Shown here piece by piece: positions 1 to 32,000 of a DNA stretch of 32,000 nucleotides. The notes under the pieces were generated by a model that saw only the letters and a list, made by a program, of their open reading frames with translations, was not told where the DNA came from and made no database searches. The position numbers were made by a program, and so were the translations under genes. Position 1 is the first letter of the stretch, and the number at the start of each line of letters is the position of its first letter. Source of the DNA: Candidatus Heimdallarchaeota archaeon (GTDB taxonomy: Archaea > Asgardarchaeota > Heimdallarchaeia > Hodarchaeales > Hodarchaeaceae); the NCBI GenBank assembly GCA_020353515.1, contig CP070695.1, positions 2,261,921 to 2,293,920 of the forward strand, in the 5' to 3' direction.

Positions 1-1
1 T

Positions 2-391
2 ATGGTTCACTCAATTGGTGCGGATATGGTGATTGATTATACACAAGAAGATTTCACGCTGAAGGAGGAGAGGTATGACCTCATTTTTGATGCTGTGGCC
101 AAGAGTTCGTTTTCGGATTGCAAACCAATTTTGAAGTCTAATGGGAGATATGTAACAACAGCGTTTTCTCCGGGCCTTGTTTTAAAGGGGAAATTGGGAA
201 GAAGTGATAAGAAGATGATTCCATATGTGGCAAATCCCACAAAGAGTGATTTGATCTTCTTAAAGGATCTTCTTGAAGCTGGAAAATTAAAACCAGTCAT
301 CGATCGATGTTACACTTTGGAGCAAGTTCCAGATGCAATCCGCTATCTTGAAGAAGGTCATGTCAAAGGAAAACTCATAATCAATTTATAA
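2..391 (+). CDS. C-terminal part of a medium-chain dehydrogenase/reductase (zinc-type ADH / NAD(P)H:quinone oxidoreductase family); 5' end is outside the window
   Basis: The ORF is open to the window edge. The tail ...AGKLKPVIDRCYTLEQVPDAIRYLEEGHVKGKLIINL is a typical MDR-family C-terminus. Confidence 0.7.
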   Translation: MVHSIGADMVIDYTQEDFTLKEERYDLIFDAVAKSSFSDCKPILKSNGRYVTTAFSPGLVLKGKLGRSDKKMIPYVANPTKSDLIFLKDLLEAGKLKPVIDRCYTLEQVPDAIRYLEEGHVKGKLIINL

Positions 392-406
392 AACGAGGTA
401 ACATTT

Positions 407-1069
407 TTGAGTATAGATTCATCTTGGAAAGGAGTGTACAAGGCGAGTGGACTCTCCTTACTCGTAGGTGGAGCCATCGTTATCATATTCCTTCTCTTAG
501 TATTCATATTTCAAGTACAACTTCCACTAACCGCACAATCAGTTCTTGATGCCCCCCTACAACCAGCCCTTTTATTTTCCTTAGCTGCTTTCGGAGAGTT
601 TCTTCTGATGCCTGGAGTACTGGGACTCTACTTCTCTCTAAAGGATGTTAATAAGAATCAGGTATTTCTAGGAACTGCAGTGTTTTTAATTGCTATACCA
701 ATGTTTCTAATCTCTCGTGGACAAGTAATATCACTTGTTGCAATTAGTGGTAGTTATGCAGCAACAACAGATGCGACCATGAAAGCAGCTTACTTAGCAA
801 CGGCACACCTTGCACTTGAAGTATCAGGTGTGTTTGCTATCATGGCCTTGGCCCTGTTTGGCATCGGATCTGTCATTATAGGCTTAGTTATGTCGAAGGG
901 AGTTTTTGGCAAACGCATAGCTTATTTGGTCATTATCGCAGGCACCTTGACTGTCCTAGGCACCTTCGGAGTCTTACTGGAGCCACTGACTATAGGAACA
1001 CTATTTGGATTGATTCTATCAGGTATCTGGCAAATAATCCTTGGTGTTAAGCTCTACAAACTAGGATAA
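407..1069 (+). CDS. Polytopic membrane protein (about 6 hydrophobic segments; DUF4386-like by eye)
   Basis: 220-aa ORF with a TTG start 16 nt after the upstream stop. It has repeated 20-25-aa hydrophobic stretches. No catalytic motif was recognised. Confidence 0.5.
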   Translation: MSIDSSWKGVYKASGLSLLVGGAIVIIFLLLVFIFQVQLPLTAQSVLDAPLQPALLFSLAAFGEFLLMPGVLGLYFSLKDVNKNQVFLGTAVFLIAIPMFLISRGQVISLVAISGSYAATTDATMKAAYLATAHLALEVSGVFAIMALALFGIGSVIIGLVMSKGVFGKRIAYLVIIAGTLTVLGTFGVLLEPLTIGTLFGLILSGIWQIILGVKLYKLG

Positions 1070-1147
1070 CCTACCTAGCACCTTGCCTACAGATTAATAT
1101 TATCTACACCTAGGTTAGTACTAAAATATTGTTTAAAGGTACTGTAA

Positions 1148-1585
1148 TTATTGAGGGCAGAATTTTACTTCTGTTTGTGAAGCAATCCATATCTCTACTC
1201 CCATTTCTTTCATCTTTTTCATATTCTCTATAGTCTTCGCATGATTGGGAGCTTGTTCCCCAAATTCAACTAACTTATCACAAACAAAATTTGTACATTC
1301 AAAGCAGTAGGTCAAGCCTTGTTCAGTAGCACAGGTTCGGAAGTGGCATTCCGAAGTCCAACAATCATCTGCATTCCCTCTGCACTTTTCGCAAGACACA
1401 GAAGTAATGCTCGAATCTACATTTTCCTTAAAGAATTTAACTAGTCCTTTATGTAATTCATCATTCCCATGTGACGCATGATAAATATCACATGCCGTAC
1501 AATTTAGGCCACAAAAACTAAGTTCCCATTCTGGGTTTGTATCTTTATTCATTACTGTTCTCCACAATTCGTCACTATTACTCAC
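1148..1585 (-). CDS. Cysteine-rich DUF3795-like protein
   Basis: 145 aa with Cys clusters (CGLNCTACDIY ... CEKCRG ... CW..EC..R.C ... YCFEC..FVC) typical of DUF3795. GTG start. Confidence 0.6.
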   Translation of the reverse strand: MSNSDELWRTVMNKDTNPEWELSFCGLNCTACDIYHASHGNDELHKGLVKFFKENVDSSITSVSCEKCRGNADDCWTSECHFRTCATEQGLTYCFECTNFVCDKLVEFGEQAPNHAKTIENMKKMKEMGVEIWIASQTEVKFCPQ

Positions 1586-1591
1586 ACTAGG

Positions 1592-2395
1592 TTAACTATT
1601 ACTCATCACAATTCTATTTTCCTTTATAAAAGCAAGTTGTCGTCCGAGTGCACTAATCTTTCCTTCTTCAGTCCAAAGTTCCACATCTGTTTCCGTGAGA
1701 CCATTGGTAGTAAAACGAGTTTTCGAGACAAACCCTAAAGAATTACCTGTTGGGATATTTCTAACTTGAACTGTTAGCTCAATTGTTGGTACCCATGCTA
1801 GAGGACCTGTTTTTCGTAGAATGGGAGGTGGGGTTGCATCCACAAACAGTAACACCGATAGTGCATCCATCGGACGGTTATCATAGAAACTTAAATAACC
1901 AGAAAAAACGGTATCTTTTCCTTCTACTCCCTGCAACCAGTCCAACTGATCATGGGGAACGGATAATCTAACTTGTTTGAAAAAGGACAGGGGGGAATCA
2001 GGGATCTCTATACACTCGGACGGATCAGGTAACGTAGGTTGTTTCTGAACTAGAGTCATTCCGCTAAATGCATCCTTCTGAGTGAACATTCCCATGTAAG
2101 AAATCACTTCTGTTTTTTTCTGAATTAGTGAAATTTTCGCGGTAATTGTCCTCTTACTCTTTATAATACGATCAATAATCAGTTCAGCATGACCAGGAGA
2201 TGTTGGTTTGTGATAGTAAGCAGTCATTGATAAAGGAATCTGGTATTCAGAGATACTTGAAATTACCTTCCCTGCTATTGCCATCAGGTATCCCCCATTC
2301 GGAGCTACTATGTTCCAGTCACTGGAAATTTTCGTTTCAAATCGATTCTCTTCTGTACGCTTCACATGTACATCGTGGTCGAATTTAAAGTCCAT
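1592..2395 (-). CDS. Thioesterase-like (acyl-CoA thioesterase / 4HBT_3 double hot-dog family) protein
   Basis: 267 aa. The N-terminal W.I.APNGGYLMAIA and C-terminal LAWVPTIELTVQ motifs resemble the TesB-like thioesterase superfamily. Confidence 0.6.
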   Translation of the reverse strand: MDFKFDHDVHVKRTEENRFETKISSDWNIVAPNGGYLMAIAGKVISSISEYQIPLSMTAYYHKPTSPGHAELIIDRIIKSKRTITAKISLIQKKTEVISYMGMFTQKDAFSGMTLVQKQPTLPDPSECIEIPDSPLSFFKQVRLSVPHDQLDWLQGVEGKDTVFSGYLSFYDNRPMDALSVLLFVDATPPPILRKTGPLAWVPTIELTVQVRNIPTGNSLGFVSKTRFTTNGLTETDVELWTEEGKISALGRQLAFIKENRIVMSNS

Positions 2396-2401
2396 AAACA
2401 G

Positions 2402-3076
2402 TCATCCTGATTCTATTTCCTTGATGATTTCATTCGAGGGAAGAACTCGAGCGAAACCAGCCCGTAGAACTTTTAATTCTGCTTCATGCATTTCTGGGTC
2501 ATTTGTTGAAGTTACATCGCTCCCCAGAACGACTTTGAACCCTCTCTCGTATCCTTGACGTGCTGTCATCCCACAACAATAATTTGTTAAGGTTCCACAA
2601 ATGATGATTGTATCTCTTCCCTGATTCCGTAGAATAGTTTCTAGAGGAGTGTCATAGAAAGCTCCATAGGAGGGTTTGTAGATCACGATTTCCCCTGCTA
2701 ATGGAGAGATTTCATCCCAAATATGTCCGTCTCTGAATATGGCAGGATCCTCAATTCCAAGATCGGGGTACCGGTTTGGCATCAAGTCTCCTGTGAGTGG
2801 TCGATCTTGACGGAAATGGGTATATGTCACTGCCGTATAAATGATTGGAATTCCTTTTGTCCTACAGGCAACTATCAGTGTCTTGATTCTTTCAACTTGT
2901 CGTGTGGCTTCTGGAATCCAAAAGGGTGTCCAATGAGGTTTAACAAACTCATCTTGCATGTCCACGACAATGAGTGCGGATTTATTTGCTTTTACTGAAA
3001 ACTTTGCATCCCCTTCTTCATAAGCTGTTTTTGCTAAGGCTATGATTTGCGCTTCCGTGAATTCACCCAATTTCAT
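2402..3076 (-). CDS. Isochorismatase-family cysteine hydrolase
   Basis: 224 aa. It has ALIVVDMQDEF near the N-terminus and IIICGTLTNYCCGMTAR (catalytic Cys region), the characteristic isochorismatase/nicotinamidase fold motifs. Confidence 0.8.
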   Translation of the reverse strand: MKLGEFTEAQIIALAKTAYEEGDAKFSVKANKSALIVVDMQDEFVKPHWTPFWIPEATRQVERIKTLIVACRTKGIPIIYTAVTYTHFRQDRPLTGDLMPNRYPDLGIEDPAIFRDGHIWDEISPLAGEIVIYKPSYGAFYDTPLETILRNQGRDTIIICGTLTNYCCGMTARQGYERGFKVVLGSDVTSTNDPEMHEAELKVLRAGFARVLPSNEIIKEIESG

Positions 3077-3113
3077 TAGCTATACCTCTGACAATTTCCT
3101 TCTCAAAATTCCT

Positions 3114-3512
3114 TTATTGACTTTTTTGCTCTAAAGTTGCTTTGGCCTTTTCTAGATCATCGACTCCTAATACTAGTCGATTATTGGTTGCTAAGTAAAC
3201 GAGATTAATGTTGATATCACTATTGGTTATTTTGCGAGTGATTCTTCCCAATTCACCAGGACGATCCTTAATATTCACTACAAGCACTTCTCGTTCCTCT
3301 ATCACTTCAATATTAGCTTCCTCTAGTACACGACGAGCTTTGGTTGTGTCTTCGATTAAGATATGAAGCTCTCTCTTTCCTATACATCGGCATCCAGTTA
3401 TCCCATCTATATTGATGTTTGCTTTTCCAAGTATTTCTCCTGTCTCAGCTAGAGTACCAGGTCGATCTTCTCCTCTTATCGTTAAATCTTTCGTATTATT
3501 TTCCTCACTAAT
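3114..3512 (-). CDS. Tandem ACT-domain (small-molecule-binding regulatory) protein; start codon unresolved
   Basis: Two ACT-like repeats: IRGEDRPGTLAETGEILGKANINI... and VNIKDRPGELGRITRKITNSDININ.... The frame is open up to 3515, but it has no ATG, GTG or TTG upstream of the internal GTG at 3305. Confidence 0.55.
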   Translation of the reverse strand: MSEENNTKDLTIRGEDRPGTLAETGEILGKANINIDGITGCRCIGKRELHILIEDTTKARRVLEEANIEVIEEREVLVVNIKDRPGELGRITRKITNSDININLVYLATNNRLVLGVDDLEKAKATLEQKSQ

Positions 3513-4438
3513 TTTCTAATATTTACTAATGTATCAATCGCATTCAACATCTTCTTTAGACTCTTTTTATCAATAATCCTTAGCTCTCTGACATTTTCTT
3601 TCAGGTTCAGGAAAAGTGAGAGATGAACGCTTTCTACAATTAATCTTTTATAGATAGTTTTAAAGCCACTGGTACACCATTCCTTCTGTATAAAGGGAAT
3701 AAGATGATTCTAAATGTTTTCTAATTCTTATACTACCTTTACTTTTAAATTTACAGGATCTAAAAAGCAATTTTTTCAAAAGATAACTAAATGGGCAACC
3801 ACCACTGATGTAGGTAAAAAATATCAGACAGAGGATAATCCGTTTACTCTTCAAAGAGGTAGAAGAATTTTCCAATTTTTCCTCACCGTAGAATCTTCCT
3901 CTCTTCTTGATGTGCTGGTTATTGGTTTTGCTAAAGGTGATCATCCCGCCTTAATTCTATGTATTCCATGTACTTGTTGGTTTGGCGAATATCCTGGTCT
4001 TAAGCCAAATAAAGCTCTCTGTCCTCCTCACAAGGGCTTACTCCCTGGCCCTGAGAGGAGAGGATGGGACCATATGATGAATTTGTTTGATTTTTTGGAG
4101 GTCACCGATTATCAAACTGAGGAAAAGCGCGGGGTTTTCAATGGGAGTGTGTCCAATTCTCAGGGGCCTACCATTACTGACAGATAATTTCTTCTGTTTT
4201 CACCTAGTATCTGCTAGTAGTTGTTCCACATCAAGAATAGGAACACGAGATGGTCAAAAGATAATGTTATTATCTTCAAGGATCGATGGAAATCAGTTCG
4301 TCAATGTGTTTTCTTTTCTTGGTTAACTCAACTCCCTTTTTAAAAGCCTCCTCCTGATTCATATGCGAGTTTAGTTTCTAAAAATGTCTCAAAGGAAGGT
4401 TTTCATAACTGATTTTCAAATGATAATATGGGGTTAAT

Positions 4439-4819
4439 TTGCGGAAGCTCCTTGTTTTTCAACCTAATAAAAAATGGGTTTTATTGATCGTATTTATCTC
4501 AGGTATTATGCTTGGGGGAGCTATCTTTTTTTATCAGGTTGTTGAATCTTTGTTTATCATTTGGCAAGATAATCAACGGGTACCTTGTGACCAATTGCCT
4601 ACTATGAGCCAAGCAGAACAAATTTATAATGAACATCTCGACACAGTTGAGCAAATTGAAAATATTAGCCCAGGTAAAGTCTTCGTGTCATTAGTAGAGC
4701 GTTCTCCTGGCAAAGGGGAAGTAGAAATCGAGTATGATACAATGAGTACTCGAAACCAGATTAAGGATCTAATTGGGGGTACTTTTTTTGGGATCCCTTA
4801 TATCATGCACAATGTCTAA
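4439..4819 (+). CDS. Hypothetical small membrane-anchored protein (one N-terminal TM helix)
   Basis: 126-aa ORF. Its TTG start is preceded by GGGGT (Shine-Dalgarno-like) about 5 nt upstream. It has a hydrophobic segment (WVLLIVFISGIMLGGAIFFY) and no recognisable domain. Confidence 0.35.
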   Translation: MRKLLVFQPNKKWVLLIVFISGIMLGGAIFFYQVVESLFIIWQDNQRVPCDQLPTMSQAEQIYNEHLDTVEQIENISPGKVFVSLVERSPGKGEVEIEYDTMSTRNQIKDLIGGTFFGIPYIMHNV

Positions 4820-5157
4820 GGTTAGCAATCAAAGCGTAATCGGTGCGGATACAATTATTGAAACTAGTGAAATTAAACTATTGATTGTTATATTATCATG
4901 ATTTTATCCAAAATGAGCTCAAGTAAAAGGAAGATAATAAGATATTGATGAAGATAAAGAAGATGACTGAGCTATTAGATGTCAAGCGATTACTTTGATA
5001 CATATTTCTTTTGAAGTGAGACATTGTAACTTTTTAGATAACCAATTGTTCATAAGGAGTTCGGAGCACTAGTACTCCTAATAGTTTATGTGACGATTAA
5101 TGAATTAATTGTTTGTGAGAAGATAAAACTCTTGAGTTTTCTTGGAGAATTCCTCTT

Positions 5158-6720
5158 ATGACCGTAGATAATTTAGAAAATTTATCCAAATTAGAATTAA
5201 TTGGCATGGTCAAGAAATTACAAATGTCGGATAATCGTTTTCAGTCATTAGTAGAGCATACTTCAGACGCTCTCTTCTGTTATGAATATAATCCTCCCAT
5301 TTCAATTGATCTCCCAATTGAGATCCAGGTTGAGATGTTTTACAATGGAGTTCTCGTTGAATGTAACGATATTGCAGCAAAAACATATGGATATTCCCAG
5401 GCGTCTGAAGTACTTGGAAAAAGCCTTACTGAATTATTCAAGGCTGTTCCAGGAAGTTTGGATGATTTTTTCAGGTCTTTTATTGAAAGAGGATATCGAA
5501 CAATTAATGCTGAGGCTTCTGAGACTTTGGAGGATGGATCTAAGCGTTATTTTCTTAATAACGGCCATGCAGTAATTGCTAATAGACACGTTGAGCGGGT
5601 TTGGGGAGCCTATCATGAAATCACAGAAATTAAAGAGGTAGAGGAAAAATTACGGGAAAGTGAACAGAAATTTAGGTTGTTCATTGAAGCATTACCCCAG
5701 CCTGTATGGATCTATCAGGATTATCAGTGTCAGTATGCTAATCCTGCTGCTGAACGAACAACAGGTTATTCAATTGAAGAACTTGCTTTCATGAAATTTT
5801 GGGATTTCCTCCACTCTGATTATAAAACCCTGGCTATGGAGGGGGCTAAGAATTTAGAGAAGAGTGGATCCCCGTCTTTGACAAGTTCTTTAGTTAAAAT
5901 TATTACAAAATCTGGGGATGAGAGATGGTTAGACGCGAGGTTAGAACTGACTGAATACGAAGGGAGACGAGCGGTTCTAGTCAGCGCAATGGACATTACT
6001 GAACGTAGAGAGGCAGAGAAAGTCAGACGAGAACTTGAACATCGCCGTGATAATTTCATTTGGATGGCCAGTCATGAATTACGGACACCTTTAACCGTGA
6101 TCATCGGCTATATTGACTTTCTCGAGGACCATTTAGGTCGTATTGAACCTGATCGGCAAGAGAAGATTTTTGAGGCAATTCGCAACAGTCTCACTCGACT
6201 TGAACGCTTAACAGATGATGTTTCCATCATTGCTCAACTCCAGCGTGGAGTGTTTACAACCAAGCTTTCCGACTTTGAGTTCTGTACATTTTTCTCTGAG
6301 ATTACAGGAACTTATTATAATCTCTTGGGTGAACAATTTGAATTTTTTGGCTGTCAAACGGAAGATCCCATACTCATTAAAGGAGATAAGGATCGTCTTC
6401 AGCAAGTGTTTGACAATCTTATCAATAATGCGGTTAATCACACCCACCCTAAGCAACGATTGATTAAATTCAAGTTAGAGGTTCTTCCTGTCACTCTCCG
6501 GATAGAAATTGTTGATAACGGAGCTGGGATAGCCCCTGAGAATCTTGACAAGATCTTTGACCAATTTGTGTCTTTTGAAACAGAATTTTCTGCTTCTGGG
6601 ACAGGTATAGGCTTATTTATATCACATAAAATTTTAGAGGCTCATAAAGGGTCAATAATGGCCCAAAGTGAGGGCCTTGGTAAGGGTTCTACTTTTATAA
6701 TTACACTACCACGATTTTGA
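5158..6720 (+). CDS. Cytoplasmic sensor histidine kinase: two PAS domains + HisKA + HATPase_c
   Basis: H-box MASHELRTPLTVIIGY, N-box DNLINNAVNHT, G1 VDNGAGI, G2 GTGIGLFISHKI. There are two PAS-like segments upstream and no TM helix. Confidence 0.9.
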   Translation: MTVDNLENLSKLELIGMVKKLQMSDNRFQSLVEHTSDALFCYEYNPPISIDLPIEIQVEMFYNGVLVECNDIAAKTYGYSQASEVLGKSLTELFKAVPGSLDDFFRSFIERGYRTINAEASETLEDGSKRYFLNNGHAVIANRHVERVWGAYHEITEIKEVEEKLRESEQKFRLFIEALPQPVWIYQDYQCQYANPAAERTTGYSIEELAFMKFWDFLHSDYKTLAMEGAKNLEKSGSPSLTSSLVKIITKSGDERWLDARLELTEYEGRRAVLVSAMDITERREAEKVRRELEHRRDNFIWMASHELRTPLTVIIGYIDFLEDHLGRIEPDRQEKIFEAIRNSLTRLERLTDDVSIIAQLQRGVFTTKLSDFEFCTFFSEITGTYYNLLGEQFEFFGCQTEDPILIKGDKDRLQQVFDNLINNAVNHTHPKQRLIKFKLEVLPVTLRIEIVDNGAGIAPENLDKIFDQFVSFETEFSASGTGIGLFISHKILEAHKGSIMAQSEGLGKGSTFIITLPRF

Positions 6721-6818
6721 CCTCTTGAGTAATCTAGCAGATAAGATAGTTTGTCTCAGTAGATTTATAATTTTCTACTTGCCATTTTATGGCTAGAACA
6801 TTAAGTAAGGGAGGAGAT

Positions 6819-6914
6819 ATGGCCTTTAATGTGAATAATTGCTTTGGATGTGGTCTTTGTGTCACCAGATGTCCCGAAGATGCCATAGCAATGATTAAAC
6901 GTGCTTTAGCCTGA
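6819..6914 (+). CDS. 31-aa mini-ORF carrying a single 4Fe-4S ferredoxin motif (CxxCxxCxxxCP); either a micro-protein or the 5' remnant of a ferredoxin-domain gene
   Basis: MAFNVNNCFGCGLCVTRCPEDAIAMIKRALA*. GGAGGAG sits 4 nt upstream of the ATG. The ORF is below the ORF-track size cutoff. Confidence 0.35.
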   Translation: MAFNVNNCFGCGLCVTRCPEDAIAMIKRALA

Positions 6915-6931
6915 ATTCGGTTCTACATTGA

Positions 6932-7072
6932 ATTCTCTCAATCCCCACAGATACTACTATAACGACTGGTGAACCTGGTACCCCGCGTATTACCTCCTCT
7001 CCTAGTTTCCTTACTCTTTCATTATTCCTAGGTAGTCTTGTAGTGTTCATTCGGAGGTTCAAGAAAACATAA
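6932..7072 (+). pseudogene. Start-less 46-codon fragment resembling the C-terminal sorting/anchor signal of a surface protein
   Basis: ...TDTTITTGEPGTPRITSSPSFLTLSLFLGSLVVFIRRFKKT*. This is a Thr-rich linker, a hydrophobic helix and a basic tail. There is a stop immediately upstream and no start codon. Confidence 0.2.
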
Positions 7073-7194
7073 TAAGTAATAAAAAGCAAACATCCCACTT
7101 CATTCATTTTTTTTGGACTTAAAAAGGAAATCTGGTTTCTAACTTTGTCATGTGATTCTTCACCATCAATGCATAGAGAGTTGTATGGTCAATA

Positions 7195-8103
7195 ATGATG
7201 GAAGAGACTGGCCAGTTAGTTTCTAGCTTTGTCAGGAGTTTAGAAACTCATCCTAATGGAAAAGCAATTATAGGGATTGTTGAAACAATCTTAGCTGACG
7301 ATACAGGGGCCATTGACTCTGCCTACATTAAAGCCCTCAAGGAATTGAGTAATAATAATATGGCTTTACTTGTCGATTTCTGGATTTTACGTGGAATGAT
7401 CCTGAAAGAAGAGGGTCAAGACCCTGAGGCGGTCCAATTATTTTTTGAGGCAACCCAATGGCTTCCTGATGATGTAAGTATCTGGCTACGGATCGCAGAT
7501 ATTTTTAAGGCAAAAAATGAACTTCTTAAAGCATCTTTTTTCCTTACTGAGGCTCAATCACGTTTAAAATCCCATGAATCCATTACAGATGAGTTGAGCT
7601 CGCTGTTACGCCAAATAGAGAAGCGTCTTTCTCTTCCCCCAGGAATTCCACCTCAGACGAATGAAGAAGCTGAACTTCAGGATAAGTCAAACACGATGAA
7701 ACAACCTGAAGTGGATGAAGCAACTCCTCTTTCAACTGTCTCTATTCCCTCAGTTCGACCAAAAAGCTGCTTTAAGATCCCTCCTGAAGCTGAAAATGTC
7801 TGGAACCTTGCATTAGAATGTTTTGAAGAGGGTACTAAAGGAGATAATCTAATCTATCTTAATGCCTTTATTCATTACGCTCATTCGACGGTGAGAGAGG
7901 TTTTAGGTTTAGATGGGAACTTTAAAGCAGGATTAGACGCTAAAGTGGCTCAGTATGGACTGTTTAATTTCCAACGTTTTTTTAATAACCTTAATTCTCT
8001 CAGGAATGCTGTTGTTCATGATAACTACCTTCTCTCTAAAGAAGAGGCTCAAGATATCCATACTCACGTTACTGAGTTTCTAGCTTTTATGCAAAAGCAA
8101 TAG
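7195..8103 (+). CDS. TPR-like N-terminal region + disordered linker + C-terminal HEPN-like domain protein
   Basis: The C-terminal ~105 aa is helical and carries SLRNAVVHDNY (Rx4H; R at 8002-8004, H at 8017-8019). The N-terminus has TPR-like helices (ILRGMILKEEGQDPEAVQLFFEATQWLPDD...). Confidence 0.5.
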   Translation: MMEETGQLVSSFVRSLETHPNGKAIIGIVETILADDTGAIDSAYIKALKELSNNNMALLVDFWILRGMILKEEGQDPEAVQLFFEATQWLPDDVSIWLRIADIFKAKNELLKASFFLTEAQSRLKSHESITDELSSLLRQIEKRLSLPPGIPPQTNEEAELQDKSNTMKQPEVDEATPLSTVSIPSVRPKSCFKIPPEAENVWNLALECFEEGTKGDNLIYLNAFIHYAHSTVREVLGLDGNFKAGLDAKVAQYGLFNFQRFFNNLNSLRNAVVHDNYLLSKEEAQDIHTHVTEFLAFMQKQ

Positions 8104-8123
8104 GATTCGATAATTGAGACTTT

Positions 8124-9002
8124 TTAATTGTTGGAGGTTGTGGTCTGTATCTCTAAATCGTTGACATAGTGGTTGATGCCTGGGGCAACCGTTTTGATGG
8201 TTCTTGTGTTACTAGTTTTAATCGTGAGATGAGGAAACGATTCTTCAATCACAGTTTGAATTTGGGGCCGCCAATCGGTTGGTTTCCGTGAGCTTGATAA
8301 TCCATGAGCATGTATGATCCCTCCTCGTTCTTGACGCAAACTCGCTAGTGCAATCTTAAACTGAACATTATCAATGGTAAAATATCCCATGAGTACTCGA
8401 TTTGCCCAATCCTTTGGCGTGAGTTTCCTGTTATCTCCAAGTACTGCTTGGTATTGTTCCTTCACCTGATTTTCTTGGATATTCTTCTCAAGGAACATGA
8501 AAGCGTCAGGGTTGATCTCTATTCCTATGATCTTTACTGTTGGGTTGTGGACTGCTATTGGCAATGATAAGTTTCCTACACAGGCAAACATATCGATAAT
8601 TTGCTCAGGTTCCTGGCAGTTTTTAATCATTCGTTGTCGTTCTGCATGATTTCCATTGGAAAATGTCAGATTCAGGGCATCAATCCAGAATTTGCACCCT
8701 AGTTCTTTATGAAGTGTGACAGTATTGGGTTCTCCTGCTAAAACTTCATTATCTGGTTGACGTGTTGTGGTAGTTGTTATTCCTACCTTGTGGGCAACTG
8801 TTTTCAGTTCTGGTAGGAATTCTAAATATTTCTCACCAATTTCCCTCTTCCATGGTAGTAGTTCTGGGTTGAGATTTAATATCCCAACTTTCCCTACCCG
8901 TTTCCAGCGTTTTGGGAGTAATGAAATAAGATGTGCTGGTAGAATTTTTTGGTCTTGAATTGTTTGCTTGATTTGTTGGAATGGAGTTCGTTTGGAAGTC
9001 AA
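8124..9002 (-). CDS. Met-10+/Trm5-TYW2 family SAM-dependent tRNA methyltransferase
   Basis: [17 protein letters not shown]...[23 protein letters not shown] matches the Trm5/Taw2 class I MTase core. The TTG start overlaps the uS14 stop (ATTGA). Confidence 0.7.
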
Positions 9003-9148
9003 TATTTTCTAAAACCTAGATCATCTGCAATCTCTCGTATGCATCGTCTGCAGATGTACAGTCCATATTTTCGTATTATTGCTCTATGTGTCCCACATCT
9101 TCGACACGTTCGTGTTCCCTTCCCAAATTTTTTCTTTGTTTCTGACAT
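8999..9148 (-). CDS. rps14: 30S ribosomal protein uS14 (zinc-ribbon, S29e-type)
   Basis: My own translation gives [49 protein letters not shown]. It is 49 aa and below the ORF-track cutoff. It sits in the expected position after uL5. Confidence 0.9.
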
Positions 9149-9159
9149 CTTGTGCATAT

Positions 9160-9762
9160 TTATACGACTCCGAGATTGAACTCATGTTTGAAAAACGCAA
9201 TTCCTTCCTCTTTAGTGATTCTATGTCTAGAGGGGATTTTCATTTTTCGTGATCTTCGGCGATTTGTCCGATATCCTGCCCGTTCTAAGACTACTGTGGT
9301 GTCAAATCCATGAACCCCGATTTTGGGATCATATTTGATATTTGGTAATTTTAGGTGGTCATCTATTCCTAGGGATAGATTTCCATGTCTGTCAAAATTC
9401 TTTTGTGAGACTTGATCCTCAACCGCCCAAAACGCTTTTTTCAGAAATTCATCCGCGAGGTCCCCTCTTAGCGTTGTGAACACTGCTATAGGTTCGTGTT
9501 TTCTAATTCCAAATCCTCTAACTGATTCTTTTGCTCTTCCGTCGGCTGGAGCTTGATTTGTAAGAATCTCACAGAGTTCTCTCGCTTGTTCTAGTTTTGG
9601 GCCAGATGAACCCACTGCAAAGTTCACACACACTTTTAAAATTCGTGGTTTTCGCATTGGGTGTACTTTCCATTCTGCCACGTATGCTTTTTCTTCCTCT
9701 GTAAGTGGGACAGGTTCCCTTTCTTCTTCTAGTGTTGGGGGGGTCCTTTTCCTAAAGCTCAT
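9160..9762 (-). CDS. rpl5: 50S ribosomal protein uL5
   Basis: NPMR-like [18 protein letters not shown]...IAVFTTLRG motifs. The ATG at 9762 overlaps the eS4 stop by 11 nt and is preferred over the longer 9822 start. Confidence 0.9.
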
Positions 9763-10528
9763 CTTCCTCGGTTCCTGTTTCTTGTGGGATTTCAATGACT
9801 GGTTCTTCGCGACCGATAACAAATAGGTGGTGATCTGTCGTCTTAATTTCCCCCTTCTCTGTCTCTAATGTAACAGTACGCGTTTTTCGTCCGCTTTGAG
9901 ATTCAATTTCTCGGATTTTTCCGATAATTCCTACGTTATGTCCCCCCATAATTAACGCGGTGTTCCCTTCAGTAAAGGGGTAATGATCTTCGATTGTTTT
10001 GTCTTCCAGATTAAACATCACACTGTCTTTGACTGCAATTTCTGAGATAGGAAATTGATATTCCTCTTCAGGATTTAGTAAGAAGTTTCTACCATCGTGA
10101 AAAGTCAGTTGAATTAGGCTTTTTTTCACCATCTGTTTTTTCTGGATGCGTTGTATCTTCAGGTGTGTGTCCTCTTTTGGAATGGGATGAAGTTTAAATC
10201 GACGTTTTCCACGGTACGGGGTTAACCGAAAGTATTCATCTGTTTTTGGGATTTCTAGTATATCCATGGGGCCTAAACTAGATTTATAGTTGGTTTGAAC
10301 TTTTCCATCAACTTTGATCATTTGTCGACTGAGTATTTTTTTGACTTCAGAAAGGGTTTTTGCGTATCCTAACATTTCTCTAATTACAATTCCTAGCGGG
10401 ATCGAAGACTCCATTGAACTTCGTGTCGGGTAAGGTTTAATTGTAAAGGTACCATGTTTCCTAGGTATGGGATAAGCGATTGGGGCGCTTAATCGTTTTC
10501 TATGTCGCGGACTTCCTTTCTTACCCAT
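9752..10528 (-). CDS. rps4e: 30S ribosomal protein eS4
   Basis: MGKKGSPRHRKRLSAP... N-terminus, with an S4e/KOW layout. This protein is specific to archaea and eukaryotes. Confidence 0.9.
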   Translation of the reverse strand: MGKKGSPRHRKRLSAPIAYPIPRKHGTFTIKPYPTRSSMESSIPLGIVIREMLGYAKTLSEVKKILSRQMIKVDGKVQTNYKSSLGPMDILEIPKTDEYFRLTPYRGKRRFKLHPIPKEDTHLKIQRIQKKQMVKKSLIQLTFHDGRNFLLNPEEEYQFPISEIAVKDSVMFNLEDKTIEDHYPFTEGNTALIMGGHNVGIIGKIREIESQSGRKTRTVTLETEKGEIKTTDHHLFVIGREEPVIEIPQETGTEEDEL

Positions 10529-10542
10529 TATTTTCTACTCCA

Positions 10543-10977
10543 TTATTCTTCTTCAAGGGCCTCTGCTTCTGCTTCACTGATATCGTCTTCATCAATTTCA
10601 AGTTCCATTTTTGCCCGTCGTTCAAGAATCTTCTTTCGTGATTTGTCTACTTTGCCAAAACGACGAATAACCACCTTAGAGGTATCAATTTTGTACATTA
10701 TTTTTGATTTATCTGCTTTTTCACGGGCAATCCCATCAATCCCCAATCGTCGTTTTTTTGTATCAACCTCAAGAACTTTCCCTTCTGTTCCTATAAAATC
10801 GCCTGCAGTGATATACACCACATCACCTGGGCGTACAGGCATCCTCTTCACCTTGTATTTTTCTCGTAAATCTTTGGAAAGTCGTGCAGATATCATTTTT
10901 GATCGCTGAAAAGAATGTGCTGTGAATAATCGTCGTCTTTGTTTTGATGGATCACGAGTTTTTTGTTTGGTACCCAT
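10543..10977 (-). CDS. rpl24: 50S ribosomal protein uL24 with an acidic C-terminal tail
   Basis: KOW motif VRPGDVVYITAGDFIGTEGKV. The ATG at 10977 is preceded by GGTGA and is preferred over the GTG at 10989. The tail is ...EIDEDDISEAEAEALEEE. Confidence 0.9.
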   Translation of the reverse strand: MGTKQKTRDPSKQRRRLFTAHSFQRSKMISARLSKDLREKYKVKRMPVRPGDVVYITAGDFIGTEGKVLEVDTKKRRLGIDGIAREKADKSKIMYKIDTSKVVIRRFGKVDKSRKKILERRAKMELEIDEDDISEAEAEALEEE

Positions 10978-10995
10978 TTCATTGTTCACCTTCTT

Positions 10996-11412
10996 TCAAG
11001 AAATTACTCGTGCTGTACTCGCAATTCGTGGCCATGCGTCGGCTGCTTCTTTTGATACGGCTCCCCTAATTTCGCTTCCTCGTGGTTCTCCTTGTTCGTT
11101 TGTTACTACCACTGCATTATCTTCAAAATAGACCCAACTTCCATCTGATCGTTTATAGGGTTTTTTCTGTCTGATTACTACTGCGTGTACTATTTGTCTT
11201 CGTAGTTTGGGTGTTCCTTTTTTTACAGAGCACACAATCATATCCCCAACTCTTGCTGCAGGTTGTCGTCTTAATCGTGTATTGTGTCCTTTCACACTAA
11301 TTACTTGTATCATTCTTGCTCCAGAGTTATCAGCTACCCTAACAATAGCTCCAGTGGGCAAAGCACGAGTTATGCGCCTCGTCACAAGCCTTAACGATCT
11401 TCTTTTCTTCAT
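10996..11412 (-). CDS. rpl14: 50S ribosomal protein uL14
   Basis: VADNSGARMIQVISVKG...GDMIVCSVKKG are highly conserved uL14 motifs. Confidence 0.95.
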   Translation of the reverse strand: MKKRRSLRLVTRRITRALPTGAIVRVADNSGARMIQVISVKGHNTRLRRQPAARVGDMIVCSVKKGTPKLRRQIVHAVVIRQKKPYKRSDGSWVYFEDNAVVVTNEQGEPRGSEIRGAVSKEAADAWPRIASTARVIS

Positions 11413-11416
11413 TTCT

Positions 11417-11761
11417 TTATTCTCCTTTCCCTAAATTTTCAATTACAACGAAAGATACGGTTTTTGATAGTGGACGACATTCTCCAATTCGTATTCGGTC
11501 TCCAACCTTAGCTTCGATACAAGGAGGATTATGAGCATGCATTCGTATGGTTGAGCGCCCATATCGCTTGTATTTTCTTATTAATTCCAGATCTGGTCTT
11601 TGAACAGTTACTGTTTTATCCATTCTGTCTGAAATTACTTCCGTTTCGATAATTCGTCCACGAACGGATAATGTTCCATGGAAGGGACAGTTTTGATCAT
11701 CACATGTCCTCTTAGGTGTTGGAGCAATTCCGATATGTCGTGAATACTTTTTCTTCACCAT
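11417..11761 (-). CDS. rps17: 30S ribosomal protein uS17
   Basis: CDDQNCPFHGTLSVRGRIIETEVISDRMDKTVTV...VGDRIRIGECRPLSKT is the archaeal uS17 pattern. Confidence 0.9.
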   Translation of the reverse strand: MVKKKYSRHIGIAPTPKRTCDDQNCPFHGTLSVRGRIIETEVISDRMDKTVTVQRPDLELIRKYKRYGRSTIRMHAHNPPCIEAKVGDRIRIGECRPLSKTVSFVVIENLGKGE

Positions 11762-12042
11762 TTTCGTTTCCTCATACGTTTGATGCGATCTTCATGTCGT
11801 CCTTTCATTTGGTTACCATTTATTTCGTATGATTGGTTATTAATTGTGATTCGTAATTTTGATTGATCCTTTGGGATCCTTTTTAGCCCTGTTGTCGTCA
11901 TTACTTCCCAGGTATTTTTTGTTTCGTTTCTAATTTGTCCAGAAAACACTTTCCCTGAGTATTCAATCTCACATTGTCTGTTTATCAATCTAATCCTTAA
12001 TAAGTTTCTCTCTAATGATATCTCATGGCGATTTTGGGACAT
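11755..12042 (-). CDS. rnp1: RNase P protein component 1 (Rpp29/Pop4 homologue)
   Basis: It has the conserved archaeal position between uL29 and uS17. It has the Sm-like pattern GKVFSGQIRNETKNTWEV...KRIPK. The ATG at 12042 is preferred over the TTG at 12060. Confidence 0.7.
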   Translation of the reverse strand: MSQNRHEISLERNLLRIRLINRQCEIEYSGKVFSGQIRNETKNTWEVMTTTGLKRIPKDQSKLRITINNQSYEINGNQMKGRHEDRIKRMRKRKW

Positions 12043-12235
12043 CTTGTTCTTCCTTATCAATTGTGAGGATTCGTGCTACTGTTCGTCTTAATTCACGAAC
12101 TCGGCCAGCAGATTCAACTGATCCTGTTCGAGCTTTGCCTCTCAGTGTCAGTAACTCTGTTTTTAATTCTTGTAACTTCTTTTCTCGTTCTGAAGACGTC
12201 ATATTTCGAATTTCTGCTTTACGTAATATAACCAT
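12023..12235 (-). CDS. rpl29: 50S ribosomal protein uL29
   Basis: MVILRKAEIRNMTSSEREKKLQELKTELLTLRGKA... The ATG at 12235 fits the family N-terminus. The ORF-track GTG at 12244 is an alternative start. Confidence 0.9.
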   Translation of the reverse strand: MVILRKAEIRNMTSSEREKKLQELKTELLTLRGKARTGSVESAGRVRELRRTVARILTIDKEEQDVPKSP

Positions 12236-12240
12236 TTTTA

Positions 12241-13038
12241 TCACTTATCTTCATCAAAATCTTCAGATTTCAGGAGTTCTTCGTCCTCTTCTGGTTTTTC
12301 TTCTTCAACTTCAGTCTCAGTTTCCGCTTCAGGTATAGGTTCTTCTTTAACTTCCGTTTCAGGTAAAGGTTCTTCTACTTCAGGAAGTATTTCTTCTTCT
12401 TCCTCTTCTTCGATTACTTCCTCCTCCTCTGGTTTACCGAATACATTAGGAATGAGTACGGCGTCATCAGGAAGCACTGCGTCAGGTTGCATTATCTTAA
12501 CATGAACTCCAATTACCCCCTGTTTTAGGGTAACTTCCATTACTGTATCTTCTACATATTTCTTAGAAGGTTCCCCACATTTAGCCACGAATCCTTCTCT
12601 GAATACTTCTGATCGTGCACGTTGGGAGGTTAGTTTTCCTTTTATTGTAATTTCGCAGCCCCGTGCCTCTGCAGACATGATACGGCGAACCAGGGCGTAT
12701 CCAGCTCTACGAAAATGAAACCCCTTTTGGATCTGTGAGATCAGTCGTCCTGCCATTACTCGTGAGTTTAACCTCGGATTTTCAAGATCTTTGATCTCTA
12801 GTTGAGGAGTTTCTAATCCGTAGAGGTGTTCGAGCATTTCAGTAATTTTCCTCACGTTTCGTCCACGTCTTCCGATTACCATTCCTAGACGTACGGCATG
12901 GATTACTACACGATGCCCCATTGGTGTTTTATGAATTTCTACCTTTCCTTGTCCCGCTAGCTGTAATTCTTCATTGAGGAATTCACTTACTTGGACGTAT
13001 TGTAAGTTTCTATTTAGTAATTCCTTTCTTGCTGCCAT
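12241..13038 (-). CDS. rps3: 30S ribosomal protein uS3 with a ~65-aa poly-acidic C-terminal extension
   Basis: KH domain (VIGRRGRNVRKITE) plus the uS3 C-domain. The tail is KPEEEEVIEEEEEEEILPEVEE...EEDEELLKSEDFDEDK. Confidence 0.95.
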   Translation of the reverse strand: MAARKELLNRNLQYVQVSEFLNEELQLAGQGKVEIHKTPMGHRVVIHAVRLGMVIGRRGRNVRKITEMLEHLYGLETPQLEIKDLENPRLNSRVMAGRLISQIQKGFHFRRAGYALVRRIMSAEARGCEITIKGKLTSQRARSEVFREGFVAKCGEPSKKYVEDTVMEVTLKQGVIGVHVKIMQPDAVLPDDAVLIPNVFGKPEEEEVIEEEEEEEILPEVEEPLPETEVKEEPIPEAETETEVEEEKPEEDEELLKSEDFDEDK

Positions 13039-13042
13039 TCCC

Positions 13043-13519
13043 TCATTCCTCCGTTACTACTACTTCGATGTGTGTTAGTGTTTGATTACTCGGTGATGAT
13101 CGTCCATGGGCTCGTGGCATGATTCCTCGAATTTTCCGTCCTCTTTGTGCTGCAATATGCGTAATTCGTAACCGACTGACTTCTAATCCTTTAAACGAGG
13201 AGTTCTGTTCTACATTTTCGAGAACTCGTAAAATTTCCCTTGCTGCCTTTTGTGGATAGCGTCCTGCTGGCCATTTTTGTAAATCACGACGGTGGGGAAT
13301 TTTCTTCCGATAGCGTTTGAAAGGTACACTTCTTTCTCCAGTTATTACTTGTTCAAGATATTCCTGGGCTGTTTCCAAGTATTTCCCTTTTAATTCGTGA
13401 CAGATCTCTCGAGCATGTTTTGGCGAAATTCGCATATTCCGTCCTGTTGCAATCGCGGTGCGGTCTGCATCTAACCCAAAGACGGAGATCTTGTAATTTG
13501 GCACTTTATATTCAACCAT
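13043..13519 (-). CDS. rpl22: 50S ribosomal protein uL22
   Basis: GRNMRISPKHAREIC...PFKRYRKKIPHRR...AHGRSSP....THIEVVV is the archaeal uL22 (L17e) pattern. Confidence 0.9.
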   Translation of the reverse strand: MVEYKVPNYKISVFGLDADRTAIATGRNMRISPKHAREICHELKGKYLETAQEYLEQVITGERSVPFKRYRKKIPHRRDLQKWPAGRYPQKAAREILRVLENVEQNSSFKGLEVSRLRITHIAAQRGRKIRGIMPRAHGRSSPSNQTLTHIEVVVTEE

Positions 13520-13887
13520 TTCAAAGATTGAGGAATGATCCTGAATCCTATTTTGTTTTTCTTTTTTTTGACCTTTACACGTAGTATTGGCTTATTTCAA
13601 ACATTTAAGGTTACGATTTTTTCGTTATAAAAATCATCTCCTTCCACCGATTCATATACGCATTTCAAATCCTTTGAATTATTTCTATTGCATACTTGTT
13701 TTTTAATCGTTCCAGCTAATTTTGGCCTAGGAGCTCATTATAATCTTCTTTTAAGGTGATGTACATGTTAGTTTCAATCCAATTTTTTTTGGCACTTATT
13801 TGATTGTTTTTCCCCCTCTGAATGTCCACCCTGCCTTTTTTTAACTACTCTTTTTTTCCCTGTATTTGAAAGTAAAGGTGATAATCT

Positions 13888-14283
13888 TTGTCTTCCCGTC
13901 GTGGTTTTCGTTATCGTGGATTTACTCTTGATGAACTTCGTCAAAAATCTATGGATGAGTTTATTTCCCTTCTCCCTGCCCGTCAGCGTCGTTCACTGAC
14001 CCGTGGGATGAGTACCCAACACATCAAACTAATGGAACGTATTCTTGCTAGCAAAGAATCAAAACGACCTGTACGCACACACTGCCGCGATTTTATCATC
14101 CTCCCTGAGCTTATTGGTGCTGTCGTTCAGGTATATAATGGCAAGGAGTTTCTTCGTGTGAATCTCCTCCCAGAAATGCTTGGACATTATTTAGGGGAGT
14201 TTGCCCCCACCTGTAAACAGGTTAAACACTCTGCTCCTGGTATTGGAGCTACAAGAGGATCACAATTTGTCCCCTTGAAGTAA
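13888..14283 (+). CDS. rps19: 30S ribosomal protein uS19 (monocistronic, on the opposite strand to the rest of the block)
   Basis: FRYRGFTLDELRQKSMDEFISLLPARQRRSLTRG...VQVYNGKEF...GEFAPT are conserved uS19 motifs. The TTG start is preceded by GGTGA. Confidence 0.9.
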   Translation: MSSRRGFRYRGFTLDELRQKSMDEFISLLPARQRRSLTRGMSTQHIKLMERILASKESKRPVRTHCRDFIILPELIGAVVQVYNGKEFLRVNLLPEMLGHYLGEFAPTCKQVKHSAPGIGATRGSQFVPLK

Positions 14284-14298
14284 AAATTCTGGGAATCG

Positions 14299-15054
14299 CT
14301 ATTTCATCCTATTTTCTAACTGGAGTAATTTGTTGTATAGGTCTTGTGCTGCTTTCATCTGGGCTTCTTTCTTGTTTTTCCCTTGACCTTTCCCTGTTAA
14401 CCCCTTATTTTGGTAGGTCCCCTGACATAAGTACCAATATTCTGGGTCATGATCAGGTCCCTCCCTTTTAAGTAATTGATAGGTGGCTTCAGGTATTTGC
14501 CGTTGCTGAAAAAATTCTTGAAGTCGATTTTTCGGATTGTATTCATTTTTCCCTTGGATAATATTTCCTATTTCATCATTAAGCAGAATATTGTCCATAA
14601 AATTTTCAAACAACTGTAATAAAAACGCTTGACATGGAGCTAATCCATTAGCGACATATAATGCTCCAAAAATGGCTTCAACCGCATCAGCGAGATCTTT
14701 TTCTTGAATTGTATACGCGGGTGCACAACGAAGGACAGGATCTATTTGCAATTTTTCTCCAAGTTTAGCTAATGTTGTATTTTGTACAATTTCGGCACGC
14801 TTTTTCGTCATATCTCCTTCTGTCATGATATTCTTGTTATACAACCATTCAAGAACAAGAAGATCAATAACTGAGTCTCCTAGTGTTTCAAGTCGCTGAT
14901 TGTCACTGATACTCGGATCCACTGATTTATAAGATGGGTGAGTAAGAGCTTCGATAAGTAACGGGAGAGGTAATTGTAGATTCCATCTGAGATTGAATTT
15001 TTGAAAAGCTCCAGTGGGTTGTTTCTTTAACATTAGGAAGGGCCTCTTTTTCAT
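14299..15054 (-). CDS. rnc: Ribonuclease III (class 1: RNase III catalytic domain + C-terminal dsRBD)
   Basis: Signature ETLGDSVIDLLV (consensus ERLEFLGDAVL), LADAVEAIFGALYV, and a dsRBD ending GQGKNKKEAQMKAAQDLYNKL. Confidence 0.85.
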   Translation of the reverse strand: MKKRPFLMLKKQPTGAFQKFNLRWNLQLPLPLLIEALTHPSYKSVDPSISDNQRLETLGDSVIDLLVLEWLYNKNIMTEGDMTKKRAEIVQNTTLAKLGEKLQIDPVLRCAPAYTIQEKDLADAVEAIFGALYVANGLAPCQAFLLQLFENFMDNILLNDEIGNIIQGKNEYNPKNRLQEFFQQRQIPEATYQLLKREGPDHDPEYWYLCQGTYQNKGLTGKGQGKNKKEAQMKAAQDLYNKLLQLENRMK

Positions 15055-15132
15055 ATTTCATGTAGAATGATTTAAAGGAAGCTAAAAATATTAGAATTTA
15101 TAACTAAGTATGACCGAGATTCTTCTCAATAT

Positions 15133-16275
15133 ATGAAGGAAAGATATATGACACCAAAAACGCTGAAGGAGTATGGTTTAGAGTTTATTAACGAAATGGC
15201 CAAGGATCGAGAGGTAGCTCAACAAGAAATTGGTGTAGTTGTTTCTGGTGCCAAAAGTTCCCTTGTCAACCAAGGTCTTCCACATTTTACTTACAAAGAT
15301 TTGGAAGAATTCGTTAAAATCATCAGGAAGGAGACCTCTCGTATTGTAGATGGCGAACTGACTCGCATTACTATCAAATCTTTAGGTCGTATTCGACATG
15401 TTATCCAAAGTGATGCCACCTTTCTTCAAGAAGTAACATCTTCAGTTACCGAAGTGCAAATCCAAGAATTTGAAACCGAGATTACAAACTTAAAAGATCA
15501 AATCAGGGAGAAAAATACGCAGTTGTCTCAGCTTGAACACGAACGAGATGATATCCGTCGTGTATCTGAGGAAAATCAGGACAAAGTGAATCAATTAGAG
15601 ATGGAGATAAAAAGGTTACAACTCCAAGTTCAAAACCTTCAAGAGCAGGAGGAGCTGAGCCAAAAGAGTGTTGTAGAAATTAGGTCGGAATTAGCAGCTA
15701 AAGAGGCATTGATTGAGAAATTGAAAGAGCAAGAAAAGATCCACGAGAAAGATATTGAGGAAGCATTGGCATCTGTTGCTGAAACATATCAAATACAAGA
15801 AGATTATTATGCTCGGATGTTAGAAGAGGCGGTTCAACAACGATTAAAGCAAGTCCGCCAGGATTATGATTTGGAAATCGAAGAGATGCAAACTCGATTG
15901 AAGAATGAAATTGAACGTCATGAAGCGGACTCTAAACAACATAAAACTACAGTTTCTCGTCTTGAAGAATCTCTTGCCATGGCTGAAGCAGAACAACAAA
16001 CCCTGCAAGAAAAATTAGCTCAAGTGTATGATGAACGATCTCAACGTAATATGATTTTAGAATATACTCAGCGGTTACTCTCTACTCATCCATTGTATGC
16101 TTCAATCTTGATACTATTGAATCTTGGAGGCTCTCTGGATCTTCCTACACTCGCCATGTCTGTTGGTGCTCATCCAACGAGGCTTAAACAAATGTTACAA
16201 GAGGAATTGGTGTCAAGAAATTTGATCACTATTTCTTCTGACGATCCACCAATTGTGTATGCGAATATGGAATAA
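15133..16275 (+). CDS. Hypothetical protein: ~100-aa globular N-terminus, ~200-aa coiled coil, C-terminal winged-helix-like domain
   Basis: The middle is heptad-rich and E/Q/K-rich. The C-terminus, ILILLNLGGSLDLPTLAMSVGAHPTRLKQMLQEELVSRNLITI, looks like a wHTH. Confidence 0.4.
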   Translation: MKERYMTPKTLKEYGLEFINEMAKDREVAQQEIGVVVSGAKSSLVNQGLPHFTYKDLEEFVKIIRKETSRIVDGELTRITIKSLGRIRHVIQSDATFLQEVTSSVTEVQIQEFETEITNLKDQIREKNTQLSQLEHERDDIRRVSEENQDKVNQLEMEIKRLQLQVQNLQEQEELSQKSVVEIRSELAAKEALIEKLKEQEKIHEKDIEEALASVAETYQIQEDYYARMLEEAVQQRLKQVRQDYDLEIEEMQTRLKNEIERHEADSKQHKTTVSRLEESLAMAEAEQQTLQEKLAQVYDERSQRNMILEYTQRLLSTHPLYASILILLNLGGSLDLPTLAMSVGAHPTRLKQMLQEELVSRNLITISSDDPPIVYANME

Positions 16276-16345
16276 AGATCTTAGAACTATTCTTCAGACT
16301 CTTCATCGCCAAAAAAAAGGTTCTAACATTTATATGAAGGATATG

Positions 16346-16446
16346 GGCCGGCACGGGGAATCGAACCCCGACATGGAGGGCCACAACCTCCGAGACTACC
16401 ATTATACTCTAAGCAGAACACTGCTTAAAATTATCCTACGCCGGCC
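16346..16446 (-). tRNA. tRNA-His (anticodon GUG) with a genomically encoded G-1 and a 27-nt intron in the D-loop
   Basis: Hand-folded. Acceptor stem GCCGGCG/UGCCGGC, with G-1 opposite discriminator C73. Anticodon arm GGAGG-UUGUGGC-CCUCC. T-arm CGGGG-UUCGAUU-CCCCG. The D-arm GGAU-AUAAUGGUA-GUCU forms only after removing 16406-16432. CCA is not fully encoded. Confidence 0.85.
16406..16432 (-). other. Non-canonical tRNA intron (between D-stem position 13 and A14; boundary ambiguous by 1 nt)
   Basis: The insert is AAUUUUAAGCAGUGUUCUGCUUAGAGU. Nearly all of it folds as an ~11-bp hairpin (AUUUUAAGCAG-UGUU-CUGCUUAGAGU). Confidence 0.6.
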
Positions 16447-16473
16447 AGGGTATATGGATATATCTAAGCATGG

Positions 16474-16484
16474 TTATATTAAAA
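16474..16484 (-). promoter_or_regulatory. Candidate TATA box for tRNA-His
   Basis: TTTTAATATAA on the minus strand, 28-38 nt upstream of G-1. Confidence 0.3.
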
Positions 16485-16614
16485 TCTTTAAGAATAAAGA
16501 CTATTTCCATTGAAAAGGGAAGGAAATAAATCTCTTATGATTGGGAAGAGAAAAATTGAATGATTTAAAGAAGAGGGCACTATTCATTGAATTAAGACAA
16601 CCAGATAATTTAAG

Positions 16615-17169
16615 GTGGATATAATGGATAAAAAAGATGTCAAGGAGTCTAATCTCGGATTAATTCACGTCATTACTGGTGATGGGAAAGGGAAGACGAC
16701 ATCTGCTTTAGGATTAGCACTTCGGGCTGCAGGACATGGATTTCATTCATTGATTATCCAATTTATGAAAAAAGGGTGGGATTATGGTGAGTTAAAAGCA
16801 CTTCAGAATATTCCAGAAATCTCAATCCTTCAATTTGGGACTCCTGAGTTTGTCGATAAGGAGAATCCCAAGAAAATTGATCTAGATGAGGCTAAAGCTG
16901 CTTTAGATCGCGCTCGTATTGCTATTACTAACGAAAAGTGGAATATCTTAATTCTTGATGAAATAATTGTTGCTCTGGACTTTAAATTAATCTCTGAAAA
17001 ACAGGTGATTGATGTCATCAAGCAAAAACCTAAAAATCTTGAGCTAGTTTTAACAGGCAGAGAGGCATCTAACGCGATAATTGAGCTTGCAGATTATTAT
17101 ACAGAAATCTGTGAACATAAACATCCATATCAACGGAAGATATTAGCCCGAAAAGGTGTTGAGTATTGA
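16615..17169 (+). CDS. cobA: Cob(I)yrinic acid a,c-diamide / cob(I)alamin adenosyltransferase (CobA/CobO/BtuR family)
   Basis: [29 protein letters not shown]-loop and LILDEI motif typical of PF02572. GTG start. Confidence 0.8.
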
Positions 17170-18881
17170 CTTCGAATACAACTAATAGTGGAAAGGTTCA
17201 AATGGATGAAAAAACTGACAAGTTGGTTGAGATCAAACGAAAAAGGAAGGAATGGGAAGAAGTCTACAGTAAAACTGTAAAAAAGCATCCAGAGCGGTTA
17301 CAGAAGTTTATGACAACTTCTAGTAAACCTATTAGTCAAATATATGATCCTACAGATCTTCCTGCGAACTGGGACTATCAAGACGCCTTAGGATATCCAA
17401 GCATGTTTCCTTTCACACGCGGTGTTCAACCTACAATGTATCGTGGCCGATTATGGACCATGCGTCAGTTTGCAGGATTTGGGGGTGCTGAAGAGACTAA
17501 TCAGCGGTTTAAGTTCCTTTTAGAACACGGAATGACAGGCTTAAGCGTTGCTTTTCATCTTCCTACGATATATGGACGTGAATCAGAGCACCCTATGTCT
17601 CTTGGAGAGGTTGGAAAATTAGGTGTAGCTATTGATACGTTAAAAGACATGGAAATCTTATTTGACGGAATTCCTCTTGATAAGGTTACTACCTCAATGA
17701 CAATTAATGCACCTGCTTCTATTCTACTTGCAATGTACATCGCAGTCGCAGAGAAACAGGGGGTAAGTTCCGATCAAATTGGTGGAACCATCCAAAATGA
17801 CATCCTTAAGGAATTTATTGCTCAAAAATCGTATATCTTTCCCCCAAAACCATCAATGCGAATTATTGTGGATATTATCAAATACTGCTCTGAACATGTT
17901 CCACGCTGGAATACTATCTCTATTTCAGGATATCATATCCGAGAAGCAGGATCCACTGCGGTTCAAGAACTGGCTTTCACTTTAGCTGATGGATTAGAAT
18001 ATGTGAGATGGGCTGTGGAAGCTGGGATGGATGTTGATGACTTTGCACCCCGATTATCATTCTTTTTTAATTCGCATAATGACTTATTTGAAGAGATAGC
18101 TAAGTATCGGGCTGCCCGACGTATTTGGGCTCGTCACATCCGTCAATATCAACCGAAAAACCCTCGTTCCATGTGGCTACGATTTCATACTCAAACTGCA
18201 GGATGTTCCTTAACAGCTCAACAGCCCTATAATAATGTCGTACGAACTACAGTCCAAGCGTTAGCAGCGATATTAGGTGGAACACAATCCCTTCACACCA
18301 ATTCATTAGATGAAGCATTAGCTTTACCTAGTGAGGAGGCAGTTGAGATTGCATTGCGGACTCAACAGATACTGGCCCATGAAAGCGGGGTAACAAATAC
18401 AATTGATCCATTAGCAGGGAGCTATTTTATAGAAGCGTTAACAAATGAAATGGAAGAACAGACCGAGGAATATTTTTCCAAGGTTGAACAGTTGGGAGGA
18501 GTTATTCCCGCAATAGAAAAAGGATTTTTCCAGCAAGAAATAGCGAATGCGGCATATCAATATCAAAAGGAAATTGAAGGAAACCAGCGAGTAATAGTTG
18601 GAATTAATGATTTTAGTTCCGATGAGGAAATCGAAGTTCCACTCCTTCAAATCGGAGAAGAGATAGCTGAACGACAGATAGCACGCTTACATCAAACGAA
18701 AAAGGAACGAGACAATGAGGCAGTAGGAGAAGCGCTAGCAGAGGTACGTCAGGCTGCTGAAGGTACCGATAATTTAATGCCCCCTATTCTGAAAGCTGTG
18801 AAAGCCTATGCCTCTGTTGGTGAAATTTGTGACGTCTTACGAGAAGTCTTTGGAGAATGGAGAGGAGATCAATTGATCTGA
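17166..18881 (+). CDS. Methylmalonyl-CoA mutase, large (catalytic, N-terminal-domain) subunit
   Basis: [39 protein letters not shown] and RFHTQTAG motifs. The TTG at 17166 overlaps the cobA stop. The ATG at 17202 is an alternative start. Confidence 0.9.
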
Positions 18882-18897
18882 ATGAACTTCCCAGTAG

Positions 18898-19311
18898 GTG
18901 AATAGAGTGACACGAAAAATTAGAGTCTTATTAGCAAAACCTGGATTAGATGGCCACGATCGCGGTGTGAAAGTTGTCGCACGGGCATTGAGAGATGCGG
19001 GAATGGAAGTAATCTATACTGGATTGCATAAGAGCCCAGAACAGATAGTAGAAGCAGCTTTACAAGAAGATGTTGATGTTATTGGATTATCTAGCCTAAG
19101 TGGATCTCATATGGCTCTATTTCCGCGAATTATCGAATTACTTGAAGAGAACGACATGATCAACGATACCCTTGTAGTCGCTGGCGGGATCATCCCTGAT
19201 GTTGACGTTCCTAAGTTAAATGAAATTGGAATAAATGGAATTTTTGGTCCTGGAACTGATACCACGGGCATAGTAAAATTCATCAAGTCAAATCTCAAGC
19301 GATCGTTGTGA
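18898..19311 (+). CDS. Methylmalonyl-CoA mutase, small B12-binding subunit
   Basis: [36 protein letters not shown] carries the DxHxxG cobalamin-binding motif. Confidence 0.9.
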
Positions 19312-19498
19312 AAGTAAACCTTCTTAGACTTCTAAAGGATAGAAAGTTATAAAGATCATAATTTTTGTCTATAAACAGTTAAGTAACCGTACCACAATTA
19401 ATAAAAGGGTAAATTGGATTTGATAGTCTTGCTAAAGTTCTTCTAAGGATAAGTAAGAAGAATTACCCTTCATGGTCAATCAGGTTGTTCTAATCAAA

Positions 19499-19519
19499 TA
19501 CTATTAGCAATTAATAGTA
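19499..19519. promoter_or_regulatory. 8-bp inverted repeat (TACTATTA-gcaat-TAATAGTA) upstream of the ABC operon; possible operator
   Basis: A perfect palindrome read directly in the 330-bp AT-rich intergenic region, about 125 nt upstream of the ATG at 19643. ATTAGCAA recurs at 19533-19540. Confidence 0.2.
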
Positions 19520-19595
19520 CTTTAGAGCCGCATTAGCAAAATTAAAAAAGGATATTTTCTAGAAAAAAACTACATTTCTTCTAAATATCAAAATA

Positions 19596-22572
19596 TTAAA
19601 GGAAATCATTCTATTTTCATGAAAAACGGATAGGGCGACAAAATGGGACGAGGTTCCAACTTCAGGGGAAAACCAAGATTATTATTTCAAATTATCAGAA
19701 TCAATCTTAAGAAATCACTCATTACGCTAATTGGAATGACAATTGCACTTGCAGTGATAGCTGGAAGCTTAATTTATTTAGAATCAACTGAAGTGGATTA
19801 TTATTTAAAAGTTTTAGAAGATCCTTCCTATGAAAAACATTTGTCTTATCGTATTTATGATTATAAAAAGGAAAATCGGTCTGTAGAAGACATTACTAGG
19901 ATTCACAGTACTCTTAATGGTAAAATTGCTAAATTTAACGGGTCTGGTATTTTTATTCAGTCATCCTATCCATTTCTGTGTAGAATGTCTAGAAGCACAT
20001 TATTACTGAACACAAGTCAAAGTTATCGGTATATTGGGCTTCTCCTAGACGAATCAGTGATAGAAGATTGTATAAATGGCAGTCAAAACCCAAAAAACCA
20101 AGATGAGATGTTGGTTTTTATTCCAAGTGATGCTTCGACTGAACTAACTATAAACCAAACTATAAAACTCCCAATAATCTATAAACATAAAAGAAAAGAA
20201 CTATACTATAATCTCAGTTTGAATATTTCGGGGGTCTTAACACCTACAAGTTTACGTCCTTCCTCTCCTCTATCAAACATAGTTAGTCTAAGTCAAATTC
20301 AATTCATAATGAACCTGAACCAGTATTTATCAGTCCTAAACACACTAAGAAACCTTTCTAGTAGGACTGTTTCCAATACAATGGAGTTCAATTATCAATT
20401 TAATTTTTCTATGTTGAACCACCAGAATGCCCATCGAATAGCCCATGATTTGGTCAATATGCGAAAAGCTTGTTGGGATTGGAGAATTTATCAGGACTAT
20501 ACTCGATATGAGATCTCTCTCCCTTCTTCATCAGGAACATTACTCTATACTCTTCGAGGAGCAGTCGATGACTTTGATGCTTTTTTTTCGAGTTTTATAA
20601 TTTATTGTATACCAGCTTTTATTGTCACTTTCCTGTTTGTGCAGTTTTCACTAGGTATAATCAATGAAGGTCGAAGAAAAGCTCTGGTCATGTATAAAAT
20701 GCGAGGAATTTCCAAAAGATTCATATTTACTGTGTTATGTGGTGAAACATTTATTCTCGCACTTATTGCATCGGGTTTAGGGGTAATTCTAGGAATTCCC
20801 ATTCATATCTTGATCTCTACAACAAGTGATTATCTCAGTTTTGATCTTTCAAAATGGCCAAATCTTACAATTATTTCTCAAGCTACCATTATATCTGTGA
20901 TTGAATTCAGCTTATGTTTGACTTTCCTGTTGAATTTTCGGACAATACTTCATCTCACTAAGGTAAATATCGTCATTTTGGAAGAGGAGGCAAGTAAAAA
21001 GAAGAAACGGAAAAGAGGCACGATTCGTCAAAACATTGATGTTTTTTTGTTATTACAAGGAATAATCGGAATTTTTATCTTGAATCTGTTTTTAAGAATC
21101 ATAACTGAAGTTGATCAGGGTGATGCTGGGCTCTTAATGGCAATAATTTTTCCACTTGCTCTTTTAAGTCCGTTTTGTTTGTTGATTGGCTTTATTTTTT
21201 CATTTAATAGGTTAATGCCAATCATATTTGATAAATTAGGGGGAATATTATGGAAGAGGGATTTTAAATTATTTGCTATGGCTGTTCGTAATTTATTTGT
21301 GAACATGAAAATGACGTCTCGGACAACACTGCTAACAGCTGTAACAATCAGTTTTTTAATGATTCTATCTTCACTACCTATCTCTTTTAATCAACAAAGA
21401 ATTAACACGGCATATTATAGGGCTGGAAGTGATCTTACTATTCGAACATATTCATTGAATGAAAGTGTGAAGGGAAATCTCTCAGCAGAATTAAACGAGG
21501 TTCCTGGGTTAACCACAACATTTATTTCAATTAAAAGATTTTATCTAGAGAATAAAGAGCCTGATATTGAAGTTATGGCAATCGAAGCCAATTTCGATGA
21601 GGTTGCGTTTTGGAAAGGAAACTATGCAAAACATCCTCTTAGTGATCTTGTTCACACACTTTATAGCTCTAAAGCACAATTCCCAATAATTTTAGATTCT
21701 AGGTCAATGAAAATTGAAAACTTAACTATTCATAGCAATTATATTCAAAATTTTGATTTTACAATTTCATTTAATTTTACCATCGTCGAGACTACCGATT
21801 TTTGGCCTGGATTAATTGAAAGACATAAAGATGAGCAGAGATTTCTCATCATAAAACGTTCAATGTTTAATAATTTGATTAATTATTCTACTAGTAGTAC
21901 ATACATACATAGTAGTACATATCTGTGGGGTAAAGTAGATCCTAGTACGGACGCGAATGAAGTTATTTTACAGGTTAAAAATATAACATCAAAATATGAA
22001 CTCGATATAAGGTATTTTGCACTTACAGCTAATAAATTAGAAATAGATCCTGATTCTCTTGAAGCTACATTCCTTTGGGGCGTCACTAATTTCAATTTTC
22101 TTGTTTCTCTCTTAGCATTATTGCTCCTATTATTTTTATCTTCAATCGCACGAATGACCAACCAATTAAAAGAAATCGGATTAAGTAGAGCATTAGGTAT
22201 GAAATTCCGTCAGGTTTTTTTCTTAATGGTTATTGAACCACTTCTATTAGTCTTGATAAGTGGGATACCAGGAGGACTAATCGGTTTAGGATTGTTAATG
22301 CTTTTCATCAATCTTGGTCAAGGCCCTCCATTAAGTTCTGATCCACCGTTCATTTTAACGATTGATATACCATCTATACTCCTTATCTATGGTTCAATAC
22401 TAATCACAGCAATCATAGCTGGTTTAATTACTTCGTACCGAGTAACTAGAGCTGATGTATCGAAGATACTAAAAGTGGAGTGAGTGGAATGTTTTTAGAA
22501 TGTAAAGACCTTATCAAAATCTATCCTTCTCCTGTTGAGGGATTGATGTTTCCAGCATTACGAGGATTGGAT
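19596..22572 (+). repeat. Tandem duplication, copy A (leader + permease + first ~90 nt of the ATPase gene)
   Basis: The leader ...TAAAGGAAATCATT...ACGGATAGGGCGACAAAATGGGACGAGG matches 22573-22627. The 3' end carries the ATPase 5' fossil. Confidence 0.8.
19643..22483 (+). CDS. ABC transporter permease, double FtsX/MacB-type module (paralogue 1, 946 aa)
   Basis: Two FtsX-like blocks (NEGRRKALVMYKMRGISKRF... and TNQLKEIGLSRALGMKFRQVF...). Each follows a TM helix plus a ~220-260-aa hydrophilic, sequon-rich domain. About 10 TM segments by eye. Confidence 0.85.
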   Translation: MGRGSNFRGKPRLLFQIIRINLKKSLITLIGMTIALAVIAGSLIYLESTEVDYYLKVLEDPSYEKHLSYRIYDYKKENRSVEDITRIHSTLNGKIAKFNGSGIFIQSSYPFLCRMSRSTLLLNTSQSYRYIGLLLDESVIEDCINGSQNPKNQDEMLVFIPSDASTELTINQTIKLPIIYKHKRKELYYNLSLNISGVLTPTSLRPSSPLSNIVSLSQIQFIMNLNQYLSVLNTLRNLSSRTVSNTMEFNYQFNFSMLNHQNAHRIAHDLVNMRKACWDWRIYQDYTRYEISLPSSSGTLLYTLRGAVDDFDAFFSSFIIYCIPAFIVTFLFVQFSLGIINEGRRKALVMYKMRGISKRFIFTVLCGETFILALIASGLGVILGIPIHILISTTSDYLSFDLSKWPNLTIISQATIISVIEFSLCLTFLLNFRTILHLTKVNIVILEEEASKKKKRKRGTIRQNIDVFLLLQGIIGIFILNLFLRIITEVDQGDAGLLMAIIFPLALLSPFCLLIGFIFSFNRLMPIIFDKLGGILWKRDFKLFAMAVRNLFVNMKMTSRTTLLTAVTISFLMILSSLPISFNQQRINTAYYRAGSDLTIRTYSLNESVKGNLSAELNEVPGLTTTFISIKRFYLENKEPDIEVMAIEANFDEVAFWKGNYAKHPLSDLVHTLYSSKAQFPIILDSRSMKIENLTIHSNYIQNFDFTISFNFTIVETTDFWPGLIERHKDEQRFLIIKRSMFNNLINYSTSSTYIHSSTYLWGKVDPSTDANEVILQVKNITSKYELDIRYFALTANKLEIDPDSLEATFLWGVTNFNFLVSLLALLLLLFLSSIARMTNQLKEIGLSRALGMKFRQVFFLMVIEPLLLVLISGIPGGLIGLGLLMLFINLGQGPPLSSDPPFILTIDIPSILLIYGSILITAIIAGLITSYRVTRADVSKILKVE

Positions 22573-22614
22573 CTAAAGGATTCATTTAATTCTTATGAAA
22601 TACGGATGGGGTGA
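22480..22614 (+). CDS. 44-codon ORF derived from a duplicated 5' end of the ABC ATPase gene (fossil or micro-protein)
   Basis: (V)SGMFLECKDLIKIYPSPVEGLMFPALRGLDLKDSFNSYEIRMG*. It aligns codon for codon with ATPase residues 1-33 (25423-25521). Its GTG overlaps the permease-1 stop (GTGA). Its stop lies 4 nt before the permease-2 ATG. Confidence 0.45.
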   Translation: MSGMFLECKDLIKIYPSPVEGLMFPALRGLDLKDSFNSYEIRMG

Positions 22615-25521
22615 CAAAATGGGACGAGGTCACAGTATCAGGGGAAAAATAAGATTATTACTTCTAGTTCTTCGCATCAATCTCAAGAAATCATTCATTA
22701 CACTTCTTGGAATGACAATTGCGCTGGCAATAATAGCTGCAAGTCTAATCTTTTTAGAGTCAAACGAAATAAATTATTATTTAGAAGTTTTAGAAGACCC
22801 TGATCTTGGAAAACCGTTTGAATTCCGGATTTATGAAGACACGAGGGGAAATTACTCTATCAAAGACATTACTATGGCTCATGGCCTTGTTAATGAGAAA
22901 TTTGCTGAATATAATTTAAGAGATTTCTTTATTCAATCGAAATATCCATTCCTGTTTAGAAAAAATAGAAAAACACTATTTCGAAACACAACAGAAACCT
23001 ATTATTACTTTGGACTCCCTATGAATGAGTCTATCATCAAAGATTGTGTGAATGGAAGCGACATCCCTAGGGCACAAAATGAAATTTTGGTATTTATTCC
23101 CAATCATATTCCGATTGAGTTAAATATAAATGAAACCGTTAATCTCTCACTCTCTTATAAGTACAAAAATAATGAACAGTTTCATAATCTTAGTCTGAAA
23201 ATCTCAGGAATATTAACTGAAACAAGCATACGTTCTTCCTCTCAATTATGGGATATGGTGAATCTATATCATCGAAGCCAATTCATCATGAACGTTGATC
23301 AGTACTTATTAGTTCTAAACACATTAAAAACTCTTTCAGATGAGTCTATTTCAAATTCCTTTTATTTATATTACCAGTTAGATGATTCTACTGTTAATAC
23401 TCAAAATGCACGCCAAATAATTTATGGATTAGTTGAATTTGGTGGAAAAGACTGGGATTTTAGTGCTCAGATTAATTCAAAGATGTTTGATATCTATTAT
23501 GGATCTGCATGGAAATGGTTTAACACAATTTCAATGAGAATTGGCGAATTTAGATACTTGTTTTTCTTTTTTACCATCTTTTGTTTACCTGCTTTTATTA
23601 TTACCTTCCTGTTAGTGAATTTTTCTCTTGGTATCATCAATGAAGGCAGAAGAAAAACCCTAGCTTTGTATAAAATGAGAGGGATTTCGAAAGTATTCCT
23701 TTTCACTGTTTTATGTGTTGAAACAATGACACTAGCACTTATTGCTTCGGTATTGGGGGTAATTCTGAGTATACCAGTTTATTTTTTGATTTCAGCTACG
23801 ACTGGTTATTTAAGCTTTGATTTAACAAAGTGGCCAGATGTAACTATAATCTCTCGAACCACTATTATTTCGGTGATTGGATTTAGTTTGTGTTTCACTT
23901 TTCTGTTACATCTTCGGACAATAATTAAACTTACTAATGCAGGCATAGTTTTCTTGGTAGAAGAGGCCAGTAAAAAGAAAAAGCGTAAAAGGGGGGCAAT
24001 TCAACAAAATATTGACGTTTTTCTACTACTTCAAGGAATACTCGGTATCTTCTTCCTCAATTTATTCATGAGAATCTTGATTGAAGCTGGTCAGCTGGAA
24101 AGTGGCTTAATTATTTTCATGTTACTAATTAGCATTCTTGTCTTTTTAAGCCCTTTATCTCTTCTGGTTGGTTTTATTCTCGCATTTAATAGATTAATGC
24201 CAGTAATTTTAGATAAATTAGGGGGAATATTATGGAAAAGAGATTATAAATTGTTCGTTATGGCAACACGAAATTTATTTGTTAATATAAAATTTACTAC
24301 CCGAACAACATTGCTGATAGCTATTAGTATCAGTTTTCTAATGGTTATGTCTTCATTACCCGTCTCTATGAATCAGTATAACATTGATTCGACCTACTAT
24401 AAAGCTGGGAGTGATCTCGTCATTCGGGCAGGGGATTTCTTGGGGGAAAGAGCTTTAAGGAATCTTTCAACAGGATTGAATAATCTTCCTGGTTTTACTA
24501 CTACAATTGTTTCATTTACAGATTATAGAACTAGTAATAAAGAATTTATAGGAATTGAAGATAATTTTCATGAAGTAGCTTTTTGGAAAACACACTATGC
24601 AAAAAAACCTCTCAGCAGCCTTGTATCAGTACTCTATAACTCTAAAGCCCAAGTTCCAGTAATTATTGACTCCTTTTCAGCTAAACTTGAAGAATTAAAT
24701 GTTAATGAAACCTATCCTCTTAAAATAGGTTCAGACGATCCCCTGAACTTAACCATTGTGGAAAAAACAGATTATTGGCCTGTATTAATTCGAAGAGTTC
24801 AAAATAAGGAGAGATTTTTCATAATGAAGCGTTCAACGTATAGCGAATTGATCAGCGATGGTGATTCCTATATCTGGTGTAAAATTGATCCGATTACCAA
24901 TGAAGCTATTGAACAGGCTAAAAATATGACACAAGAAGTAGGAGTTGATATTAATGATTTTTATTTTACTGCAGAGAGAGTAAAACTCGATCCAGATTCT
25001 CTCAAATCAATTTTTCCTTGGATTATCACAAATTTTAATTTTCTTGTTATGCTTATAGGATTATTATTACTTTTGGTTTTATTTACAATGACACGTGTTA
25101 CCAACCAATTAAAAGAAATCGGATTAAGCAGGGCATTAGGGATGAAATTTCGACAGGTTTTTATTCTAATGTTTCTTGAATCCTTTCTATTAATCCTGAT
25201 AAGTGGGTTACCAGGAGGACTAATTGGTTTAGGATTATTAATGATTTTAATTAACTATGGTCAAGGCCCTCCATTCAGTTATGGACCCCCATTTATCTTA
25301 ATGATTGATATTCCATCTTTATTATTTATTTTCGGTTCGATCATAATTATTACAATATTTTTAGGATTCATTGCGTCGTACAGAGTAACCAGAGCTGATG
25401 TATCTAAAATTCTTAAAGTGGAATGAGTATAATGTTGTTAGAATGTAGAGACTTAATCAAAATTTATCCTTCCCCTGTGGAAGGATTGATGTTTCCCGCA
25501 TTACGAGGTCTGGATCTTCAG
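22573..25521 (+). repeat. Tandem duplication, copy B
   Basis: Colinear with copy A throughout. The junction lies at the shared heptamer TAAAGGA. Confidence 0.8.
22619..25426 (+). CDS. ABC transporter permease, double FtsX/MacB-type module (paralogue 2)
   Basis: Colinear with paralogue 1 and shares its C-terminus YRVTRADVSKILKVE. The ATG at 22619 (MGRG...) is homologous to the paralogue-1 start and is preceded by GGGGTGA. The ORF-track start at 22595 is probably an artefact of the duplicated leader. Confidence 0.85.
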   Translation: MGRGHSIRGKIRLLLLVLRINLKKSFITLLGMTIALAIIAASLIFLESNEINYYLEVLEDPDLGKPFEFRIYEDTRGNYSIKDITMAHGLVNEKFAEYNLRDFFIQSKYPFLFRKNRKTLFRNTTETYYYFGLPMNESIIKDCVNGSDIPRAQNEILVFIPNHIPIELNINETVNLSLSYKYKNNEQFHNLSLKISGILTETSIRSSSQLWDMVNLYHRSQFIMNVDQYLLVLNTLKTLSDESISNSFYLYYQLDDSTVNTQNARQIIYGLVEFGGKDWDFSAQINSKMFDIYYGSAWKWFNTISMRIGEFRYLFFFFTIFCLPAFIITFLLVNFSLGIINEGRRKTLALYKMRGISKVFLFTVLCVETMTLALIASVLGVILSIPVYFLISATTGYLSFDLTKWPDVTIISRTTIISVIGFSLCFTFLLHLRTIIKLTNAGIVFLVEEASKKKKRKRGAIQQNIDVFLLLQGILGIFFLNLFMRILIEAGQLESGLIIFMLLISILVFLSPLSLLVGFILAFNRLMPVILDKLGGILWKRDYKLFVMATRNLFVNIKFTTRTTLLIAISISFLMVMSSLPVSMNQYNIDSTYYKAGSDLVIRAGDFLGERALRNLSTGLNNLPGFTTTIVSFTDYRTSNKEFIGIEDNFHEVAFWKTHYAKKPLSSLVSVLYNSKAQVPVIIDSFSAKLEELNVNETYPLKIGSDDPLNLTIVEKTDYWPVLIRRVQNKERFFIMKRSTYSELISDGDSYIWCKIDPITNEAIEQAKNMTQEVGVDINDFYFTAERVKLDPDSLKSIFPWIITNFNFLVMLIGLLLLLVLFTMTRVTNQLKEIGLSRALGMKFRQVFILMFLESFLLILISGLPGGLIGLGLLMILINYGQGPPFSYGPPFILMIDIPSLLFIFGSIIIITIFLGFIASYRVTRADVSKILKVE

Positions 25522-26316
25522 ATACCACCTGCTGAATTAATATCAATAATTGGTCCTTCAGGAGCAGGAAAATCCACCCTTTTGCGACTCATTTGTACAT
25601 TTGATCACCCCAGCTCAGGAGAAATCTGGTTTGATGGAAAATTGGTAAATACTTTCACAAATGCCGAATTGGAAGAGTTTCGTCTGAATAAGGTTGGTGT
25701 TATGTATCAAGCCCCTGAAGACAATCTTATCTGGGATTTGAACACAATTCAGAACGTTATGCTCCCAATGCGGTATTCAGGCAAATTTAGAGGGAATGAA
25801 AAAGCAAGGGCGGAGGAATTATTAGAAAAAGTTGGATTAAAAGGGAAGACTCATCGCAAACCGTCTCAACTTTCTGGTGGTGAGCAACAACGTGTCTCGA
25901 TTGCTATTGCATTAGCAAATGAGCCCAAGCTCCTTCTTGCTGATGAACCTACTGGGGAGTTAGATAGTGTTACTACAGCAGTGATTATTGATTATTTGAA
26001 GCAACTAAATAAGGATGATGGATTAACAATTCTCGTAGTGACGCATGATAAACGCTTTGCAAAAATGACGGATAAGACATATAGAATTTTGGATGGAAGG
26101 TTAACCACATATCATATTAGATCTGAAGAATCTGTTGAGGTTGATCTCGAGGAAGAAGTCGTGATTGTTGACTCCCAAGGTACTCTGAGACTCCCTCGCG
26201 AGGTGTCTCATCAGTTTAAGGATTTAAAAGCAGTTAAGATCCAAGTCAAGAATGGAAAAATCGAATTGGTTCCTTTCAAAGATAAAATGAAGAGTAAGGA
26301 GGGGGAACAAAAATGA
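25423..26316 (+). CDS. ABC transporter ATP-binding protein (MacB/LolD-like NBD) with a ~70-aa C-terminal extension containing a SpoVT/AbrB-like segment
   Basis: Walker A GPSGAGKST, signature LSGGEQQR, Walker B LLLADEPTGELD, H-loop VVTHD. The tail is VIVDSQGTLRLPREVSHQFKDLKAVKIQVKNGKIELVP. There is an ATGA overlap with the permease-2 stop. Confidence 0.9.
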   Translation: MSIMLLECRDLIKIYPSPVEGLMFPALRGLDLQIPPAELISIIGPSGAGKSTLLRLICTFDHPSSGEIWFDGKLVNTFTNAELEEFRLNKVGVMYQAPEDNLIWDLNTIQNVMLPMRYSGKFRGNEKARAEELLEKVGLKGKTHRKPSQLSGGEQQRVSIAIALANEPKLLLADEPTGELDSVTTAVIIDYLKQLNKDDGLTILVVTHDKRFAKMTDKTYRILDGRLTTYHIRSEESVEVDLEEEVVIVDSQGTLRLPREVSHQFKDLKAVKIQVKNGKIELVPFKDKMKSKEGEQK

Positions 26317-26993
26317 CTGTGAAACAAGTCCTTTATGATTTGCAACAGGTTCATAGATGGTATGAAAGCAGTGTGGAGGTCGTGAAAGCGGTTGATGGGG
26401 TCGATCTTCAGATTTTTAAGGGTGATTTCATTGCAGTTTTTGGTCCTTCTGGTTCTGGTAAAACAACATTCCTTAATCTTTTAGCAGGACTTGATAAGGC
26501 CACAGGGGGGTCAATAGTGTTTAATGACGTAAACTTGAATGATTTGAGTGATTCAGCGATATGTGATCTTAGAAGACACGAAATAGGAATTATCTTTCAG
26601 TTTTATAACATGCATCCTTCCTTAACTACTCAGGAAAATGTGGAATATCCTATGTTGATCGCAGGGATTCCTGCAAGTCAAAGGAGTCAAAGAGCGACAG
26701 AATTACTGAAAGAGATCGGTCTTCTTGACAAAAAGGATAACTTTCCTGCTGAATTATCAGGGGGAGAAAAGCAACGAGTAGGAATCGCTCGTGCCTTAAC
26801 AAATGAACCTCAGGTGATTATTGCTGATGAGCCAACGGGGGATCTCGATTCTGAAAATGCTGAAGAGATAATTAACTTGTTGTTATCAGTGAATAAACAG
26901 GGCACAACGATTGTAATGGTTACTCATGATGAATCCCTCTTAACAGAAGATATGAGAATTTTACACTTGATTGATGGGAAAATATTTGGATAA
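26313..26993 (+). CDS. ABC transporter ATP-binding protein (second, distinct NBD)
   Basis: GPSGSGKTT, LSGGEKQRVGIARAL, IIADEPTGDLD and MVTHD motifs. There is an ATGA overlap with the upstream ATPase. Confidence 0.9.
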   Translation: MTVKQVLYDLQQVHRWYESSVEVVKAVDGVDLQIFKGDFIAVFGPSGSGKTTFLNLLAGLDKATGGSIVFNDVNLNDLSDSAICDLRRHEIGIIFQFYNMHPSLTTQENVEYPMLIAGIPASQRSQRATELLKEIGLLDKKDNFPAELSGGEKQRVGIARALTNEPQVIIADEPTGDLDSENAEEIINLLLSVNKQGTTIVMVTHDESLLTEDMRILHLIDGKIFG

Positions 26994-27214
26994 AACCTAA
27001 TATTAGTTCTCTACATCACTATCAATATTTAGGCGCTCTCTATTACTATCATCTCTGATTTAGATGTCCTGACGTTGAATGAAATTGGATCAGGGAGATC
27101 AACAATCCTGTTAATGAAATCGATATCATATGGTAAATTTTATCAAGTCGACTCTTAAGCGCTCTTTGTGAGAGAACCCATCACAAGACTTCTTAAGGGT
27201 TGAAGGCTAGAAAT

Positions 27215-27361
27215 ATGACGACGTATTTGTGTCAAAAATGCCATCAGGAGATTGATCCTGCGGAATTAGAAACTTTGCCTGGGATTCGATGCATTATATG
27301 CGGTCATCGAATATTATTGAAAAAACGTCCCCCCATCATCAAACGGTTGAAAACTGATTAA
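27215..27361 (+). CDS. rpoP: DNA-directed RNA polymerase subunit P (RpoP / Rpb12 homologue)
   Basis: My own translation gives MTTYLCQKCHQEIDPAELETLPGIRCIICGHRILLKKRPPIIKRLKTD*. It has a zinc ribbon (CxxC...CxxCG) followed by ...R.L.K.R. It is 48 aa and below the ORF-track cutoff. Confidence 0.85.
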   Translation: MTTYLCQKCHQEIDPAELETLPGIRCIICGHRILLKKRPPIIKRLKTD

Positions 27362-27485
27362 AATAAGCCAAAGGACGATTTCCACAATTCTCTGTTATTC
27401 GATAGGTTTATATTTTGTTAAGGATAAAGATAGATCAGCTAATAAATTATTCAGCTAACTAAAAATCTGAGGTTAATAGTTCAAA

Positions 27486-27797
27486 ATGGGTAGTATATGC
27501 AAGACCTGCGGTCTGCCAGAAGAGTTATGCGCTTGCTCTGATATCGCACGAGAAGAACAAACGTCAATTAGGGTTTATATTGAGAAACGAAAATGGGGAC
27601 GCGAGGTAACGGTCATTGATGGACTGTCTAAAGATATTGATCTACGAAGCTTGTCCAAACGTCTGAAGAAGAGTTTGGCCACAGGTGGAACAACAAAAGA
27701 TGGCCGAATTGAACTTCAGGGTAATTTCCTTCGTTTAATTTCACCAATTCTTATCGATGAAGGATTTCCTGAAACGTCTATTGAGATACGCGGCTGA
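27486..27797 (+). CDS. Translation initiation factor aSUI1 (eIF1 homologue)
   Basis: N-terminal CKTCGLPEELCAC knuckle plus the SUI1 core IRVYIEKRKWGREVTVIDGL...LATGGTTKDGRIELQG. Confidence 0.9.
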   Translation: MGSICKTCGLPEELCACSDIAREEQTSIRVYIEKRKWGREVTVIDGLSKDIDLRSLSKRLKKSLATGGTTKDGRIELQGNFLRLISPILIDEGFPETSIEIRG

Positions 27798-27929
27798 CTC
27801 TTGTAATCAAACCGATAGAGTCCAAATATTCCCTAGATTGAGGGTGTCTCCTCCTATCAAGGGTAGATACCGTACTTTCCTTCTACATTAGATTGTACTT
27901 AAGAGAACCCTTACTTCAGAAATTAACAC

Positions 27930-28259
27930 TTAATCTTGCGGTGTTTCAATTGCTTCAACAAATCGGCGGCCGCTGACCACTTGATCGATTGAGTGAATGG
28001 AGCCATGTAATTCGGTTATAGTTTTTGAGATGAGGTTGAAATCCATATTAGAACCTTCAAGTACGACCTTGAGATTCTCTGTTTTTGCATCTATTTCAAC
28101 AAGGGTACAGTTTACAGCAGCTACTCCAGCAACCTGTTCTAAAGCAGTAGCAAAAGAAACTATGGATGGATCATGGAGTTTTAACACATCCAACACAAGG
28201 CGTCTAACCCCCCCCTTTTTTATATCCTGTTTTTCAGTCATCTGTAGATTGATCTCCAT
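27930..28259 (-). CDS. DUF211 family protein (conserved archaeal, function unknown)
   Basis: RRLVLDVLKLHDPSIV...IHSIDQVVSG...ETPQD matches the hallmark DUF211 N- and C-terminal motifs. Confidence 0.75.
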   Translation of the reverse strand: MEINLQMTEKQDIKKGGVRRLVLDVLKLHDPSIVSFATALEQVAGVAAVNCTLVEIDAKTENLKVVLEGSNMDFNLISKTITELHGSIHSIDQVVSGRRFVEAIETPQD

Positions 28260-28352
28260 AAAATCTAAATATGCTAATAAAATCTCATGTTTTGCTATCT
28301 ACAAAAGATTTTTAATATCTTGGGCGATGAAATTCAATGGTGACACGATTGA

Positions 28353-28670
28353 ATGTCTGACCTTTCTAAGTTTATTCAAAAGAAGGGAGAGAAAAAACCT
28401 CCATCAGCGTCGAAACCTCAGAAAAGGAAACCTAGAATTATCGAGCGAGAAAAAACACCTTATTCGTTAGAACAACTAAGTAAAGAACAACTAATTGAAT
28501 TATTAGAACCTCTGATGGGAGAGATCCCAGGTTTTGCTGCCAACTTAGCCTGGACTCGTCAAAAAATCCTCCCTAAAAACCCTAAAATTCACCCAGAAGA
28601 GCTAGCTCAAGAATTGTCAATTCCCTTACTCGAAGCGTATGTAATCTTAGCCCAATTACAAACATATTAA
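28353..28670 (+). CDS. Hypothetical small protein: Lys-rich N-terminus + HTH-like C-terminus
   Basis: 105 aa. It has KKGEKKPPSASKPQKRKPR, then ...HPEELAQELSIPLLEAYVILAQLQ. No family was recognised. Confidence 0.4.
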   Translation: MSDLSKFIQKKGEKKPPSASKPQKRKPRIIEREKTPYSLEQLSKEQLIELLEPLMGEIPGFAANLAWTRQKILPKNPKIHPEELAQELSIPLLEAYVILAQLQTY

Positions 28671-29893
28671 GACTCTGTATCGTCAGTTTCTTGAAACATA
28701 AGCCCAGCAATTTCTTGATACGAATCAAGTTTATTTAATGCATTAGTACAGCCTTTGGATAGAGGAATATTCTGATTCTCATCAGCCATCTTTTTTGCTT
28801 CCAGTAGTTTATCTCGTGCTTCAGCAAAATGGTCTATGGCTTCTGGGCTCATATTATCATATTCAGTAACAGCACGACAGAAAAGTTGCATTGCTTGAAA
28901 ATATTTGATTTGAGGTTCAAAAGTCTGTTTTAGGGCATCACTAGGTAATTTTTCAAGGACTTTTTGTAATGTTTGGTTTGCATAGGAAAATTGAAGAGCA
29001 GCTTGTTCGTTATTGTCTTGTATCATGAAGGCTTTCGCTGTAGCTTCATAGTACGAGGAATATTGGATTTGTTCTTGGAGTTCATATTCGACTTTTTTCT
29101 GAATCTTATTAAGTGAATGGTAAAGTTGAGCTGACTTCTGATAATTAGCTTTTGCACCGTCAAATTGATCTACCTCAGATTTCGCTAGTCCTTGAGTAAA
29201 TATTAGTTCCGCTTGGTGTTCTAATTTTTCTAGAGTGAATAACATAATCTCCCTTTGGGTTTGATCAAGGAGGGTTTCTATGTTGGAATACCCAAGAAAG
29301 TGTGCTTTTTTTAGATTTCTTAAGGCTAGGTAAAGATCATCAATATTTTTGGAGCTTTTTCCCCGTAATCGGTACAGGTGGCCTGTTATATGGAAGATAA
29401 TTCCTAGAGAATTGAAATAATGGTCATAATCATTTTTATTCTGCTCTACCACCAATTCATTGTTATATCGGTTAATTGTTTCAACATATAAGACATCTGC
29501 TTGGACTATATCATTTTCTGCTTCTGCTATCCGAGCTCGAGTTTCTTGTATTCGAGCATCAACACGTAAAACAAGGCGATCAATATCATATTGCAGTTGT
29601 GAATATAAATCGGGATATTGGGTTTGCGTTTCTAAGATTCCAGTTTGCAATTTTTGATACGAAGAGAGCGCTTTCTTGATCCTATCACTAAAAAGCATAA
29701 ACTCAGAATTGTAGAACAGACGGAGATGTTGGAGAAGGCGAAGATAGAAATCTTTTTCGGGAAAATCCGTTGCTACTAATGCTTCACCTAGGTTATCACA
29801 TAGACCGACTGTTTCCACAGTCTCATCTGCTGAAATGCAGTATTTTTGAGTCAGAATCTTTTTAACTTGTGCTATTATGTTCTCATCGGCCAT
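28667..29893 (-). CDS. Hypothetical all-helical (TPR-like/repeat) protein
   Basis: Long ORF with an ATG at 29893 (MADENII...). An upstream ATG at 29944 is also possible. Composition is helical throughout. No catalytic motif was recognised. Confidence 0.4.
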   Translation of the reverse strand: MADENIIAQVKKILTQKYCISADETVETVGLCDNLGEALVATDFPEKDFYLRLLQHLRLFYNSEFMLFSDRIKKALSSYQKLQTGILETQTQYPDLYSQLQYDIDRLVLRVDARIQETRARIAEAENDIVQADVLYVETINRYNNELVVEQNKNDYDHYFNSLGIIFHITGHLYRLRGKSSKNIDDLYLALRNLKKAHFLGYSNIETLLDQTQREIMLFTLEKLEHQAELIFTQGLAKSEVDQFDGAKANYQKSAQLYHSLNKIQKKVEYELQEQIQYSSYYEATAKAFMIQDNNEQAALQFSYANQTLQKVLEKLPSDALKQTFEPQIKYFQAMQLFCRAVTEYDNMSPEAIDHFAEARDKLLEAKKMADENQNIPLSKGCTNALNKLDSYQEIAGLMFQETDDTES

Positions 29894-30057
29894 GTGATAA
29901 TCCTCTGAAATGTTTAGTGATTTTGATCGAATCTTATTTCTCATTGTTACACTTTAGATCTGTATAAATCAGGTTCGAAACATCGTTTATTTATTTGTTT
30001 TTGAAAACGACGAATATAACGTAGAAATAGTGCTCTGATAGAAAATTGGTGAGGATT

Positions 30058-31077
30058 ATGTCTGATTGGACCTCTGAAGAGGGAATTACGGAAGAAGAGA
30101 AGTTTTACTTCTATCGCAAGGCTGGACAGATCGGGTATGAAGTTTTAAATCAAGTGAAAGATATAATCAAACCTGAGGTACCCATTATTCAGATTTGTGA
30201 AACTGCAGAGAAGTTGATATTAGAAAAAGGGGCGGATGGATTTGGTTTTCCAACAAACGTATCAATCAACAATATTGCGGCTCACTATTCCAGTCCTCAT
30301 GGTGATGAGAATGTGATTCCTAATGAGGGAAGTATCAAATTAGATATCGGTGTTCATTGTAATGGATATATTGCAGATACTGCAGTGACAATTATTCTCT
30401 CTCCTGATCTTAATAATTTGAAGACTGCTGCAGAAGAGGGATTTAAAGCAGCTATGGAAATTATTCAAGCAGGAACATTGCCTTCGTTGGTAGGAAAACG
30501 AATTGAAGAAACGATTACTGGATATGGTTATCGGCCAATTCGGGAATTGACTGGTCATAAGCTTGGAAGATACGAATTACATGGCGATAAGCGGTTACCA
30601 AATATAAGTTCTCCCTATGACCCTGCAGAGGGAGCATTGGAGGTTGGAGAAGCCTACGCGTTAGAAACTTTTGCATCAACTGGGACTGGGAGTATTCATG
30701 AGGTAGTTGGCACGAAGTATATTTACATGCTGCTTCCAAGACGCATACCGTTACGTAATCCAGTGTCAAGGAAGATCTACTCAACAACCTATAAAAAATA
30801 CAAAACCTTACCTTTTGCTGAACGCTGGTTATCCTCATATGATCAGTTTAACCCTGCGCGTGTTCGGTTTGCAATGCGTGAACTTCTAAATGGGGGAGGT
30901 ATTATTCCTTATCCTCCTTTAGCAGATGAAAAAGGGAGTTTTGTTACCCAATATGAACACACATTTATTATTACTAAGGAAGACGGTGTGATCATTACTA
31001 CTCAACCACCTTTTGATTTTGAAATGCCCGAGAGTCTTCAAGAAAAAACAGATACAGACGTTGAGGAAGAGGAATAA
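30058..31077 (+). CDS. map: Methionine aminopeptidase, type 2 (archaeal/eukaryotic MetAP2) with an acidic tail
   Basis: FPTNVSINNIAAHYS, DIGVHCNGYIADTAVT, LTGHKLGRYELHG, ALETFASTG and QYEHTFIIT (metal-ligand motifs). The ATG at 30058 is preceded by GGTGAGG. The ORF-track TTG at 30046 is less likely. Confidence 0.9.
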   Translation: MSDWTSEEGITEEEKFYFYRKAGQIGYEVLNQVKDIIKPEVPIIQICETAEKLILEKGADGFGFPTNVSINNIAAHYSSPHGDENVIPNEGSIKLDIGVHCNGYIADTAVTIILSPDLNNLKTAAEEGFKAAMEIIQAGTLPSLVGKRIEETITGYGYRPIRELTGHKLGRYELHGDKRLPNISSPYDPAEGALEVGEAYALETFASTGTGSIHEVVGTKYIYMLLPRRIPLRNPVSRKIYSTTYKKYKTLPFAERWLSSYDQFNPARVRFAMRELLNGGGIIPYPPLADEKGSFVTQYEHTFIITKEDGVIITTQPPFDFEMPESLQEKTDTDVEEEE

Positions 31078-31181
31078 ACTCATAAGGTAGAACAAGTCTA
31101 CTAATTGCTAGATGTAATTTGTTAATGAACACTAAAATTGTCATAAAATACTTTTGTAGGTATATGTTTGTTTAATCTAAT

Positions 31182-32000
31182 GTGGTTGAATTGCCCTCTC
31201 CATCCAAGTTCAAGAAATTTCTTATTACTCTTCGCAAAAAAGAGCTCATTGACGAAAACCAATATGTTGAGGCACTTGAAGGTTTGAAGGGTTCTTTCAA
31301 AACTGATGGAGATCAATTGATACCTCTCCTAGACATGTATGGACTTAAACAAATCGATGACGGGTTGCAACGTCTTAATCAATCGTTGACAGAGATTGAT
31401 ACTGAGATTAAAAAAACCATTCAAGCCTGGGAGACAAAAGCATTATCTAAGAACGAAACAAAAAAAATACTGACTGAATTTGTTTCAGAACAGAATAAAC
31501 TGATAAAAAGACAAAAAAAGCTGCAATTACACATTCAAGACAAAATTTCGCGTTTGAAATCCTTGGAAAAAGGATCTAATATTGAGATGGGGAATTTTGT
31601 TATCTCACTTCTACAAACTACTGATATAGAAGAGATAAGAACCCTTCTTAATGAGTTCATGATCATCTGGTCAAAATATTCAAGGGGGGTAGAGGAACAA
31701 AGACCTCATAAACTTGATGAGGTAGAATTGGACATTTTAAGAACTTTAATGATCCCAATACCTGAAAGTGAACGAATAATCTTTAATTTAGACGAAGTTA
31801 TTCAACCTCAGGATTTTCAGGACTCACTCCTCCCTCAAAAAATTCCAGAGGAAATTCCTAAGGAACATCAGGTTGAAGAGCTTGACTCTGTTAAGGAACA
31901 GAAAATACCCTCTACATGGGATCTAGTTGGACTTGTAGCATTTGACACGAACAAAACCCCTATAGGATTGTTTCGTCCACCTATTATGGTAAATAAGTCA
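31182..32000 (+). CDS. Hypothetical protein, 5' part (runs off the window end); coiled-coil-rich N-terminal region
   Basis: My own reading finds a frame open from the GTG at 31182 (a stop lies just upstream) to position 32000, 273 codons. It is absent from the ORF track because no stop is reached. An internal ATG near 31335 is an alternative start. Confidence 0.35.
   Translation, partial: MVELPSPSKFKKFLITLRKKELIDENQYVEALEGLKGSFKTDGDQLIPLLDMYGLKQIDDGLQRLNQSLTEIDTEIKKTIQAWETKALSKNETKKILTEFVSEQNKLIKRQKKLQLHIQDKISRLKSLEKGSNIEMGNFVISLLQTTDIEEIRTLLNEFMIIWSKYSRGVEEQRPHKLDEVELDILRTLMIPIPESERIIFNLDEVIQPQDFQDSLLPQKIPEEIPKEHQVEELDSVKEQKIPSTWDLVGLVAFDTNKTPIGLFRPPIMVNKS

Follow-up and report, generated by a model that had tools for sequence, protein, structure and literature searches.

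An interrupted D-arm in a predicted histidine tRNA gene raises three questions: whether the locus encodes a functional tRNA, how long the interrupting segment is, and which enzymes could remove it. The locus in question lies at positions 16446 to 16346 (minus strand) of the window, the 32,000-nt stretch of DNA analyzed here, to which all coordinates refer unless stated otherwise. The host genome, a single closed contig of 4.94 Mb with 35.8% G+C and 96% completeness, belongs to the Hodarchaeales (Asgard archaea). Collectively, the evidence supports this locus as a real, functional tRNA-His(GUG) gene with a templated G-1, a predicted D-loop intron and a relaxed splice motif.

Gene architecture and detection

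The pre-tRNA runs from G-1 (16446) to the discriminator C73 (16346), as read from the sequence, from a covariance model (R1, described below) and from ARAGORN after removal of the insert. Its elements follow in the order G-1, acceptor strand, U8 A9, GGAU, AA, 29-nt insert, U GGUA, GUCU, C26 and the remaining arms. Exon 1 (16446 to 16431) comprises G-1, the 5' acceptor strand (16445 to 16439), U8 A9, the 5' D-stem strand GGAU (16436 to 16433) and A14 A15 (16432 to 16431), and is invariant in the alignment of 10 intron-bearing orthologs. GGAU doubles as strand H5' of the splice motif, whose 5' bulge begins with A14 A15. Exon 2 (16401 to 16346) holds U16 G18 G19 U20 A21, GUCU, the anticodon arm, a 4-nt variable loop, the T-arm, the 3' acceptor strand and C73. 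The acceptor stem is GCCGGCG/UGCCGGC with a G7-U66 wobble, and the D-stem GGAU/GUCU is separated by C26 from the anticodon arm, GGAGG-UUGUGGC-CCUCC; the variable loop is AUGU and the T-arm CGGGG-UUCGAUU-CCCCG. The GUG anticodon (16384 to 16382) lies in a 7-nt loop with U33 in an otherwise standard cloverleaf. CCA is not encoded, CAU following directly after C73.

The extra G-1 stands opposite C73, as it does in 19 complete same-genus genes and in two same-order genes examined. C73 opposite G-1 is the bacterial/archaeal type of tRNA-His. Because G-1 is templated and pairs with C73, histidine identity is predicted to need no Thg1, as the initial annotation of this locus had proposed; no Thg1 was found in the genome, an absence that fits a G-1 that is transcribed and kept.

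With the gene unspliced, ARAGORN found no tRNA anywhere in the whole window and Rfam found none at its gathering score, because the insert lies in the D-loop. A permissive Rfam search gave a partial tRNA match of 27.1 bits (gathering score 29) at 16354 to 16408, which covers only the part downstream of the insert. Once the insert was removed, ARAGORN called tRNA-His(gtg), and did so even when the 27 nt chosen by the initial annotation were taken out. Model R1, built from six insert-free same-genus orthologs, matched 16446 to 16346 end to end with 82.5 bits (E 8e-17), a match far beyond chance. The initial reading of a tRNA-His with an encoded G-1 and canonical arms is therefore borne out by the sequence, ARAGORN and R1 alike.

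Across the genome, ARAGORN recognized 15 tRNA genes, all uninterrupted; when anticodon-loop introns were allowed it returned 37 calls, several of them mis-modelled and none His, and none of the Rfam tRNA matches is His. A custom scan for an anticodon arm with a GUG loop plus a T-arm recovered the window gene and one extra match, at genome position 2677033, which we rejected as a second tRNA-His and read as the long variable arm of a different tRNA. R1 matched the genome only at the window gene, and BLAST of exon 2 returned no second tRNA-His. The window gene is the only tRNA-His found in this closed, 96% complete genome, of which 11,231 bases read N; ARAGORN, Rfam, BLAST, the scan and R1 revealed no intron-less tRNA-His(GUG) elsewhere. 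The call has value for annotation, as without it the genome would seem to have no histidine tRNA.

Six further partial Rfam tRNA matches on the genome contig (G000:C1) look like genes broken by non-canonical introns: 4558779–4558834 (anticodon GCA), 4009406–4009457 (UGU), 2333110–2333166 (UCU), 1375078–1375166 (anticodon unread), 2313552–2313612 (CCC) and 4920635–4920697 (UAG). One abuts a run of N. Having been read by eye only, these matches (Cys, Thr, Arg, Gly, Leu) were not taken up as local cases of D-loop introns.

The tRNA-His gene sits in a 340-nt intergenic gap. On one flank lie an RNase III gene and a 380-aa ORF that has no Pfam match, and on the other genes for cobalamin adenosyltransferase and methylmalonyl-CoA mutase. 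An A/T-rich element, AAAGA plus UUUUAAUAUAA, lies 28–43 nt upstream of G-1 (16489 to 16474, minus strand) and may be an archaeal promoter; orthologs carry boxes resembling it at similar spacing. On the other side, 28 nt downstream of C73, a T8 run (16318 to 16311, minus strand) may serve as a transcription stop. Both are plausible transcription signals, as read from the sequence. A separate block, AGAGAUUUAUUUCC (minus-strand reading, 16522–16535), is conserved in six species, recurring at loci L002, L003, L004, L013 and L014. It lies upstream of both tRNA-His and the divergent cobalamin adenosyltransferase ORF, about 80 nt from each, and may be a BRE/TATA promoter for one of them. A plus-strand ORF at 16253–16513 (86 aa, TTG start) that overlaps tRNA-His lacks a Pfam match and was taken as spurious. 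The RNase III gene, a 251-aa ORF at 14299–15054 (minus strand), has RNase III and dsRBD domains (PF14622, PF00636, PF00035) and is of the bacterial/eukaryal type. Archaea in general are not known to carry RNase III of this type.

Length and boundaries of the insert

BLAST of exon 2 identified orthologs with 90–100% identity in 19 of the 21 other same-genus genomes. Six same-genus species carry insert-free orthologs with the D-arm GGAU-AAYGGUA-GUCU and hence a 7-nt D-loop, a reading shared by all complete genes without a D-loop insert (8/8). Nine orthologs have an insert at the same place as the window gene, and each of these ten genes is exactly 29 nt longer than the insert-free form; the ten align without gaps. 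The R1 alignment gives the same figure, with 33 nt replacing four D-loop model positions for a net insertion of 29 nt. As in protein-spliced introns, removal of the insert restores a conserved tRNA for which insert-free orthologs exist.

These orthologs bear directly on whether the insert is an intron at all. The splice motif described below is weak, as might be expected if the insert were retained as an expanded D-loop or if the locus were a decaying pseudogene. Such a reading is nevertheless extremely improbable. It would leave this genome with no other tRNA-His that we could find, and it conflicts with the existence of insert-free orthologs and with exons that are 90–100% conserved in the genus and whose acceptor, anticodon and T stems carry compensatory substitutions. 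No functional tRNA is known to have a 36-nt D-loop.

The initial annotation had rightly recognized a D-loop intron and gave it 27 nt (16432 to 16406) between U13 and A14, holding that the cloverleaf forms only when these are removed. These boundaries were not confirmed, nor was the exclusivity: removal of 29 nt yields an equally good cloverleaf in ARAGORN. By the same program the 27-nt version is also acceptable as tRNA-His, and those 27 nt nearly coincide with the 11-bp hairpin of the minimum-energy fold. The orthologs separate the two versions. Only 29-nt removal reproduces the 7-nt loop AAYGGUA, to which all complete orthologs without a D-loop insert conform; 27-nt removal leaves a 9-nt loop, AUAAUGGUA, that is absent from all orthologs. 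Because the insert-free loop has 7 nt and the ten insert-bearing genes are exactly 29 nt longer, the intron is most likely 29 nt. At the 27-nt junctions, moreover, bulge-helix-bulge (BHB) geometry worked out by hand sets UAGG (8–11) against intron UAGA with 2/4 central pairs, and the two outermost hairpin pairs are not kept in orthologs (alignment columns 16–17). An intron of 27 nt is thus very unlikely.

With A's at its borders, a 29-nt intron can be placed at 13/14, 14/15 or 15/16 without altering the mature RNA; accordingly, 16403–16431 and 16404–16432 yield a mature tRNA identical to that from 16402–16430. BHB geometry picks the cut at 15/16, so that the predicted intron is 16430 to 16402 (minus strand). 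Its removal would create the junction GGAUAA↓UGGUA (arrow, joined ends), and tRNA reads would contain GGAUAAUGGUAGUCU. With 27-nt boundaries, mature reads would instead contain GGAUAUAAUGGUA.

Hairpin, splice motif and splicing enzymes

Within the insert lies a 9-bp hairpin, h' (UUUAAGCAG/CUGCUUAGA; 16429 to 16408, minus strand), closed by a UGUU loop (16420 to 16417). Covariation among the 10 orthologs is strong: 87.8% of cells are paired and 7/9 pairs change on both sides, compared with about 40% pairing in slid registers, and 0 of 500 shuffles reached the observed covariation score. The minimum-energy fold of the precursor keeps the acceptor, anticodon and T arms and folds the insert into an 11-bp hairpin with the UGUU loop. 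This is the hairpin of about 11 bp described in the initial annotation, although conservation is limited to the inner 9 bp and the outer two pairs compete with the splice motif.

We evaluated the motif at fixed geometry with the BHB definition of PMC4090602 and the methods of Goswami et al. 2026 (bioRxiv 10.64898/2026.10.13.758758): two 3-nt bulges on opposite strands, 4 bp apart and each cut after its second base, with at least one flanking helix (h or h') of at least 2 bp. The central helix of the window gene would be formed by GGAU (10–13) and H3' GUAU (16407 to 16404, minus strand), with a G-U pair, a G.A mismatch, an A-U pair and a U-G pair (3/4 pairs). The 5' bulge is A14 A15↓U (arrow, predicted cut); the 3' bulge, directly after H3', is A A↓U16 (16403, 16402↓16401). 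The 9-bp h' provides the flanking helix. Judged by eye, GGUA offers no partner for U8 A9, and an outer exon helix h is absent, which makes this a relaxed, HBh'-type bulge-helix-bulge motif. The same code applied to canonical introns of the genome gave 4/4 central pairs, an outer helix of 5–7 bp and shift 0 in nine cases; some canonical intron sites had 3/4 central pairs only.

The spacing of the bulges agrees with the motif in each of the ten genes (AA↓N and NN↓Y). The bulges form only if the weak central helix GGAU/GUAU forms, and the minimum-energy fold shows no such bulges. Central pairing among the ten genes ranges from 2/4 to 4/4, the latter (AUUC) only in G008 and 2–3/4 in the other nine. 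At the predicted register 75% of cells are paired versus 22–55% in slid registers, the 5' strand being invariant throughout; because that strand is the invariant D-stem, covariation cannot test this helix. The cloverleaf and minimum-energy folds, which absorb part of the motif into the 11-bp hairpin, are favored over the BHB conformer by about 5–7 kcal/mol.

The initial annotation could not draw a canonical BHB, and our enumeration of all cut-site pairs in the precursor agrees: a strict BHB was rejected, as no 4/4 helix with flanking helices gave a sensible tRNA. Free enumeration of BHB-like sites produced many spurious ones, such as cuts through the anticodon or T arms, that outrank the proposed site. 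The published Asgard census (Goswami et al. 2026, bioRxiv 10.64898/2026.10.13.758758) cautions that the relaxed motif class is common by chance. The argument for an intron is carried by the rigid spacing in ten diverged genes and by the insert-free orthologs, not by motif score alone.

A central helix that is marginal in most orthologs (2–3/4 pairs in 9/10) and energetically disfavored, next to a hairpin that is the only strongly constrained part, could also mean that the insert is excised without GGAU/GUAU pairing, the enzyme reading the hairpin and single-stranded flanks (bulge-helix-loop-like) or needing an extra factor. Spacing is rigid in all ten genes, however, with 1 nt before h' and 4 + 2 nt after it, the arrangement that a BHB requires, and no slid register pairs as well as the predicted one. 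Broad-specificity enzymes, moreover, cut relaxed motifs (PMC5829648). We consider helix-independent excision very unlikely and favor the relaxed BHB.

The genome encodes two EndA paralogs of 183 and 212 aa, both with the two domains PF01974 and PF02778. The nearest matches of the 183-aa protein are the catalytic alpha subunits of A. pernix (E 1.9e-43), S. tokodaii and P. aerophilum. The protein retains the catalytic residues Y121, H129 and K159; in PDB 3AJV_B the residue aligned with H129 has been mutated to Ala. Its residues 9–80 align gap-free to A. pernix 14–85, the region of the crenarchaeal specificity loop, and K39 (IRKPKS) lies opposite A. pernix K44 (VEKPRG), numbering counted in the alignment. 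The 212-aa protein has no histidine at the catalytic-histidine position and is therefore probably a structural beta subunit. The endonuclease, the type of which the initial annotation had left for inventory, is thus assigned by sequence to the crenarchaeal two-subunit kind, (alpha-beta)2, with a specificity-loop lysine. Closest relatives of the EndA gene occur in MAGs labelled Hodarchaeota, Heimdallarchaeota or Promethearchaeota. Kaneta et al. 2018 (PMC5829648) report an (alpha-beta)2 EndA with the L1/CSL loop in Asgard archaea, as well as cleavage by A. pernix EndA of D-loop introns with relaxed HBh' motifs. RtcB is also encoded in the genome.

These elements combine into a model that we regard as highly probable: a sole tRNA-His gene with templated G-1 and a 29-nt D-loop intron in an HBh'-type motif, processed by (alpha-beta)2 EndA and RtcB. 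The primary transcript would carry G-1 paired with C73. In the precursor, GGAU (10–13) would pair with intron GUAU rather than with GUCU (22–25), forming a weak central helix of four positions flanked on one side by the A14 A15↓U bulge and the 9-bp h', and on the other by the A A↓U16 bulge. EndA would then cut in both bulges (A15↓U and A↓U16), and RtcB would join the exons into a body of 72 nt plus G-1, its D-loop reading AAUGGUA. The identity of the gene, the length and position of the insert, the covariation of the hairpin and the presence of the enzymes were shown directly; where the enzyme cuts, that the intron is excised in the cell and that the weak central helix takes part are inferences.

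Intron history, published systems and histidine identity

Intron sequences are alike in distant members of the genus, as in G013 (AUAUGAGCAG...UGCUCGUAG) versus G017 (AUACGAGCAG...UGCUUGUAG). Genes with and without the intron are interspersed on an RtcB tree; for example, G005, with the intron, is sister to G019, without it (97/99 support). This interleaving tentatively suggests a single old gain followed by several precise losses, on the strength of one marker whose tree has an anomalous long branch. We rejected the RtcB tree as a species tree, given that very long branch and many unsupported forks, and drew no count of gains and losses from it. RtcB proteins of six same-genus genomes (L130–L134 and L137; G010, G004, G002, G013, G018 and G020) are only 46–50% identical to the rest, and the remaining ones are 76–93% identical to RtcB of the window genome. 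Replacement of the ligase, a paralog or a very broad genus could each account for the divergent RtcB. Transposition of the intron was also considered and rejected: BLAST of the intron against the whole genome, alone and with context, returned only itself.

A second intron, of 39 nt, lies further 3' (24/25) in two orthologs without the D-loop insert, and G008 has both introns. The 39-nt intron has a good BHB, with 4/4 pairs by hand in the central helix GUAG/CUAU, and was located in same-genus species at L015:1501–1611, L017:1501–1611 and L018:1501–1640 (all minus strand) and also at L025. The L025 gene, a second copy in G013, has no recognizable 5' acceptor strand; either the copy is truncated or one more intron interrupts it.

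Two studies have already described tRNA genes of Asgard archaea that are heavily interrupted (Valentin-Alvarado et al. 2024, PMC11291895; Goswami et al. 2026, bioRxiv 10.64898/2026.10.13.758758). According to Goswami et al. 2026, D-arm inserts are missed by annotators and often lack canonical motifs. The published inserts resemble the window intron in length (about 20–30 nt), in non-canonical position, often within the D-arm, in being missed by standard finders and in having been found via compact relatives; only about one-third lie at canonical BHB motifs. Those studies center on Atabeyarchaeia, Freyarchaeia and Jordiarchaeia and give fewer than 1 insert per gene for several Heimdallarchaeia lineages; in the window genome, ARAGORN finds only 15 uninterrupted tRNA genes. 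Neither Hodarchaeales nor tRNA-His is named in their searched text. D-arm introns with relaxed motifs are already known in Asgard archaea, and the window intron is a further example, representing no new kind of element or mechanism.

Closer functional parallels come from crenarchaea. A D-loop substrate of A. pernix EndA, described in PMC5829648 citing Hirata et al. 2011, likewise has a relaxed motif without an outer helix, and the enzyme is of the same type as that of the window genome, with its A. pernix-like alpha subunit and specificity-loop lysine. Unlike that intron, which lies at 20b/21, the window intron lies at 15/16 on the 5' side of the D-loop, its central helix uses the 5' strand of the D-stem and has a mismatch, and its cleavage is predicted only. 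Non-canonical and multiple introns of Thermoproteales (Sugahara et al. 2008, as reviewed in Yoshihisa 2014, PMC4090602) are similarly BHB-type, outside 37/38 and associated with a heterotetrameric EndA. In Thermoproteales, similar introns recur in different tRNA genes and have been read as transposition, whereas the window intron has no paralog in its genome. What the present locus adds is a well-resolved Hodarchaeales case in which insert-free orthologs fix the boundaries exactly, the hairpin covaries and the central helix is marginal. Close species that differ in the same 29-nt intron constitute a natural experiment on intron loss and on the motif tolerance of an Asgard endonuclease.

G-1/C73 is present in all Hodarchaeales-type genes, namely 19 complete genes of the genus and 2 of a sister family in the same order. 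In tRNA-His(GUG) from three other families of the class, position 73 is a eukaryote-like A in 25/25 genes and CCA is usually encoded; the base at -1 in those 25 genes is T in 12, A in 11, C in 1 and G in 1, with no preference for G. The A73 loci were L086, L089, L108, L139–L153, L157, L158, L160, L161, L164 and L166, compared with Hodarchaeales-type loci L001–L018, L085 and L087. Searches of 83 genomes of the class gave no match above cut-off to Thg1 (PF04446) or Thg1C (PF14413), and the M. acetivorans control was detected. The literature searched yielded no paper that mentions both Heimdallarchaeia and tRNA-His. In some alpha-proteobacteria and protists, tRNA-His is charged without G-1. It is conceivable, though we consider it less likely than not, that G-1:C73 of the window gene marks one side of a histidine-identity switch within Heimdallarchaeia, in which the A73 lineages would charge a G-1-less tRNA-His or add G-1 by a non-Thg1 enzyme. 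If so, the A73 families would use either a histidine identity that dispenses with G-1 or a G-1-adding enzyme from outside the Thg1 family.

Follow-up and report, generated by a model that had tools for sequence, protein, structure and literature searches.

An orphaned ABC transporter ATPase 5' end between two permease genes of a Heimdallarchaeota archaeon is a probable scar of recombination

The window analysed here, a stretch of 32,000 nucleotides from Candidatus Heimdallarchaeota archaeon (CP070695.1), includes an operon encoding two permeases and two ATPases (Table 1). Pfam finds FtsX domains in both permeases and an ABC_tran domain in both ATPases, which identifies the operon product as an FtsX/MacB-type ABC transporter. 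ATPase A is a LolD/MJ0796/MacB-like nucleotide-binding domain with 93% identity to the ATPase of L007 (sequences of other assemblies are designated by an L and a number). The PDB matches of the ATPase are LolD, MJ0796, MacB, and FtsE (E values 1e-39 to 1e-47), and the nucleotide-binding subunits are closest to these four and to YbbA. The MacB/LolCDE/YbbAP-like (type VII) ABC transporters likewise employ FtsX-fold permeases; here there are two FtsX domains per permease. Unlike in those systems, the permeases are of about 940 residues with no solved relative detectable by sequence, and two different ATPase subunits are common to the two permeases.

Table 1. Features of the permease/ATPase operon (positions in the window)
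Feature	Position	Strand	Remarks
Permease-1 leader	19597–19642	+	About 46 nt; begins TAAAGG; homologous to 22574–22618
Permease 1 (type 1)	19643–22483	+	946 aa; two FtsX domains (Pfam FtsX, E=1e-18)
ATPase initiation region, inherited	22477–22491	+	GGAGTGA, comprising the last permease-1 codons and stop; then GTG (22480) and ATG (22489)
Mini-ORF	22480–22614	+	GTG start, 44 codons; 41 codons from ATG at 22489
Fossil proper	22480–22579	+	Type-1 ATPase-A codons 1–33 and first base of codon 34
Junction microhomology TAAAGG	22574–22579	+	Common to ATPase codons 32–34 and permease leader
Permease-2 leader copy	22574–22618	+	ATG at 22595; Shine-Dalgarno-like GGGGTGA (22608–22614)
Permease 2 (type 2)	22619–25426	+	935 aa; two FtsX domains (Pfam)
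Live ATPase A	25423–26316	+	297 aa from ATG at 25423, or 294 aa from 25432; Pfam ABC_tran
ATPase B	26313–26993	+	226 aa; second nucleotide-binding subunit; Pfam ABC_tran

Between the permease genes lies the orphaned 5' end of an ABC ATPase gene, its frame still open. The original prediction had described this object, and its coordinates and ORF geometry were reproduced in full. The GTG of the mini-ORF overlaps the permease-1 stop as GTGA (22480–22483), the live junction of permease 2 and ATPase A reads ATGA (25423–25426), and such an overlap is seen at all live junctions. The arrangement of the initiation region, i.e., GGAGTGA followed by GTG and ATG, likewise recurs at every live permease/ATPase junction. 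Both the NCBI annotation of ATPase A (294 aa) and a Thorarchaeota homologue place the start at the ATG of codon 4. This is probably the conserved ATPase start, in which case the mini-ORF is to be counted as 41 codons; this version is annotated as a gene solely in the Logan contig L009. The K33 residue of the fossil (AAG) is the ancestral ATPase residue, with the Q of the live copy being derived, and homology thus extends through 22579. The Walker A motif (GPSGAGKST) begins at residue 44 of the live protein, while the fossil ends at residue 33; neither Walker A, signature, nor Walker B motifs are present in the fossil, and the 41-mer has no match in Pfam. The 41-residue peptide is the counterpart of the first beta-strands of a nucleotide-binding domain.

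The switch from fossil to leader is abrupt. Gapless ATPase homology covers 22480–22579, permease leader sequence runs from 22580, and the last 11 codons of the mini-ORF are a read-through into a duplicated permease leader. The hexamer at the junction is found in ATPase codons 32–34 of L007 and L010 (CTAAAGGT) and in the permease-1 leader as TTAAAGGA at 19596–19603 (TAAAGG itself at 19597–19602). The permease-1 leader, which also has homology to the leaders of L005, L006, L004, and L001, contains a 4-codon upstream ORF, ATG AAA AAC GGA TAG (19619–19633), and a Shine-Dalgarno-like GGGCGA. In the permease-2 leader copy, the ATG at 22595 shares the reading frame of permease 2, and the motif TTCTTATGAAAT resembles the L004 leader. 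Permease 2 retains its own GGGGTGA Shine-Dalgarno motif, which is conserved among the leaders of the family (GGTGA is found in those of L005, L006, L004, and L001), and the TGA stop of the mini-ORF (22612–22614) sits within this GGTGA, leaving a gap of 4 nt to the permease-2 ATG (22619). A chimeric assembly was considered and ruled out, given that the junction homology is just 6 nt and that the independent Logan assembly L009 is identical (100%) to 17589–23130 of the window, junction included. No Rfam family matched 19300–27600 at E values up to 1.

Codons 4 to 33 of the mini-ORF (22489–22578) align without gaps to 25432–25521 of the live gene. As originally counted, there are 13 nucleotide differences in 12 codons, nine of them synonymous and three with replacements (F/L, K/R, and K/Q). 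Nei-Gojobori estimates for this comparison are pS 0.458, dS 0.71, dN 0.059, and omega 0.08, compared to dS 1.04, dN 0.288, and omega 0.28 for the permease pair (58% amino-acid identity). A likelihood-ratio test of dN/dS, for which the original prediction had called, rejected omega=1 in a pairwise codon-based maximum likelihood analysis (omega 0.035; LRT 20.95; p=4.7e-6).

It is the 5' end of the live gene in the window, not the fossil, that is the outlier. Over 99 nt, the fossil differs at 8 positions from L007, 10 from L012, 14 from L010, and 16 from the live copy in the window; its last 49 nt are identical to the live L007 gene, and the 3' end of permease 1 together with the fossil is 85–97% identical to L007. 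At 12 of the 13 differences, the state of the fossil is also present in live ATPase genes of other genomes. The changes unique to the fossil are TTT (L5F) and one base of codon 3, within the spacer that separates the Shine-Dalgarno motif from the ATG, so that the replacement L5F is its sole unique coding change. The earlier argument against a recent gene conversion was borne out, in that the dS of the permease pair (1.04) exceeds that of the fossil (0.71) only moderately. Moreover, the live copy is the most distant relative of the fossil, and a recent conversion from this copy is therefore ruled out.

The two permeases were originally thought to have arisen in one shared duplication, a view contradicted by their placement in different clades. 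Permease 1 clusters with L005, L006, and L007 (74–80% amino-acid identity; 74–75% to L005 and L006). Permease 2 groups with L004 (66% identity) and L010, nesting with L004 within a clade that also holds L001, and its 3' end has about 91% nucleotide identity with L010 (dS 0.30); a word-index protein search with permease 2 returned no relative nearer than L004. Each permease clade has single-copy members in which the permease is followed by a full ATPase gene. The fossil is nearer to L007 and L012 than to the live copy, and the two permease copies are not sisters. No other close permease or ATPase paralogue from the same 4.94-Mb contig came up in the searches, which thus gave no other donor within the genome.

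The layout of the corresponding locus in a relative is provided by L005 and L012, which overlap over 280 nt at 99.6%. L005 includes a MM-CoA mutase gene, a B12-binding gene, and a type-1 permease, in synteny with the region upstream of permease 1 in the window, while L012 runs on into the full ATPase A and ATPase B genes. Together they have in common with the window the genes upstream and some 170 nt of sequence beyond the end of ATPase B. At this syntenic locus there is no mini-ORF, and the type-1 permease is directly followed by an intact ATPase A gene, a result at odds with the expectation that the mini-ORF would be retained at orthologous loci. The other relatives examined that have a complete permease gene (L001, L003, L004, and L008) contain a single permease each. 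The contigs L010, L011, and L013 begin inside the permease gene, and an equivalent arrangement may be present ahead of the type-2 permease in their organisms. Metagenome scans using a permease alignment and a degenerate 29-nt ATPase 5' pattern gave no match and are uninformative on the arrangement elsewhere.

These placements bear on the possibility that leader, permease, and 33 ATPase codons were duplicated in tandem and in situ in an ancient common ancestor, with reciprocal losses in most lineages afterwards and with occasional conversion from the live 5' end keeping the fossil intact in appearance. The structure is exactly that of a tandem duplication with a microhomology junction. In addition, the two ATPase genes show little divergence among all four close relatives, whatever the permease type (dS about 0.5), and the type-1 and type-2 5' ends differ at 8 of 99 nt (L012 versus L010), as homogenisation would give. 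Several independent losses would be required, however, and the live copy in the window is the most distant from the fossil (16 of 99 nt). On both sides, the locus matches a relative without a second permease, and a duplication predating all of these species would place permease 2 outside the clade in which it nests with L004. We therefore consider an ancient duplication unlikely.

The original prediction took the mostly synonymous divergence to reflect selection on the fossil, either as a micro-protein mimicking the first beta-hairpin of the nucleotide-binding domain or as a coupling ORF through which ribosomes would pass from permease 1 to permease 2. The frame is indeed intact, the ancestral Shine-Dalgarno motif and start are kept, the stop is positioned 4 nt from the permease-2 start, and the pairwise omega is strongly significant. 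This pairwise omega is, however, the divergence between two lineages of live genes, because the fossil and the live 5' end did not begin identical. In a branch codon model, the fossil branch has a length of 0.08–0.11 versus 2.7–2.9 for the live copy, and its omega of 0.40–0.56, based on one to three own changes, is different neither from 1 (p=0.82–0.88) nor from the background of 0.02–0.03 (p=0.13). The divergence from the live gene is thus not evidence of selection on the fossil itself. Neutral drift over the whole terminal branch of the genome would be expected to give about 9 replacements, of which one is seen (P=0.0014), and the fossil is therefore either young, with a neutral age below about 0.06 substitutions/site, or constrained; with a flat prior on age, the replacement count favours constraint about 4–5 fold by our own estimate. 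The use of fossil-specific synonymous changes as a clock was abandoned since these accumulate whether or not the segment is live and so do not date the orphaning.

Further results argue against a selected function. Neither the syntenic relative nor any other examined relative with a contig reaching across the region upstream of the permease has the mini-ORF. No homologous mini-ORF is present among 15 billion proteins, the 90% cluster having the 41-aa protein as its one member, and a search of 1.84 billion representatives with this protein returned only itself, a full ATPase, an unrelated 86-aa ATPase remnant, and a spurious repeat protein. In addition, the encoded peptide has no Walker A and consists at its end of leader read-through. 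A coupling role, for its part, cannot explain the low dN because the amino-acid sequence would then be unconstrained. On balance, maintenance of the mini-ORF by selection appears improbable.

Translational coupling in prokaryotic operons involves overlap of stop and start codons and termination-reinitiation. The operon described here resembles coupled operons in the GTGA overlap at the end of permease 1 and in a stop that lies 4 nt before the next ATG, inside a Shine-Dalgarno motif. With the ribosome-binding site and start of the ancestral gene still in place, the fossil is probably translated into a peptide of 41–44 residues without Walker A, and with the TGA so close to the permease-2 ATG, ribosomes may be handed on from the mini-ORF to permease 2. 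Unlike in coupled operons, both features are inherited, the start and stop geometry of the mini-ORF being that of the ancestral junction and leader. Permease 2 does not appear to depend on coupling, as it keeps its own conserved Shine-Dalgarno motif and its start is not masked by RNA structure; the predicted fold of 22470–22660 is no more stable than that of shuffled sequence (z-score 0.15). There is only a small chance that the ATPase start has been co-opted and kept open and nearly unchanged, with ribosome delivery setting the permease ratio or with the 41-residue peptide binding the shared ATPases or a permease.

The right-hand side of the locus is a mosaic. At the 3' end of permease 2, informative sites are 42:8 in favour of the type-2 L010, and between +300 and +900 of ATPase A they are about 1:1. 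For L012 versus L010, they are 36:16 at +1201 to 1571, i.e., in the last third of ATPase B, and 98:19 downstream of this gene. Only in the last third of ATPase B do the informative sites place the switch to type 1; this 3' third and about 170 nt downstream of the gene match the syntenic type-1 relative L012. A sharp right-hand breakpoint in ATPase A was looked for and not found; over the first 99 nt, 17% of positions mismatch L007, compared to about 11% thereafter, a drop that is suggestive and not significant.

The same region bears on the alternative that two complete adjacent operons of type 1 and type 2 were fused by a recent deletion between codon 34 of ATPase A in the first operon and position -46 of the leader in the second, with the fossil as the residue of the first ATPase gene. 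A deletion of this kind might have been mediated by the TAAAGG microhomology. The family does have arrays of adjacent operons and collapsed ATPase remnants: in L014, an 86-aa ORF beside another operon of the family fuses residues 1–40 of ATPase A to residues 186–223 of ATPase B, and in L012 a further permease gene follows ATPase B at a distance of 400 nt. This further gene, however, encodes a distant paralogue (36–40% identity) and not a type-2 permease. In addition, an L012-like end of ATPase B with its flank, in place of one resembling the type-2 L010, is unexpected because the retained ATPases would come from the second operon. A fusion of operons by deletion accordingly appears unlikely as the origin of this locus.

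We propose instead, with a probability of roughly 0.7, that the segment is a recombination scar that formed when a type-2 cassette joined a type-1 operon. The recombination mechanism of this join is inferred from the sequence. The starting state, in the ancestor of this genome, would have been a single operon consisting of leader, type-1 permease, ATPase A, and ATPase B, a layout which L005 and L012 retain. The incoming diverged block would have included a leader of about 45 nt, a permease of type 2, and the first part of an ATPase A of the same type. Its left join would have been illegitimate, employing the 6-nt TAAAGG to link codons 32–34 of the resident ATPase with position -46 of the incoming leader, and on the right, homology within ATPase A or ATPase B would have allowed the join to be resolved. 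The first 33 codons of the resident ATPase would thereby have been severed from the remainder and left as the fossil. The differences between fossil and live gene would be mostly synonymous because they either go back to two lineages of working genes or are later changes of the live copy.

The segment has features of a gene remnant at a recombination or duplication junction, namely microhomology at the join and absence of the remnant from the syntenic locus, and the fusion ORF of L014 shows that similar remnants recur. In a tandem duplication, a fragment of a gene copy likewise remains at the new junction. What the locus has in common with such a fragment is a direct repeat (about 100 nt) on either side of the added permease, a leader copied as one with the 5' part of the gene, and an abrupt end of homology at a 6-nt microhomology. 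Unlike at such a junction, the two copies are non-sister, each with closer relatives in other genomes, and a simple recent duplication within the genome therefore does not fit.

A parallel in arrangement is found in the Rhs, CDI, and T6SS effector-immunity arrays, in which cassette displacement leaves orphan gene fragments and for which homology-facilitated illegitimate recombination is the mechanism proposed for the orphans (PMC5361080; PMC3240628). As in these arrays, homology would anchor the incoming module at one end and the other end would be joined illegitimately, an orphan consisting of the resident gene or part of it persists beside the new module, and a variable cassette differs deeply between strains while its constant neighbour differs little. 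The present case differs in concerning an ABC transporter operon of an Asgard archaeon with both permeases at full length, and in a mechanism deduced solely from comparison of sequences. Moreover, the orphaned piece is here the 5' end of the ATPase gene, the constant partner, in contrast to the 3' toxin tips or immunity genes of the arrays.

The locus is a cautionary case in that a pairwise comparison of a fragment with its live neighbour can yield a highly significant dN/dS (p about 5e-6) that is nonetheless silent on selection acting on the fragment, here because the two sequences descend from different live lineages. If the mini-ORF were retained for handing on ribosomes, a recombination scar would have been recruited into operon regulation, although nothing here requires that reading. 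For the biology of these archaea, the locus points to permease-cassette exchange in Asgard archaeal ABC operons, in which the permease types are deeply different and the ATPase genes differ little, and where an aberrant event would have added a permease instead of replacing one.

The segment between the two permease genes of the operon carries an orphaned 5' end of ATPase A. Codons 4–33 of this mini-ORF align without gaps to codons 4–33 of ATPase A, with 13 nucleotide differences in 12 codons, nine of which are synonymous and three replacements. The GTG of the mini-ORF and the permease-1 stop overlap in GTGA (ATGA at the live junction), and a gap of 4 nt separates the TGA of the mini-ORF from the permease-2 ATG. 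The original prediction had correctly identified the segment as an ATPase fossil, as the gapless match to the ATPase A start indicates, and its coordinates, overlap geometry, spacing and codon counts were all reproduced. The repeated unit consists of a leader, a permease and the first 33 ATPase codons: the ~45-nt leader that precedes the permease-1 ATG (19597–19642) is homologous to 22574–22618. Because the ATPase match of the fossil extends through 22579 (GATCTAAAGG) and the leader match (TAAAGGA) begins at 22574, the join lies within the 6-nt microhomology TAAAGG. Positions 17589–23130 of the window are 100% identical in L009, an independent Logan assembly, so the junction is real.

Features of the operon, copies of the permease leader, and segments of related contigs
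Feature	Sequence	Coordinates	Strand	Description
Permease 1	window	19643–22483	+	946 aa, two FtsX domains
Mini-ORF	window	22480–22614	+	44 codons, between permease 1 and permease 2
Permease 2	window	22619–25426	+	935 aa
ATPase A	window	25423–26316	+	live gene, 3' of permease 2
ATPase A C-terminal extension	window	26104–26313		~70 residues past the nucleotide-binding domain
ATPase B	window	26313–26993	+	last gene of operon
Leader copy	window	19597–19645
Leader copy	window	22574–22621
Leader copy	L005	4745–4790
Leader copy	L006	425–470
Leader copy	L004	7960–8005
Leader copy	L001	225–270
ATPase 5' end at contig end	L005	7613–7697
ATPase 5' end at contig end	L006	3288–3372
FtsX-type permease start	L012	2156–2413		~400 nt 3' of ATPase B
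86-aa ORF	L014	8001–8261		intact
163-aa ORF	L014	12225–12716		resembles permease N-terminal fragment

By the Nei–Gojobori method the fossil and the live copy have a dS of 0.71 and a dN of 0.059 (omega 0.08), as against a dS of 1.04 and a dN of 0.288 (omega 0.28) for permease 1 and permease 2. A codon-based likelihood-ratio test on the fossil/live pair, as the original prediction had hoped, rejects omega = 1 (omega 0.035; LRT 20.95; p = 4.7e-6). Neutrality since a duplication in situ would predict ~16 replacements on the fossil branch, and 3–4 are seen in total (P ~2e-4). Given the low pairwise omega and the paucity of replacements, purifying selection has therefore shaped the pair taken as a whole; the question is in which lineage.

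For 12 of the 13 differences the fossil state is also found in live genes of other genomes; the states shared in this way include the GTG start, K9, CTT11, ATC14, TCT17, GTT19, GAG20, CCA25, GGA29, TTG30, CTA32 and K33. The sole fossil-only difference among the 13 is TTT (L5F), and codon 3 of the fossil carries a further unique base, between the Shine-Dalgarno motif and the conserved ATG. Over 99 nt, the fossil differs at 16 positions from the window's own live copy and at 8, 10 and 14 positions from the live genes of the related contigs L007, L012 and L010, respectively (8 of 85 in L006), and its last 49 nt are identical to the L007 gene. The outlier is the live copy, with unique K9R, TTA11, CCC25, GGT29 and K33Q, as well as V34I and Q35P just downstream. 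In a branch codon model run on three topologies, the terminal branch has a length of 0.08–0.11 for the fossil and 2.7–2.9 for the live copy, and omega on the fossil branch is 0.40–0.56 (p = 0.82–0.88 against omega = 1; p = 0.13 against the background omega of 0.02–0.03). Since the fossil shares most of its states with live genes and its branch is short, the mostly synonymous divergence arose between two lineages that were both live and was not accrued in the fossil. With 12 of 13 states common to live genes and such an own-branch omega, the function originally deduced from the synonymous differences is unsupported.

The live ATPase A 5' end (25423–25530) itself differs at 14–17 of 99 nt from all its other close live relatives (L007, L010, L012, L004). 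Its codons 4–33 show 9 own-branch changes (6 synonymous, 3 replacement), against ~2.9 predicted from the remainder of the gene, and the two replacements at codons 34 and 35 come on top; next to it, the 3' end of permease 2 is just 4 of 60 nt from L010. Possible explanations for this excess are a mosaic donor, divergence that makes the repeat less prone to deletion, or an initiation region that has adapted.

The permeases were proposed to derive from a single duplication. In neighbour-joining trees they are not sister paralogues and fall into separate clades, being 58% identical: permease 1 groups with L005, L006 and L007 (type 1; 74–80% amino acid identity), and permease 2 with L004 (type 2; 66%), L001 being next. 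The permease 3' end of L010 (JGI 3300056897), L011 (SRR35816759) and L013 (JGI 3300061472) is of the permease-2 type (~91% nucleotide identity; dS 0.30) and leads into a full ATPase A that begins with ATG, as in the window's live copy. Between types the permease 3' ends have a dS of 0.8–1.3, and within a type 0.24–0.42. For ATPase A (codon 34 to end) and ATPase B of the window, L007, L010 and L012, dS is ~0.45–0.65 regardless of permease type. L007 (type 1) and L010 (type 2) have a dS of 0.22 in ATPase B and 0.64 in ATPase A, and only 8 positions differ in the ATPase 5' 99 nt between L012 (type 1) and L010. The large permease dS between types and the small ATPase dS thus identify the permease as a deeply diverged, exchangeable cassette between conserved flanks.

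Relatives were taken from Asgard MAGs and metagenomes, and the window from a 4.94-Mb contig assigned to Candidatus Heimdallarchaeota. Every examined locus with a complete permease gene (L004, L001/L008, L003) has just one permease, ahead of ATPase A and ATPase B. On its syntenic 5' side L005 (ENA) carries MM-CoA mutase, a B12-binding gene and a permease 74% identical to permease 1; its final 280 nt overlap L012 at 99.6%, and L012 runs on into full-length ATPase A and ATPase B and shares with the window ~170 nt 3' of ATPase B. As the permease leads there into a full ATPase A, the closest syntenic relative (L005+L012) lacks both the mini-ORF and a second permease, and the mini-ORF sought at orthologous loci was absent from it. 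The further permease gene that starts in L012 is 36–40% identical to the N-termini of permease 1 and permease 2; nothing equivalent is present in the window, whose match to L012 ends ~170 nt after ATPase B. Metagenome contigs of this family break at recurring positions: L005 and L006 end at the same base within the ATPase 5' end, and the independent assemblies L010 and L011 both begin 317 nt ahead of the permease stop. Conserved segments common to the permease types seem to behave as assembly repeats, so that the arrangement is masked in the closest relatives.

Informative sites side with type-2 L010 against type-1 L012 in the permease-2 3' end (42:8) and in the first 300 nt of ATPase A (13:6). 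The ratio is ~1:1 in mid ATPase A, and L012 is favoured in the last third of ATPase B (36:16) and beyond that gene (98:19). This switch, together with the upstream L005 synteny, fits a type-2 block in a resident type-1 operon, the left join being putatively illegitimate, at TAAAGG, and the right join presumably made by homology. Such an event would resemble homology-facilitated illegitimate recombination, a general mechanism (PMC3240628), or unequal exchange between diverged alleles, and cassette displacement leaving orphans (PMC5361080) is analogous to the scar at this ABC operon. Searches including the same 4.94-Mb contig found no other close paralogue from this genome as donor or conversion partner. 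An ancient tandem duplication followed by several losses, or a deletion between two adjacent operons, would be less parsimonious than the entry of a type-2 block; neither would require the fossil to have a function in order to account for the low pairwise dN/dS.

The only informative count is that of own-branch replacements in the fossil, of which there is 1. With a synonymous rate of 0.12 per site on the terminal branch of this genome, neutrality over the whole of that branch would predict ~9 replacements (P = 0.0014), and at the 5% level the neutral age of the fossil is below ~0.06 substitutions per site. The scar has therefore either existed for less than about half of the terminal branch or been under constraint. 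We favour youth, with a probability of roughly 0.7, because direct repeats destabilize the tandem structures they flank, prokaryotic gene fragments are short-lived, and the ORF is seen in no other genome.

The initiation region of the mini-ORF is the ancestral ATPase one: GGAGTGA, from the conserved permease C-terminus KVE and stop, is followed by GTG and then by ATG at codon 4, the conserved start, from which NCBI annotates the live gene and at which a Thorarchaeota homologue starts. With this region retained, translation into a 41–44-residue peptide is likely. The predicted peptide ends short of Walker A (residue 44 onward in the live protein), and a Pfam search with it gave no match. Beyond codon 33 the frame takes in 11 leader codons and then the TGA of GGTGA; the leaders of L005, L006, L004 and L001 also have this conserved motif, which makes the position of the stop an inherited one. 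A TGA at 22596–22598 closes one of the remaining two frames sooner, and the last would run on into permease 2 as a fusion. That translation ends 4 nt 5' of the ATG could favour reinitiation at permease 2. Permease 2, however, keeps its own Shine-Dalgarno motif, no RNA structure masking its start was found (fold z-score 0.15), and an Rfam search of the region gave no match.

The ~45-nt leader is kept in nucleotides across lineages whose permeases are just 55–65% identical. Type-1 leaders contain a 4-codon upstream ORF (ATG AAA AAC/TAC GGA TAG); permease 2 and L004 have lost the TAG from theirs, which puts the upstream ATG in the permease frame (MKYGWGDK-MGRG). The start codon is bracketed by a 5-bp GUGAC/GUCAC pairing. 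The C-terminal extension of ATPase A (...VVIVDSQGTLRLPREVSHQFKDLKAVKIQVKNGKIELVPFKDK...), which ATPase B lacks, is conserved in relatives; its best Pfam hit, RL10P_insert (E = 0.0026), is under the family cut-off and thus not significant.

The 41-aa mini-ORF protein is alone in its 90% cluster, and no related mini-ORF was found among 1.84 billion representatives, the four matches being itself, one full ATPase, an 86-aa protein and a spurious repeat protein. The 86-aa ORF of the Asgard MAG contig L014 (JBHLPY010000112.1) joins ATPase A residues 1–40 to ATPase B residues ~186–223 directly 5' of another permease–ATPase operon of the family; its product is an independent remnant. The 163-aa ORF on the same contig is followed by two more FtsX permeases in tandem. 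Gene remnants are thus a recurrent by-product of rearrangement in this operon family. The mini-ORF of this Asgard archaeal ABC operon is best taken as a gene remnant at a recombination junction, and the deep permease divergence next to little-diverged, mosaic ATPase genes suggests that frequent recombination shuffles permease cassettes between conserved flanks in these Asgard populations.
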